Source of the DNA: Prosthecobacter sp.
Lineage (GTDB): Bacteria; Verrucomicrobiota; Verrucomicrobiia; Verrucomicrobiales; Verrucomicrobiaceae
Direction of reading: 5' to 3'
Assembly: GCA_044355475.1 (NCBI GenBank)
Contig: JBIKYB010000001.1
Coordinates: forward strand, 1,153-65,152
DNA: 64,000 nucleotides
Part shown: positions 1 to 64,000 of the stretch, in pieces
Layout of the letters: the number at the start of each line of letters is the position of its first letter
Numbering within the stretch: position 1 is the stretch's first letter
Made by a program: the position numbers and the translations under genes
Notes under the pieces: generated by a model
Told to the model about the DNA's origin: nothing
What the model saw: only the letters and a program-made list of their open reading frames with translations
Database searches by the model: none

Positions 1-2574
<2,574 letters not shown>

Positions 2575-2578
<4 letters not shown>

Positions 2579-3360
2579 TGGAGGGTCGTGAACGTGATCT
2601 TCCCATTGCGCATATTGGCCCAATGAATTGCCCTCAGCGTGGTGTGTTCCAGCAGCCTGCGAGCATGGGACTCGAAGTTGTTTTCATCCTCCGCCAACGC
2701 AGTCAGTTTGAACGCCACATCCGGTGCGAGCAGGCGGAATTTCTGGTCCCCAAGGTGCCCCTTCGAACCGATCACTGGCACGGGGACATTCACCTTCTCC
2801 TCGCCCCCTAGCAGATGGGTCAATCCCTCCTCATACAGTCCGATGTCGAGTCTAGCCCCCCAGTCGTTGACCATTGCCTTCAAAGTGTCATGGAAGAACG
2901 CGGCTCCAGGAATTCGGGAATCGAAGCGAGCGGTGTCTAACGCCGGATTCCTGAGGTCGGCGAGCCGTTGATGGCAGTTCACGAACTCGGAGCCGAGCAT
3001 CTCGGGCCGCAGATTGAAAATCATCGCGTGGGCGAGATCAAAGAGCAGCAAATACCCCAGCGTCTGGCTGCGATGCCGGGGATGAATGGATTCGGCTGCC
3101 TTAAACTCAAACAAGCCGCCACGATGGACCAGCACGTCGAGATAGTAGGTTTTGGAGAAGCTGCCGAATACGACCGTCACCGGAACCTCCAACTCAACGC
3201 CGCAAAGCCGGTCAGCGAGTTCCTTTTTATAGATTTTCTCGTCGAAGAAGCGGCCGAAGTCTTTGTGGATGTCGATGACATGGCCTTTCACCTCATAAGC
3301 GAGCCTGCCGAACTCCTCTTGGGAGATGCGGTTTGTGTCGATGGAGCGGATGATTGGCAT
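2575..3360 (-). CDS. GxxExxY family protein (PD-(D/E)xK-like nuclease fold), two tandem GxxExxY-like units
   Basis: GRFFDEKIY, then YYLDVLVHRGGLFEFKA...HRSQTLGYL; second degenerate unit GARLDIGLY. ATG 3360 preferred over the track start 3381, which lies inside the repeat. Confidence 0.85.
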
Positions 3361-3374
3361 AAAGCGGATTTTAA

Positions 3375-3444
3375 AAGACAAAAAAATGACAGACAGAAAA
3401 ATGGTCTGAGTCAGAGATTTTTTTGTCTGTCATCTTTTTGTCTT
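3375..3444. repeat. Long palindrome, 28-bp arms, upstream of the GxxExxY gene
   Basis: Arms 3375-3402 and 3417-3444 are 26/28 complementary; the right arm is the exact reverse complement of 2478-2505; abuts the DUF1501 stop codon. Confidence 0.95.
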
Positions 3445-4901
3445 CAACTCAGGACACCTTTGACCACATGCCCATACACATCCGTGAGACGGAAATCCCG
3501 CCCTGCATAGCGGTAGGTGAGCCTCTCATGATCAAAGCCGAGCAGGTGCAGAATCGTCGCGTGCAGGTCATGCACCTCGACTTTGTCATGCACGGCGAGG
3601 GCACCGAAATCATCCGTCGTTCCATACACGGTGCCCGGCTTTGAACCGCCGCCGGCCATCCACATCGTGAAGCCTCCGGCGTTGTGATCGCGGCCGATGC
3701 CTTTCTTCTTCGCCACGTCGTTGTTGTCGCTCGTCGGCGTGCGGCCAAATTCGCCGCCCCAGAGAATGAGGGTGTCCTTGAGCATGTCACGCTGCTTGAG
3801 ATCGGTGAGCAGGGCGTGCAGGGGCTGATCAGCGGCGGAGCAAAGCTCGCGATGGCGCTCGTCGTTGAGGTCGTGGGTGTCCCAGTTGTTGTGATAAACC
3901 TGCACGAAGCGCACGCCACGCTCGACGAGGCGGCGTGCGAGCATGAGCTGGCGGCCCATCTCGGTGTCGCCGTAGAGATCGCGAACCGATTTCGGCTCGC
4001 GAGTGAGGTCAAAAGCGTCCGTGGCCTCGACTTGCATGCGGAAGGCCGTTTCAAAGGCGCTGACACGGCCTTCGAGCAAGGCATCGCCCGGATGCTTCTG
4101 CGCGAAGTCCTCGTGCATCTGGCGCATGAGGTCGAGCTGGCGGCGCTGCTCGCGTAGCGATGTGGTGCCGCTGCGGATGTGCTCCAGCATCTTCGTCACC
4201 GTCGGGTCCTTTGTCGGGATGCCCGTGCCGCCGCACCACGCAGGCAGAAAAGCATTGCTCCACTGCTTGTCCCCGCTGCTCGTCGTGCCGTTCGGCGATA
4301 GCGATACGAACCCCGGCAGGTTTTGATTTTCCGTGCCAAGGCCATACACGGTCCACGCTCCCATGCTGGGCCGCACGCTGGCGAACTCACCCGTGTTCAT
4401 GACAAGCTGCGCCGGTTCATGAACGCTCGTCTTCGTGTGCATCGAGCGGATCACGCACAGCTCGTCCGCATGTGTGGCGAGCTTCGGAAACAGCTCGCTG
4501 ATCTCCATGCCGCACTGGCCGTGCTTCGCGAACTTGAAGGCGGAGCGCTGCAGCTTCCCGCTGAGCCGCCCCATGCCCGCAGCCACGTCACCCGCCGCCT
4601 TTTGGTAATCCTTCATCACCTCATCAGCCATTTTGCCGTGATACTTCTCCAGTGCGGGCTTCGGATCAAACGTGTCCACCTGCGAAGGCCCGCCCTCGCA
4701 GAAGATGTGGATCACGCGCTTCGCTCTGGCGGGAAAATGCGGCTTCTTCGGTGCCAGTGGCGACAGCGGAGCCTCGGCGGCCATGCCGAGTTCCTGCATC
4801 ATCGAGGCCAAACCAAGACCACCCAGGCCAAAGGCGCTCCGTGTGAGGAAATCACGACGCGTGGAAATGGGAAGGGTGCGGGAGCAGAGACGGGGATTCA
4901 T
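3444..4901 (-). CDS. DUF1501 domain protein (Tat signal)
   Basis: TRRDFL Tat motif, AKRVIHIFCEGGPSQVDTFDPKP, ARRLVERGVRFVQ, WGGEFGRTP, GRDFRLTDV. Confidence 0.93.
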   Translation of the reverse strand: MNPRLCSRTLPISTRRDFLTRSAFGLGGLGLASMMQELGMAAEAPLSPLAPKKPHFPARAKRVIHIFCEGGPSQVDTFDPKPALEKYHGKMADEVMKDYQKAAGDVAAGMGRLSGKLQRSAFKFAKHGQCGMEISELFPKLATHADELCVIRSMHTKTSVHEPAQLVMNTGEFASVRPSMGAWTVYGLGTENQNLPGFVSLSPNGTTSSGDKQWSNAFLPAWCGGTGIPTKDPTVTKMLEHIRSGTTSLREQRRQLDLMRQMHEDFAQKHPGDALLEGRVSAFETAFRMQVEATDAFDLTREPKSVRDLYGDTEMGRQLMLARRLVERGVRFVQVYHNNWDTHDLNDERHRELCSAADQPLHALLTDLKQRDMLKDTLILWGGEFGRTPTSDNNDVAKKKGIGRDHNAGGFTMWMAGGGSKPGTVYGTTDDFGALAVHDKVEVHDLHATILHLLGFDHERLTYRYAGRDFRLTDVYGHVVKGVLS

Positions 4902-4989
4902 GATCGAACAATACGCGGAGACGGCCCATGATTTTCGTGACCTTGTGCCAAAACTACCTAAAGTGCTTTAGTCTCAGCCTAAAGCCAAC

Positions 4990-5940
4990 ATGTCCTCTCC
5001 GCGCCGCTACTTTAAAGAACTCCGCTTCCGCCAGCTTCGTGCGCTCGTCGAACTTGCACGAAAAGGCAGCTTCACCGCCGTGGCCGAGACCTTGCAAATG
5101 TCCGTGCCCTCGGTTTGGCAGCAAGTCCGGGCACTGGAGGAAGAGTTTGGCGTGGCAATGGTGAAGCAGTCCGGCAAGGCCGCCGTGCTCACTCAGCAAG
5201 GCGAATTGCTGGTGCAATTGTCGCAGCCGCTCGTTGAAAGCTTCGACCGCATCCGCGAACTCTTTGCCGATCAAAACCAAAAGCTCACCCGCCGCATCAC
5301 CGTGGCCACCACGGCGAGCTTACTATTGCATGAACTTCAGAAGCCGCTCGAACTCTACCGCAAGCGCCATCCTGATGTGCAGCTCTCCTTCATAGACCGC
5401 CCTTCCGCGATGGCGCGCAAGCATCTCGAAGATGGTGAGGCTGACGTGGCCATTGTCGGTCAGATCAATGCGCCAAAGCATCCACGCATCGAAGTCACAC
5501 CCGTCACCGCCTATCCCTTCGTGCTCGTGTGTCCTGAGGGGCATCCGTTGCTCAAAGCGAAGACCCTGAAGCTCCCTGACCTCATCAAGCAGCCCCTCGT
5601 GCTTCCAGGTCCAGGCGCGAACTCGCGCCGCCATGTGCAAGACGTCTTCGAAGCGGCCGCGTTGTGGCAAAAGGCCAATGTCGCGCTCACCGCGAGCACC
5701 TTCGACATCGTGGTCGGCTACGTACGCATGGGTTTCGGCATCAGCGTCACTTCCGTGAGCCCGATGATCCTCAAAGAAGCCGCCCAAGGCCATAGCAGCT
5801 ATCGCGGCGTCGCCTTCCGCGATCTTTCAAAGCTCTTTGGCCGTGAGGAGGTCGTGGTGCTCCATCGCAAAGCGAAAGTCGAGCTACCACATCACCTGGC
5901 GTTTCGCGAGATCGTGGTGAAGGCACTGCACAAAGATTGA
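4990..5940 (+). CDS. LysR family transcriptional regulator
   Basis: N-terminal HTH (GSFTAVAETLQMSVPSVWQQVRALEEEFG), 316 aa, divergent from the DUF1501 operon. Confidence 0.93.
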   Translation: MSSPRRYFKELRFRQLRALVELARKGSFTAVAETLQMSVPSVWQQVRALEEEFGVAMVKQSGKAAVLTQQGELLVQLSQPLVESFDRIRELFADQNQKLTRRITVATTASLLLHELQKPLELYRKRHPDVQLSFIDRPSAMARKHLEDGEADVAIVGQINAPKHPRIEVTPVTAYPFVLVCPEGHPLLKAKTLKLPDLIKQPLVLPGPGANSRRHVQDVFEAAALWQKANVALTASTFDIVVGYVRMGFGISVTSVSPMILKEAAQGHSSYRGVAFRDLSKLFGREEVVVLHRKAKVELPHHLAFREIVVKALHKD

Positions 5941-5949
5941 TTCCCAAGC

Positions 5950-7851
5950 TTACTCCTTCGCCTGAACGATGAAGTCAAAAAGCTGGCCGTATCGCTTTCC
6001 ATCGAGTGTGATGTCCAGCGGCACCATTTGCACACCCGCGGGCAGTTTTTCGGATTCGGCAGTGAGCTTGACCTTGAAGCTCGCACGCGATTTGGGGCCG
6101 ATGATGCCTTCCAGCACCGCAGGCTCGGCTTTGAGGCCGGGTGGTGGCTGTAGGACGACGCGATGCCGTTGAGGAGTGTCGCGGAAGTTGCGCACGGTGA
6201 TGCTCACCTCGGCCGGTTGCGCGACATCGACACGATACGGATACGCGCTGACCCAAAAAGGGTCGTAGCCGTATTCATAGTTCGCATCGGGCAGCAGGGC
6301 CTTGTATTTGCGGATCGCCCGCAGCGCCCAGTCGTGGTAGCGCTCGATGAAGTCCTTCGGCTCCGTCATGAGCACGCCGTGCGCGCCCATGATGATGTCC
6401 GGCTGCAGCATTTGCAGGTATTTCGCGGCGACGAGGTAGCCTTCCTCGATGATGGCGCTGTTGCGCGCGTTCACGCACTCGTGGCCGTTTTGCGCGGGAT
6501 CGCTGGGATCGCCGAAGAGGTTGTCGCCGGTGAAGACGACCTTTTTGCCGTCGAGCATGAGCCAGAGCGCGTTTCCGAACTCCGTCTGGCCGGGCATCCA
6601 GTCGATGTGAAGCTGGTAGCCTTCCCATTCGATCACGTCGCCGGCTTTGAGGATGCGGTCGATCTTCGCCTTCTCAAACCCGGCGTTGTAGGCGCCGATC
6701 ATCGCGGGGTAGTCGTAGAAGCGCGGGTTCTCGCATTTGTCGGCGATGGTGTCCATGGTCCAGAACTTCACGCCGTGCTCCTGGAGCGCGGGAAAGAGCG
6801 TGAAGTGGTCGCCATGCGAGTGGGAGATCCAGCAGGCATCGATCTGCTTGAGCCCGAGGTGCTCCTTCATGTCGCTGATGATGCGCTCCAGCACGAGCTT
6901 CGGGAACAGGCCGCAGTCGAGCAACAAGGCGTGGCCGCTGTCGGCGATGAGGATGGCGAAATTCTTCCCCGCCATCTCCGGGCCGAACATGTAGAGGTGC
7001 GGCGTCACCTGAATGATGTAGTTCGCCTTGGTCGGCTTCGTGGCAGGATGCGGGCCGCGTTTGGAGAGGTTGTTCACCGGATAGCCGCGAATGTAGTCGG
7101 GCCGGAAGTCGGCGAGCTTCTTCTCGTAAGCCGCAAACTGCTTCGTTGCCTCACGAATGACCGGCCCCTGCGATGGAAACGCGGTCTCAATGCCGAGCGT
7201 GGTGAGCTTTTGCGCGGCAGCGGTGAGTGCGTCGAGACCTTTGGCAAAGCCATAGTCCCACTCGGTGTCGAACCAGTTCGTCATCTTCGCGCCGTCATGC
7301 ATCACGCCGCCGGTGAAGGCCAGCGTGTGGCCGTCGCGCTTGATGGTAAAGCTCATGCCGCCCGGCGAGTGTCCAGGCGTGCTCACGCAGGTGATGTCAA
7401 AGCCGTTCCAGGTGAACACCTCGCCATCGGCCAGCACGCGGTCGATTTTCACCGACTCGGCCGGCGGGCGCACATAGCTCGCGCCATGCACGCTGTATTT
7501 GTCGCCGAGACGCGGATGCCATTTGCGGAACGAGAGCGGATTTTCGAGGATTTCCTTCTCATCCGCCGAAGCCGCGACCTGCGTTACCGCACGATCCAGC
7601 TTCGGCGCTCCCTGGCACAGCTCCCGATGATGATCCGTGAGCAGCACCCACTCGACCCGCTTCACACCGATCTCCGCCAAGTGCTCCAGCACCGTGCCAT
7701 CGCCTAGATTGATGACCAGTGCGGCATCCTCGTGCTTCAGCACATGGACGTTGCAGGTGTCCTGCCACAAATGCACGCCCGGCATTGGTTGCTGGAACTC
7801 AGCGAGCGCGAGGCTCTGCAGAAGGAGGAATGCGATGATGAGGCGTGGCAT
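5950..7851 (-). CDS. Secreted double metallo-beta-lactamase-fold hydrolase
   Basis: Signal peptide; degenerate TDHHRE...TPGHS domain and a second ISHSHGDH domain. Confidence 0.8.
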   Translation of the reverse strand: MPRLIIAFLLLQSLALAEFQQPMPGVHLWQDTCNVHVLKHEDAALVINLGDGTVLEHLAEIGVKRVEWVLLTDHHRELCQGAPKLDRAVTQVAASADEKEILENPLSFRKWHPRLGDKYSVHGASYVRPPAESVKIDRVLADGEVFTWNGFDITCVSTPGHSPGGMSFTIKRDGHTLAFTGGVMHDGAKMTNWFDTEWDYGFAKGLDALTAAAQKLTTLGIETAFPSQGPVIREATKQFAAYEKKLADFRPDYIRGYPVNNLSKRGPHPATKPTKANYIIQVTPHLYMFGPEMAGKNFAILIADSGHALLLDCGLFPKLVLERIISDMKEHLGLKQIDACWISHSHGDHFTLFPALQEHGVKFWTMDTIADKCENPRFYDYPAMIGAYNAGFEKAKIDRILKAGDVIEWEGYQLHIDWMPGQTEFGNALWLMLDGKKVVFTGDNLFGDPSDPAQNGHECVNARNSAIIEEGYLVAAKYLQMLQPDIIMGAHGVLMTEPKDFIERYHDWALRAIRKYKALLPDANYEYGYDPFWVSAYPYRVDVAQPAEVSITVRNFRDTPQRHRVVLQPPPGLKAEPAVLEGIIGPKSRASFKVKLTAESEKLPAGVQMVPLDITLDGKRYGQLFDFIVQAKE

Positions 7852-7964
7852 GCAGCTACCAACGTCGCGAGGGGGCGATTCGCTTCAATCTCACTCCCGC
7901 CCCGCAAACCTCCCCAACGATGTTGCATCCCTGGGAATCGGGCGACAAAGATAGCCGCTCCACC

Positions 7965-9932
7965 ATGCGCACCCTCCGCCTCAAAATCGCCGACCTGCTC
8001 GAAGTCGAAGGCCAACCGCCGCCGACACCCGCGCCGGATGTCACGGCGCTGACGCCGCTGGTGATGAAGCAGTATGGCTTTCTGCCGCAGCCGCTCATGA
8101 TCACCGTCGAGGGCGACGAGGTCGTGCTCCAGTTCCCGAAGGAATCCACCGCAGATGAGGCGGAGGCGGCACGCTTGGCGCAAAAGGGCGGGAAAAAGGC
8201 CGCTGAGGGAGATTTTGCCAAAGCCACCGAGCTGCTGAAGCGGGCGCTCAAGCTCCAGCCCTCGCTCCACTCCGCCCGGCGTGATCTGGCGATGGCCTGC
8301 ATGGAGATGGGAGATGCCGAAAGCGCCACGAACCACCTCATTGAAGTCCTCCGCCTCGACCCGAGCGATGCGTGGAGCTGGGTCGTGCTGGGAAATCTCT
8401 ACCTCGGGCCGAAGAACGATCCTGAAACCGGCGAGAAATTCCTGCGCAAGGCTCTGTCTCTGAAACCGGGGGATGCGTGGGCGCTGAACAGCCTCGCCGC
8501 CCTCTGCCACAAGCGCGGCGAGAGCACGGAGGCCGTGCGGCTCTTCGAGCAGGCCATCGCCGCCAATCCCCAGTTTGCCAATCCCTACCTCGGCGCAGCC
8601 ACGGCGCACGCCGCCATGCAGCAGCCGGACCAAGCCGCCGCGGTGTTGCAGCGGCTGTTTCACATGGGCCGCCTCATCGACACGCGCACGCATTCCGTCT
8701 ATGCCCAGGCCCGCCAGCTTTACGCCAGGGTGCAGGCGGACCTCGCACGGCGAGACGAGTCGGAAATGTTCAAGTGCGTGCAGAACTACAAGGCCGGGCT
8801 GGAGGCGCTCTCCGGCTACCCCATCAAGATCGAGGAAGGCGACCTCACCGGCACCATCGGCGCTCGCATTCAGATGGCCTGGGCGCACGGACGCGACCAC
8901 CACCTCATCACCACCCGCCGTGGCAGCGCGCCGGAGCTGCTCTGCCACCGGGAGACGCATGAACTCACGCATTTGAAGATCGAGGCCGAGGCACGTCAGG
9001 CGGGAAAAAACCAGTTCTTCATCACCAACGAGCGCACCCACGCCGCCGCCCACATGGCGTTGCGGGCAGATGCCGACAAACTCCGCCGCAGCGGCTCCAC
9101 ACCGGCTGACATTCAGCGCCTGCACCGCTCCCTCATCCAGGGCCTGTGCGGTTTCCTGTTCAACTGCCCGCTCGACATGCTCATCGAGCGCCACCTGCAC
9201 CAGACCTTTCCCGTGCTGCGCTCCGCCCAGTTTCTCTCCCTCCACCTCATGGCGGATGATGCGTTGAAGGCCAACACGAACCCCGAAATCATCAAGCTCA
9301 CCCCACGCAAGATCCTGCGCGCCACCCTCGCCATGAACGGCGCTTACAGCCTGTTCCTGGACGACCTCTTTGAAGGTGCCACCACCTTCGCTGCCCCGTA
9401 TCGGCAGATGGACAACTTCGACATGGCGAAGCGGCTCTACCAGCACTGGAATGGTCGATCCCAGGATGTAACGGGGGGGGGTAGAGAGTATTCCCTAGTT
9501 GATGAATTCGCCGACCTGCTCGGCATTCGCGACTGGTATGAATGGCAGCCGGACCCCGGCCACCATGAGGTGGCCGCAGAGCCCTTCCTCGAAGGCGTCA
9601 CCGACGAAAAGCTGCTGCGGCTGAAGCACCCCGCCGCTGTCTGCCATCTGCTCAGCGCCCTGGAGCGCTACGACAAGCTGCCCATCGAGCAGGTGCGGGA
9701 GATCACCTTCGAGGTCGCCCGCGTCGGCCAAAACGGCATCGACTACGCCAGCGCGGACAAGCAATACACCCTGCGCAGCCTCCCCGGCGAGACCTTCACC
9801 GGCCTGCAGCTCATGTGCCTCATGCACGCCGGCCTCAAGCGCCTAGCACCGGACACCGACACCGGCATGGACCTGGACGAGCCCTTCCTCAAGGCGCTGG
9901 AACTGCATCAGCAACGGGAGGGCAAACGCTGA
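7965..9932 (+). CDS. Tetratricopeptide-repeat protein with central HExxH motif
   Basis: TPR-like helices (ALKLQPS, VLRLDPSDAWSWVVLGNLY, ALSLKPGDAWALNSLA, AIAANPQFANPY) and HELTH. Start 7965 chosen by codon usage; track gives 7845. Confidence 0.8.
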   Translation: MRTLRLKIADLLEVEGQPPPTPAPDVTALTPLVMKQYGFLPQPLMITVEGDEVVLQFPKESTADEAEAARLAQKGGKKAAEGDFAKATELLKRALKLQPSLHSARRDLAMACMEMGDAESATNHLIEVLRLDPSDAWSWVVLGNLYLGPKNDPETGEKFLRKALSLKPGDAWALNSLAALCHKRGESTEAVRLFEQAIAANPQFANPYLGAATAHAAMQQPDQAAAVLQRLFHMGRLIDTRTHSVYAQARQLYARVQADLARRDESEMFKCVQNYKAGLEALSGYPIKIEEGDLTGTIGARIQMAWAHGRDHHLITTRRGSAPELLCHRETHELTHLKIEAEARQAGKNQFFITNERTHAAAHMALRADADKLRRSGSTPADIQRLHRSLIQGLCGFLFNCPLDMLIERHLHQTFPVLRSAQFLSLHLMADDALKANTNPEIIKLTPRKILRATLAMNGAYSLFLDDLFEGATTFAAPYRQMDNFDMAKRLYQHWNGRSQDVTGGGREYSLVDEFADLLGIRDWYEWQPDPGHHEVAAEPFLEGVTDEKLLRLKHPAAVCHLLSALERYDKLPIEQVREITFEVARVGQNGIDYASADKQYTLRSLPGETFTGLQLMCLMHAGLKRLAPDTDTGMDLDEPFLKALELHQQREGKR

Positions 9933-9934
9933 GT

Positions 9935-11773
9935 ATGGCGAAGTACGACCATCTCACCAAAGATGAACTCACCCGCCTGCTGGAGGCGCGGGACCGGCGG
10001 GATGCCACGCGCTTCGGGCTGGTGTGGGAGGCCAATGAGATTGAGCGGGACAAGGCCATCAATGCGGACTTTGTGGCCCTGGACCTGGATCCGGCGCTGA
10101 GCACGCCCGCTACGTCGCCGGAGGGCGGCTGGGGGAACCTCATCATCGAGGGGGACAACTTCGACGCCCTGCGCTACCTGCGCATGACCCACGCCGGGCG
10201 GGTGAAGTGCATCCTCATTGATCCGCCTTACAACACGGGGATGAAGGACTTCGTTTACAACGATCATTTCATCAACAAAGACGACTCATGGCGTTTCTCC
10301 ACCTGGATTGAGTTCCTGTATCAGCGTCTTGTCATCGCTCGTGACTTAATGCGTGAAGATGGCGTCATGTTGATCTGCATCAATGACGATAACCGCGCCA
10401 AACTGGAGCTGCTTTTGGACAAGGTGATGCCTGGAATGCGAATTGGAAGCATGGCCTGGCGGACACGGGACTCGACAAGTGCCAAGGACCGAAACTTCAG
10501 TGACACCCACGAACACATCCTAATCTACGGGCGCAGTAAGTTTGCATTTCGTGGGCGGGATAAGTCGCAGAAGAAATATAAAAATCCTGACAACGACCCG
10601 CGCGGTCCCTGGAACATTGACCCGCTGACTCTGGCATTTGACCGGATTCAACGAAAGAACCTCTTTTATCCAATACAAAACCCCAAGACTGGAAACTGGT
10701 ATCCTTGCGATCCAGGGCGTGTATGGGCTTACGCTAGCGAGCTAAATCCTGAAACGAAGATTGAGTCGTTGGAGAGTGAACCGATGGAGGAGTGGATTCG
10801 CCAAGACAAAATTGTTTTCCCTGATCCGAAAGACGAACGAGTCGTGATTTGGAAAACATTGAATGAACTCCACGCTGCTATTGATGCTGGAGATATTCCA
10901 GTAACCCCGAAGAAGAAGAATCCGCTTCTTTCGCGAGACACTCCAGACTTAGAATTTTGGATTGGAAAACCAGTTGGATTTGGGCGCCCTGGATTCAAGA
11001 AGCACTGGAAGGATCTGAGGAGCCACATCAATCCTGTTGGTAGTTGGATCGCGCGCCTAAATGAGGATGTAGAGGAGGACGACTTTATAGCGCTCCGCTC
11101 GCGCGAGGCCGGTGAGGGCACAGGCGTGATCGAGAAGGTGTTCGGCAAAAAGGTCTTCAGCTATCCGAAGCCCCCGTCGTTAATGCAACAGCTTGTCGCG
11201 CAGTCGTCTGAAGGTGACGATATCGTTCTCGACTTCTTCGGCGGGTCAGGCACAACAGCCCATGCAGTGCTTCAACAGAATATAGACGACGAGGGAAGAC
11301 GCCGTTTCATCATGGTTTCCAATACCGAAGCTACAAGCGACGAACCAAATAAGAATATCTGCCGCGACGTTTGCGCACCACGAATCAAGGCTGTGATTGA
11401 AGGCTTCGGTGGCAACGCTCCAACCGGCGGCGCCTTCGCCTACCTGCGCTGCCGCCGAATCGCACCGGGGTACTTGCTGGACATCGAGCACGCGCAGGTG
11501 TGGACGGCATTACAAATGATCCACCTGGAGACGCTGGAGCCTTACACCGCCGGCGAGTTCCTGAGCGCGGGAGATGAAGGCGCGAAGCTGATTTACGTGC
11601 CGCGTTTTACCAAAGAGCTGGCGGTGGCGCTGCGTGAGGCGGTGAAGGATTGCGCGGCGGTGGTGATCTACTCCTGGCAGCCGGAAACGTTGCGCCAGCA
11701 CATCCGCGCCGGGCATGTGCAGCATGAGGCCATCCCGGAAAGCCTAGCACGCCGCTTTGGATTGAAAGCCTGA
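9935..11773 (+). CDS. mod: Site-specific DNA methyltransferase (Type III Mod-like, beta class)
   Basis: NLIIEGDNFDAL, IDPPYNTG (motif IV), YPKP, DIVLDFFGGSGTTAHA (motif I). Confidence 0.92.
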   Translation: MAKYDHLTKDELTRLLEARDRRDATRFGLVWEANEIERDKAINADFVALDLDPALSTPATSPEGGWGNLIIEGDNFDALRYLRMTHAGRVKCILIDPPYNTGMKDFVYNDHFINKDDSWRFSTWIEFLYQRLVIARDLMREDGVMLICINDDNRAKLELLLDKVMPGMRIGSMAWRTRDSTSAKDRNFSDTHEHILIYGRSKFAFRGRDKSQKKYKNPDNDPRGPWNIDPLTLAFDRIQRKNLFYPIQNPKTGNWYPCDPGRVWAYASELNPETKIESLESEPMEEWIRQDKIVFPDPKDERVVIWKTLNELHAAIDAGDIPVTPKKKNPLLSRDTPDLEFWIGKPVGFGRPGFKKHWKDLRSHINPVGSWIARLNEDVEEDDFIALRSREAGEGTGVIEKVFGKKVFSYPKPPSLMQQLVAQSSEGDDIVLDFFGGSGTTAHAVLQQNIDDEGRRRFIMVSNTEATSDEPNKNICRDVCAPRIKAVIEGFGGNAPTGGAFAYLRCRRIAPGYLLDIEHAQVWTALQMIHLETLEPYTAGEFLSAGDEGAKLIYVPRFTKELAVALREAVKDCAAVVIYSWQPETLRQHIRAGHVQHEAIPESLARRFGLKA

Positions 11774-11778
11774 ACCCC

Positions 11779-14238
11779 ATGAGCACCAAGACTCTTCGAC
11801 GATTTCAAACGCTGTCCGTGGACAGCGGTGTGGATCTGTTCCTCGCGGCGCGTGAGCTGCTGAATGCCTCCGGCGCGGATGCGGCGGGCCGTGCGGCGGC
11901 GATCAATCACAATGGCTACCTGCTGATCGAAGCACCGACGGGATCGGGCAAGACACTGATGGCGGGGACGATGGTGGAGAATTTCAGCCATGAGGAGCGG
12001 GTGGTGTGGTTCTGGTTTGCGCCGTTCAAGGGCGTGGTGGGCCAGACGGCGGCGTTTCTGCGGGAGCAGTTCCACGGGCTGCGCCTGCGTGAGTTGGCGG
12101 ACGACCGGGCCACGGACATGAGCCGCCAGGGCGATGTGTTTGTGACGACGTGGCAGACGGTGGCGACGCGGGTGAAGGACAAGCGCAACGTGCGCAAGGA
12201 AGGCGAGACGAATCCGTCCATCGACACGCTGATCGAACAACTGCGTACGCAAGGCTTCCGCATCGGCGTGGTGGTGGACGAGGCGCATCACGGCTTTGGT
12301 GAAGGCACGCAGGCGGCGAAGTTTTTCAAGGAGGTGCTGAAGCCGGAATACACGGTCCTCATCACCGCAACGCCGGATGATGCCGATGTGAAGGCGTTCG
12401 AGGGAGCCATGGGCATCGCGGAGCTGCATCGCATCCGCGTGAGCAGGGAAGACGCGATGGAGGCCGGTCTGATCAAGAAAGGCGTGAAGTGCGCGGCTTA
12501 CTTTGTGGAGCCGGAGAAGAAGGCGCTGGTAGATTTGCAGGGCACAGCTCTGCGGGATGGCGTAGCGGCCCACAACAAGCTCAAGCAAACGCTGGCGGAC
12601 ATGAAGGTGCCGCTGGTACCGCTGCTGCTGGTGCAGGCCGATTCGGAAGACAAGAGCGTGGAGAAGCTGAAGGCGCGGCTGCTGCGGATGGGCTTCAAAG
12701 ACGAACAAATCGCTACACACACGGCAGAAGAGCCGGATGCGAACCTGCTCGCACTCGCCAACGAAGAGCGTGTGGAGGTGTTGATCTTCAAAATGGCGGT
12801 GGCGCTGGGCTTTGACGCGCCGCGTGCCTTTACCCTGGTGTCGATGAGGGCGAGCCGTGACCCGGAGTTCGGCGTGCAGCTCGTGGGCCGCATTCTGCGC
12901 GTGCATCGCCTGCTGCAAGGCCGGGCGCAGGCGAACAACCTGCCCGAGGCGCTGAACTACGGTTATGTCTTCCTCGCCGCCGCCGAGACGCAGACGGGAC
13001 TGGACATCGCCGGGCAGAAGATCAATGCGATCCAGACGGAATATGCGAAGGCCAGCACGGCCACGGTGGCGCTGCGCTTTGGTGAGGGTCTCACGGGCGT
13101 GAGCAAGGTGGATGAAAGCGGACAGATCGAGTTCTTCGGCCTGGAGACGGAAGTGGTGAACACGGTGAGGGAGGGAGATGCCCCCGTGGAACAGCCGCCT
13201 GAATTTGTGCCAGCCACGGTGTTTGATTTTGGGAAGTTCTTCGGCAGCAGCACGGAGCCGGATGACGGCGACGCACCGTATAAAGGTCCGCGTCAAGTGG
13301 CCGGGCCGGTGAAGATGCATCGCTATGCCCTGCGCGCCGGTGTTCCGCGCCTATTCAAGACGCAGGAAGTGTGCGCGGACAATGAGGTGACGGAGGAAGA
13401 CTGCGCACAGCGCTTCATCGTCTCGACCCGCGATCTGCTGGAGGCGATGAAAAACAACATTCCGGTGGAGAAGCGGACGCTGGATGTCTTCGCTCAGACC
13501 TTTCAGCAGGAGTTCAACTTTGCCGCTGACCTTTCCGCCTCGGAGGCGGCGAAGAAAGCCTATGACGCCCTGTGCAAAAACAAAACCTTCGACCCGCGTG
13601 AACTGCGCCGTGCTCTGCTGCGCAAGCTGGAAGCAGTGATGCGGGATGAGATGAAGGATGAGGCAGGTGATCCAGAGAAGGTGGCGCACTTCCTCAACGT
13701 GATCCTTGCGACGCACCCCGAACTCCTCTGGGAAGCGCAAAAGAAGGCGCTGGCGGCACACATGGAGATTCAAGAAGCGGAGGCGCTGCCCGCCGAGATC
13801 GCGTCTCTCGAACCTCTCCAGAGATCGCCGCGCAACATTTACGAAGTGATGCCGCCGGGGCTCAACGGCTGGGAAAAAGATTTTGCTCAGATGCTGGATC
13901 ATGACCCTCACAAGCTGGTGAACTGGTGGCACCGCAATCCGGCCGACAAGCCGTGGTCGGTGAACGTACTGATGCCCAGCGGCAAGGGATTCTATCCTGA
14001 TTTCGTCATCGGCATTGAAGGGCGCAAGACCGAGGATGGTGCGCTGCTCGCCGACCCGAAAGAACGCTTCGAGACCAGTCAGGAGGCTCCCAAGGTGCTT
14101 GCTGAGCATCAAATTTACGGACGTGTCATGATCCTCGCAAAAGATGGAGTGCGCTGGATGACAGTGGGATTTGATGAAGGGGCGAAAAAGCCGGTTTTTG
14201 CCCGAGAATTTAGCTTGGTCGATGCAGCGGGCTTTTGA
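11779..14238 (+). CDS. res: Type III restriction-like DEAD/DEAH helicase with C-terminal PD-(D/E)xK nuclease
   Basis: APTGSGKT, VVDEAHH, ITATP, QLVGRILR, FYPDFVIG...LADPK; 5 bp after mod. Confidence 0.85.
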   Translation: MSTKTLRRFQTLSVDSGVDLFLAARELLNASGADAAGRAAAINHNGYLLIEAPTGSGKTLMAGTMVENFSHEERVVWFWFAPFKGVVGQTAAFLREQFHGLRLRELADDRATDMSRQGDVFVTTWQTVATRVKDKRNVRKEGETNPSIDTLIEQLRTQGFRIGVVVDEAHHGFGEGTQAAKFFKEVLKPEYTVLITATPDDADVKAFEGAMGIAELHRIRVSREDAMEAGLIKKGVKCAAYFVEPEKKALVDLQGTALRDGVAAHNKLKQTLADMKVPLVPLLLVQADSEDKSVEKLKARLLRMGFKDEQIATHTAEEPDANLLALANEERVEVLIFKMAVALGFDAPRAFTLVSMRASRDPEFGVQLVGRILRVHRLLQGRAQANNLPEALNYGYVFLAAAETQTGLDIAGQKINAIQTEYAKASTATVALRFGEGLTGVSKVDESGQIEFFGLETEVVNTVREGDAPVEQPPEFVPATVFDFGKFFGSSTEPDDGDAPYKGPRQVAGPVKMHRYALRAGVPRLFKTQEVCADNEVTEEDCAQRFIVSTRDLLEAMKNNIPVEKRTLDVFAQTFQQEFNFAADLSASEAAKKAYDALCKNKTFDPRELRRALLRKLEAVMRDEMKDEAGDPEKVAHFLNVILATHPELLWEAQKKALAAHMEIQEAEALPAEIASLEPLQRSPRNIYEVMPPGLNGWEKDFAQMLDHDPHKLVNWWHRNPADKPWSVNVLMPSGKGFYPDFVIGIEGRKTEDGALLADPKERFETSQEAPKVLAEHQIYGRVMILAKDGVRWMTVGFDEGAKKPVFAREFSLVDAAGF

Positions 14239-14409
14239 GCCGAGCCGCCAAGGCTGCTGCTTGTCAATTCCGTGTGTTCCGTGCCTTCCCTAGGCCAGTC
14301 AGATTCCCATTCATCCGTGCAGAACCGAGCTTACCGGAGTCGGGCGGGCGGGTGTGGCTGATGGTGAATCGTTGATGGAACGGCAGGGAACAGGCGAAGG
14401 CGGGCGGAA

Positions 14410-14470
14410 AGTAGTCCTGTTGCGGTGCAACAGGAGGATGGGAAGGCCGTTGCGGCGCAACGGCGGTACT
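14410..14470. repeat. Inverted REP doublet (REPIN-like)
   Basis: GTAG-T-CCTGTTGC-GGT-GCAACAGG facing reverse-strand GTAC-C-GCCGTTGC-GCC-GCAACGGC. Confidence 0.7.
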
Positions 14471-14558
14471 TGCACCGGAGGCGGTGATCCGTCATCCCGT
14501 GAGTGGTTGCCATGAACTTCTTGCCGCCGTGTGGGCGATGGGCTAGCCTCGCTTCATC

Positions 14559-14780
14559 ATGAGCCAGACCGTTCAACTCACCGTGCCGATGCCTGCCAGG
14601 CTGGCAAAGCTGCGTTTCCCCAAGGCGCTGGATGACCGGTTGCATCACCTGCTGGATGAGCAGGGACGCAAAGGCCGGCTGACCGTCGCCGAACGCAAAG
14701 AGGCCGAAGGGCTGGCGCAGATGGCGAGCATGCTGTCCATCCTGAAGCTGGGAGCGCAGGTGAAGGCCCGGAAGGCGTAG
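14559..14780 (+). CDS. Small protein, putative antitoxin-like partner of the HNH nuclease
   Basis: 73 aa (RLHHLLDEQGRKGRLTVAERKEAEGL), 4 bp upstream of the HNH gene. Confidence 0.7.
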   Translation: MSQTVQLTVPMPARLAKLRFPKALDDRLHHLLDEQGRKGRLTVAERKEAEGLAQMASMLSILKLGAQVKARKA

Positions 14781-14784
14781 CGCC

Positions 14785-15204
14785 ATGGCAGTGCCCGCCA
14801 GTCTCCGCCGCCGGGTGGCGGTGCGCGCGAAGCACCGCTGTGAATACTGCGGCCTCTCACAGCTCGGGCAGGCGGCGACCTTTCATCTGGACCATGTGGT
14901 GCCCGTCGTTGCCGGAGGTGCGACGGTGTTGGACAACCTCGCGCTGGCTTGCATCCACTGCTCGCTGAGGAAGGGAGCCCGACAAGTGGCGCTCGATCCC
15001 AAGACGGGCAGGACGGTGCGCTTGTTCCATCCACGCGAGCAGCAGTGGAATCATCATTTTCGATGGGCTGGCAACGAACTGGTGGGCATCTCCGCCACCG
15101 GCAGGGCAACGCTGGAGGCGCTGGCGCTCAACAGCCCGGAGCATCAGATCATCCGCTCCTTTGAAGTCCTGCTCGGGAGGCATCCGCCGCCGGGGCATGT
15201 GTGA
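14785..15204 (+). CDS. HNH endonuclease
   Basis: RCEYC...FHLDHVVPVVAGGATVLDNLALACIHC, LFHPREQQWNHHF. Confidence 0.9.
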   Translation: MAVPASLRRRVAVRAKHRCEYCGLSQLGQAATFHLDHVVPVVAGGATVLDNLALACIHCSLRKGARQVALDPKTGRTVRLFHPREQQWNHHFRWAGNELVGISATGRATLEALALNSPEHQIIRSFEVLLGRHPPPGHV

Positions 15205-15251
15205 GACGCCAGTTATGACTCCGTTCGTGACGCGCAAATGTGACGAAGATG

Positions 15252-16553
15252 TCAGCGCTTGAGTTCACTCATCACCGCCAGCGTCATCGCTTTGACGCCG
15301 ACCGCGATGGAGGGCGCGGCTTCGGGCCGATAGAACGGCGAGTGCAGGCTGGGCAGGATTTCGCCGGTCGATTTGGCCTTCTCGACCTTCTCTGGCACGA
15401 CGGTGCCGAGCCAGGCGAGGAAGACGGGGATCTTTTCGGGCGTCATGGTGTAGCGGGAGAAGTCCTCGCCGGCCATGGTGGCCTTGCGTTCGATGAGGCT
15501 GGCTTTGCCAAAGGCATCGGCCCAGACTTGGCTGACGCGGGTGGTGAGTTCGGGATCGTTGAAGAGCGATGGTGTGCCGGGGCCGGTCAGTTTGACTTCG
15601 GGCAGCAGGTTTTCCGGCAGTCCGGCGGCGAGGCCCATGCCACGGCAGATGCGTTTGATGGACTCCAGCACCTGATTACGCGTCTTGGGGCTGGTGGTGC
15701 GCACGGTGAGGCCGAGCTCGACCTTGTCCGGGATGATGTTGTGCTTGGTGCCGCCGTTGAACTTGCCGACCGTCACCACGACCGGCTCCACGGGATGCAG
15801 TTCGCGGCTGTCGATGGTTTGCAACGCCACCACGATCTGCGAGGCGAGCACGATGGGGTCCTTGGTCGTGTTGGGCATCGCGCCATGGCCGCCGACGCCT
15901 TTGACCAGGATGTCCACCGTGTCCGTGCTGGCCGTGGCCGGGCCGCTGGTGACGCCAAACGTGCCGACGGGCAGTCCGGCATCGCAGTGAAGCGCGAGGC
16001 ACACGTCCGGCTTCGGAAAGCGCTGGAACAGGCCGTCGTCAATCATGGCCAGCGCACCCATGCCGCGCTCCTCGGCGGGTTGGGCAATGAAGACGAGCGT
16101 GCCTTTCCATTGGTCCTTGGACGCCGCGAGCGCCCGTGCCGCGCCGACCCAGCAGGTCATGTGCATGTCGTGGCCGCAGGCGTGCATCACCGAGACATCG
16201 TTGCCGGCATCGTCCTTCGTGGTCGTTTTGCTGACGTAAGGCACGGAGCCGATCTCGCGCACGGGCAAGCCATCCAAATCCGTGCGCACGAGCACCGTTT
16301 TGCCCGACCCGTTTTTCAACACAGCCACCACACCGAAGCCGCAGACTTTCTCTGTCACTTCAAAGCCGGCAGCGCGGATTTCCTGCGCCATGCGAGCGCT
16401 GGTCTTCTCCTCATGAAATGACAGTTCGGGGTGCGCATGAAGATGCTCGTAGAGTTGGATCAACGAGGGTCGCTGCTCCTCAATGAAGGTGTCGATGGGA
16501 TCTGCGGCATGCAGATTGGCGGTGGCGAGGAGGGCGAGAGTGAGTGTCTTCAT
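15252..16553 (-). CDS. M20 family amidohydrolase
   Basis: HAHPELSFHE, RTDLDGLP, MHACGHDMH, QPAEE, GEDF; signal peptide from ATG 16553. Confidence 0.92.
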   Translation of the reverse strand: MKTLTLALLATANLHAADPIDTFIEEQRPSLIQLYEHLHAHPELSFHEEKTSARMAQEIRAAGFEVTEKVCGFGVVAVLKNGSGKTVLVRTDLDGLPVREIGSVPYVSKTTTKDDAGNDVSVMHACGHDMHMTCWVGAARALAASKDQWKGTLVFIAQPAEERGMGALAMIDDGLFQRFPKPDVCLALHCDAGLPVGTFGVTSGPATASTDTVDILVKGVGGHGAMPNTTKDPIVLASQIVVALQTIDSRELHPVEPVVVTVGKFNGGTKHNIIPDKVELGLTVRTTSPKTRNQVLESIKRICRGMGLAAGLPENLLPEVKLTGPGTPSLFNDPELTTRVSQVWADAFGKASLIERKATMAGEDFSRYTMTPEKIPVFLAWLGTVVPEKVEKAKSTGEILPSLHSPFYRPEAAPSIAVGVKAMTLAVMSELKR

Positions 16554-16594
16554 GCGGGAGGCGGTGAGGTGGCAAAACCTCTGCGGAGGATTGT

Positions 16595-18022
16595 TTACTT
16601 CTTCTCCCACATCCCTTTGAGCGCTTCCACGGTGCGCTCGACGAGCACCTGGCCGCCGTCAGGACCGATCTGGCTGCTCTGGATGACCGCACCGTAGCCG
16701 CCGTGCTTCGCGGCGCGTTCGGTGGGCAGGTAGGTGCCGGGACCGGCGAGCTGGATGACAAAGGTCTGGATGCCGGGGCTGCGGGCCTTCATCTGCACGC
16801 CGTAGTCGGTGTAGAGTTCGAACTCATTCGTGGCGATGGCGATGTCGCCGAGGCGCAGCGCGTGCAACTCCATGACATACGGCGGCTGCGTGCCAGCCTG
16901 CTGCTCGTGGTAGCGGTCCACAACGCGCTGGTTCCAGCCGAGGTTCCACTTCTGCGTGGGATCGTCCTTGTATTTGGCCGCCTCGGTCATGGCGGCGGCT
17001 TTTTCGAGGATGGTGACCTTGCGGTAAGGCAGCTCGATGTCCTGAACGTGATGCTGGAAGGGCACATCGTCGCGGATGTCATGCTTTGCGCCTTCATACG
17101 CCTCTTCCCAGGCGTTCACGAGGCGACGCGCCAGCTCATCGAGACGCGAGATGCCGCCGCGCAGCTTGCGCATGCGCTCATCCGCATCGCGACCGTAGGC
17201 GAGGCGGGAGGTGACATCCCCGCCCGCGCCCGTCCAGGCGAGGATGTGCAGGTCTTTGCCATGTTTTTCACGCAAACGTGCGCGCACCGGGTCCCAGAAG
17301 TCGGCGTGGATGGCGGAGTTGCCGCCGACCTCTTGCGAGGGGCAGGCCACGTTGATCGCGGTGGCGAGCAGCTTGTCCGCCGCGTTCCAGAAATAGAGCA
17401 CTTCAATGTTGTGATCCTCATAGCTTTCGATGCCTCGGAAGTTGGGCGAATCCGGCTTCCCATACATCACCGCCGTGCCGTCGGCATAGTAGGGGCGGCG
17501 GTTCTGCGCGATGACCGCCTGGCTCTGGCCCCAGGCCACCTTGCCCGGCTGGCGCTTCTGCCATGCCTCAACGATGCCGTCCGCCACCTTGGCCGTCATC
17601 CAGTCCGCATACGGCTCCGGCTGTAGGATGCCGGTCTCAGGCAGCGCGTACTTGCCATCGACCGTCACCGGCGCGGTGTGCGTGTGGGTGGCGTTGAGGA
17701 AGATCTTTTTCAAGTCCACACCCGGCAGGCGGTCGCCGATCTTATCCCGCACCTTGGCCAGAATGCCGGCGCGGATGGCCACGAGGTCGCAGGATACCAT
17801 GATGGCCTGGTCGAGCACCTGATCGCCCTCGCGCGACTCCAGCGCGAGCGCGGTGGCGTAGATGCGTGTGACGGGTTTCTGCGAGATGCGCACGTTGCGC
17901 TGTCCGTCGAGCGCCACTGGCTCATCCGGCGTGATGTCGATGGTGGTCGCACCGAGGTGAAACTGCGCAGCGTGAAGGGTGGAGGCGAAAGCGAGGAGGC
18001 AGAGCAGGGGAAGCAGTCTCAT
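16595..18022 (-). CDS. Neutral/alkaline ceramidase-like secreted hydrolase
   Basis: Signal peptide, IDITP, NATHTHTAP, GAGGD, YLPT...GGYG. Confidence 0.7.
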   Translation of the reverse strand: MRLLPLLCLLAFASTLHAAQFHLGATTIDITPDEPVALDGQRNVRISQKPVTRIYATALALESREGDQVLDQAIMVSCDLVAIRAGILAKVRDKIGDRLPGVDLKKIFLNATHTHTAPVTVDGKYALPETGILQPEPYADWMTAKVADGIVEAWQKRQPGKVAWGQSQAVIAQNRRPYYADGTAVMYGKPDSPNFRGIESYEDHNIEVLYFWNAADKLLATAINVACPSQEVGGNSAIHADFWDPVRARLREKHGKDLHILAWTGAGGDVTSRLAYGRDADERMRKLRGGISRLDELARRLVNAWEEAYEGAKHDIRDDVPFQHHVQDIELPYRKVTILEKAAAMTEAAKYKDDPTQKWNLGWNQRVVDRYHEQQAGTQPPYVMELHALRLGDIAIATNEFELYTDYGVQMKARSPGIQTFVIQLAGPGTYLPTERAAKHGGYGAVIQSSQIGPDGGQVLVERTVEALKGMWEKK

Positions 18023-18136
18023 GCCAAGCAAACGGCTGCCGATGTCTGTTTCTGCCTGCCCAGGCTGGCTTCACGGAAAAATCAGCCAACGTCCTCAATG
18101 CCGCTGACAAGAACGACGGTGAACAGGGTCAAGAGA

Positions 18137-18841
18137 TCAAGGCGTTGGGGCCGCAGAGCTGGAAAGAGGCTGGGTCATGGCCTGGAGGGCAGTTTCTTTG
18201 CCGTAGGCGGTGACGACGTCGCCCGCCTTGATCATGTCATCGCGGCTGGGGATGCCGTGCTGCGTTTCGCCATCGCGTTTGATCGCCAGAATGACGACAC
18301 CTCGGTCCCAGGGGCGGGATTCGCGCAGCGTGCGGCCTGCGAGGAGCGTGTCTGGCAGGATTTCGATCTCAGAGACGACGTAACCGTGCTGGATGCGCAG
18401 CAGCAGCTCGTAGTCGAGCGCACGCACCATGCCGGTGCGCTCCAGCGTGTATTGAATGACATGATCGAGCACCTTTTGAAACCAGGAGAGGCGGGAGATG
18501 AACAGCAGCAGCAGCAGACCGCCGACGAGCCAGGCAAGCATGAGCGCCGTGTCGCCGCCGGAGCTGCTTTGCAGCAGGGTGACGATGAGCGTGGCGAGCG
18601 CGGAGGTGAGGCCGACGTTTCCGGCGAGAATGAGATCGCGAATGATGCGGCGGCGCACGGGATGGTTCACGACGAGTTCGGCCTCCTTCGTGGTGAAGCC
18701 GACGCCGAAGAACGCGGAGTAGGCCTGAAAGCTGGCGGTGTCCCAGCTCAGGCCGGTCATCATCAACGCCGTGGCCGCCACACGCACCGCCAGCAGCGAG
18801 ACGAGAGCGATGACGAGGAGGGCGATGACGGGGGCGACCAT
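18137..18841 (-). CDS. Membrane protein with TrkA-C (RCK_C) domain
   Basis: ALMMTGLS...ASFQAYSAFFGVGFTTKEAE, C-terminal LAGRTLRE...ILAIKRDG. Confidence 0.85.
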   Translation of the reverse strand: MVAPVIALLVIALVSLLAVRVAATALMMTGLSWDTASFQAYSAFFGVGFTTKEAELVVNHPVRRRIIRDLILAGNVGLTSALATLIVTLLQSSSGGDTALMLAWLVGGLLLLLFISRLSWFQKVLDHVIQYTLERTGMVRALDYELLLRIQHGYVVSEIEILPDTLLAGRTLRESRPWDRGVVILAIKRDGETQHGIPSRDDMIKAGDVVTAYGKETALQAMTQPLSSSAAPTP

Positions 18842-18882
18842 GGTGAAATGACGAAATCAGAATGAGGAATGATGAATTCGGA

Positions 18883-19260
18883 TCAGAGGTGCTTCTCGCT
18901 GATGGATTTGTCGTGGTCGTAGATTTGTTCCTTGGTCTGCTTGCCCTTCATGTCCCAGTAGCGGTTGAGACCGTGGCGCTGGCCGTGGTCGAAGTTGGTT
19001 TCGGCAGACTGCTGGCCGTTTTCCCACCATTCCTTCATCACGCCGTGCATCTTGCCGTTCTGGTAAGGGTATTCGCCGGCCGTCTTGCCGTTGGAGTGCT
19101 TGTTGCGGACCAGGCCGGTGTAAGGCTTGCCTTGGTAGTTCGCCTCTTTGCCCTCGTTGATCAGTTCAACGTCCTTGTCGGCGAAATCGACCTCGGCAGG
19201 CTGTTTTTCGCAAGCAGTGAGGCAAAAGGTGCAGAGCAGGAGGGTGAGGAGCCGGTTCAT
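18883..19260 (-). CDS. MORN-variant/YwqK-like repeat lipoprotein
   Basis: Lipobox LTAC; repeats GKMHGVMKEWWENGQ, GQRHGLNRYWDMKG. Confidence 0.8.
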   Translation of the reverse strand: MNRLLTLLLCTFCLTACEKQPAEVDFADKDVELINEGKEANYQGKPYTGLVRNKHSNGKTAGEYPYQNGKMHGVMKEWWENGQQSAETNFDHGQRHGLNRYWDMKGKQTKEQIYDHDKSISEKHL

Positions 19261-19430
19261 GGTGCAGCTTGGAGGTGGTGCTGGAGATTTCAACACTGGC
19301 TCATGGCTCAATGAGATGCTTTGCCACCAGCACCTTTTTTCGAGGATGGCTTCGCCGAAGCTCCTGGCAAAGCGGTAGATGACAGGAGTCTCGCAAAAGG
19401 TGGTGATGCTCCAAGCGGTGGACATTCTCA

Positions 19431-19460
19431 TTGCATTCTACATGCGTGACTGTTTATGAT
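19431..19460 (+). promoter_or_regulatory. Putative sigma70 promoter of the PEP-CTERM gene
   Basis: TTGCAT-N18-TATGAT, ~40 bp upstream of ATG 19502. Confidence 0.4.
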
Positions 19461-19501
19461 CTCTATACGTTTTGAAGAGCCGCGCTAAAGATTTTGATGT
19501 C

Positions 19502-20206
19502 ATGAAGAACTTTCGCTCCTCGCTGTGCTTTCTTTTTCTGAGTTCTCTGAGCATTTCCGGGAACGCGGCGGTGATTGGCATTTCAAACGGCACCTTCGAG
19601 AGTCAGATTCCTCCAAACAATGGAGCCATTTTTGCGATTAACGACTGGTTTGAGGAAAGCACAAACTCCGGCAGCTATTCAGAGTGGCTGTATCGTTCGA
19701 GCACGGACATGGGCGTCAATACTTCCAGCGTGCTGGGTTTTTCAAACCAAGTCGGCTATGTTTATTCCCTGATCGGCACCTACACGGCAAATGAGGTTGT
19801 CACCATCAGCGGCGACATCCTGCAACGCGCCCAACTAGCCAGCATCAATAATGGATTCAATTTGGAACTCCTTGCGGGTGAGTTTCTGACTGCTGCTGAC
19901 GGAACCGCGCTCAATGTGACTTTGCTGGACACGCATGTCTTCAGTCGGGCTGATTTAGAAACCCTCGGCATCGGAGCCGCGAGCAGTTCAACTGCTTACA
20001 GCGCACCGTTCAGCGTGAACTTGAATTCCGGCACCGCCGGGACCGATGGCAGCGCACTATGGCTCCGTATTACCCGGCCTGCCCCTGATGGAGAGGTCTT
20101 CTTGGATAATCTGGTGGCCGTTTCAATACCCGAACCTTCCGTGGCTTTTTTGAGCGGCGGCGGTCTTTTTGCGCTCATCTTAGGTCGTCGGCGGCAGCGC
20201 AAATGA
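19502..20206 (+). CDS. PEP-CTERM sorting domain surface protein
   Basis: Signal peptide; C-terminal IPEPS + TM + RRRQRK; lower GC than neighbours. Confidence 0.9.
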   Translation: MKNFRSSLCFLFLSSLSISGNAAVIGISNGTFESQIPPNNGAIFAINDWFEESTNSGSYSEWLYRSSTDMGVNTSSVLGFSNQVGYVYSLIGTYTANEVVTISGDILQRAQLASINNGFNLELLAGEFLTAADGTALNVTLLDTHVFSRADLETLGIGAASSSTAYSAPFSVNLNSGTAGTDGSALWLRITRPAPDGEVFLDNLVAVSIPEPSVAFLSGGGLFALILGRRRQRK

Positions 20207-20308
20207 GTCGGAAGTCGGCAAGTGAAGGCGGTTGTTTATGCCTCTGAGCCGTTCTTTGCCTTTGCCCAAGTTCAAGATGGAGCGCGGAGTTTTCTCCCGG
20301 CAGTTCAT

Positions 20309-21682
20309 TCACTTCGCCACCAGCGCCTTCTTCCACTCTGTGGGTGCTCCGGGAAGTGTCTCCGCGAGGATGCGACGGATGTGGGCGCGTTCGGTTTCGG
20401 TGAGGTAGGTGTAGCTGCCGGTGGTGTCCTTGCCTTCGAGGACGGTCCAGAGGCGGTTGAGGACGGTTTGCTTCAGCGGGGCGGTGAGGTGCTGGAAGGT
20501 GAGGGAGTAAACCATGTAGCTGCAACGATGCTTGAAGAGGCGGTTGAGGAGCTGGAAGTCCTTCAAACTCCGACCGTCGCTGCTTTGCGGGGCGCGTTGG
20601 GTGAAGGCGGTCTGAAAGGCGGGATCGCCCTCAATGCCGCCTTCGGGCAGGGAGGCCTCATCTTTGAAGAGCAGGGCCTCGACGACGTCTTCGGCGCAGT
20701 GGTCGATGATGCGGCGGGCGGTGCCGGTGGGTTCGCTCTGGATTTTCTCACCAAGCTCGCGCTGGAGGCTGGTCTGCATGTGCATGGCACGCAGGGAGGT
20801 GTGATTCGCCTTGGTGAGGATGTTTTGCACGCTGGTCTGATGCTCCAGCACCATGAGGGCGATGATGTCGCTGGTTTTGCGCGGGTAGGGCGAGGTGTCG
20901 AAAATTTTGCCGAGGCTGGTGATGTTCGCGCCTTTCTCGAAATCAATGTCGATGGACTGGTCGTTTTTCTCGGTGGCGGTGACGTTGCCACGATGCAGGA
21001 CGCTGCCGTGTTTCCCGGTGACGTACCAGCCGCCCCAGCGGTCCGTGAAAGGCGTGGTGGTATCGACGACGGTGCTGCCCTGGCTCATGATGGGATGGCC
21101 TTCGGGGCCGGGATAGACGGAGCGCACGATGACGCCGGGCACTTCGGGGGTGAAGGGGCCGCCATGGCAGCTCAGGCAACTGTTGTCCCGCTGAAAGTGC
21201 AGCGGCTTCTGCGGTTCTTCATACGGATCGAGCAGGTAGAAGATGGGGCCGAGCTTTGGGTCGATGGTGGACACCTCAATGGCTCCTCCAATGCAGTAAC
21301 CGACGTAGGCGTTGTCGCCGAAGTAAACGACACGCGGTGTTTGCGGGCTGATGCGGTCGTTTTGCTTGCTGGTCTTTGAGAAGACCATGGTTTGTGACTC
21401 CGGCGGGATGTCGAAGTGCTTCATCACATCGCGCAGCACGGTCCAGGCGTCCGTGCGGTCGATTTTCACCTTTCCGGCGGCCATAAGGCGTTCGAGGCGC
21501 TGGGCGGCGTCGTTCGGCTCGGAGTCGGAGTAGCGGATGGGGGCGTTTTCGTACTCGTCTTCGGCTTGGAGTCCCGATGGGAGGAAGTATGACGAAATCA
21601 GAATGGCGAATGATGAATGAATGACGAAGCACGAAGCCTGAACGGCTTTCATGCCTGAGGAAGAGATGAGTCGAGAGTTCAT
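20309..21682 (-). CDS. Secreted conserved protein with single CxxCH (putative cytochrome c)
   Basis: VFSKTSKQ...ISPQTPR, CLSCHG, RWGGWYVTG, SDIIALMVLEHQ; ATGA overlap with the Rrf2 gene stop. Confidence 0.75.
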   Translation of the reverse strand: MNSRLISSSGMKAVQASCFVIHSSFAILISSYFLPSGLQAEDEYENAPIRYSDSEPNDAAQRLERLMAAGKVKIDRTDAWTVLRDVMKHFDIPPESQTMVFSKTSKQNDRISPQTPRVVYFGDNAYVGYCIGGAIEVSTIDPKLGPIFYLLDPYEEPQKPLHFQRDNSCLSCHGGPFTPEVPGVIVRSVYPGPEGHPIMSQGSTVVDTTTPFTDRWGGWYVTGKHGSVLHRGNVTATEKNDQSIDIDFEKGANITSLGKIFDTSPYPRKTSDIIALMVLEHQTSVQNILTKANHTSLRAMHMQTSLQRELGEKIQSEPTGTARRIIDHCAEDVVEALLFKDEASLPEGGIEGDPAFQTAFTQRAPQSSDGRSLKDFQLLNRLFKHRCSYMVYSLTFQHLTAPLKQTVLNRLWTVLEGKDTTGSYTYLTETERAHIRRILAETLPGAPTEWKKALVAK

Positions 21683-22119
21683 TTCTGCGGCAGTAAGATT
21701 CGGTTCAAGCGCGCACCATCGACACCCGCGACGAGGTCGCGCAGCGTGTGGCGGTCGAGCGTTTCGTAAAAGGCGTTCACGGCCTGGGCTAGGGCTCCTT
21801 TGAGGCGGCAGGAGCCGTTGATGGGGCAGGTGTTGTGCTGCTTGTCGAAGCACTCGACGATGAAGGGCGTGTCCTCCGTGCGGCGCACGACCATGCCGAT
21901 GCGGATGTCCTCCGGCTTCATGCCCAGCGCGATACCGCCGCCACGGCCACGGCGGGTTTCGAGGTAGCCGAGTTTGGCCAAGTAATTCACCACCTTCACG
22001 AGATGGTGGCGCGAGATGTCGTAGGACTCCGCAACTTCGCTCAGGGAAAAGGATTCCCCCTTCAGCGCGGCAAACATGAGCACGCGCAGGGAGTAGTCGG
22101 TGAAGAGGCTGAGTTTCAT
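21679..22119 (-). CDS. nsrR: Rrf2 family regulator, NsrR-like
   Basis: MKLSLFTDYSLRVLMF, ISRHHLVKVV, RGRGGGI, three Cys (ECF...TCPINGSCRL). Confidence 0.8.
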   Translation of the reverse strand: MKLSLFTDYSLRVLMFAALKGESFSLSEVAESYDISRHHLVKVVNYLAKLGYLETRRGRGGGIALGMKPEDIRIGMVVRRTEDTPFIVECFDKQHNTCPINGSCRLKGALAQAVNAFYETLDRHTLRDLVAGVDGARLNRILLPQK

Positions 22120-22143
22120 GCCCCGGTTTACGAGGGACTCGGC

Positions 22144-22172
22144 TTAAACTTGCACTCGGCGTGCATGTTTAA
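22144..22172. promoter_or_regulatory. Palindromic operator, NsrR/Rrf2-like, upstream of the Rrf2 gene
   Basis: TTAAACTTGCAC-TCGGC-GTGCATGTTTAA, 11/12 complementary arms; resembles the ATGCA...TGCAT NsrR box. Confidence 0.6.
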
Positions 22173-22227
22173 CCGTGACATGCCAAAAGCGGCACACTCG
22201 CGGACAGGATCGGTGCAACGCGGGCAC

Positions 22228-22258
22228 AAAAAAGCCCGGAGGCGCGTCTCCGGGCTTT
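22228..22258 (-). terminator. Rho-independent terminator
   Basis: Stem AAAGCCCGGAG/CTCCGGGCTTT followed by a T run on the minus strand, after the small Cys-rich gene. Confidence 0.8.
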
Positions 22259-22281
22259 CGAGAGGCAGGGCCAAGCCGCGT

Positions 22282-22440
22282 TTAGTGCGAGCAGGACTTG
22301 CAGTCAGCGGCTTTCTTGGCGCAGCAGGGTTTGGCGCAACTGGTGGCGCAGGCTTTTTTCTTGGGGGCGAACGGACAACTGGTGCAACTGCTGAGGGTGA
22401 GCGCCGATGCCACGAGGGCGAGTGTGAGGAGTGCTTTCAT
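22282..22440 (-). CDS. Small Cys-rich lipoprotein (52 aa, metallothionein-like)
   Basis: MKALLTLALVASALTLSSC lipobox, 8 Cys, own terminator. Confidence 0.75.
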   Translation of the reverse strand: MKALLTLALVASALTLSSCTSCPFAPKKKACATSCAKPCCAKKAADCKSCSH

Positions 22441-22549
22441 GGGTGTGTGGTGTTGTTGGATGCGACTGACGCTGGCGGAAAGCCTGCGCACAGAGATAAG
22501 ACACTGTTCCGAAGCGGGTATTCCCGGCAATCTTAAAATTCAGGGCATG

Positions 22550-22578
22550 AAAAAGCCCGGAGGAGAGTCCTCCGGGCC
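22550..22578 (-). terminator. Rho-independent terminator
   Basis: GCCCGGAGGA/TCCTCCGGGC stem plus T run on the minus strand. Confidence 0.75.
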
Positions 22579-22611
22579 TCACGGGTGAAAATCAAATCAC
22601 CGCAGGAAGGA

Positions 22612-22866
22612 TCAGCCCTTCTTGAGGGATTCCACCTTCTTGTGGGAGCTGACGGCCACCACGTCCTTGCCGACGAGCTTGTCAGCGTTCTTGACGGCAG
22701 CGGTGAGGGTCAGTTTGACTTCTTTGCCTTCGGCTTCGATGACGATGGACTTGGAGTCAGCGTCAACGGACTTGAGCTTGCCTTTGGTTTCTTCGGTTTT
22801 GCCGCAGCCTGCGAAGGCAGACACGGAAAGGCCGAGCACGGCGAGGGTGGTGAGGATGGATTTCAT
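22612..22866 (-). CDS. Small secreted basic beta-rich protein (OB-fold-like)
   Basis: Signal peptide MKSILTTLAVLGLSVSAFA; KGKLKSVDADSKSIVI. Confidence 0.75.
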   Translation of the reverse strand: MKSILTTLAVLGLSVSAFAGCGKTEETKGKLKSVDADSKSIVIEAEGKEVKLTLTAAVKNADKLVGKDVVAVSSHKKVESLKKG

Positions 22867-23022
22867 GTTTGGTTTGGGTGTGGTTAGCTTTCCGGCAGGG
22901 AAGTGACCGAGCGGACTTGCACGCATTCAAAACGATTGGGGAGGGGGCTGACAATCAAAATTTTTGTGGGGGGACGGCAAAAAGGCTCGTCAAAGCGCCC
23001 CGGCCTGTGCCACGCTGGCAGG

Positions 23023-23757
23023 ATGAAGAACCGTGCCTCCCGCCTCCTGTACTGCCTGTTTTGGGTGTTTGCCGCCCCTTGCTTGGCCCATCCGCTGCCC
23101 GATGTGCCGGTGCGGGCGGATTTCGCCCAGGACGGGGTTTGGACGCTCCAGGTGGAGGTGGACCCGCGCTGTTTTGAGGAAGACCCAAACGTGGCACTCT
23201 CCGTGACGAACGCAGATCTGGCCCTTTTCACGCCGGAGCGCAAAGAGCAGCTCAAAACCACCGCCCGCGACTATGTGAAGCGCGTGGTCGAGATCGTGCT
23301 TGATCCTGCCTCCCCCGTGAACCCCGAGTTCGTCTTTGAGTTCACCACGCATGAAAACGCGCCGCTGAAAACGCCGGAGGATGTCGTGGTGCTGACAGGA
23401 ACTTGGAAAACCAAGGTGCCCGTCGGTACGACGGGTTATTCCATCAAGGCGCTGCCTGCAGGCACCCTGAGTGTGCTGTATCACAATACCGCCCTGGGCA
23501 AAAAGCTGGACCGCTTCCAGATCCTGTTCCCAGGGGAGTCCAGCTACGTTTTGGACCTGAAGACCTTCAAGCCGCGTACCGATGCCCCGCCGCCAGTCAC
23601 AGCGGACACGCCACCGGAAACCGCCGAGGTGCTGCCTGTCATGGACTGCCCGATGTGCGAGGCAGTTTCCGGCGGCGGCTATGCGATGCCAGCCGCGGCC
23701 TCCGTGGCCGGGATCGTGTTTCTCGTCACTTGGCTGCGGAAAAAGCGGGCGGACTGA
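23023..23757 (+). CDS. Hypothetical secreted protein with C-terminal membrane anchor
   Basis: Signal ending CLA-HP, CPMC near the C-terminus, TM + RKKR. Confidence 0.7.
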   Translation: MKNRASRLLYCLFWVFAAPCLAHPLPDVPVRADFAQDGVWTLQVEVDPRCFEEDPNVALSVTNADLALFTPERKEQLKTTARDYVKRVVEIVLDPASPVNPEFVFEFTTHENAPLKTPEDVVVLTGTWKTKVPVGTTGYSIKALPAGTLSVLYHNTALGKKLDRFQILFPGESSYVLDLKTFKPRTDAPPPVTADTPPETAEVLPVMDCPMCEAVSGGGYAMPAAASVAGIVFLVTWLRKKRAD

Positions 23758-23812
23758 GCACGAGGACGAACTTCCGTTTGCGCCGCCAGCACGTCCGCGT
23801 AAAGGCCGCCGC

Positions 23813-24733
23813 GTGAAACAGGCATTTGTATTGGGCGCAGGCATGGGTGAACGGCTCCGGCCGCTGACGGAACAACTTCCGAAACCGCTCGTGCCCGTGT
23901 TTCACCGGCCGCTCATCACTTACGCTTTCGATCATCTTCACGCGGCGGGGGTGGACCGCTTTGTGGTGAACACGCATCACCTGCCAGATGCCTATGCGCA
24001 GGCATTCCCGGACCAGCGTTATCGCGGCACACCGATCCAGTTTCGCAATGAAAGCCCGGTGCGGCTCGAAACGGCTGGCGGCATCGCCAACGTGCGCGAC
24101 CTGCTCGGGAACGAACCCTTCCTCGTCTATAATGGGGACATCCTGACCGACCTGCCGCTGAAGCCACTGCTCACCGAGCACCGCGAGAATGGAAACATCG
24201 TCACCCTGGTGCTGCGCAGCCATGGTCCATCCCTGCACATCGCGTTTGATCCACGGAGAGGCCGCGTGACGGACATCCGCAACAAGCTCGGCACCGGCGG
24301 CGAGGGGAAATACCTCTTCACTGGCATCTATGCCTGCGATCCGGCCATCCATGACTGGACCACGCCCGGTAAGGTCGAGTCCGTCATCCCCATCTTTCTC
24401 AACATGATCCGCGAAGGGGCCAAAATCGGCGCGGTGGTTATCGACGAGGGCAGTTGGTGGGATCTCGGCAGCCGCACGGCCTACCTAGCCGCGCATTCGG
24501 CTTTGAACGGCATGTATGCCCCCGCCATTGACCCTGCGGCCCAGATTGAGGACGGGGCTGTTTTGCGTGGCATCAACGTCGTCGGAGCCGGAGCCGTGAT
24601 CGAATCAGGTGCCCAACTGGAAGACACCATCGTCTGGCCCGGTGGGCGTGTCGTGCGCGGTGCCCAATTGAAACGCTGCATCGTCCGTGGCGGAATCACC
24701 GCGGCGGGCATTGTGGAGGATGCGGACTTCTAG
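23813..24733 (+). CDS. Sugar-phosphate nucleotidyltransferase (MurU-like)
   Basis: GTG start; AFVLGAGMGERLRPLT...PKPLVPV, LETAGGI, YNGDI. Confidence 0.85.
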   Translation: MKQAFVLGAGMGERLRPLTEQLPKPLVPVFHRPLITYAFDHLHAAGVDRFVVNTHHLPDAYAQAFPDQRYRGTPIQFRNESPVRLETAGGIANVRDLLGNEPFLVYNGDILTDLPLKPLLTEHRENGNIVTLVLRSHGPSLHIAFDPRRGRVTDIRNKLGTGGEGKYLFTGIYACDPAIHDWTTPGKVESVIPIFLNMIREGAKIGAVVIDEGSWWDLGSRTAYLAAHSALNGMYAPAIDPAAQIEDGAVLRGINVVGAGAVIESGAQLEDTIVWPGGRVVRGAQLKRCIVRGGITAAGIVEDADF

Positions 24734-24741
24734 CTGCCAGG

Positions 24742-24827
24742 GTTTCAAGTTTCAGGTTTCAAGTTGTGCCGGAACGTGACCTCCATGAGATTTTCCAGCT
24801 TGAAACTTTGAACCTGAAACTTTGAAC
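24742..24827. repeat. Inverted pair of 7-bp tandem arrays
   Basis: GTTTCAA-GTTTCAG-GTTTCAA-GTT ... TTGAAAC-TTTGAAC-CTGAAAC-TTTGAAC. Confidence 0.85.
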
Positions 24828-24835
24828 TGACGAAA

Positions 24836-25825
24836 ATGCTCCCCGAACACGAGGCCTTGCTCATTCTCACCCGCGAACAGTTCCCGGAACTGAACGGCAC
24901 CCCGTGTGAGGTCGAGGTGATCCTCAAAGGTGCCTCGGACCGTCATTTCTATCGCCTGAACTGGGCAAATGGCCGCCAGCCGATGGTTCTGATGGTTTAC
25001 ACCCTGGCCCGGCGTGACAACCCGAAATTCGTTCCCGCCACTTACCGCCTGAAAAAGATCGGCGCGCATGTGCCGCAGGTCTTCGCCTTTGACGAGCAGC
25101 GCCTCTGTGTGTGGCTGGAAGATCTGGGCCGCGTCGATCTACAGTCCCTCAACGACGAGCCCTGGAGTCACCGCTGCCCACTTTACGAGGCTACCTTGCG
25201 TGAGGCAGCCAAGTTTCATGGCGTGGATGAAAAGTCCCTCTCCCAAGCCGATCTCGACGAGCTGGAACCCGCCTTCGATGAGGCGCTCTACGAGTGGGAG
25301 CAGAACTATTTCCTCGAACATTTCGTCGGCGGTCATCTGGGGCGTGAATTCAGCCATGCCGAATACAGCGCGGCGCATGAAACGCTCAAACAGCTCCGCC
25401 GCAGCCTCGCCAAACTGCCGCGCTGCCTCGTTCATCGCGATTTCCAAAGTCAGAACGTGCTCATCCGGGGCGAGGACGCCTGGCTGGTCGATTACCAAGG
25501 GCTGCGCCTCGGCCGCGCCGAGTACGACCTCGCCTCGCTGCTCTACGATCCGTATGTGAATCTCTCCCGCACCGAGCGTTCCGAATTGCTGCGCTACTAT
25601 GCGCAGCATCGCGGCCTCGATTTGAACGAGCTGCGGGAGGTCTTCTACCTCTGCGCCGCCCAGCGCCTCATGCAGGCTCTCGGCGCTTACGCCAATCTAA
25701 GCCGCAACCTCGGCAAACCGCACTACCTACAGCACATCCCCGCTGCCGTGGCGAACCTGAACGAAGTCTGCCAGGAAGGGCGGAGTTTGAGCGAACTGCG
25801 GGCCTTTTTTGAAGGCGGATTTTGA
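24836..25825 (+). CDS. APH-family phosphotransferase (AmgK-like anomeric sugar kinase)
   Basis: GASDRHFYR, LEDLG, VHRDFQSQN, VDYQG, YDLASLLYDPY; next to murU-like gene. Confidence 0.85.
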   Translation: MLPEHEALLILTREQFPELNGTPCEVEVILKGASDRHFYRLNWANGRQPMVLMVYTLARRDNPKFVPATYRLKKIGAHVPQVFAFDEQRLCVWLEDLGRVDLQSLNDEPWSHRCPLYEATLREAAKFHGVDEKSLSQADLDELEPAFDEALYEWEQNYFLEHFVGGHLGREFSHAEYSAAHETLKQLRRSLAKLPRCLVHRDFQSQNVLIRGEDAWLVDYQGLRLGRAEYDLASLLYDPYVNLSRTERSELLRYYAQHRGLDLNELREVFYLCAAQRLMQALGAYANLSRNLGKPHYLQHIPAAVANLNEVCQEGRSLSELRAFFEGGF

Positions 25826-25834
25826 GGGTGGCGG

Positions 25835-26662
25835 TCAGTCGGCACCTTTGAACGCCGCCTCGATCACCTTCGCTACCTGCTGGCCCATGAGCGTGTAGCC
25901 TTGTGAGTTGAAATGCACATCCTTCGGATTGGCGATGCCTTCGAGCTGTGGCGCGAGGAAGGCGTGCAAGTCGTTGATGGCAACACCGTGCTTTTTCATC
26001 ACTCGCGCGGCGATTTCGTTCTTCTCGGCGATCTGGGTGACGATTTCCGGTCCGTCCTTGGTGTCAGCGGGCACGGGCGTGGTAGTGGCGAAGATGAGCT
26101 TCGCTCCGGTTTGCTTCATGCGGGCGATCAGCGTCTCCAAACGTTGCTCATAATCAGCCGCAGGCGTTTTGCGGTCGTGGATGCCGAAGTTGAAGTGGAT
26201 CACGTCCCATTTGCCATCGCCAAGCCAGATCTCGATCTTCTTCACGCCATTGGCCGTGGGGCCGCAGTTTTCCGGCGCACGATGCACGTTCGCTTTGCCC
26301 GCCATCGCTTTCCGCACGGCCTGCGTGTAGCCGCGTGAGATCGAATCTCCGATCAAGAGCACCCGTGGCAGCTTGGGGTCATCTTGGACGAAATCCCAGG
26401 CGTTGGAGTGCCCCGTGATCTTCTCCTTCTTGTGAATCGGTAGGTAGAAGCCGCCGAGGCACTGCTCCAGTACGCTTTCCCAGGCTTGTTGATCAGAAGG
26501 GAGCTTCGCTTTCCAGGCTTGGTATCTTTCATCGACTGCCTTTTCATCTGCCGCCTTCTTGGCGGCGGCCTCGGCAGCGTTGGTCGGTTCGTTTTGGGTT
26601 TTGATTTGAGCCTGTGTGAGGCCTGCGAACGCGAGAAGGAGGAGGAAGGGCTTCATGTTCAC
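25835..26662 (-). CDS. SGNH/GDSL hydrolase
   Basis: LLIGDSIS, HFNFGIHD, DVHF. Confidence 0.9.
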   Translation of the reverse strand: MNMKPFLLLLAFAGLTQAQIKTQNEPTNAAEAAAKKAADEKAVDERYQAWKAKLPSDQQAWESVLEQCLGGFYLPIHKKEKITGHSNAWDFVQDDPKLPRVLLIGDSISRGYTQAVRKAMAGKANVHRAPENCGPTANGVKKIEIWLGDGKWDVIHFNFGIHDRKTPAADYEQRLETLIARMKQTGAKLIFATTTPVPADTKDGPEIVTQIAEKNEIAARVMKKHGVAINDLHAFLAPQLEGIANPKDVHFNSQGYTLMGQQVAKVIEAAFKGAD

Positions 26663-27372
26663 TTCTTGGGGAGGTGTTCGCTGATCACGGCAGAAACCTT
26701 TTCAGCGAGGTAGCGGCTGCCAGCAGGAGAGTAGTGGACATTGCCATCTGGAAGCTGCGCATCCGGCTTGGCGAGAGCGTGGGCGCGTAGGTCGTTCGTG
26801 GGCACTCCAGCGGCCGTCATCACGCGGGCGGCGGCTTCGTTGTATTTCACTTCATCGCTTTCCACACGGCCATCGCTGCCGGCAGGAACGGGCGTGGTGT
26901 TGCACCAGATGAGCTTCGCGCCAGTGGCCTGCATGGTTTTGACGAGTTCGGCGAGGTTCTTCTCATAATCGGCCAGCGCCACCTGCGGATGCGAGCCTGC
27001 GGCCTTCGGATCAGCGCGCTTCGAGGGATCCTCCTGGATGTATTTCAGATCGTGCAGGCCCCAGTTGAAGTGGATCACGTCCCACTTCGAGTCACCGAGC
27101 CAAGCTTTGATGCTTTTGAGTCCATTCGTCGTCGGGCCGCCGTTGGTGGGGATGCGGTGGACGTTCGCCTTGCCCTTGAGCAATTCGCGCACGTCGAGCG
27201 TGTAACCCATCGAGATCGAGTCGCCGATTAGCAGCACGCGTGGCAGTCCGGCCACGTCCTCGACCTTCACCAGCGAGGGGTTGGGCTTGCGCTCGCGTTT
27301 GACGGGCTTTTTGGGCGTTTCGGCAAGCGCGACGGCGGTGGTGAGCAGGGCGAGGAGCAGGATGAATTTCAT
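26659..27372 (-). CDS. SGNH/GDSL hydrolase (tandem paralog)
   Basis: LLIGDSIS, HFNWGLHD, NVHY. Confidence 0.9.
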   Translation of the reverse strand: MKFILLLALLTTAVALAETPKKPVKRERKPNPSLVKVEDVAGLPRVLLIGDSISMGYTLDVRELLKGKANVHRIPTNGGPTTNGLKSIKAWLGDSKWDVIHFNWGLHDLKYIQEDPSKRADPKAAGSHPQVALADYEKNLAELVKTMQATGAKLIWCNTTPVPAGSDGRVESDEVKYNEAAARVMTAAGVPTNDLRAHALAKPDAQLPDGNVHYSPAGSRYLAEKVSAVISEHLPKK

Positions 27373-27478
27373 GTGGCGGGATTAAACGCGGCACTGCCGC
27401 CGGAATATCGCGAGGTTGAAAAAGATGCTGGCATGCGGGTTTCAGACGCGTTTGATGAGCCTCACCCCTCTCCCAACC

Positions 27479-28114
27479 ATGCGCACGCTTCTTTGCACCC
27501 TCGCTCTCGCCTCGTTTGTTTCTGCCGCCGAACCGGTTTACCTGACGCTTGCTGATTTCACCAACCTGACGGGAGAAGCACCCTCCGGCGGCTGGACGAC
27601 CGAGGGTGACAACACGATTCATCTCGTCGGCAAGGGGGGCGGCAATTTGATTTCCAAAAACGAATACACGAACTTCGAACTCGAGTGGGAGTGGAAGCTC
27701 AATGCCAAGGGCAACAACGGCATCAAATACTGGGTCACCAAGATCGGTGGCAAGGAGTGGCTCGGCATCGAATATCAAATGATCGACGACAGCGGCCATC
27801 CCGACGGCCTCAAGGGCGGCTCTCACACCACGGCGTCGATTTACGACATCAAAGAACCGGTGAAGGACAAAGCCGTGAAAGCCGCTGGTGAGTGGAACAT
27901 GAGCAAGATCATCGTCCAGGACGGCAAGATCCAGCATTGGCTCAACGGCGCACTCGCCTGCGAGGCGGACACCACCACGCCCGAGTGGAAGGGAATGGTC
28001 GGGAAGAGCAAGTTCAAGAGCAAGGAAGGCTTCGCCCCCGGCCAAGGAAAAATCATGCTGACCGAGCACGGCGACGAAACGTGGTTCCGCAACATTCGCC
28101 TCACGGCGAAGTAA
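27479..28114 (+). CDS. DUF1080 (3-keto-disaccharide hydrolase family) protein
   Basis: YTNFELEWEWK, NNGIKY, EYQMIDD, GEWN, HWLNG, WFRNIR. Confidence 0.9.
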   Translation: MRTLLCTLALASFVSAAEPVYLTLADFTNLTGEAPSGGWTTEGDNTIHLVGKGGGNLISKNEYTNFELEWEWKLNAKGNNGIKYWVTKIGGKEWLGIEYQMIDDSGHPDGLKGGSHTTASIYDIKEPVKDKAVKAAGEWNMSKIIVQDGKIQHWLNGALACEADTTTPEWKGMVGKSKFKSKEGFAPGQGKIMLTEHGDETWFRNIRLTAK

Positions 28115-28140
28115 AGTAGTCCAGTTGCTTCGCAACAAGC

Positions 28141-29962
28141 CTACTTTTCCACTTCCGCTCGGTCTTTCTCAAACAACTGCGTCAACTGCACGCGCCGCTC
28201 GCGCACGATGCTGGCATAGGCGTCAAAGTCGTCCTGCACTGGAACGATGAGGTGCATCGTTTCGTTGTCGTAGCGCCGCCATTTGCGCGCGGCTTCCTCC
28301 ATTGCGGCGGCAGGCTTGCCGAGCGCTTGCAGCGCCCGCGTGGCCAGCGCCAAAGCGCTGTGCATCTGCTCATGCACCATGTCTTCCGCCTCAATGCCGA
28401 GTTTGAGCAACTCAAAGCGGTGGCCGTAATCCTGCGCGCGCACCAAGATGCGAACCTTGGGATATTTTTCGCGCACCTCAGTTACCAGTCGCGCCACCTT
28501 GGACTCGTCCGCCAGCGCGATGATCAGCATACAGGCCTGCTCGATGCCCGCCGCGTGCAGCAGATCGAGCCGTGTGGCATCGCCATAAAACACCTTGAAG
28601 CCAAAGGTGCGCAGCATGTCCACATGATCGGGATCAGTTTCCAAAACCGTCACCTTCACGCCCTGCGACATCATGAAACGTCCCAGGAAATTGCCGAAGC
28701 GGCCGAAGCCGGCCAGGATCACTGGCGCATGCTCATCAATCGGGTCTGGAGCGCGTTCCACCTTGCTCACCGCCGTGTAGCGCTGGGCGATAACGCGTTC
28801 ATAAACGATGAACAGCAGCGGCGTCACCGCCATGGAGAGTGCCACGACGGCCACGAGCAGCTTCGCATTCTCCGCATCGAGAATTTGCTGCTGCGAGGCC
28901 ATCGACAGCAGTGCAAAGGCAAACTCACCGCCCTGCGCCAGCGCCAGCGCCAGCAACCAGCGGTGACTGCCGCGAATCTTCAGCAGCGTGGCAATCGCCA
29001 ACAGCACCAGCGTCTTCAACACGATCAATCCAAGAACCAAAACGCCTACCAGCAGCGGTTTGGCGGCGATTACGCTAAAATCCAGTGACGCACCGACGGC
29101 GAGGAAGAACAAACCGAGCAGCAGGCCTTTGAACGGCTCCAGATTGCTCTCCAACTCATGCCGGTAATGACTTCCCGCGAGCACCACGCCCGCGACAAAG
29201 GCTCCGAGCGCTGGCGAAAGGCCCACCTGCGTCATCAGCAGCGCCACACCGACGATCAAGAGCAGCGCCGCCGCCGTCAGCAGCTCACGCAGGCCTGTTT
29301 TTGCCAGAATCGCGAAGCCACGCGGAACCACGAACTGACCAGCGATCACAATCGCCACCACCGCGCTCAGCGTGACGAGCGGCTGTGCCCAATGTGGCAG
29401 TTCTTGCAGCCAGCCATGATGCTCGGTCGTTGTTTCACTCGGTGCGAGCAGCGGAAACACCGCCAGCATCGGAATGACCGCGATGTCTTGAAACAGCAGC
29501 ACCGCGAACGAATCCGCGCCGCCATCCGTGCGCATCAGCGCCTTCTCTTGCAGCGTCTGAATCACGATGGCGGTCGATGACAGTGCCAAAATCATGCCCG
29601 TGGCGATGGCGGGCTTGAAATCCAGCCCGCAAGCCATCGCGATGCCCATCACCGCCAGCGCCGTGAACACGACCTGCATGCCGCCGAGGCCAAAAATCGG
29701 CCCGCGCATGCGCCACAGCCGCGACGGCTCCAGTTCGAGGCCGATCATGAACAGCATGATCACCACGCCAAATTCCGCGAAATGCAGCGCCTCCTCGCCT
29801 TGCGCCCCCCCCGACCCAGCCCAGCACAAACGGCCCGATCAAGGCCCCGCCGATGAGATAACCCAGCACGCTGCCCAATCCCAGCCGATGCGCCACTGGC
29901 ACCAGAAGAACGGCTGCTGCGAGGTAGATGAAGGCTGAGAGGAAGAAGTTCGGATCGTGCAT
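28141..29962 (-). pseudogene. KefB/KefC-type CPA2 K+/H+ antiporter, frameshifted at a G8 tract (29805-29812)
   Basis: N-terminus ([18 protein letters not shown]) in the 29962 frame, remainder ([20 protein letters not shown]) in another frame; removing one G joins them. Confidence 0.85.
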
Positions 29963-30018
29963 GCGCGTGGGCGAATGTTGATGCCAAAATCACGGCGATG
30001 CCAAATCAGATTTGCCGT

Positions 30019-32037
30019 TCATCGCGCCCCTTTGAGCAGATCAAACACCGTCACCATGCCGAGCAGGCGGTGCTCGGCGTCCACAACCACGGCCTTGCTC
30101 ACGCCGGTTCGCATGAGGGTTTGCACCAGTTCCGGCACCGGCACTTCGCCACGCACGCAGAAGGGCGTGGTGAGCGGCAGATCCTTCAAGCCGTCGCGGC
30201 AGGTGAGGCCGTGATTTTTAAGCCAGTCGTAGGCCACGGAGCGCCGCAGCAGGCCGATGACCTTGCCCTCTTCCGTGACGGGATAAGTGCTGTGTGGATG
30301 ACGCTGAAACTCCTCCACCGCGTCCTGCACGCAAAGGCTGGCGTCGAGCGCGGCGATGTTTTTCGTCATCACATCCGCTGCCGTAGCAGAACGCGTCGAT
30401 TCCGAGATCGCATCCACCGTCTTCTGAATTTCCTCCGGCAGGTGGTACTGCTGCGCGGTCGATTTGAACAGCGCATTTAGCGAGCCGATGCTCTTGACCA
30501 GCGTCTTGAAGGTGCCGCCGTCGATGGCGACGAGCTCGCTCGATTCCTTCGCCGTCGCGTCAAAGCGCCAGATGCCGTCGCCCATCAGCGCACGTTCACC
30601 GAAGTGCTCGCCCGCGACAGCGGACTTCACGATCTGGCCCTGCGCGTCCGTGATCTCCACACAGCCTTTTTTCACGGCGTACAGTGACTGCGCCGGCTCG
30701 CCTGAGCGAAACAGTGAATCACCCGCCTCCAGATGCATTTCCCCGAGCGGCGAGGAGAAGCTCGGTGTGAGCAGATTGATGTCGCGCGGGAAGAACAACT
30801 CGAAGGTCCATTCCGTCATCACACGCAGTTTGCGGTCGAGGCCCGGCAGTTTCATCAAATAAACACTGCGCCACATGAACCAAGCCAGCAGGCCGGAAAA
30901 GCGCAGCCCCATCACCATCGCCACGGCTTTGCGGTGCCCGATGGTCGCCAACTCACCAAGTCCGGTGAACTTGAAGGGCTTCAGCGGCAGCTTGCGTAGG
31001 CTGGCGAAGATGTTGTCGCCGATCAAAGCGCCTTGGCGCATCGCAAACTGCGCGGTCTCCGGGCAGTTGCCTCCATCGGCCTTCGGAAACACCGCACAAT
31101 CGCCCGCCGACCACACTTTTTCGTGTCCTTTGACTTGGCCGGTTGCATCGACCACCAGCTTGCCGCGTTCCAGCGGCACCGCGCCGCTTTCTCCCAGCGC
31201 CTTGATGAGCGGATGTGGCGCGTTGCCCACCGTGCAGACGACGAGATGCGAGGTGATCGTGGTTCCATCGTTGAGCTGCACCGTGCGCGCCGTCACGGCC
31301 CGCACGCGTTTGTTGAAGACGATGTTCACGCCCATCTTCGCTAGACAGCTCCCAGTGTAGTCGCCCAATCGCTGGCCTAACATTCCCAGCAGTCGGTCGC
31401 CGCTGTGGATGAGCGTTACGCTGGCCTCGCCTTCTTCGATGTTGTCGTAGTAGCGCCGCACGCCGACGATGAGGTCCTGAATTTGTCCAGCCGTCTCCAC
31501 ACCCGAGTAACCGCCGCCCACGACCACGAAGGACAGCATTTCCTTCCGAAGTTGCGCTTTGTTGATCAGATTCGCCTCCTCCATGCGGCTGATGATCGCC
31601 GCGCGCAGTTTCATCGCGTCGCCCACGGTGCGCATGAGATAAGCATGCTCTGACATGCCCGGAATGCGGCTCAAATCCACACCTGCGCCGGGAGCGAGCA
31701 TCAGGTGGTCAAAGCTCACCTTCACTGCCGGGGTGAAGCGCCCGCCGTCGAGGGTCATCACCCGGTTGGTCATGTCCAGGTCTGTGACCTGCGCCTTCAG
31801 CACGTCCGCGCCTTTACAGATCATGCGGATGGGGTTCACCACATGCTGCGGCGAGAGCGACCCGCCCACTACCTCCGGCAGCATTGGCTGAAAGACCATG
31901 TGGTTCTCACTGGCGATCACTCCCACGCGGAGCCGTTCCGCCCCCAGGCGCTTGAGAACTTGCTGTGCGCAATACACACCCGCAAAGCCTCCGCCGATGA
32001 TGGCAACGTCGAAATGGCGGGATGGGGATTCGGTCAT
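30019..32037 (-). CDS. Type II NADH dehydrogenase-like FAD oxidoreductase fused to cNMP-binding and CBS domains
   Basis: IGGGFAG, FQPMLPEV, VGGGYSGVE, AGDCA, AQFAMRQG; LFRSGE...GEHFGERAL; DVMTKN...LLGMVTVFDLL. Confidence 0.85.
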   Translation of the reverse strand: MTESPSRHFDVAIIGGGFAGVYCAQQVLKRLGAERLRVGVIASENHMVFQPMLPEVVGGSLSPQHVVNPIRMICKGADVLKAQVTDLDMTNRVMTLDGGRFTPAVKVSFDHLMLAPGAGVDLSRIPGMSEHAYLMRTVGDAMKLRAAIISRMEEANLINKAQLRKEMLSFVVVGGGYSGVETAGQIQDLIVGVRRYYDNIEEGEASVTLIHSGDRLLGMLGQRLGDYTGSCLAKMGVNIVFNKRVRAVTARTVQLNDGTTITSHLVVCTVGNAPHPLIKALGESGAVPLERGKLVVDATGQVKGHEKVWSAGDCAVFPKADGGNCPETAQFAMRQGALIGDNIFASLRKLPLKPFKFTGLGELATIGHRKAVAMVMGLRFSGLLAWFMWRSVYLMKLPGLDRKLRVMTEWTFELFFPRDINLLTPSFSSPLGEMHLEAGDSLFRSGEPAQSLYAVKKGCVEITDAQGQIVKSAVAGEHFGERALMGDGIWRFDATAKESSELVAIDGGTFKTLVKSIGSLNALFKSTAQQYHLPEEIQKTVDAISESTRSATAADVMTKNIAALDASLCVQDAVEEFQRHPHSTYPVTEEGKVIGLLRRSVAYDWLKNHGLTCRDGLKDLPLTTPFCVRGEVPVPELVQTLMRTGVSKAVVVDAEHRLLGMVTVFDLLKGAR

Positions 32038-32182
32038 AGGTGGCGAACCCCTCAAATGCGCACACGCCGGGCCAATGTGGCATGAACTTTCGGGCTGCGG
32101 CCCGGTCTTCGGATAAGGGCCAGCATAAAAATCGTCCTTTTAGTGAGCGCTGGCCTCATTTCACGCCGTAACTCAACGCACC

Positions 32183-32704
32183 ATGAAAACCCTCCTGCTT
32201 TCCCTCCTCATGACCTCTCTTGCCCTCTCAGCCGACACCAATGTGAGCGAAATCGCCGTCAAAGACATCGACGACAAGGACTCCACGCTCAAAGCCTACG
32301 CGGGCAAGGTGCTGCTCATCGTCAATGTCGCCTCCGAGTGCGGATACACCGGGCAGTATGCCGGTCTTCAGGCGCTGCACGAGAAGATGGCGAGCAAGGG
32401 TGTGGCCGTGCTCGGCTTCCCCTGCAACGACTTCGGCGGCCAGGAGCCCGGCTCCGAGACCGTCATCAAGACCTTCTGCACCGAGAACTACAAGGTGACC
32501 TTTCCGATGTTCTCCAAAGTCGCGATCAAAGGGGATGCCAAGCACCCACTTTACGCCGCCCTGCAATCCGCCGCTGGTGAAGTCGGCTGGAACTTCGAGA
32601 AGTTCCTCGTCGGTAAGGACGGCAAGGTCTTGAAGCGCTTTGGGTCCGATGTGGAGCCGGAATCGCCGGAGCTGCTGGTAGCGATTGAAGCAGCTTTGAA
32701 ATGA
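32183..32704 (+). CDS. Glutathione peroxidase (Cys type), with signal peptide
   Basis: VNVASECG, GFPCNDFGGQEPG, WNFEKFLV. Confidence 0.95.
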   Translation: MKTLLLSLLMTSLALSADTNVSEIAVKDIDDKDSTLKAYAGKVLLIVNVASECGYTGQYAGLQALHEKMASKGVAVLGFPCNDFGGQEPGSETVIKTFCTENYKVTFPMFSKVAIKGDAKHPLYAALQSAAGEVGWNFEKFLVGKDGKVLKRFGSDVEPESPELLVAIEAALK

Positions 32705-32713
32705 TTCAATTCC

Positions 32714-34033
32714 ATGAACGCCTTCTCCCGCCGTCGCCTGCTTCAAGCCCTGCCACTGGCGACTTTCGCCAGCAGCTTTCATCTCCATGTGCGTTCGCAG
32801 GAGTCGAAAAAATCCTGGATCACCGGCAACCCAGCCATCGACAAGCCGCGCGAGATTGCGATCAATCTATTGAAGCCCACGCAGGCGCAGATCGAGCATG
32901 CGTGGGAGCTGCATTTCGGCTCGGTGGTGTTTGAGAGCTACGGCTTTGCGCCTCGTTGCGCGATTGATGCGGAGGCGATGAACGCGGCCATCCAAGCGGG
33001 CGCTTCCGCTGGTGAAATCGCCGATTTGCGTGAGTCGATGGGGATGAACCGCAACGCGACGAACGAGCGTGAGCGCAAGGAGTTCCTCGACGCCTTTCAC
33101 GCCGCTGGTGTGACCTGCATTTTTCAGAATACCGGCGAGGAAGGCAGCGATCCGATGCGGTTGATCAAACGCCTCGCGCATTTCACCAAGGCAACCGACT
33201 TGATGAAGCCTGCGCTGTCCAAAGTGGTCACAGCGGAGGAGATCGTGGCTTTGAAAAAATCAGGAAACGTCGGCCTGTGCTTCACGACCAACGGCGTGCC
33301 GCTCATGCAGGACTGGGAAAGCGTGAAGGATGAGCTGCGTTTCATCCGCATCTTCCACGAGTTGGGCACGCGCATGATGCACGTCACCTACAACCGCCGT
33401 AATCCACTCGGCGACGGGGCAGGGGAGCCGCACGACGGCGGCTTGAGCGATTTCGGCCATGCGGCCGTCGCAGAGATGAACAAGGTCGGGGTCATCGTCG
33501 ATGTGGCGCACAGCGGCTGGAAAACGGCCTTCGATGCCGCCAAAGCTTCTGCCAAACCGATGGTGGCCAGTCACACGACCTGCGCTTCGCTTTACAAACA
33601 CTTCCGTGGCAAGCCTGACGACACCATCAAGGCCATCTGCGACACTGACGGCCTCGTGGGCATGTGCTGCATCCCGCGTTTCCTCGGTGGCAAAGGCGAC
33701 ATCACTGCGCTGATGGATCACCTCGATCATGTCATCAAAAAATTCGGCTCCAAGCACGCTGCCATCGGCTGTGACGTGGCTTACACCTCACGCTTTGACA
33801 AAGAAGAACGCGCCAAATTGATGAAGGCTCCTGGCGGCCCCGCAGACCGCTGGGAGCATCTGTGGCCGAAGGACGATTACCAAACGACCCTTGAGGCCGA
33901 GCAGAGCGTGGCGTGGTCGAACTGGCCCCTTTTCACCCTCGGCATGATCATGCGCGGTCACAGTGATGACACGATCCAGCAGGTGATCGGTGGGAACATG
34001 CTGCGAGTGCTCAAGGCGAACACGGTGTCATGA
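32714..34033 (+). CDS. Membrane dipeptidase (M19) family, Tat-exported
   Basis: SRRRLL, TYNRRN, GLSDFG, IVDVAH, ASHT, IGCD, GGNMLRV. Confidence 0.85.
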   Translation: MNAFSRRRLLQALPLATFASSFHLHVRSQESKKSWITGNPAIDKPREIAINLLKPTQAQIEHAWELHFGSVVFESYGFAPRCAIDAEAMNAAIQAGASAGEIADLRESMGMNRNATNERERKEFLDAFHAAGVTCIFQNTGEEGSDPMRLIKRLAHFTKATDLMKPALSKVVTAEEIVALKKSGNVGLCFTTNGVPLMQDWESVKDELRFIRIFHELGTRMMHVTYNRRNPLGDGAGEPHDGGLSDFGHAAVAEMNKVGVIVDVAHSGWKTAFDAAKASAKPMVASHTTCASLYKHFRGKPDDTIKAICDTDGLVGMCCIPRFLGGKGDITALMDHLDHVIKKFGSKHAAIGCDVAYTSRFDKEERAKLMKAPGGPADRWEHLWPKDDYQTTLEAEQSVAWSNWPLFTLGMIMRGHSDDTIQQVIGGNMLRVLKANTVS

Positions 34034-34072
34034 AGTTCATCGCGTCCGCTGGGTGAAATCACGCATGTCTGA

Positions 34073-35053
34073 TCATGCGAGGGGCAGATCAGAGTTGGTA
34101 CGACACATTTCGTCATGCAGAGAGCGCACCGCCTCGGCAGCGGGGTGGGTAGCGCTGCTTCCCAGGCGCTCCTTGAAGCGGCAGGAGGCAAATTTCCACG
34201 AGATGGCGTTGTAGCCGTCCACCCAGGCTTTACGGCGGGGAATGTGCTCCGGTGGGAAGGGCCACTTCGATTTGGGGAGTTGGGCCTTGGGTCTGTAACC
34301 CATGCGCCAGAATTTGGGGCTCACGCGGGCGCGGAAGCAGTTTTGAAGGACACAGAGGCTCGTGAATCTTTTGTCCGAGTTCAGAGCGTTCAGGGCTGCT
34401 TTGGTCGCATCACCCTGTGGATCAAACACATCGTGCATGGCCAGCAGCCGAAAGCCGGCGGGGGTTTCATAGACCCTGAGGTGCCACTCGGGGTGCGAGG
34501 CGGAGAAGGCGTGGATGGAGGTTAGCGCTTCTTGTTTTGCCTGTGCTTCGGCGGCTGGCCGACGCCTGGTGTTGAGCCAGCCAATGATGATGCACCACAA
34601 CCAAGGCAGGCCGATGGCAATGACGAGGCCGATCAAAAACGACTTCTGCCAAACACCGCTGAGGATGCCCGGTGCGGCTAGCAGCAAGCAGCCGGGAAGG
34701 CTGAGGCTAGAAACTGGCAGCCACGAAGCGTCCACATCTGCGAACAGCACATTCGGTGTGTTGAGGCAGAGCGAGCCGTAGCTGTTGCGTGTGATGGCGG
34801 ATTCACCATGACGTGAGACGACCTCTTCGCGAATCGGCACCCCGTCAGCGCTGCCGTAAGCCTCTTTGGATTCACGCCGAAGGAGGTCCTCGCCGTTGAC
34901 AATGCGGTCCATCGCCGCGCTGGCGCGTTGCTCCGCCAGCGCCTGTGCCTCCTCCTGGCTCACATCCGACCAGCCCCAGCGCCGCACGGTGACTTGCCGC
35001 GAAGGTGCCTTGATCTGAAGTCGTGATTCCGCCCAGTAGTGAGGAATGATCAT
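34073..35053 (-). CDS. Hypothetical membrane protein
   Basis: 326-aa ORF, two TM segments, TRNSYG...VLFADVD, YETPAGFR, FRARVSPK. Confidence 0.75.
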   Translation of the reverse strand: MIIPHYWAESRLQIKAPSRQVTVRRWGWSDVSQEEAQALAEQRASAAMDRIVNGEDLLRRESKEAYGSADGVPIREEVVSRHGESAITRNSYGSLCLNTPNVLFADVDASWLPVSSLSLPGCLLLAAPGILSGVWQKSFLIGLVIAIGLPWLWCIIIGWLNTRRRPAAEAQAKQEALTSIHAFSASHPEWHLRVYETPAGFRLLAMHDVFDPQGDATKAALNALNSDKRFTSLCVLQNCFRARVSPKFWRMGYRPKAQLPKSKWPFPPEHIPRRKAWVDGYNAISWKFASCRFKERLGSSATHPAAEAVRSLHDEMCRTNSDLPLA

Positions 35054-35135
35054 GCGCAGAGCGTGGCATGCGTGTCTGGTTTGTCAAAACATCGGCAAAC
35101 GAAGGAAACTGGCGCGACGGTCTGTACTGCCCTGC

Positions 35136-37205
35136 ATGCGCCTTGCTTTTCATTTGCTCGCCCTGGCTTCACTGTCGCTTCATGCTGCTGATGATCTCAC
35201 CGTGCTTGATCCAGCCTCGAAACCGGCGGAGGCGTTTGAGACGTGGCTCACGCAGGAGTTTGTGGCGATGACGAACCGGCGCAGCGAGGCGTTTGAGAAA
35301 ATGATCAAGAGCGCAGCTGCCTGCCAAGCGTGGCAGGAGGAGCGAAAGGCATTTTTCCTTGAGCGTATCGGCGGGCTGCCGGAACGCACGCCTCTCAAAC
35401 CGCAGATCACTGGCAGGCTTCAGGGCAAAGGCTACCGGGTGGAGAAAATCATGCTGGAGACGCGGCCTGCGTTTCATCTCACCGGGAATTTGTATCTGCC
35501 GGACACGCCACCGCCGTGGCCTGCGGTGCTGGTGCCCTGTGGTCACAGTCATGAGGGTAAGGCGGTGGGGCAGTATCAGCTCATCTGCATGCTGCTGGCA
35601 CGCCATGGCATGGCGGCTCTGTGCTACGACCCCATCGGGCAGGGGGAGAGGTATCAGATGCTCGATCTGGCGAAGGAACGCACCGTCTTTGATGATGCAC
35701 CGCATGTGAAGGTGCCGCACCCGAACGTGCGGCTGATGTGTACCACCGAGCACACGATGACGGGCATCAGCAGCGCTTTGATCGGCGCGAACGCGGCGCA
35801 GTTTCGCATCTGGGATGGCATGCGGGTGATCGACTATCTTCAGAGTCGGAAAGACATCATCGCTGACAAGATCGGCTGCACCGGAAACAGCGGCGGCGGC
35901 ACGGAGACGGCGTATTTGATGGCGCTGGATGATCGCATCCTCGCGGCGGCACCGGGTTGCTACCTCACGACGTTTCGCAAGCTCATTGAGACGAAAGGTC
36001 CGCAGGACGGTGAGCAGAACATTTTCGGCCAGATCGCCTTTGGCATGGACGAGGCGGACTACTGCATCATGCGAGCGCCGAAGCCCACGCTGATCTGCGC
36101 AGGCACTCGGGATGTCACCTTCGACTTCGGTGGCACCTGGGAGCTGTTTCGCGACGCGAAGCGCTTCTATTCGCGCATCGGCTACCCTGACATGATCGAC
36201 ATGGCTGCTCCTGACGCACCGCATGGCTTCACGCTGCAACTCCGCGAAGCGGTGACGCGGTTCATGGCGCGGCATCTCCTCGGCAAAGACATCGTGGTGC
36301 GTGAGATCGCTAAGCTGCCGGATTCTTTCGATGACAACCAGCTCCGCGAATTGTCGAAGCCCGATTGGACGGCGGAGCAGCTCCAATGCTCGCCGAAGGG
36401 GCAGGTGATGCTTTTGCCGAGTGAGCGCAGCGTTTTCCAAATCAACGCAGAGATCGCCGCGAAGCTCAAATCGGCCCGCGATAGCGGTTTGGGGCCGAAA
36501 ACGGTGCGCGAGGCCGTCGGAGCTTCCGAATCGGTGACAGAGCCGAACGTGCAGGTGATCGGCAAAATCGAGCGCGAGGGCTTCAGCATCGAAAAGATGG
36601 CTCTGAAGCTCGAAAAGGCCTTCCAAGTGCCTGGGCTGCTGTTTGTGCCGACGAAGCCGAACGGAAAGGGCATCCTCTACTTGCACGGCAGCAGCATGAA
36701 GGCAGACGCAGACGCCATCGAACAACTCGTGAACGCCGGAAACATCGTCCTCGCCGCCGAATTGCGCGGCATCGGCGAAACCGAGACGGGCTTTCGGCGC
36801 AAGTCCTTCGGATCAGGCCAGTTTGGCCGCGACAACCTCGAAATTCTCACTGCCTACCTCATGGGCAAAAGCTTCGTGGGCATGCGCACGGATGATGTGA
36901 GGAGTTGGGCACGCGTTTTGAAGGCGAAGTCGTCGGAGGTGAGCGTGATCGCTATCGGCGAGGCCGCTCTCCCCGCGCTGCACGCGGCGGCGCTTGAACG
37001 TGATGTGTTTCAGACGATCACGCTGCGGCAGATGATCCCGAGCTGGGAATCGCTCGTGGGCGCGGAGGGCACCTTCGATCAAGCGGTGAACATGGTGCAC
37101 GGCGTGCTGCGGCACTACGATCTGCCCGATTTGATCCAAATGGTGGGAAAGGAGCGGGTGGTGATCGAGCAGCCGGTGAATGGGATGGGCGTGAAGGTGG
37201 AATGA
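35136..37205 (+). CDS. Secreted alpha/beta hydrolase (acetylxylan esterase-like)
   Basis: [19 protein letters not shown] nucleophile, second degenerate hydrolase domain. Confidence 0.85.
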
Positions 37206-37242
37206 AGTCAGCCGCGCGTGGCGTTTATGCGGACACCTTTGC

Positions 37243-38292
37243 ATGAAAGCCATCTTCGCTGCCTTCCTCGCCCTCACTCTCGCAGTCACTGCGCGTGAGA
37301 AGACTCTCGACATTTACTGGATCGACTCAGAGGGCGGTGGCTCGACGTTGATCGTGACCCCGGCGGGTGAATCGGTGCTCATCGACACGGGAAACCCGGG
37401 TGGACGTGATCCTCAGCGGATTCAAAAGGTCGCCACAGAGGTGGCGGGGCTGACGCGCATCGACCATGTGATCATCACGCACTTTCATGTCGATCACTTT
37501 GGCGGTTTGGCCGAACTGGCTGCTCTCATGCCGGTGGGGACGCTGTATGACAAGGGAATCACGGATGGCAGCCCTGACGGCAAGGCGCAGGACTTGCGCT
37601 GGACCCTGATGAGCCGTCCGTATCGCGATGCGAAGGTGGAAAAGCGCGTCACGCTGGCTGCTGGCGATGTTTTGCCGCTCAAACAGGCTGATGGCAGCCC
37701 GAAACTCGTTTTGCGCTGTCTCGGGGCGAATCAGAAGTTCATCCCACCGTATCCTGATCAGCCGGAAAACCCGCTGAAGGGTTCCGTGCCGCCCAAAGCG
37801 CCCGATCCGAGCGATAATGCGAACAGTGTGGTCATGGTGCTCGACTTCGGCGGTTTCCGCTTCTTTGACGGCGGAGATTTGACCTGGAATGCAGAGGAAA
37901 AGCTCGTTTCGCCCTTCAATCTGGTCGGCACCGTCGATCTGTATCAAGTGAATCACCACGGTCTTGATGTGAGCAACAACCCCATGCTCATTCAAAGCCT
38001 TCAGCCGACCGTTTCCGTGATGAACAACGGCCCGAAGAAAGGAACCAGCAAGAGCGCCATGGACGCACTGAAATCCACGCCGACGATCCAGGCGATGTAT
38101 CAGGTGCATGAGAACATTCGTCCCGATGCCGAAAACACCCCGGACAAGGCAATGATCGCCAATCACGGCGATTTGGCGGAGGGTTGCGTGGCGCAGCACA
38201 TCCACTGCGTGGTGAGCGCGGATGGAAAGAGCTACACGGTTGAGGTGCCATCGCAGAAGCACTCGCGGACGTTTCAGACGCGGGCGAGGTAG
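37243..38292 (+). CDS. MBL-fold hydrolase (ComEC/Rec2-like)
   Basis: [26 protein letters not shown]. Confidence 0.88.
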
Positions 38293-38323
38293 CTGTTGGC
38301 ACTCGAAGTCGGCCGTGCCTCGG

Positions 38324-38347
38324 GATTCGACTGCCAGTCGAATCTAC
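38324..38347 (-). repeat. GTAG-type REP
   Basis: Minus strand reads GTAG-ATTCGACT-GGC-AGTCGAAT-C. Confidence 0.6.
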
Positions 38348-38419
38348 GATGAAAACGCCTGCGGACGATGTGTTGAATTCGGGAGCGAAAATGTGAAAGC
38401 CAGCCTATCTTCGCGGCTC

Positions 38420-39538
38420 ATGTATCCTGAAACGGACGCCATCCGCCCAACCCACGTCGAGGTGAACCTCGGCTCTATCGCGCAGAATTTTGATGCGATT
38501 CGGGCGCATGTCGGCACGGCGGAAGTGATGCCTGTGGTGAAGGCGAACGCTTATGGGCATGGCCTCGTCGAGGTAGCGCGGCATCTTGCGGCGCACGGGG
38601 CCGGGTATTTCGGCGTGGCCTTGCTCGAAGAAGCCGTCGTTTTGCGGCAGGCCGGCATCACGGCACCGATCTTGGTTTTTGGTGGCGTGGCGACTCGTCA
38701 GATCCCGCAGTTCATCGCGCATGACCTGATGATGACGGCGTCGTCCATCGACAAGCTGCGGCAGATTGACGAAGCAGCAGCAGCGGTCAGGACAAAAGCA
38801 CGCGTTCATTTAAAGATCGACACCGGCATGGAGCGCATCGGCGTGCATTGGTACAGCGCGGAAAAGCTGCTGGAAGCCAGTTTAAGCTTCGCCAATGTCG
38901 AAATCGCCGGGATTTACTCCCACTTCGCCAGTTCGGACGCGGAAGACCTTTCTGCAGCACGGGCGCAACTCGCTCGATTCCTCGAAGTGCTCGAATTCTA
39001 TCCCAAACGCGGCCTGAAGCCGCCCCAGCGGCACATCGCGAACTCTGGCGGCATTTTGCAGCTTCCCGAGAGCCATCTCGACCTCGTGCGGCCAGGTATC
39101 ATGCTCTATGGCGTGTATCCCTCGCGTGAAACGGCGCAAACGGTCGCGCTGAAGCCAGCGCTGGGCTGGAAATCACAAGTGGTGTATTTCAAGGTCGTGC
39201 AGCCAGGCAACACGGTGAGCTACGGCGGCACCTGGGCCAGCGATCATCCGGTGCGCGTCGTCACGGTGCCTGTGGGCTATGGCGACGGGTATTTCCGTGC
39301 TCTCTCAAATCGCGGGCAGGTCATCATTCGCGGCGAGCGGCATCCCATCGTGGGCCGCGTGTGCATGGACCAGTTCATGGTGAATGTCGAATGGGGCACG
39401 GCCTACAACGGCGACGCCGTGACGATCATCGGCGACTCGATCACCGCGCAGGATGTGGCCGACTGGGCGGGCACGATCCCGTATGAGGTGCTGACAAACA
39501 TCAACGCCCGCGTGCCGAGGCTTTACGTCCAGTCCTGA
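38420..39538 (+). CDS. alr: Alanine racemase
   Basis: VVKANAYGHG, HLKIDTGMERIG, VRPGIMLYG, VSYG, GRVCMDQ, TIPYE. Confidence 0.96.
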   Translation: MYPETDAIRPTHVEVNLGSIAQNFDAIRAHVGTAEVMPVVKANAYGHGLVEVARHLAAHGAGYFGVALLEEAVVLRQAGITAPILVFGGVATRQIPQFIAHDLMMTASSIDKLRQIDEAAAAVRTKARVHLKIDTGMERIGVHWYSAEKLLEASLSFANVEIAGIYSHFASSDAEDLSAARAQLARFLEVLEFYPKRGLKPPQRHIANSGGILQLPESHLDLVRPGIMLYGVYPSRETAQTVALKPALGWKSQVVYFKVVQPGNTVSYGGTWASDHPVRVVTVPVGYGDGYFRALSNRGQVIIRGERHPIVGRVCMDQFMVNVEWGTAYNGDAVTIIGDSITAQDVADWAGTIPYEVLTNINARVPRLYVQS

Positions 39539-39540
39539 CC

Positions 39541-40428
39541 TCAAACCGCGACACTCAGACGAAACGGCGCAGGCCGGAATAGCACAGGCGCATTCAGCTC
39601 CGCCAGCTCGCCATCCAGCTCCACCGGCGTTTCGCCCGCGTCCGAGGTCACGGTGAACTCGCTCGCCTGGAGGTAGTCGAGGTATTCGCACTCCTGGTAG
39701 CCGTCCAGCAGCATGCCGCGCAGCAGTTGCAGGAACTCTAGGCCGCCGAGGCCGCGGAAGATGATCAAATCAAGCTTTCCATCCGTGTTCGACGCATCGC
39801 GGAACAGCGGGAACGGCCCGCCGTAGTGCTTGCCGTTGCCGATGAGCACCACGGTGCCGAGCAGCGGCGCCTTGCCGTCGATCTGCACGCTGAGCGTGGG
39901 CGGCGGGCGCATCAGCACATTCACCGCGCTCATCACATAGCTCAGTGGGCCAAATTTCTTCTTCGCCTCCCACGAGGTCTCCTGCACGATCTGCGCGTCG
40001 AGTCCCACCCCGGCGAGCTGGGCGAAGTACATGTCATTCGCCATCCAGAGATCGACCTCACGGCGCTGGCCGGAGGTGATTTCGCGCCAGCAGCCCTCGA
40101 TGTCCCGGCCCGGCAGCTTCAGCTCCACGGAAAACACATTCATCGTGCCGAGTGGCAAAACCCCGAGCGCCGTGTGTTGTTCCCCCGGCTTGCGGCGGGC
40201 ATTCGCGCGGCAGAGGCCTTGCAGCACCTCGTTCATCGTGCCGTCGCCACCGGCAGAGACGACGAGTTCGTGGCCTGCTGCCGCCAGTTTTTCGGCAATA
40301 ACGGCCGCGTCGCCAGGCCCGGACGTCAGATGCAGTTCCGGTTCAGGAGAGAGTCTGCGTAGGGCGTGTTCCAGTGCGGCGGCCTTCGTGCTGCGGGCGG
40401 CGGGGTTTAAAATGACCGGGATGGGCAT
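39541..40428 (-). CDS. Diacylglycerol/lipid kinase family (YegS-like)
   Basis: ILNPAA, AGGDGTMNEV, LPLGTMN, GVGLDA, LDGE. Confidence 0.9.
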   Translation of the reverse strand: MPIPVILNPAARSTKAAALEHALRRLSPEPELHLTSGPGDAAVIAEKLAAAGHELVVSAGGDGTMNEVLQGLCRANARRKPGEQHTALGVLPLGTMNVFSVELKLPGRDIEGCWREITSGQRREVDLWMANDMYFAQLAGVGLDAQIVQETSWEAKKKFGPLSYVMSAVNVLMRPPPTLSVQIDGKAPLLGTVVLIGNGKHYGGPFPLFRDASNTDGKLDLIIFRGLGGLEFLQLLRGMLLDGYQECEYLDYLQASEFTVTSDAGETPVELDGELAELNAPVLFRPAPFRLSVAV

Positions 40429-40567
40429 GGGGGGCGCATGAATGGCACGCGGAGGTCGCTTGGCAAAGCAACAAGGACGTGCGCTTGTGAAACTTTTCAC
40501 AAAATCGGGTTGCCGCTCCCCTCCCCGCTCCGATAATCGGCTGAACGCCCCTTTTTCCTCTTCGCTC

Positions 40568-42304
40568 ATGCCTGCCCCCGCCGAAGCTCCCGCCCCCGTC
40601 GCCGCCCCTCCGCCGGCCGATCTTGTGAATGTGCAGATCGACGGTGTCTGGCACAAGTTCCCCAAAGGCACACGCATGATCGAGGCGTGCAAGCAGGCCA
40701 AGGCGGAAGTTCCGCATTACTGCTACCACCCGAAATTGTCCTCCCCTGGCAACTGCCGCATGTGCCTTGTCGAAATGGGCATGCCGCCACGGCCCGCTCC
40801 CGGCACCGAGCCTGAGAAAGACGAGCACGGCATGCCGAAGATCGGCTGGATGCCGCGCCCCGTCATCGCCTGCGCGAACACCGTCGCCGAAGGCATGGGC
40901 ATCCGCACGGACAGCGTCCTCACGCAGGAATGCCGCAAGGGCGTGATGGAATTCCTCCTCATCAATCACCCGCTCGACTGCCCCATCTGTGATCAGGCAG
41001 GCGAATGTCGCCTGCAGGAGTTCAGCGTCGAGCACGGCAAAGGCGAGAGCCGCTTCCGCGAGGACAAGGTCAAGAAGCCGAAGAATGTCGATATCGGCCC
41101 TCGTGTGCGCCTCGATGACGAGCGCTGCATTATGTGCAGCCGCTGCATTCGCTTCACCGCCGAGATCGCCGACGATCCGGTGCTCGGCTTCACCGAGCGT
41201 GGCAGCCACACCACGCTCGCCGTGCATCCAGGCAAGCGCCTCGAAAACAACTACTCGCTCAACACCGTCGATATTTGCCCCGTCGGCGCTCTCACCAGCA
41301 ACGACTTCCGCTTCCAGCAGCGTGTGTGGTTCCTCACCGAGACCAACAGCATCTGCACCGGCTGTGGCCGTGGCTGCAACATGGAGATCGGCGCTCGTGG
41401 TGACACGATTTATCGTCAAACCCCGCGCGATAACAACGACGTCAACTCCACATGGATGTGTGACAGCGGCCGTCTCGACTTCCACTTCGTGAACAGCGAG
41501 TTCCGCCTCACCGACCCGATGATCAAAACCGGCGGCAAACACAATATCGCCACCTGGAAGGCCGCGCTGAGCAACATCGCCACCGCTTTGGTCGGCAAGA
41601 AGGGCGAGGAGATCGCCATCATCGCCAGTGCCCGCATGACGAACGAGGAACTCTTCTTCGTGAAGCACCTCGCCGCCCAGCTCGGCACCACCAATGTCGA
41701 TGTCATCCCCCGCACGGGTGGTTCTGACAACTACCTACGCGCCGACGATCTCAATCCGAACACCAACGGCGCCAAACTCATCCTCGGCATCGAACCCGGC
41801 GCGAAACTGGCCGAAATCACCGAACTCATGAGCCGTGGCCGTCTCCGCGTCGTGCTCGCCCTCGGTGAAAACCTGCTCAAAGTCGGCTTCACCCAGCGCG
41901 ACCTAGAAAAAGTGCCCTTCATCGCCACTTTGCACCTTCTGGCCAATGCCAGCGCCGAACTCAGCAACGTCGTCCTCCCCGGCACAGCCTACGCCGAGAA
42001 GCGTGGCAGCATGATCAACGTCACCGGCCGCCTCCAGCGCCTCAACAAGGCTGTCAAAGCCCCCGGCAACGCCCGCGATACCTGGGAAATCCTCCGCGAC
42101 CTCATTGTCGCCCTCGGCGGTTCGAATGGCATCCACACCATCGAAGACGTCTTCAAACGCCTCGCCGCCGAAGTCCCCGCCCTCAACGGCCTCACTTTCT
42201 CGAAGATCGGCGACCTCGGCACACAGGTGCTCGAAACCGCCGAGAAGATCCCGCTCCTTGAGCGTGAGAAAGAGCGCAAGGCCAAGGGCATCATCGTCGG
42301 CTAA
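40568..42304 (+). CDS. nuoG: NADH-quinone oxidoreductase subunit G-like Fe-S protein
   Basis: PHYCYHPKL...GNCRMCLVE, HPLDCPICDQAGEC, RCIMCSRCIRF, CPVGAL, CTGCGRGC. Confidence 0.88.
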   Translation: MPAPAEAPAPVAAPPPADLVNVQIDGVWHKFPKGTRMIEACKQAKAEVPHYCYHPKLSSPGNCRMCLVEMGMPPRPAPGTEPEKDEHGMPKIGWMPRPVIACANTVAEGMGIRTDSVLTQECRKGVMEFLLINHPLDCPICDQAGECRLQEFSVEHGKGESRFREDKVKKPKNVDIGPRVRLDDERCIMCSRCIRFTAEIADDPVLGFTERGSHTTLAVHPGKRLENNYSLNTVDICPVGALTSNDFRFQQRVWFLTETNSICTGCGRGCNMEIGARGDTIYRQTPRDNNDVNSTWMCDSGRLDFHFVNSEFRLTDPMIKTGGKHNIATWKAALSNIATALVGKKGEEIAIIASARMTNEELFFVKHLAAQLGTTNVDVIPRTGGSDNYLRADDLNPNTNGAKLILGIEPGAKLAEITELMSRGRLRVVLALGENLLKVGFTQRDLEKVPFIATLHLLANASAELSNVVLPGTAYAEKRGSMINVTGRLQRLNKAVKAPGNARDTWEILRDLIVALGGSNGIHTIEDVFKRLAAEVPALNGLTFSKIGDLGTQVLETAEKIPLLEREKERKAKGIIVG

Positions 42305-42331
42305 AACCGTCAATCATCGTGTGAGTGCCCG

Positions 42332-42679
42332 ATGTCCAAAGCTCACCACAAAAATAGACACGCTTGGGTTGTTGGAATGGGCAAGTCGTGGATACTTCGC
42401 CTCGACTTGGTGAGTGAAATCTCTTTGCCTGTTGCAATTCTTGTCATGGGAATCGGTAGCATCGTGAATATTTCATGGCTGGTAAGAACAGGTCTGACAA
42501 TGCTTGTGCTCAGCTTTGTCCTGTTTGGCATCTGGCAATTTTGTTATTTCAAGTACATCAAGTGTCCCCAATGTGGTCATAACCCTACCAGGACGAAAGA
42601 AGGCAGAAGGAAGAAGAACTTCAGGGCGATTGCCACTGAAGTGTCGAAACTGACGAATTGCCCCAAATGCGGCCATTGA
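42332..42679 (+). CDS. Small membrane protein with zinc-ribbon-like CxxC pairs
   Basis: Two TM helices, CPQCG and CPKCG; AT-rich relative to flanks; start uncertain. Confidence 0.55.
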   Translation: MSKAHHKNRHAWVVGMGKSWILRLDLVSEISLPVAILVMGIGSIVNISWLVRTGLTMLVLSFVLFGIWQFCYFKYIKCPQCGHNPTRTKEGRRKKNFRAIATEVSKLTNCPKCGH

Positions 42680-42746
42680 GCGAACACAAGCTGAGGGTGT
42701 TATCGTCGGTTGAGTGTATGGCCGTGCGCCTGTAGTCATAGGCCGC

Positions 42747-45188
42747 ATGTCGTCCTCCACTTTGCCACGTCCCGAACTCCTCTCCCCCGCCGGTAACTGG
42801 GACTGTGCTCGCGCAGCCGTCGCGAACGGGGCCGATGCGATCTTTTTTGGCATGCCGCGCTTCAATGCGCGGTTGCGGGCGGATAACTTCACGGAGGAGG
42901 ATTTGCCGGAGCTGATGAAGTTCCTCCATGCGCATGGCGTGAAGGGCTATGTGGCCTTCAACACTCTGATTTTCACCAAGGAGCTGCCGGATGCCGAGAA
43001 ACAGCTTCATCTGCTCGAAGACAGCGGCGTGGATGCGGTGATCGTGCAGGATCTCGGCCTCGCGCGCATGGTGAAGGCGCTCACGCCGGGTCTGCGGCTG
43101 CATGCCAGCACGCAGATGACGATTACTTCGCCTGAGGGCCTCGAATTTGCCAAACAGCTCGACATCGACCAGGCGGTGCTCGCGCGTGAGCTTTCCATGC
43201 GTGAGCTGGAACGTTTCAAAGATGCGCATGTGCCGCTGGAGGTGTTTGTGCACGGCGCGTTGTGCGTTGCTTACTCGGGCCAGTGCCTCACCAGCGAGTC
43301 GTTGGGCCGCCGCAGTGCGAATCGTGGTGAATGTGCGCAAGCCTGTCGCATGCCGTATGAAATGATTGTCGATGGCGAGCAGCGTGACCTCGGTGACAAG
43401 CGCTACCTGCTTTCGCCACAAGATCTCGCCGCCGTGGATGAAATCCCGCGCTTGATCGAGTTGGGCATCCGCAGTTTCAAAATTGAAGGCCGTCTCAAAA
43501 CGCCGGAATACGTCGCCGGTGTCACGCAGGTCTATCGTGCGGCGATAGATCGTGCGCTGGCCGGAAAACCAGCTCCGGCAACGGATGAGGACCGTTACGC
43601 GCTCGAAATGACCTTCTCACGCGGCCTCTATCCTGGCTGGATGCATGGGGTGAATCACCAGGAACTCGTCGGAGCCTATTACGGTAAGAAACGCGGTCCA
43701 TATGTTGGCCAGGTCACGCGCATTCTCGGTGCGGATACGCTGGAGCTTGATGAATTGCACATCGCCATGAAGCCGGGCGACGGTGTGGTCTTGGAGAACC
43801 TCGCCGACACCAATTACGAGCAAGGCGGCAGTGTTTATGAGATGCGCGGCAACGCCTTGAGCTTCCGCCATGGTCATTTCCGCATGCAGGATGTGCAGAT
43901 CGGCATGCGCGTCTTCAAAACCAGCGATCCCGCGCTCAATCGCTCCCTGCGGCAGTCGTTTGAAGGCGACCTTCCCATTCGGAAGCAGCACCAGCTTGAT
44001 CTCCACGTCACCGGCAAAGCTGGCGAGCCACTCGTCGTGCGCAGCGGTGCTCATCAAATCGCCTCCGCCATGCCCTTGCAGGCCGCGATAAAGCGCCCGC
44101 TCACGCCGTCCGCCTTCATCGAGCAATTCAGTCGTCTCGGCGGCACCGAGTTCGAACTCGGCAGCGTGCAGTTCGATGTCGAAGGCGAGGTCATGCTGCC
44201 CATCAGCGAGTTGAATCGCATGCGGCGTGAGTTGGTGGCACTGTGGAGTGGCGACGAGTCGTCGCCAAAAGAACCTGCACGAAGCCAGGTGACACTCGAA
44301 AGCCTCATGCCCGCTCGCGGGAAAGGCGACGAATCGTCGCCACTCCAAATCCATGCGCTTTGCCGTACGCAGGAGCATGTGGAGGCGGCGCTCGTGCTGG
44401 GCATCCCGCGTCTCTACCTCGACTTCGAGGACATCCGCCGTTACGCGGACGCGGTAAAGCACATCAAGGCCGCCAGCGACACCGCTCAGGTCTGGCTGGC
44501 CACGCCACGCATTCAAAAATCCGGCGAAGCTGGCTTCTTCAAGCTCATCCAGCGCGCGGAGCCGCATGGCGTGCTCATTCGCAATCTCGGAGCCATGTCG
44601 TTCTTCCAGGACGCCGGCATCCCGATGACCGGTGATTTCTCGCTCAACGTGGCGAATCCGCTCACGGCGGAGATTTTGAAAAAGGCCGGTCTGGAGCGGC
44701 TGACCATCAGTTATGACCTCAACATCGAGCAGGTCGTCGATTTGCTCGCCGCCGCGCCGCCGTCGTGGTTTGAACTCACGCTGCATCAGCACATGCCGAT
44801 GTTTCACATGGAGCACTGCGCGTTCGCGGCGTTTTTGAGCAAGGGCACCGATTTCACGAACTGCGGTCGCCCTTGCGACCGTCATCGCGTGCATCTTCGT
44901 GATCGCGTCGGCATGATGCACCCGCTCAAGGCCGATGTCGGCTGCCGTAACACGCTGTTCAACGCCGTGGCGCAAACCGGTGCGCAATTCTTCTCCGAGC
45001 TACGTGATTTTGGCCTGAGCTGCTTCCGCGTCGAGCTACTCGAAGAAGACGCCGACGAGGCGATGATCGTCCTGCGCACTTACCAGGAGCTGCTGGCCGG
45101 TCAGCGCGATGGCGAGGAGATCTGGCGCGATCTGAAGGCGCAGAGCCAGCTCGGCGTGACGCGCGGGACATGGACCGAGATGGCTTAA
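42747..45188 (+). CDS. U32 family protein with DUF3656 (RlhA/YdcP-like RNA hydroxylation protein)
   Basis: PELLSPAG, HASTQM, EVFVHGALCVAYSGQC, NRGECAQACR, KIEGRLK. Confidence 0.9.
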   Translation: MSSSTLPRPELLSPAGNWDCARAAVANGADAIFFGMPRFNARLRADNFTEEDLPELMKFLHAHGVKGYVAFNTLIFTKELPDAEKQLHLLEDSGVDAVIVQDLGLARMVKALTPGLRLHASTQMTITSPEGLEFAKQLDIDQAVLARELSMRELERFKDAHVPLEVFVHGALCVAYSGQCLTSESLGRRSANRGECAQACRMPYEMIVDGEQRDLGDKRYLLSPQDLAAVDEIPRLIELGIRSFKIEGRLKTPEYVAGVTQVYRAAIDRALAGKPAPATDEDRYALEMTFSRGLYPGWMHGVNHQELVGAYYGKKRGPYVGQVTRILGADTLELDELHIAMKPGDGVVLENLADTNYEQGGSVYEMRGNALSFRHGHFRMQDVQIGMRVFKTSDPALNRSLRQSFEGDLPIRKQHQLDLHVTGKAGEPLVVRSGAHQIASAMPLQAAIKRPLTPSAFIEQFSRLGGTEFELGSVQFDVEGEVMLPISELNRMRRELVALWSGDESSPKEPARSQVTLESLMPARGKGDESSPLQIHALCRTQEHVEAALVLGIPRLYLDFEDIRRYADAVKHIKAASDTAQVWLATPRIQKSGEAGFFKLIQRAEPHGVLIRNLGAMSFFQDAGIPMTGDFSLNVANPLTAEILKKAGLERLTISYDLNIEQVVDLLAAAPPSWFELTLHQHMPMFHMEHCAFAAFLSKGTDFTNCGRPCDRHRVHLRDRVGMMHPLKADVGCRNTLFNAVAQTGAQFFSELRDFGLSCFRVELLEEDADEAMIVLRTYQELLAGQRDGEEIWRDLKAQSQLGVTRGTWTEMA

Positions 45189-45245
45189 CCGCGCAGAATT
45201 CATCTTCTGACTGGCCTTCCGGGCGCGAATGTGAAAAATCGCGCC

Positions 45246-46736
45246 ATGAAATACATCCTCGCACTCGACCAGGGCACCACCAGCTCACGCGCCATTCTGT
45301 TCAACCACGAAGGCGGCATCGTGGCGACGGCACAGAAGGAGTTCCGGCAGATTTTCCCGAAACCCGGCTGGGTGGAGCACGATGCCCAGGAAATCTGGGC
45401 CACTCAGGCTGGAGTGGCGGCGGAGGTGCTGCAAACCGCGCGCGCCAAGGCTGCGGACGTTGCCGCCATCGGCATCACGAATCAGCGCGAGACGACCGTG
45501 GTGTGGGATCGCAAGACTGGGAAGCCGGTTTGCAACGCCATCGTCTGGCAGGACCGCCGTACGGCGTCGATCTGCGACAAGCTGCGCGCGCAGAAGCTCG
45601 ACAAGCTCATTCAGCGCAAGACCGGTCTTGTGGTTGATGCTTACTTCTCCGCCACGAAGGTGCAGTGGATGCTGCAAAACGTGAAGGGCCTCAAAGCCCG
45701 CGCAGCAAAGGGCGAACTCGCCTTCGGCACCATCGACACCTGGCTGCTGTGGAACCTCACCGGCGGCAAGGTACATGCCACGGATGTCAGCAACGCCTCG
45801 CGCACGATGCTCTACGACATTCGCAAAGGCGACTGGGATGACAAGCTGCTGAAAATCTTCGGCGTGCCGCGCTCCATGCTGCCGGAGGTGAAGGATTCGA
45901 GCGGCGTGTTTGGTGAAACGTCGCTTTTCGGCGGCAGCATTCCTGTCGCTGGCATCGCAGGAGATCAACAGTCGGCCTTGTTCGGCCAGGTTTGCACGAA
46001 GCCGGGCATGGTGAAAAACACCTATGGCACAGGTTGCTTCATGCTGATGAACACCGGTACCAAGCCCATCGCCTCGAAGAACAAACTGCTCACCACTGTG
46101 GCCTGGCGCATCGGCGGACGCACCGAGTATGCGCTGGAAGGCAGTGTGTTCATCGCCGGCGCGGCGATTCAGTGGCTGCGCGATGGTCTGGGCATCATCA
46201 AAAAATCCACCGATGTCGAGGCGCTCGCTGCGAGCGTGCCGGACACCGGCGGCGTCTATCTCGTGCCTGCCTTCGCTGGCTTGGGCGCTCCGCATTGGGA
46301 TGCGTATGCGCGTGGCACGCTGGTGGGCATGACGCGTGGCACTACGGCGGCGCACATCGCCCGTGCGGCGCTGGAAGGCATCGCCTTGCAGGTCATGGAC
46401 ATCTTGAAGGCCATGGAGGCCGATGCGGGCATCAAGCTGAAGGAACTCCGTGTCGATGGCGGCGCGTGCGTGAACAACCTGCTCATGCAGATGCAGTGCG
46501 ATCTGCTCGGCGTGCCCGTCGTGCGACCGAAGGTGAATGAAACCACCGCACTTGGTGCCGCCTGCCTCGCCGGACTTGCCGTCGGCTTCTGGAAGAATGT
46601 GGCCGACATCGCGAAGCACTGGCAGATGGATCGCAAATTCAAACCGGCTATGAAGGCGGCGGAACGCGCCAAGATCACGGCGGAATGGGATCGGGCGTTG
46701 GGCCGCGCAAAGGGCTGGGAGTTGAAGCAGAAGTGA
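45246..46736 (+). CDS. glpK: Glycerol kinase
   Basis: [46 protein letters not shown]. Confidence 0.97.
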
Positions 46737-46756
46737 GGATGTGCCAGACTCCAGTC

Positions 46757-47299
46757 ATGAACGCCCTGCTATCCATCCCGAAGGTCAAAAACCAGACGGT
46801 CTTCAACATCGACCGCTGGGAGGAGATCGGGCGCGATCCAATGGTGCGCAACTGGCCCGGCAGGGTGGAAACAGACCGCTACGGAAACACGATCATGATG
46901 TGCTACACCGAATTCTCTCATGGCGGCAAACAAGCAGATCTTGTCGAGCTGTTGCGCAAACATGCGCCCGTCGGCAAAGTGACTGTCGAGTGCCCCATCT
47001 CCACCAGTGAGGGCATCAAGGTCGCTGATGTGGCCTGGCTTTCGAAGAAGCGGCTCGTGCAGGTTGGCGGACGTGTGGCGCTCAAGGGTGCGCCGGAGAT
47101 TTGCGTCGAGGTCGTCTCTCCGGGCAACAAACGTGGTGAAATCGAGGAAAAGCGTCGTCTTTACTTCGAAGCAGGAGCCAAGGAAGTCTGGGTTTGCGAT
47201 CGCCGAGGACGGCTCCTGTTCTTCCTCAAAGATGAGCCGGAAAAAGCTGCCGCATCACTGCTCTGTCCGAAAATACCCCGCACCTTGAGCGTTGACTGA
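46757..47299 (+). CDS. Uma2 (DUF820) family endonuclease
   Basis: VADVAW, APEICVEVVSPGN, KRRLYFEAGAKEVW. Confidence 0.9.
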   Translation: MNALLSIPKVKNQTVFNIDRWEEIGRDPMVRNWPGRVETDRYGNTIMMCYTEFSHGGKQADLVELLRKHAPVGKVTVECPISTSEGIKVADVAWLSKKRLVQVGGRVALKGAPEICVEVVSPGNKRGEIEEKRRLYFEAGAKEVWVCDRRGRLLFFLKDEPEKAAASLLCPKIPRTLSVD

Positions 47300-47301
47300 C
47301 C

Positions 47302-48375
47302 ATGCGACATCACGCGTGGATCAACCCGCCCTGCCCGCTGCTGCCGGAGGAGAATCGTCATTACGATCACACGGACATTGAGACGCTGGGCGGCGAGCGT
47401 GGGCCGCTGTTCTATGAAACGGCGCTGCATTATGCACAGAGTCTCTGGCGCGAGGGTTTTCCGGCCAAAAGCATCCTGCTCATCAACCGGGCGCTATCGC
47501 TGCCACTGAAGGCAGACGAGCCGATCCTGGCGAAATGGCCGCTGCCGTATCAGGCGCTCCTGTGGATCATGCAGAACCGTGTGGAAGGCCAGTTCATCGG
47601 CAATCCGCGCCGTCACTGGCAGCATCTGGCCACGCGCATGGTCGAGCCAAACAAGGAACTGCGCACCTGGCGGGCCTGGGCTTGCTGGTATCTGGCAAAA
47701 ACTGTCCTGTCGGAGGCGGAATTCCCCTCTGATCAGAAACAAATTCGTGAGGAGCAGATTGTGGAGCCGACGCACGATCAAATCGCCGATCATTTGCAGC
47801 GGCTCTCACCGGCCAACGACCTCGAAATCTGGCAGCGCACGCTGGAGTCGATCCAGGGCGTGAAACAGCCGCTCAGCACGCGCATCCGCCGCATCGGGCC
47901 GGAGGAACTGCCGATGGTGCAGAAGCTCGGGCATGCCATCTGGCTCGCGTATTACCCCGGCATCATCAGCGACGCGCAGATCCGCTACATGCTCTCCGTC
48001 TGGTATCAGCCCGGCAACATGGCGCATGAGATGCAGGCGCGGGACGTGTGGTACGCGCTCGTCGAGGTCGAGGAGCGTGGCGCGGTCGGCTACATCTCGT
48101 TTGAAAAGCTCGCCATGGAGCCCGTGCTCTTCATCAACAAGCTCTACCTCCTGCCCGAGGTGCATGGCCACGGCCTCGGCGGTCTCACCCTGCGCTGGGC
48201 CGAGGACCGCGCCCGCGACCTGCGCTGCAAGGTCGTGCGTCTGCGCGTGAACAAACGCAACGCCCCCGCCATTCGCGCCTACCTCCGCCACGGCTTCCAT
48301 TTCACCGAAGATGTCGTCAGCGACATCGGCAGCGGGTTTGTGATGGATGACTATGTGATGGAGAAGGCGGTGTGA
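47302..48375 (+). CDS. Hypothetical N-terminal domain fused to GNAT acetyltransferase
   Basis: C-terminal INKLYLLPEVHGHGLG, LRVNKRNAPAIRAY, MDDYVMEK. Confidence 0.8.
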   Translation: MRHHAWINPPCPLLPEENRHYDHTDIETLGGERGPLFYETALHYAQSLWREGFPAKSILLINRALSLPLKADEPILAKWPLPYQALLWIMQNRVEGQFIGNPRRHWQHLATRMVEPNKELRTWRAWACWYLAKTVLSEAEFPSDQKQIREEQIVEPTHDQIADHLQRLSPANDLEIWQRTLESIQGVKQPLSTRIRRIGPEELPMVQKLGHAIWLAYYPGIISDAQIRYMLSVWYQPGNMAHEMQARDVWYALVEVEERGAVGYISFEKLAMEPVLFINKLYLLPEVHGHGLGGLTLRWAEDRARDLRCKVVRLRVNKRNAPAIRAYLRHGFHFTEDVVSDIGSGFVMDDYVMEKAV

Positions 48376-48445
48376 GGCTGGCTCAAGCCTCGGCCTGTCA
48401 GATGAGGCCCGTTGCACGACCGGCTTTTGAAGTTAGTTTTCGCTC

Positions 48446-48715
48446 ATGAGCACGATCACGCTCGAATACCCGCCGTCCTGGCTTGCCGCCATGGGCGTGG
48501 ACGCGCCGCGTTTCGCAGCGGACACGAAGATCGCTGCGGCGATGAAGCTGTTCGAGTGCCACCGGCTTTCCAGCGGGCAGGCCGCCCAGTTGGCGGGATT
48601 GTCCCGCGTCGAGTTTCTGCTTACCTGCCGCCAGTGGGGTGTTGCCAGCGTGAACTGGGATGATGACGATCTCGCGGCGGAGTTCGGCGGCACTTTGCCC
48701 GTAGTGCGCTCATGA
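48446..48715 (+). CDS. UPF0175 family protein (putative antitoxin)
   Basis: AMKLFE...LSSGQAAQLAGLSRVEFL. Confidence 0.85.
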   Translation: MSTITLEYPPSWLAAMGVDAPRFAADTKIAAAMKLFECHRLSSGQAAQLAGLSRVEFLLTCRQWGVASVNWDDDDLAAEFGGTLPVVRS

Positions 48716-48733
48716 GCACCGTCGTTTGCAATT

Positions 48734-48846
48734 CCGAGGATCGCGCCCGCGAGATGTGCTGCAAGGCCGTGCGCCTCCGCGTTAACAAACACAACGCCCC
48801 CGCTATCTGCGCTCTGGCTGCCGTTACATCGAAGACATCGCCAGCG
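48734..48846 (+). repeat. Degenerate direct copy of the GNAT 3' region (48200-48322)
   Basis: CCGAGGATCGCGCCCGCGAGATGTGCTGCAAGGCCGTGCG... vs CCGAGGACCGCGCCCGCGACCTGCGCTGCAAGGTCGTGCG... Confidence 0.9.
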
Positions 48847-48906
48847 TATTGGTGTTGTGTAATTCCATGATGGTAAGAGGATTGTTTCGGTGATAGCAGA
48901 GGTTTC

Positions 48907-49473
48907 ATGGTCATCAGCCCCGCAGAAATCCCCGCTTCGCTGCAATTCAATGCCGTTGAATGGTTCTCCCAGTTTTCGGCGGATGGAAAACCAATAGACA
49001 GCACAGAGCTGCAGCCCATCCTCGAGTTCACACTGCTTTGGAGTCTGTTTGAGCGTGAAACCTGTGATCGTTTTGTCCGGCTCGTTGATTTAAGAAAGCA
49101 CGTTGATGAGGCTTCTGCCAAGGATCAACTTATGCGAGACGCATATGAACCGTATCTTCTGTTCTTTCGCACTCGGTATTCGCAATTCGGTGAAGCTGGC
49201 TACTTATCAAGCTCGCTGGAGCCTGCACAACACTCACAGGGATGCGGAGACAGTAATGAAATTCTGCTTCTTCAAAAAGTGCTTGAGGGAACGTGCAAAG
49301 GTTTGAACGACATGGTGTTCGCACTTCTGTTCATCGCCTACAGGATTCGGAACAACCTGTTTCACGGTGAGAAGAACATCTACAGGCTGCATACACAGAG
49401 ATCCCTGTTCGTGGCTGTGAATTCGCTCCTGGCAACTTATCTCGGACAGACATGCCGACGAATGAGGAATTGA
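48907..49473 (+). CDS. HEPN-motif protein (putative RNase toxin)
   Basis: Helical protein with R-x4-H (YRIRNNLFHGEK) and FTLLWSLFE; lower GC. Confidence 0.7.
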   Translation: MVISPAEIPASLQFNAVEWFSQFSADGKPIDSTELQPILEFTLLWSLFERETCDRFVRLVDLRKHVDEASAKDQLMRDAYEPYLLFFRTRYSQFGEAGYLSSSLEPAQHSQGCGDSNEILLLQKVLEGTCKGLNDMVFALLFIAYRIRNNLFHGEKNIYRLHTQRSLFVAVNSLLATYLGQTCRRMRN

Positions 49474-49603
49474 CTCGTGAGTAGCACCCCTTTCCGGTGC
49501 TAGGAGCCAACAAACCCATAACCTGAACGCCTCCGTGTGATAAGTGGCAACTCAGAGACACTGCAAAGGCATTCGAGCAATGAGCCGCGCGGGTTAACCC
49601 TGC

Positions 49604-50431
49604 TCAGGACCGCCCTTGTTCCAAGACAACCCGGAAGCCGCCGTAGGCGTCGTCGGCGATATCCGGGAAGTCGCGCATCGCCGACCGGCATAGGCAGGCG
49701 TCGCTGCACCAGCCGCCGCCGCGGAACACGCGGTACAAGCCTGTTGACGGCCCTCTGGGGTCATCCCCGCCCTCAAGCTCAGGTGAATACCAGTCCGCGC
49801 ACCATTCCCACACATTCCCGTGCATGTCATAGAGTCCCCAGTCATTCGCTTGTTTCCCGCCCACCTCATGGGTCTTATTTCCGCTGTTCTCATAGTACCA
49901 AGCTACGTCATCAAGTTCACCATTGTAAGGACCGGTGGTTCCTGCACGACAGGCATATTCCCACTGCGCCTCCGTAGGTAGCGCATAGTGATAACCGTGA
50001 GGTCCGGTTTCGATGCCGTTGAGCTTCGCGCAAAAGTCCTGCGCATCGTTCCAGCTCACCGTATCAACCGGCAACTGACCGCTGTCATTGAAGCAATTCG
50101 GATTGTTGCCCATCAGTGCCTGCCACTGACTCTGCGTCACCAGTGTGCTGGCCATCCAGAAACCTTGGCTGATCCGCACCTGGACTTGACCTTCACCGAC
50201 CCACCGGTGTTTTTCACCCAGGGGGCTACCCATGAGAAACTCCCCAGGCGGACACCACATCATTTCCATGCCAAGGCTGTTTATAAAGTTGGTCGGAAGA
50301 ACCAAAGCCTGAGCCGCATCGGCCTCGGCCAACAAACGTTTCACCAGATCGATCCGCTGGTCGATGCGACGCACTAATGCCTGGGAGGAACTGACCTGAA
50401 GTTCGAGTTTAGGAAGCTGGTCGTTGCTCAT
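49604..50431 (-). CDS. Formylglycine-generating enzyme (FGE-sulfatase/C-type lectin fold) domain protein
   Basis: FLMGSP, VTQSQW, PVDTVSW, LPTEAQWEYACRAG, NDWGLYDMHGNVWEWC, RGGGW...GFRVV. Confidence 0.92.
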   Translation of the reverse strand: MSNDQLPKLELQVSSSQALVRRIDQRIDLVKRLLAEADAAQALVLPTNFINSLGMEMMWCPPGEFLMGSPLGEKHRWVGEGQVQVRISQGFWMASTLVTQSQWQALMGNNPNCFNDSGQLPVDTVSWNDAQDFCAKLNGIETGPHGYHYALPTEAQWEYACRAGTTGPYNGELDDVAWYYENSGNKTHEVGGKQANDWGLYDMHGNVWEWCADWYSPELEGGDDPRGPSTGLYRVFRGGGWCSDACLCRSAMRDFPDIADDAYGGFRVVLEQGRS

Positions 50432-51378
50432 GAATCCGAGTCCTCCATAGCGCGGGCCAAACGTTCGATCTCTTGATCAATCTTCGCCGCCTGAGCCGAG
50501 AAATAGGCGTTCCATTCGGGATGCTGGGACATGACATGGAAAGCCTCCGACTGCTGAACCGCCGCCAGTTCGGCTCGAGCTTTCTTCAAGGCGGAACGAG
50601 CCGCATGGATGCGTGCCTGAAGGGTGGCTTTCTGATCTGCCGCCGTGGCCTCGGCTGCCACAGTAAAAACACCTGCGGATGTCTGGGCGGCGAGTTGTCT
50701 CACGCGAACGAGATTGCCCGTCTGGTAGGCTTCACTCAATTCGCGGAACATGGCCGCAGCGGCGGCCTGATGCTCCGTCGGCACGACGTCGGGGTGGCAT
50801 TTCTTCGAGGCGCTGCGAAAGAGTTTTTTCAGTTCCTGCTGTCCTTCTTCAGACAAATCCCATTTTGTGCGGGCATCCTCGGCCTCCTGTGCGGCGCTCT
50901 CTTTTTGAAAGTCGTCGAAATCTTGCTGCGCTTGTTTGGCCTCCTCGGCCTTCGTCGGGTCTGCCGCTGCCGCCCGCTTCCGAACGAGCAGTCGCAGTCG
51001 CAGCAGCTTCTCCAATCGTTCGCCCAGGCTTTGATGGTGAGCCGCATGAAAGCGGGAGATTTGATGCGCCAGTTCCGCCTGCTCGACTTCTGCTTCTGCC
51101 AATTCGGACGACAGCCGCTCAAGCTCGGCCTCCAACAACGTGATCTCGGGATCCGTCCAGCGAACCAACCGGGTGCCTTCAGTCAGAAGGGTGGTGATGA
51201 GGACGCTCGCCTCCGCATACCGGTGAGAGCCAAAATGCGCAATGATCTGAGCGATGGCATCTATCTCCTTGTGAGCCTGAAGTCTCATGGCCGCCGTTGA
51301 GGCCAGCTCGACATCGCCCAGATCAAGCAAGGCCTTCAACGCCTGTAGGCGGGAGGTGAGTTCAGGGGAAAGAGTCAT
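50428..51378 (-). CDS. Coiled-coil protein with internal J-domain
   Basis: ELKKLFRSASKKCHPD...MFRELSEAY flanked by coiled coils; 4-bp overlap with the FGE gene. Confidence 0.8.
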   Translation of the reverse strand: MTLSPELTSRLQALKALLDLGDVELASTAAMRLQAHKEIDAIAQIIAHFGSHRYAEASVLITTLLTEGTRLVRWTDPEITLLEAELERLSSELAEAEVEQAELAHQISRFHAAHHQSLGERLEKLLRLRLLVRKRAAAADPTKAEEAKQAQQDFDDFQKESAAQEAEDARTKWDLSEEGQQELKKLFRSASKKCHPDVVPTEHQAAAAAMFRELSEAYQTGNLVRVRQLAAQTSAGVFTVAAEATAADQKATLQARIHAARSALKKARAELAAVQQSEAFHVMSQHPEWNAYFSAQAAKIDQEIERLARAMEDSDS

Positions 51379-51563
51379 GATGAAAGTGAGGCTTTGGCTT
51401 TCCGCCGCCCGACATGGAGGAACCGACTAGAGTTTACCCGTTGATGCGCTGCAAGTCGGTTTTGATTTAGCTAAAGAGAGGTCGCAAAGAAAACTCTCTG
51501 ACACATCGCTATGCTGTCGAAGGCGATGGTTGACACGCCATGAGCGGCCATTGATGTGACGCG

Positions 51564-54233
51564 GTGATTCCACTCGACCTCTCTCTCGCCGATGTTCCCA
51601 GCCTGCCTGCGCATGCGGCGCGGCTGCTGGCGAAGGAGGGGATCAAGACGGTGGCGGATGTGGTGTGGCATCTGCCGTTCCGGCATGAGGATCGGCGGCA
51701 GATGCAGGCGCTGGCGTTTCAGGCGGGCCTGCTTCCGTCTTGCCATCATGTTTTGATCACCAAGACGGGGAACAAGTTCTTTGGCGGCCGTTCCGGAGTG
51801 TTTGAGGCGGTGGTGCGGCATGCGACGGGGCTGCTGGGCCAGCAGCTCACGCTGAAGTGGTGGAACATGCCGTTCATGAGCCGGGTGCTGGCTGAAGGGC
51901 AGGAATTGATCGTCTATGGCGTGATCAAGGACTCGAAGGGCCGCCTGAGCATGTCTCACCCGGAGTATGAGATTGTCAAAGGCGGTGCGGATGACGATGC
52001 GGAGCAGATTCACACCGGGCGCATCACGCCGATCTACCGCCTGAAGGGCGCGATGACTCAAAAAGCGCTGCGCGTGGCCGCGTGGCATGTGTGCCAGGCG
52101 CTGCCAGGAGCGTTTTGCGAGGATCTGCTCCCAATGCCGAGCGCGGAGGGCGAGTTCGCGGGCCAAACGCGGTCGCTGGCGCTGCGGGAGGTGCATTTTC
52201 CTTCGAGCATGGAGAAACTGGATCAGGCGCGGCGCTATCTCGCGCTGGAGGAGTTCTACGGCTACCAGCTCCGCGTGGCACGGCGGAAGCGGCGGGTGAT
52301 TGAATCCGGCGGGCGAAAACAAATCGGCACGGGCGAGCTGCTGCGCGTTTTTTTCAATGAGCTGCCCTTCCAGCTCACGACGGCACAGCAGCGCTGCCTG
52401 GACGAGATTCATCGCGACATGGCCTCCGGTGCGCCGATGAACCGTCTGCTGCATGGCGATGTGGGCAGCGGCAAAACGGTGGTGGCCTTTGCGGCCATGC
52501 TGAGGGCGGTGGAGTCTGGTCGTCAGGCCGTGCTGATGGCTCCGACGCAGATTTTGGCCGAGCAGCATGCCCGCAATGCGCGCAAGTGGCTGGAGCCGCT
52601 GGGCCTGCGCGTGGCGCTGCGGACGGGATCGAAACGCGAGGATGGAGATGGCTTGGAATTGCTTGGCAGGAGCGCACGCGTCCCGCGTGCTGTTTCCCGC
52701 GTCTCGCGGGAAACTTACCCAGCGTCCTCGCAAGAAACGCGTTACTCCCGCAGGCGTTTGCCGCACTTTGAGCGGCCCTGGGCGAAGTATTTCATCACGT
52801 TAAGCACAGCGGCACGTCGCAAGCTGCCGGAAAACACGCGGCAGATCGTGCTGGACGCGATTCGCCACTTTCACGGGAATCGCTATCACCTGTATGCCGC
52901 ATGTGTGATGCCAGATCATGTCCACATGCTGATTGAACCGGCGATTTGTGAACGGGAACCGGCTTCGGAATCTCCAGTGTTTCATAAGCTGACAGACATT
53001 CTGCATTCGCTCAAATCCTTCACGGCACATGAGATCGTGAAGGCAGGCTGGCATGATCAGCGGGTGTGGGAGAAGGAATCGTTTGATCGGCTGATTCGGT
53101 CGGAGGCGGACTTGCAGGAGAAATTTGAGTACATCGTGGGGAATCCCCAGGAAGCGGGGCTGGTGGGGCCGGAGGTGGTCTATCCGTGGTTGTGGGTGCC
53201 TGGGGACGGTGCTCCGCGAGACGCGGAGCACAGCACGCGGGACGCGTGCGCTCCAACTTTGCGTGGTCCAGAGATCGTCATCGGCACGCATGCGCTGCTG
53301 CATGATGCGGAGCTGATGCATAACACGGGGATCGTGGTCATCGACGAGCAGCACAAGTTTGGCGTGGCGCAGCGGGCGAAGCTGATCCGCAAGGGCGACA
53401 CGCCGGATGTGCTGGTGATGACGGCCACGCCGATCCCGCGCACCCTGACGCTGACGATTTACGGCGATCTGGAGGTCTCGACGATCGACCAAAAGCCACG
53501 TGATGGGGTGAAGATCATCACGAAGGTGCGACCGAAGACGAAGCTGAAGGAGGCGGCGAAGTTTTTGCGCGAGCAGATCGAGGAAGGCCGCCAGGGTTAC
53601 ATCGTGTATGCGCTGATCGATGAATCGGAGAAGCTGGAGGCCGGTGCGGCGACGAAAGGGCACGAGGAGTGGTCCAAACTGCTCGCGCCCTGCGAGGTGG
53701 GCCTGCTGCATGGCCGGATGAGCGCGGAGGAGAAGGAGGATGTGATGAAACGCTTCCGTGCGGGCAAGCTGGACGCGCTGGTTTCGACGACGGTGATCGA
53801 AGTCGGCATCGACGTACCGAACGCGACGGTGATGTTCATTCACGACGCTGGCCGCTTTGGCCTCGCGCAGCTTCATCAGCTTCGCGGGCGCATCGGTCGC
53901 GGAGCGCATACGAGCTACTGCGTGCTGTTTGTGGAAGACAAGGACGAGGACAACCGCCAGCGCCTCGCGATCATGGAGGAGACGAGCGACGGCTTCCAAA
54001 TCGCCGAGGAAGACCTGCGGCGGCGTGGTCCGGGCGATGTTTTGGGCCATGCGCAGAGTGGACAGGCACCGCTGCTGTTTGGTGAGCTGCTGGCGGACAC
54101 GCGTTTGGTGCGCTTGGCGCGGCAGCTTGCCGAGAAGACGCTGGATGAAGATCCGCATCTGCAACGCCCAGCGCTGGCGGCGTTCCGGGATGAACCGGTC
54201 GTGGCGGAGAAGGCGCAGGCGATGATGCAGTGA
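51564..54233 (+). CDS. recG: ATP-dependent DNA helicase RecG carrying an in-frame transposase insertion
   Basis: HLPFRHEDR, GDVGSGKT, MAPTQILAEQH, IGTHAL, IDEQHKFG, MTATPIPRTL, QLHQLRGRIGRG, DLRRRGPG. Confidence 0.95.
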   Translation: MIPLDLSLADVPSLPAHAARLLAKEGIKTVADVVWHLPFRHEDRRQMQALAFQAGLLPSCHHVLITKTGNKFFGGRSGVFEAVVRHATGLLGQQLTLKWWNMPFMSRVLAEGQELIVYGVIKDSKGRLSMSHPEYEIVKGGADDDAEQIHTGRITPIYRLKGAMTQKALRVAAWHVCQALPGAFCEDLLPMPSAEGEFAGQTRSLALREVHFPSSMEKLDQARRYLALEEFYGYQLRVARRKRRVIESGGRKQIGTGELLRVFFNELPFQLTTAQQRCLDEIHRDMASGAPMNRLLHGDVGSGKTVVAFAAMLRAVESGRQAVLMAPTQILAEQHARNARKWLEPLGLRVALRTGSKREDGDGLELLGRSARVPRAVSRVSRETYPASSQETRYSRRRLPHFERPWAKYFITLSTAARRKLPENTRQIVLDAIRHFHGNRYHLYAACVMPDHVHMLIEPAICEREPASESPVFHKLTDILHSLKSFTAHEIVKAGWHDQRVWEKESFDRLIRSEADLQEKFEYIVGNPQEAGLVGPEVVYPWLWVPGDGAPRDAEHSTRDACAPTLRGPEIVIGTHALLHDAELMHNTGIVVIDEQHKFGVAQRAKLIRKGDTPDVLVMTATPIPRTLTLTIYGDLEVSTIDQKPRDGVKIITKVRPKTKLKEAAKFLREQIEEGRQGYIVYALIDESEKLEAGAATKGHEEWSKLLAPCEVGLLHGRMSAEEKEDVMKRFRAGKLDALVSTTVIEVGIDVPNATVMFIHDAGRFGLAQLHQLRGRIGRGAHTSYCVLFVEDKDEDNRQRLAIMEETSDGFQIAEEDLRRRGPGDVLGHAQSGQAPLLFGELLADTRLVRLARQLAEKTLDEDPHLQRPALAAFRDEPVVAEKAQAMMQ
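52669..53254 (+). mobile_element. REP-flanked HUH/Y1 tyrosine transposase (RAYT) element, in-frame within recG
   Basis: 41-bp inverted arms 52669-52709 and 53214-53254 (38/41); RRRLPHF, YFIT, VMPDHVH, LKSFTA, WEKESFDRLIR, YIVGNPQEAGLV, YPW. Confidence 0.92.
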
Positions 54234-54295
54234 GCCGCCGCATCTTTAAGAGAACTTGACGTGCGGAGCTTTTACCCGGTCAGTACTCGTGTGCC

Positions 54296-55084
54296 ATGCA
54301 CCCCACTGCCCCAAACCATGCGCGAGCAATGCTCGTGGATCAAACCGAGGTCGCCCGCCAGCGCCACCGGCGCGGTAGGCCACGTTTTGTGACGCTGGCG
54401 CGTGTCACCATCCTCGCCTCAGCGATGACGGGTGTCGGGGTAGGCGCTTGGTGGCTGAAAAGCGAGGTGCCACATGCGCAGGTCGCAGAAGCGGTGCGCG
54501 AATCGCCACTGGTGGAGGCACGCAGCCTCAAGCCGCTGCTGGAGACGGCCCAACCCTCTGAAATGGCCGCCTACGGGCTGAAAAAAAGTCCGAACACCGA
54601 ACCTGCGATCACGCCGGAGCCTGCGAGGAGTCATTCAGCCCCCACCCAGTCAGCGCTGCCAGTTTGGCTGGTGGCAGACGACGCGAAGTCTGCTGAGCTG
54701 CTGCGGCAAAGCCTGCGCGAGCGAGGAGCGCGGCAGATGGGGCAGTCGGTGCGCCTGGCGATGCTGAATCTGGCCGAACTGCTCGCTATGGATGAAAAGA
54801 CCTGGGCGGCGGACATGAAGATGGCGTCCGCGAATGACAATCACATCTCGGCGCTGGTGCTGACGTTTTATCTTTACCACCTCGACCGTGCGGCTGACGG
54901 CGCGGGCGTGAACGCACTGCGGCAGGCTCTCGAAAATGGCATGTCGCAGGACCAGGCGGTGCGGGAGTTCATCCTCGCCGGACGGAGTGTTGCGGAGATC
55001 GAGCGCGAGATGGGCGTCGCGTTTGCCAGCGTCGGCATCGAGCTACAGTTCACCCGGCGCGGCAGGGCGGTGTTCAAGCCCTGA
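54296..55084 (+). CDS. Hypothetical membrane-anchored protein
   Basis: 262-aa ORF with one N-terminal TM segment. Confidence 0.6.
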   Translation: MHPTAPNHARAMLVDQTEVARQRHRRGRPRFVTLARVTILASAMTGVGVGAWWLKSEVPHAQVAEAVRESPLVEARSLKPLLETAQPSEMAAYGLKKSPNTEPAITPEPARSHSAPTQSALPVWLVADDAKSAELLRQSLRERGARQMGQSVRLAMLNLAELLAMDEKTWAADMKMASANDNHISALVLTFYLYHLDRAADGAGVNALRQALENGMSQDQAVREFILAGRSVAEIEREMGVAFASVGIELQFTRRGRAVFKP

Positions 55085-55146
55085 TGAAATCGGGGGAGAT
55101 TCCTTTTGCCCGTCGGGTGTTTCGCTTTTAATCCCTGCCCCACCTG

Positions 55147-56175
55147 ATGAAGACTTCCTGGCCCATCCGCCTCGTGCGCGCGCTGTTTTTCGCGTTCTCC
55201 GTGTTCATCGGTATGGCGATCGCCGTTGGGCTGCAAGAGGAGGCTTGGGTGGGCGCGGTGAGTGGCGCGGCCTTCATGGGGGTGCTGGTCGCTCTCGACA
55301 TCACCCTCGCTCGTTTCACGCTGCGTGATTTTTCCCATGCCACGCTGGGTCTTGCAGTGGGGCTGTTCTCTGCCTGGCTGATCACCCGCGTCGGTGTGTT
55401 TCAACTCACTTATTTTCAAAATCATGCCGAAGGGGGAACGCTGCAAAACATCGTGGAAATCTGCATCTACGGCACGTTGGCGTTTTTCGGCGTGACCTTC
55501 GCTCTGCGCAGCGACCGCGACCAGTTTGCCTTCCTGATCCCCTATGTGCGCTTTCGCCGAGATGGCTCGGAGGGCGAGCCGATGCTGCTGGACACGAACG
55601 TGATCATCGACGGACGGCTGCCAGGCGTGTTTGCCACCGGATTTCTCAGCGGGACGGTGGTGGTGCCGCGTTTCGTGTTGGATGAGTTGCAACGCCTCTC
55701 CGACTCCGCCGAGCCGACGAAGATGATGCGCGGCAAACGTGGCCTGGAGCTGATGGGAAAGCTGCGCGTGATGCCGGGTATGAGTGTTTCGATTCACGAG
55801 GACGCCACAGGCATCGTTGACGCTAAGCTCGACACGCGGCTGGTCACACTCGCGCGTGAGTTGAACGCCCGGCTGATCACCAACGATGAAAACCTCGTCA
55901 AGGTGGCCCGTCTGCGCGGCATCACGGTGCTGAGCCTGCATGAGCTGGCAGGTGCGCTGCATCCTGAGCTCAGCGTGGGGGATGAACTGCGTCTGCCCTT
56001 GACCAAGCCTGGCAAGGACAAGCACCAAGCCGTGGGCTATCTGCCAGACGGCACAATGATTGTGGTGAACAATGCCGCGCCGCAGATCGGCCAGACCGTC
56101 GATGTCGTGGTCTCCGGTACGCTGCCGACGAGCGCTGGCAGGCTGATCTTTGCCGAGATCAAGGCTGCGGCGTGA
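55147..56175 (+). CDS. PIN + TRAM domain membrane protein (YacL-like)
   Basis: 4 TM, LLDTNVIIDGR, VPRFVLDELQ, RGKRGL, ITND, GYLPDGTMIVV, TSAGRLIF. Confidence 0.92.
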   Translation: MKTSWPIRLVRALFFAFSVFIGMAIAVGLQEEAWVGAVSGAAFMGVLVALDITLARFTLRDFSHATLGLAVGLFSAWLITRVGVFQLTYFQNHAEGGTLQNIVEICIYGTLAFFGVTFALRSDRDQFAFLIPYVRFRRDGSEGEPMLLDTNVIIDGRLPGVFATGFLSGTVVVPRFVLDELQRLSDSAEPTKMMRGKRGLELMGKLRVMPGMSVSIHEDATGIVDAKLDTRLVTLARELNARLITNDENLVKVARLRGITVLSLHELAGALHPELSVGDELRLPLTKPGKDKHQAVGYLPDGTMIVVNNAAPQIGQTVDVVVSGTLPTSAGRLIFAEIKAAA

Positions 56176-57164
56176 CACGCCGACGTTGGCATACGCCGCA
56201 AAGCGCGGCCAGCAGCACCAGCAGCGCCGATTGTGGCTCTGGTACCACGGCGATGGACGTGATAGCCCCTGCATTGGACGAGATGCGCGTGGCGTACATG
56301 CTGGAGGGATTGTCCAGCGGCAGGTCGGGGTTGAAGGACCAGCCGAACGCGTCGGAGCCCTGGTACAAACCGCCGCGATCAAAGAGAGCGGCGTCAAAGT
56401 CCGAGCCGTCGCCCACGGTGTTGTTCGTGTCGAAGCGGCCATCCACGCTGTAATTCACGCCCGCGAGCTTCCACACACCGCCGTCGTTCACAAACACGCC
56501 GCCGCCAGAGTCGCCACCGGAGAGGGTGGCCTCATGCAGCGTGCCGCTGGAGCTGAAGGTGGCCGTGATGAGATCTCCGAGCGCGGTGGGTTGAATGCTG
56601 GAGATGATGTTGGTGCCCCAGCGGGCGGTGCCGTCGCCCCCTGAATGCTCCCAGCCATGCAGATCACCGCCTACGAGGACTTCACCACCACGCGGCCCGC
56701 CCATGCCGTGAGTCACTAGGGTCATGCCGACTTCAAGCGTTCCGGTGTATAGAGGGGCATAATACGGGAAGTATTCCTCCACTCTGAAAATGCGCAGGTC
56801 GGTGCCGGCGATGTCCCAGTAGCCAGCGCCGCCATTGGCGGCCAAGTCGATGTTATACACCACATCCGCCCCCCCGTTGAAAATGCCGCTGTGAACGAAG
56901 GTGCCGCCCTGCGTGCCAAAATGCTGCGCGGTGATGAAATACTGCGGCGCGATGATGGTGCCCAGAAAGGAGCCGTATCTGCCCTCATACTGCCAGCCGG
57001 AGTCTTCGTAGATTCCTGTGGGAGCGGTGGTGTTGTGACCGGAGTCGCCCGTGTCGTAAAACACAATGGCCTTGCCCGGCAACACGCCCAAACACCACAG
57101 CATCAACGCCGCAGCCAAACGGCGCGGCGGTGCCTGCAATGAGGAGACTTGGGGCGAAACCATC
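56159..57164 (-). CDS. PEP-CTERM trypsin-like serine protease
   Basis: ITAQH, TDLRIF, GGDSGGG, C-terminal VPEP + TM + RRR; start uncertain. Confidence 0.85.
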
Positions 57165-57318
57165 AAGTACCGTCCCACCACGAATCTGAATTTCCATAAT
57201 TTATTTCCAGCCTATTAAAGAAAAGCGAGATGTCAGCATGGCATGGTCCCTGCATCGGCAAATCGCCGCTCGACACATCGGTCATTTTTGTTATCGGTGG
57301 CGTCCCTGTGACTCACAA

Positions 57319-58650
57319 ATGAAAACCCGTTGGCTTAACATGATTACCGCCTGCGTCCTCCCGCCCATCGTGGGAGTCGGAGTTTGCAGCGGCATGATTC
57401 AACTGCTCAAAAACCATGATTTGTTTCAGGTGAATGCGGCAAGCATGCCTGCCACTTTGGAAAAGCAGTCACGAAAAACAGCATTGCCTCAAAAATCCGC
57501 TGAGATTCGTGCCGCGCTGCCGGTGGACGGCACCTTTGAGATGGTCAAACCCCGCATGCCCGCCAGTGCAGAAAAAGCCGCGCTGCAGCGTGCTGCCATG
57601 CCGCCGAAGGCAAAAACGAGTGCCGCGCCAGCCACCAAGCCCGAGCCTGCGCCAGTCGCAGTGGTCAATGCTGCCGAAAAACCCATCAAGCCGCAGCCAT
57701 GGCGGCCAGTTCTCGATCCCATCTCCGAATTCTGGACCTCCTTGATGCCGCGCACTGACGCGCTGCCGCAAGCTTACCAAGCGGTGCTCAATGACGACCC
57801 TGCGCACCTCGCTCGCATCATTGCCATGGGTTTTTCACCGCATGAAAAGACCCTGGGCGGCGACACCCCGCTCTGCGCCGCTGTGCGCATGGGCCGCGCT
57901 GAATGCGTGCGCGTGTTGGCGCTCTCCAGGGTGGATCTGAACGAGTCTGCGCACGAGCAGCAGCCGCCCATCGCCATCGCTTCCCTGCGCCGCAATGTGC
58001 CGGTGCTCGAAGCCCTGCTGGAACTGGGCGTCGATCCTAACACACGCTTCAAAACACCCGTGATGAAGGCCGTCATCGACCGTTGCATGATCAAGGATCT
58101 GCGCAACGCGCTGGAAAGCGACCGTGGCATCACCCCACTCATCTGCTGTGCTGCCCGTGGGGATGTGGAAGGTGCCGTTGCCCTGCTCAATGCGGGTGCG
58201 AAGGCTGGCGTCTGCACCACGCGCTATCATCGTTACCCGATCAACTTCGCCGCCACCCAGGGCTATCTTTTCCTCATGCGGGTGCTGCTGGGGCGTGATC
58301 CAGAGTCTGAGCCGGACACCTTGGTCACGGTGGACCTTTCCACCCAGCGCGCTTGGGTGATGAAGCAGGGGCGCATCATCAACAGCACCAGCGTTTCCAC
58401 CGGACGTGCAGGCTACAGCACACCCGCTGGACGCTATGTCATCACAGACAAGCACAAGTCGCACACCTCCACGCTGTACCACGTCGCCATGCCGTGGTTC
58501 ATGCGGCTGAACTGTGGAGCCATCGGCTTGCACAGCGGCTACGTCACCGGGCGTCCGGCCTCCCACGGCTGCATCCGCCTGCCTTACGAGAAGGCGAAAG
58601 AATTCTTCAGCCAAGTCGCCGTCGGTGACGAGGTGGAAATCGTTCACTGA
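57319..58650 (+). CDS. Ankyrin-repeat L,D-transpeptidase (YkuD domain)
   Basis: GDTPLCAAV, GITPLICCAARG; VDLSTQR, VSTG...TPAG, LHSG...ASHGCIRL. Confidence 0.88.
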   Translation: MKTRWLNMITACVLPPIVGVGVCSGMIQLLKNHDLFQVNAASMPATLEKQSRKTALPQKSAEIRAALPVDGTFEMVKPRMPASAEKAALQRAAMPPKAKTSAAPATKPEPAPVAVVNAAEKPIKPQPWRPVLDPISEFWTSLMPRTDALPQAYQAVLNDDPAHLARIIAMGFSPHEKTLGGDTPLCAAVRMGRAECVRVLALSRVDLNESAHEQQPPIAIASLRRNVPVLEALLELGVDPNTRFKTPVMKAVIDRCMIKDLRNALESDRGITPLICCAARGDVEGAVALLNAGAKAGVCTTRYHRYPINFAATQGYLFLMRVLLGRDPESEPDTLVTVDLSTQRAWVMKQGRIINSTSVSTGRAGYSTPAGRYVITDKHKSHTSTLYHVAMPWFMRLNCGAIGLHSGYVTGRPASHGCIRLPYEKAKEFFSQVAVGDEVEIVH

Positions 58651-58726
58651 TGAGGAAGTTGGCGGTCGTGGTCGAAACCAAAACGCCGCCTCCTAGAAGC
58701 CACCGTCAACAACCGCAAACTCCCTC

Positions 58727-60112
58727 TCAAAGCGTCCCCAGCAGTTTGTCGTGGATGCCGTCGAATCCGCCGTTGCTGAAGACGACGATCACATCGCCAT
58801 CCCGGCTTTCACTCTTCAAGCGGTTCACAATGGCCTCGGTGTTCACCTCAAACCAGCACGGCTTGCCACGCGCGGTCACGGCAGCGGCCACTTTCGCGGT
58901 GTCTAGGCGCTGATCAGCGGCGACTTTTTCAGGATTCGCCACGGCGGCGATGACGGAGGCATCCGCCTCGGCCAAGGCCTCGATCAATTCATTTTGCAGC
59001 ACATTGCGGCGGCTGGTGTTCGAGCGCGGCTCAAACAGCGCCCACAAGCGGCGACCGCTGTAGCGCTGGCGCAGACCGCGCAGCGTTTCGCGGATCGCGG
59101 TCGGGTGATGACCAAAATCGTCGATGACCGTGATGCCATGCGTGGTGCCGCGCTCCTGCTGACGGCGGCGAATGCCTCGGAAGCTCATCAGTCCGGCGCG
59201 GATCTCATTATCGGTCAATCCAGCGAAACGGGCCGCACACACGCACATCGCGGCGTTGCGCGCGTTAAACTCGCCCACCATGGGCACTTCAAACGCGTCT
59301 CCATTGATTTCAAACGCCGTGCTTTCTGGCGTCACGCTCGTTATCTTGATGCGGAAGTCGCAGTTCGGCCCCAGACCCACTGTTTTGAGCGGCGCGGGAC
59401 ACTTGGTGCGCAGCTTGAGGCAGTTTTCATCATCGCCATTGATCAGCACCAAGCCGTTGCGCGGCACGGTGTTCAAGAAGCGCTGGAAGGAGAGAAGGAT
59501 GGCGTCCAAGTTCTCAAAAATATCCGCGTGATCGAACTCGATGTTGTTCACGATCGCGCACTCCGGCAGGTAGTGCAGGAATTTGCTGCGCTTGTCAAAG
59601 TAGGCCGTGTCATACTCGTCCCCCTCAATGACAAACAGGTCGGAATGCGTGAAACGCGCCCCTGATTCGAAGTTCTCCGGCACACCACCGATCATGAAGC
59701 CGGGATTCTTGCCCGAGTGTTCGTAAATCCACGCCAGCATCGTCGTCGTCGTCGTTTTGCCATGCGTGCCGCTGACCACAAAGCTGCGCTTCCCCTGGAT
59801 GACCTCACGCTTCAGCATCTCCGCCATCGAGACATACGGCAGCTTCTTTTCCAGCAGTGCTTCGAGTTCGGGATTGCCGCGCGAGATGGCGTTGCCCACG
59901 ACATAAACATCGGCGTTCAGGGGCAGGTTTTCCGGCAGGTAGCCTTCCGTGACGCTGATCCCCGCGCCTCGCAGCACATCGCTCATCGGAGGATACACTT
60001 TTTCATCCGATCCGCTGATTTGATGTCCCAGCGCTCGCAGCGCGACCGCAGTCGAACCCATCGCTGTGCCGCAGATGCCGATGAAATGAATGTGCTTGGT
60101 GCTGGAGGCCAT
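58727..60112 (-). CDS. mpl: Murein peptide ligase Mpl
   Basis: HFIGICGTAMG, YPPMS, GNAISRGNPE, GTHGKTTT, EGDEYDTAYFDKRSKF, FEPRSNT. Confidence 0.93.
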   Translation of the reverse strand: MASSTKHIHFIGICGTAMGSTAVALRALGHQISGSDEKVYPPMSDVLRGAGISVTEGYLPENLPLNADVYVVGNAISRGNPELEALLEKKLPYVSMAEMLKREVIQGKRSFVVSGTHGKTTTTTMLAWIYEHSGKNPGFMIGGVPENFESGARFTHSDLFVIEGDEYDTAYFDKRSKFLHYLPECAIVNNIEFDHADIFENLDAILLSFQRFLNTVPRNGLVLINGDDENCLKLRTKCPAPLKTVGLGPNCDFRIKITSVTPESTAFEINGDAFEVPMVGEFNARNAAMCVCAARFAGLTDNEIRAGLMSFRGIRRRQQERGTTHGITVIDDFGHHPTAIRETLRGLRQRYSGRRLWALFEPRSNTSRRNVLQNELIEALAEADASVIAAVANPEKVAADQRLDTAKVAAAVTARGKPCWFEVNTEAIVNRLKSESRDGDVIVVFSNGGFDGIHDKLLGTL

Positions 60113-60233
60113 GAATGAAAAGTGGGCCGCGATTTAAACCGGTCTTTCCGCCCCCGCCCGCGAAAAGTTCAGCTTTCCGGGAATAATCCCGTTTCGCGGC
60201 TCCTCCGGCACCCAGCCAGCAGTCTCTTGGCAA

Positions 60234-61697
60234 TTACCCCAACACCTTCTTCCGCACGATCTCCGTGACCATCTTCGGGTTCGCCTTGCCTTGGCTGGCT
60301 TTCATGGCCTGGCCGGTGAACCAGTTCATGGCCTTCTCGTTGCCGCCTTTGACCTCGGCGACTTTGTCGGGGTTCGCGGCGAGGATTTGCTCGACGATGG
60401 CCTCCAGAGCACCGGTGTCGCTGACCTGCTCGAAGCCTTTGGCTTTGATGATTTCGGCAGCGGGTTTGCCGGTCTCGAACATCTCGGCAAAGACCTCCTT
60501 GGCCTGGTTGTTGGAGATTTTTCCGGCTTCGACGGTGGCAACGAGTGCGCTGAGCGCTTCCGGCTTCACCGGGCATTCGGCCAGGCTGAGGGAGCGGTCG
60601 TTCAGGGCACCGAGGAGGTCGTTGATCACCCAGTTGGCGATCTTTTTGGCCGGAACGCCTTTGTCAGCGGCCACGGCAGCCTCATACCAGGCGGCGAGTT
60701 CCTTCTCGCTGGCGAGCACGCCGGCATCGTAGGTGCTGCAGCCGTAGTCTGCCTCAAAGCGGGCGCGTTTTTCATGCGGCAGCTCGGGAACCTGCGGTTT
60801 CATCTTGGCGACGAGTGCGGCGGTGCGAACCGGTAGCAGATCGGGATCGGGGAAGTAGCGGTAGTCATGCGCGTCTTCCTTCGTGCGCATGAGCGTGGTC
60901 TCGCCGCGGTCATCGTCCCAGCGGCGGGTGCTTTGGATGAGTTTTTCGCCGCGATCCAGGGCCTCGGCCTGACGCTCGGTCTCAAACTTGATGGCGCGAC
61001 GCACGGCGGACATCGAGTTGAGGTTTTTCAGCTCGATCTTCGCTCCCAGCTCATTTTGGCCTTCGGGGCGCAGGGAAATGTTCACGTCGCAGCGCAGGTT
61101 GCCCTTTTCCATGTCGGCATCGCTCACGCCGCCGTAGATCAAGATCTGCCGCAGGCTGGTCAGGTAGGCGAAGGCCTCCTCCGCGCTGTCGATGTCGGGA
61201 TCGCTGACGATTTCCATCAGCGGCGTGCCCGCGCGGTTGAAGTCGAGCGTGGTGAACTTGTCATAGTGCGTGGACTTGCCCACGTCTTCTTCCAAATGGA
61301 TGCGAGTGAGCTTCACCACCTTGCCGGGTTTCGCGATGCTCTTCTGCGCGTCCTTCGGATACGCCAGGTCATACAGCGGCACGCCGCCGCCAATGCACAG
61401 CGGCAGGTCGAACTGCGTGATCTGGTAGTTCTTCGGCATGTCCGGGTAGAAGTAGTTTTTGCGGTCCCACTTCACCAGCGGCGGCGTCTCGCAGCCCAGC
61501 ATCATCCCGGTGAGGATGGTCTTCTCGATGGCCGCAGCATTCAGCACGGGCAAAGCGCCCGGCAGGCCGAGGCAGGTGGGGCAGGTGTGCGTGTTCGGCT
61601 CCGCGCCATACTCCACCGGACAGGCGCAGAACATCTTGCTCTGCGTGGTGAGCTGCGCGTGAACTTCGAGGCCGATGGTGACGATGTACTTGGGCAT
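60234..61697 (-). CDS. gatB: Asp/Glu-tRNA amidotransferase subunit B
   Basis: IGLEVHAQL, RKNYFYPD, IHLEED, NRAGTPLMEIV, YRYFPDPDL, GKANP. Confidence 0.97.
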   Translation of the reverse strand: MPKYIVTIGLEVHAQLTTQSKMFCACPVEYGAEPNTHTCPTCLGLPGALPVLNAAAIEKTILTGMMLGCETPPLVKWDRKNYFYPDMPKNYQITQFDLPLCIGGGVPLYDLAYPKDAQKSIAKPGKVVKLTRIHLEEDVGKSTHYDKFTTLDFNRAGTPLMEIVSDPDIDSAEEAFAYLTSLRQILIYGGVSDADMEKGNLRCDVNISLRPEGQNELGAKIELKNLNSMSAVRRAIKFETERQAEALDRGEKLIQSTRRWDDDRGETTLMRTKEDAHDYRYFPDPDLLPVRTAALVAKMKPQVPELPHEKRARFEADYGCSTYDAGVLASEKELAAWYEAAVAADKGVPAKKIANWVINDLLGALNDRSLSLAECPVKPEALSALVATVEAGKISNNQAKEVFAEMFETGKPAAEIIKAKGFEQVSDTGALEAIVEQILAANPDKVAEVKGGNEKAMNWFTGQAMKASQGKANPKMVTEIVRKKVLG

Positions 61698-61899
61698 GAC
61701 GGATGCGCCAAGCCAAAGCCGAAATCGTGGGCGGATGCAAGGGCGAAGCTGGAAACGAGGCGTGGAAACCTCGGACTTACGCGTCAAAACTTCGAGCGTC
61801 CAGGGACCCGGATTGACTGCCGCAGATTTGGAAAAACAATCTGTGGCTTCCCTGAATCTGTGGCAAAAACAAACTGACCGTCTTTTCAAATGAACCCTC

Positions 61900-62781
61900 T
61901 CACCGCAGCAGCACCGGCTGCGGGCGCTGGTAAACGATGGCGTCCATCGCTTGTTCGAGGGCCAGTCCGCCGAGCACGGGCTGCAAATCGGGATGATTGG
62001 CCGCTTCCTCGACCTTCTTCATCTGCATCAGCCCGGCGAAGTCTTGTTTCCGGATGGCCTCACGCACGTTGTCGTCGTAGCCGAGCTCGACAATGCGCGG
62101 GTGGTTCAGCGCCTGGGCTGTGGCAGGGCTTTGGGCGGCGAGTTGCTGCCACATGCTGCCTTCCGGCCACAGAATCAGCAGGCGGGCCAGGTTGGCGGTG
62201 GGCTTGATGTCGTAGGGGTCGAGCTTTTTCGCCACGCTGCCCAGGAAGCTGTTGTCGATGCGTTGGCTGAGGCTGTACCAGATGGATTTCGTCTGGCTTC
62301 CGAGCTCGCCACCTTTGTTCATGATCTCGGCGGCGTTTTCCATGCCGTAGAGGCTGCCCACCAGCCGCAGCACCATGCTGCCGATCCACAAGAACGCGCC
62401 AGAGGGCAGAAAGCTGATGATCAGCCCCTTCCAGCCATCCAGGCCGCCGAGCATTTTCAGCAGGCCGAAGGCAGCCAGAAAATAGGTGCCCATCTTGCAC
62501 AAAAAATAGGTCAGCACGCCGGCGGCGACGGACAGTATGAGCAGCCGGTCGGTGGTGATGCTCACGCCCGCTGCGCCGAAAATCTGCACGCGGTGCCGGA
62601 ACACATACCAGGCCGCGCCCACGGACACGGCGAGCGTCACCATGCCGAGAAGCTGCTTCACCACGCCGCGTGAAAAGGCCAGCCCGGCGGTGAAGGCGAT
62701 GAATCCCACGATGCCGATGGTGGCCCACATGCTAGAGGGCACCTTCTGGACGTTCTGGAGCACTTCGGTGGTCGTGGGCAT
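61900..62781 (-). CDS. Hypothetical membrane protein (CvpA-like N-terminus)
   Basis: Four hydrophobic segments, AFSRGVVKQLL. Confidence 0.65.
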   Translation of the reverse strand: MPTTTEVLQNVQKVPSSMWATIGIVGFIAFTAGLAFSRGVVKQLLGMVTLAVSVGAAWYVFRHRVQIFGAAGVSITTDRLLILSVAAGVLTYFLCKMGTYFLAAFGLLKMLGGLDGWKGLIISFLPSGAFLWIGSMVLRLVGSLYGMENAAEIMNKGGELGSQTKSIWYSLSQRIDNSFLGSVAKKLDPYDIKPTANLARLLILWPEGSMWQQLAAQSPATAQALNHPRIVELGYDDNVREAIRKQDFAGLMQMKKVEEAANHPDLQPVLGGLALEQAMDAIVYQRPQPVLLR

Positions 62782-63103
62782 GGACTCGGGGTGTGAGGGC
62801 GGCCCATCGTAACATCTCCCGCCGCCCTGTCTCGCGAGAAAATGGCCTCAGCCATAACCATGCAGTAGGCTTGATGCGAAGTTGGAATCACCAAGGTTCA
62901 AGTGCCCAATGACCAGGGAATGCCCCAAAAGCCAAGGCCCAGATGGCTCCACCTGCGGGTGAATCTTCCTGGCTGAAATGCAACGGACAGCAGAATGGAG
63001 GACAGCAGAATAAAACCCCATTCTGCTTTCCGACTCGGTATTCCAATCGAATTTTCACGGCTTAGAGCAGGCAGCGTCATGGGCTCGACTGCATGGTTAC
63101 GGC

Positions 63104-64000
63104 TCAGCAGAGGTCCTGCATCGCCCGCAGCTTCGCATGCGCCGCGCCACGGCTGAGCAGTTCCTCCGCCAGCGCCTTGCCTGCTTCCAGGTCTGCGGCC
63201 TTGCCGGTGATGACAAAGCCAGCCGCCGCGTTGAGCACGGCGATGTCGCGTTTCGCGCCTTTGAGGGTCCCGGCCAGCACGCTTTCGAGTATCGCGGCAT
63301 TCTCCGTCGCATCGCCGCCGACGAGGTCTTCGAGCTTTGCTTTGCCGAAGCCGAGAGCCTTGGGGTCGATCTTCGTCTCGCTCAGCCTGCCATTTTCAAG
63401 CTGGCAGACTTCGTTCATGCCCAGCGTGGAGAGTTCATCCATGCCTTGGCCACCACCAGCGCTGCCATGCACCACCCAGGCACCTTGGCGGCCGAGCTGG
63501 ACGAGGATTTCGCCAAAAGCTCGCGTCAGTTTCGGATCAAATACGCCGATGAGCTGGTAGTCCGGCCGACTTGGGTTTAGCAACGGCCCCAGCACGTTGA
63601 AAATCGAGCGCTGGCCCTCGGCGGCGAGCCTCTTCCGCGCTTCGACCACCGCCTTGAACGCCGGATGATACAGCGGCGCGAAAAAGAAGCCCAAACCGAT
63701 GCTTTCGATGCCCGCGACGACTTTCTCCTTCGGCAGGTCGATCTTGATGCCCAGCGCCTCCAGCACATCCGCGCCACCCGCTTTCGAGGTGATGCCCCGG
63801 TTCCCATGCTTCGTCACGCACACACCACCCGCAGCCAGGATGAACATCGCCGTGCTGGACACATTGAAGAGATGCAGTTGATCCCCACCCGTGCCGACCA
63901 CATCCAGCATCGGTCCCGGCAGCTTCGTGCGGTCCAGGCCTGGATCGACCGCCAGCTTGAGGAATTCATTCACAAAGGCCGCGATCTCCGCCGGCGTCTC
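63104..64000 (-). CDS. trpD: Anthranilate phosphoribosyltransferase, 5' end outside the window
   Basis: DVVGTGGD, FNVSS, KHGNR, GGADVLEALG, FNVLGPLLNP, GMDE. Confidence 0.95.
   Translation of the reverse strand, partial: ETPAEIAAFVNEFLKLAVDPGLDRTKLPGPMLDVVGTGGDQLHLFNVSSTAMFILAAGGVCVTKHGNRGITSKAGGADVLEALGIKIDLPKEKVVAGIESIGLGFFFAPLYHPAFKAVVEARKRLAAEGQRSIFNVLGPLLNPSRPDYQLIGVFDPKLTRAFGEILVQLGRQGAWVVHGSAGGGQGMDELSTLGMNEVCQLENGRLSETKIDPKALGFGKAKLEDLVGGDATENAAILESVLAGTLKGAKRDIAVLNAAAGFVITGKAADLEAGKALAEELLSRGAAHAKLRAMQDLC

Follow-up and report, generated by a model that had tools for sequence, protein, structure and literature searches.

A RAYT-type transposase flanked by inverted REP hairpins lies in frame within recG of Prosthecobacter, a gene with full and empty alleles across the genus

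The recG gene in a 64,000-nt window (the whole stretch of DNA analyzed here, from contig JBIKYB010000001.1 of Prosthecobacter sp.) carries a complete REP-flanked transposase unit inside its reading frame. This cassette (52669-53254; 586 bp) comprises a REP hairpin arm, a RAYT-type Y1 transposase, and an inverted copy of the arm. On balance we consider it probable that this REP-RAYT-REP unit, which has neither start nor stop, lives as an in-frame domain of RecG and persists by converting empty alleles through its own hairpin-directed cutting of single-stranded DNA. In such a cycle promoter, ribosome entry, and stop would come from the host gene; the RAYT domain would bind its own GGAG hairpin on single-stranded DNA and cut nearby; and joining would place the cassette in the corresponding loop of an empty allele, at the expense of about 20-30 nt, with only in-frame products surviving. 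Elsewhere in the genome, the same enzyme may also copy its REP family. As in the intein homing cycle, gains would be balanced by deletions, with nothing being spliced out.

The locus bears on whether a RAYT can move its own gene and on why bacteria keep RAYTs at all. The presence of full and empty alleles in close relatives, together with carriers among named species, makes RAYT self-mobility directly testable. If the reading is true, a mobile element lives unspliced in conserved genes, of which alaS and thrS are presumably essential, its translated hairpin ends serving as linkers around a 150-residue enzyme. Such fusions distort core-gene annotation in Verrucomicrobiota, and the text of at least one published survey (PMC6006769) indicates that they were filtered out as long outliers.

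The recG gene and its product

A preliminary description of this DNA, prepared from the letters alone, recognized recG as one 889-codon reading frame, and the translation of 51564-54233 is indeed 889 aa long and free of stops. The features of the locus are as follows:

51564..54233, + strand: recG, a single 889-codon frame carrying the cassette (ORF call, Pfam and NCBIfam profiles)
51564..52668, + strand: N-terminal part of RecG, with wedge domain, Walker A, motif Ia, and the variable loop up to the cassette (tblastn, profile, allele alignment)
52669..52714, + strand: left REP arm, two hairpins, translated, predicted disordered linker (inverted repeat, folding, AlphaFold2)
52737..53198, + strand: RAYT/TnpA-REP-like Y1 HUH core (profiles, AlphaFold2, Foldseek)
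52917..52925, + strand: HUH motif His-Val-His, aa 452-454 (HxH in 17/17 genus alleles)
53130..53132, + strand: predicted catalytic Tyr, TAC, aa 523 (Tyr region of 4ER8 by alignment; 16/17 genus alleles)
53209..53254, - strand: inverted right REP arm with two hairpins, its GGAG reading on the bottom strand and its translation on the top strand (inverted repeat, folding)
53255..53272, + strand: 18-nt tail from the right arm to conserved RecG, variable among alleles, co-travelled in G000/G067 (junction alignment)
53273..54233, + strand: C-terminal part of RecG, with IGTHAL, DEQH, motifs III to VI, and domain 3 (profiles, motif check)

The RecG profile NF008168 matches the protein at 741 bits (cut-off 718) in two stretches on either side of a gap. 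The wedge domain is intact, as are motifs I to VI, all seven helicase motifs checked being present in each of the 17 carriers found in the genus, and dN/dS of the helicase motor is 0.041 both between full alleles (45 pairs) and between empty ones (231 pairs). Since the motor is equally constrained in the two allele types and all of the motifs are kept, the cassette-bearing RecG looks like a working helicase. The possibility of a second, intact recG had been raised previously; tblastn located no other copy in the assembly (completeness 88.6%). A further tblastn match, on C164 (36-41% identity, within a 1100-aa frame), was read as mfd rather than recG.

The site of insertion is a loop of RecG in which motif-to-motif spacing ranges from 42 to 67 residues among empty alleles, and the same loop is occupied in several groups of Verrucomicrobiota. 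When the entire protein was modeled with AlphaFold2 (mean pLDDT 74.4), RecG 1GM5 was the closest fold; pLDDT drops below 50 only at residues 361-402 and 553-567, and the core between them is folded. These two arm-encoded stretches are predicted to be disordered linkers around a self-folding transposase.

Anatomy of the cassette

The two 41-nt inverted arms (52669-52709 and 53214-53254) are complementary at 38 positions (93%), exactly as first reported. Each arm presents GGAG, a single C, a 7-bp hairpin (GCACGCG-TCC-CGCGTGC), and then a 10-bp hairpin; the two hairpins had been correctly identified, but GGAG had been set directly against the first, from which the C separates it. Likewise, the insert had been called in-frame, and the frame does remain open throughout, but the tip-to-tip length of 586 nt is not a multiple of three. 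Each arm is predicted to fold as these two hairpins, with z-scores of -3.9 to -4.3 relative to shuffled sequences. Among the genus alleles the pairing is well kept, with 117/119 cells paired in hairpin 1 of the left arm and 119/119 in that of the right; the values for hairpin 2 are 162/170 and 167/170, respectively, with compensatory changes on the right.

The open frame is continuous through the cassette, both arms being translated, and the transposase, as asserted earlier, brings neither an ATG nor a stop: the core is stop-free and no in-frame ATG lies upstream of the HUH region. No conserved in-frame start was found near the left arm, five of the 17 alleles having none whatsoever, and no sigma-70-like promoter was detected in 51300-54400. 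The transposase is probably synthesized within the helicase polypeptide, of which it would form a lasting additional domain.

Identity of the transposase

That the insert encodes a Y1/HUH transposase, with HVH at 52917-52925 and the Tyr at 53130, was confirmed, albeit narrowly in the case of Pfam Y1_Tnp (23.1 bits; cut-off 23). Against the RAYT family NF047646 it scored 76.4 bits (E 2e-21), below the cut-off of 80, which makes it a relative under the family threshold. The structure of the core modeled alone (AlphaFold2, mean pLDDT 89.3) was closest in Foldseek to E. coli TnpA-REP (4ER8; E 8.3e-7, TM 0.59), with IS200/IS605 transposases occupying ranks 2-30. 4ER8 was also the top match when a profile of the core was searched against PDB (E 0.008), whereas phmmer found no match among the PDB sequences.

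The HxH motif is retained in all 17 genus alleles and the Tyr in 16, the allele lacking it being that of G087. Similarly, the Tyr motif occurs in 53/55 cores nested in recG, 78/80 in alaS, 34/34 in metH, 19/19 in thrS, and 18/18 in carB. The median dN/dS of the core among genus alleles is 0.083 (55 of 136 pairs, those with dS of 0.05-1.5), as expected under purifying selection. This constraint, the intact motor, and the linker-like arms agree with the previous suggestion of a tolerated in-frame element.

Assembly support and the search for excision

The source genome is a 587-contig assembly, a circumstance in which faulty assembly, or else a recent insertion that is already dead, might be suspected. 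We give this explanation next to no credence. Contigs from four independent lake metagenome assemblies, none of which carries a flag as a potential source, span both junctions, those of X3, X4, and X16 with no differences and that of X10 with one, and misassembly, which had been listed as a concern, is thus not the explanation; there are, moreover, 16 other carriers in the genus, and the core is under purifying selection.

The preliminary description had also proposed that the element might be removed through its paired ends, at the level of RNA, DNA, or protein, restoring a normal RecG. The RNA of the whole insert is indeed predicted to fold back into one long stem (z -5.3 versus 20 shuffles), which would suit such a process; on the remaining evidence we judge it very unlikely. 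A precise-excision joint was absent from the contigs of eight runs, a form of data from which rare forms could be lost. The empty joints that were encountered (52661 to 53274) contain 33 other letters and lie on divergent contigs of related species; the empty alleles do not represent products of excision. A contig from RNA library X24, derived from a relative (depth 2, 11 differences), crosses the right junction with the cassette retained, weak evidence given that DNA carry-over is possible. Pfam scans of the full protein and of the insert revealed no intein family, the junction residues (LLGRSAR and DACAPTL) do not include the terminal splice residues, and an Rfam scan of 51300-54500 contained no intron family, its one match being a chance snoRNA (E 0.18). 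The hairpin-2 stems of the left and right arms agree at only 215 of 340 positions, yet each pairs internally, from which we surmise that selection acts on the local hairpins and not on end-to-end pairing; this is congruent with the recognition by RAYTs of hairpins on single-stranded DNA, as described in PMC8266576. Finally, a removable element has no need for the host frame to be open through both arms. The RNA-labelled runs (X19, X20, X21, and X24) contributed small shares, which represent relatives or possibly DNA.

Full and empty alleles in the genus

The genus set consisted of 105 genomes, in 104 of which recG was matched. Alignment of recG from these relatives, as previously advocated, defined the empty site and the junctions and revealed a full/empty dimorphism: the cassette occupies the recG site in 17 of the 105 genomes and is missing from 88. 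Its tip-to-tip length is 586 bp in every carrier. The 17 close homologs of the core (63-100% identity over the core) are all in recG; the next RAYTs of the genus show at most 51% identity, over part of their length. On the RecG tree (86 rows, which left out the short loci L004, L015, and L058; L025 is without a second junction) the full alleles are dispersed among the empty ones.

Among the empties, those of G078 and G065 retain part or all of the left arm, which demonstrates that the cassette can be lost through imprecise deletion. In the clade of G000, the genome to which the window belongs, 29 empties have one common loop (MRGKSSS-like), with 10 carriers among them, and this loop tracks host distance (Mantel r 0.47, 0/2000 permutations; three short-loop empties omitted). 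Being a single sequence that follows its hosts, it indicates that the empties of this clade are not independent deletions. The inserts track their hosts as well (Mantel r 0.75, 2/5000 permutations), and a constraint keeping host clades intact on the insert tree passed AU tests without rejection (p-AU 0.18 and 0.26). Since both the empty loop and the inserts track hosts, the two alleles have long coexisted, with exchange among close kin.

One pair of carriers departs from this pattern. Between G000 and G067 synonymous differences number 5/103 in the core and 116/487 in the flanks (Fisher p 3e-6), giving a core/flank ratio of 0.20, while the other 44 of 45 pairs fall between 0.98 and 1.96. The differences are dense until 52665 and fewer inside the cassette. 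Immediately 5' of AGGAG, G067 reads ATG CGC, the codons present in the empty allele of its sister G061, and empty-allele sequence reaches to 2-3 nt from the left REP tip; on the right side it has the 18-nt tail of G000, followed once more by G061-type sequence. The cassette appears, on these comparisons, to have recently moved in a homing-like manner into the empty recG site of a related species, and the junction letters show that it took the place of about 20-30 nt of the empty allele, the left crossover falling within two shared nucleotides. Two nucleotides are short for a RecA-type exchange. We infer that cuts made by the RAYT may lie behind the transfer; ordinary recombination could also stop at the REP tip, beyond which full and empty alleles are no longer homologous. 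This is the one clear recent transfer among the 45 pairs, the insert tree mostly following the host tree, and no clear long co-conversion tracts were seen near the junctions in windows of 30 or 90 nt. Metagenome contigs reveal that empty alleles of the G061 type share lake samples with G000.

Nested cassettes in other genes

A search with the insert region returned 2551 candidates, 1638 of them proteins of 488-1556 aa, and among the matches listed 120 of 120 carry RecG, AlaRS, ThrRS, CarB, or MetH domains. They include RecG proteins of named Prosthecobacter species, and the database has given such proteins the automatic name "RecG-like helicase/REP element-mobilizing transposase RayT." A survey for nested Y1_Tnp domains with the same arms, envisaged earlier, was carried out on 251 genomes of the order (at most 12 candidates scored per genome): 29 were positive, 10 of these from the genus itself, with one clade member each and all 29 in open frames of 610-1341 aa, either in recG (13) or in alaS (16, one locus possibly frameshifted).

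Two further sets of loci, both ranked by likeness to the query, were drawn from species-representative genomes and from metagenomes. In the former, 67 of 79 loci were parsed, and the frame is open beyond both arms in 65 of them, with no in-frame ATG between left arm and core in any of the 67; the 60 assigned to these hosts lie in alaS (27), recG (18), metH (9), and thrS (6). Of the metagenome loci, 77/80 are in hosts of this type. The motif pattern missed 12 of 79 loci (7 later classified) and 20 of 109 (all classified by blastx). The metagenome scan contained no strain-level relatives, the best match having 81% identity. More distant cores are found in proteins with shikimate kinase, pyruvate formate lyase, PriA, biotin ligase, ValRS, PurH, Hsp70, Ham1, and methylase domains. 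Short relatives exist too (317 proteins, 84-270 aa in length, with up to 60% identity); among 15 inspected, two resemble host fragments and 13 run from just before the translated left arm to past the translated right arm. Judging from these loci, an open frame across both arms is characteristic of the clade and accounts for its ability to land in frame.

The same loci bear on the suggestion, also made in the preliminary description, of a domesticated helicase-HUH fusion, in which RecG would bring the nuclease to the single-stranded DNA of stalled forks. In its favor, helicase and transposase alike act on DNA, and the same RecG loop is occupied across several groups of Verrucomicrobiota; most nested copies, however, reside in tRNA synthetases and metabolic enzymes, and within the genus 88 of 105 genomes do without the cassette, two (G065 and G078) bearing deletion scars. 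A partnership of this kind is highly improbable. As far as its sequences go, the clade is resident mostly in frame in recG, alaS, metH, thrS, and carB, with no helicase-specific association.

A more serious alternative is that the RAYT is useful to its host and domesticated: recG would be borrowed for expression, the REPs maintained, and the alleles swapped by ordinary homologous recombination and kept by selection for some benefit that the RAYT confers, without any self-movement. The single copy in each of the 29 positive genomes, the deep congruence of the insert with the host tree, and its absence from plasmids and phages, where a search for a homolog that might act as vehicle gave no match, all accord with this, as do the single-copy, vertically inherited RAYTs described in the main text of 10.1101/119735. 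It is less readily reconciled with the left crossover of G067, confined to the two shared nucleotides, and with the phylogeny of the cores. Those nested in RecG are not monophyletic (10 changes, of which starred branches force at least 4, in a FastTree analysis of 174 of the 381 cores), and the clade occupies many unrelated host genes, so that repeated new insertions would be needed. We regard domestication as rather unlikely, and continue to favor a cassette that converts empty alleles. Extended to the whole clade this becomes a tentative proposal, to which we would give somewhat less than an even chance: self-homing HUH cassettes may have given up start and stop to become permanent domains of housekeeping enzymes, spreading by REP-tip cutting and conversion of empty alleles. 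They would then be the equivalent of inteins without splicing, and would provide the first instance in which a RAYT mobilizes its own gene.

Comparison with known systems

Inteins with homing endonucleases reside in frame in conserved genes, at fixed sites, with a patchy distribution of full and empty alleles and conversion of the latter. The cassette resembles them in being in frame in conserved genes, in its fixed site and patchy distribution, and possibly in allele conversion, to judge from the one tightly bounded recent transfer; an intein-like location without protein splicing had been proposed from the outset, and no intein domain was found. It differs in having no splicing domain or splice-junction residues, in occupying a variable loop rather than an active site, and in that its enzyme is a single-strand HUH transposase and not a double-strand endonuclease. 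With the IS200/IS605 TnpA proteins (IS608, ISDra2) it shares the fold family and the hairpin ends; unlike these elements it has identical ends in inverted orientation, outer boundaries that vary and target sequence that is replaced, no gene signals of its own, no plasmid or phage copies, and one copy per genome, as in G000. IStrons are distinguished by the group I or II intron structure, of which there is none around this transposase.

The closest likeness is to REPtrons, that is, a RAYT/TnpA-REP gene with inverted REPs: the HUH motif and Tyr, the 4ER8 fold, the tagged inverted hairpins, the cognate REP pairs elsewhere in the genome, and the one copy per genome are all common to both. By comparison, the cassette has no start or stop inside its arms, both of which are translated; it sits within a housekeeping reading frame instead of being extragenic; its NF047646 score falls below the family cut-off; and its tag is GGAG as opposed to the GTAG or GTGG of REPtrons, a variant of the REP tag given in the text of PMC6006769 as GT[AG]G. 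The cassette resembles a REPtron housed in the manner of an intein, and it departs from inteins, IStrons, and insertion sequences as well as from the free-standing gene that characterizes RAYTs.

Translated REPs have precedents. The text of Di Nocera 2013 (PMC3733652) describes in-frame REPs, commonest for the GTAG repeats of the verrucomicrobium Opitutus terrae, and RAYT-like genes whose repeats overlap the gene ends, while that of Quentin 2018 (PMC6006769) mentions in-frame REPs within RAYT genes and states that unexpectedly long proteins were set aside as fusions or as errors of annotation. Palindromes are likewise translated in the case of intragenic REPs and of Rickettsia palindromic elements, and the texts of these two papers propose that they are tolerated in loops or linkers; such inserts are non-autonomous repeats of approximately 20-82 aa, whereas the cassette is a whole transposase unit of about 196 aa. 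In the main texts of Bertels 2017 (10.1101/119735) and Bertels and Rainey (10.1101/2021.07.10.451892) RAYTs are single-copy and extragenic, without evidence of self-transposition, and neither "fusion" nor "in-frame" or "intragenic" is used there. A search of the openly accessible literature yielded no description of whole in-frame RAYT cassettes in housekeeping genes. What this locus itself adds is the full/empty dimorphism and a recent, tightly bounded transfer.

REP copies elsewhere in the genome

G000 contains 12 copies of the 21-nt arm core at three or fewer mismatches, including the two arms, and several are arranged as inverted pairs. None lies within 1.5 kb of the seven other RAYT genes of G000, so that no cognate enzyme besides the nested one was found. 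The copies do not cluster near recG in G107, a genome assembled as a single contig, most being approximately 2 Mb away. Extra copies are present in all 17 carriers (median 7) and in 32 of the 88 non-carriers (median 0), a comparison among kin that are not independent. Across 15 hand-picked comparisons of sister genomes, the number of REPs was higher in nine, equal in two, and lower in four, a weak excess.

Insertion Site and Surroundings of recG

The residues just N-terminal of the insertion site, read at window 52641-52664, at loci L026-L030 (RAYT/recG loci from the genome surveys) and at the recG loci of the species-representative survey, are often LPLF, MELF, or ELF, in RecG proteins with and without the cassette alike. 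They resemble a sliding-clamp-binding motif and are a candidate for one. The following genes lie upstream of recG and are possibly a small acquired block:

Window 48907-51378: ORF of lower GC content (0.49 over window 48800-49399), gene with an FGE-sulfatase domain, and gene with a DnaJ domain

REP Copies Outside the Cassette

An inverted REP pair of the cassette-arm family is found directly upstream of recG in several relatives, three of which carry the empty allele; no such pair is present directly upstream of recG in G000, the genome of the window. Pairs directly upstream of recG, and copies elsewhere in G000, are as follows (genome:contig:position):

G007:C41:169432-169584, inverted REP pair upstream of recG
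G077:C136:4428-4580, inverted REP pair upstream of recG
G087:C48:32601-32753, inverted REP pair upstream of recG
G090:C72:122837-122989, inverted REP pair upstream of recG
G102:C1:1835324-1835475, inverted REP pair upstream of recG
G000:C30:2887-3038, inverted pair (152 bp) of the same REP as the cassette arms, within an open frame
G000:C218:2506-2534, REP copy whose outer flank shares 8 nt with the recG left junction (window 52661-52668)

The C30 pair occupies the 5′ end of an open stretch of 1026 codons and may be either translated or upstream of the true start. In the case of the C218 copy, the shared flank looks as if it had been carried along with the hairpin. In the relative G107, 37 of the 44 REP matches are grouped in a 0.3-Mb region (contig C1, 5.13-5.41 Mb), approximately 2 Mb from recG.

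Other Nested RAYTs and a Tyr-less Allele

A second, more distant RAYT lineage, likewise nested in frame within Prosthecobacter-genus genes, was found at loci L110, L111, L112, and L115 (genomes G115, G047, G092, and G050). Its members exhibit at most 51% identity to the window RAYT and possess a longer N-terminal part; the hosts are methionine synthase (one), zinc-dehydrogenase/Gfo-Idh-MocA oxidoreductase (two), and leucyl-tRNA synthetase (one). Within the window's own clade, the host protein at L125 contains an HHH_6 domain, which would fit the replicative polymerase DnaE. In some alaS and metH genes, two cassettes of this clade occur per ORF or locus (homologous protein P0007 and loci L126 and L165).

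The allele L033 is the only one in the genus in which the catalytic Tyr is replaced, by Cys; this RAYT has possibly lost its activity recently. Its genome, G087, contains 15 extra REP copies.
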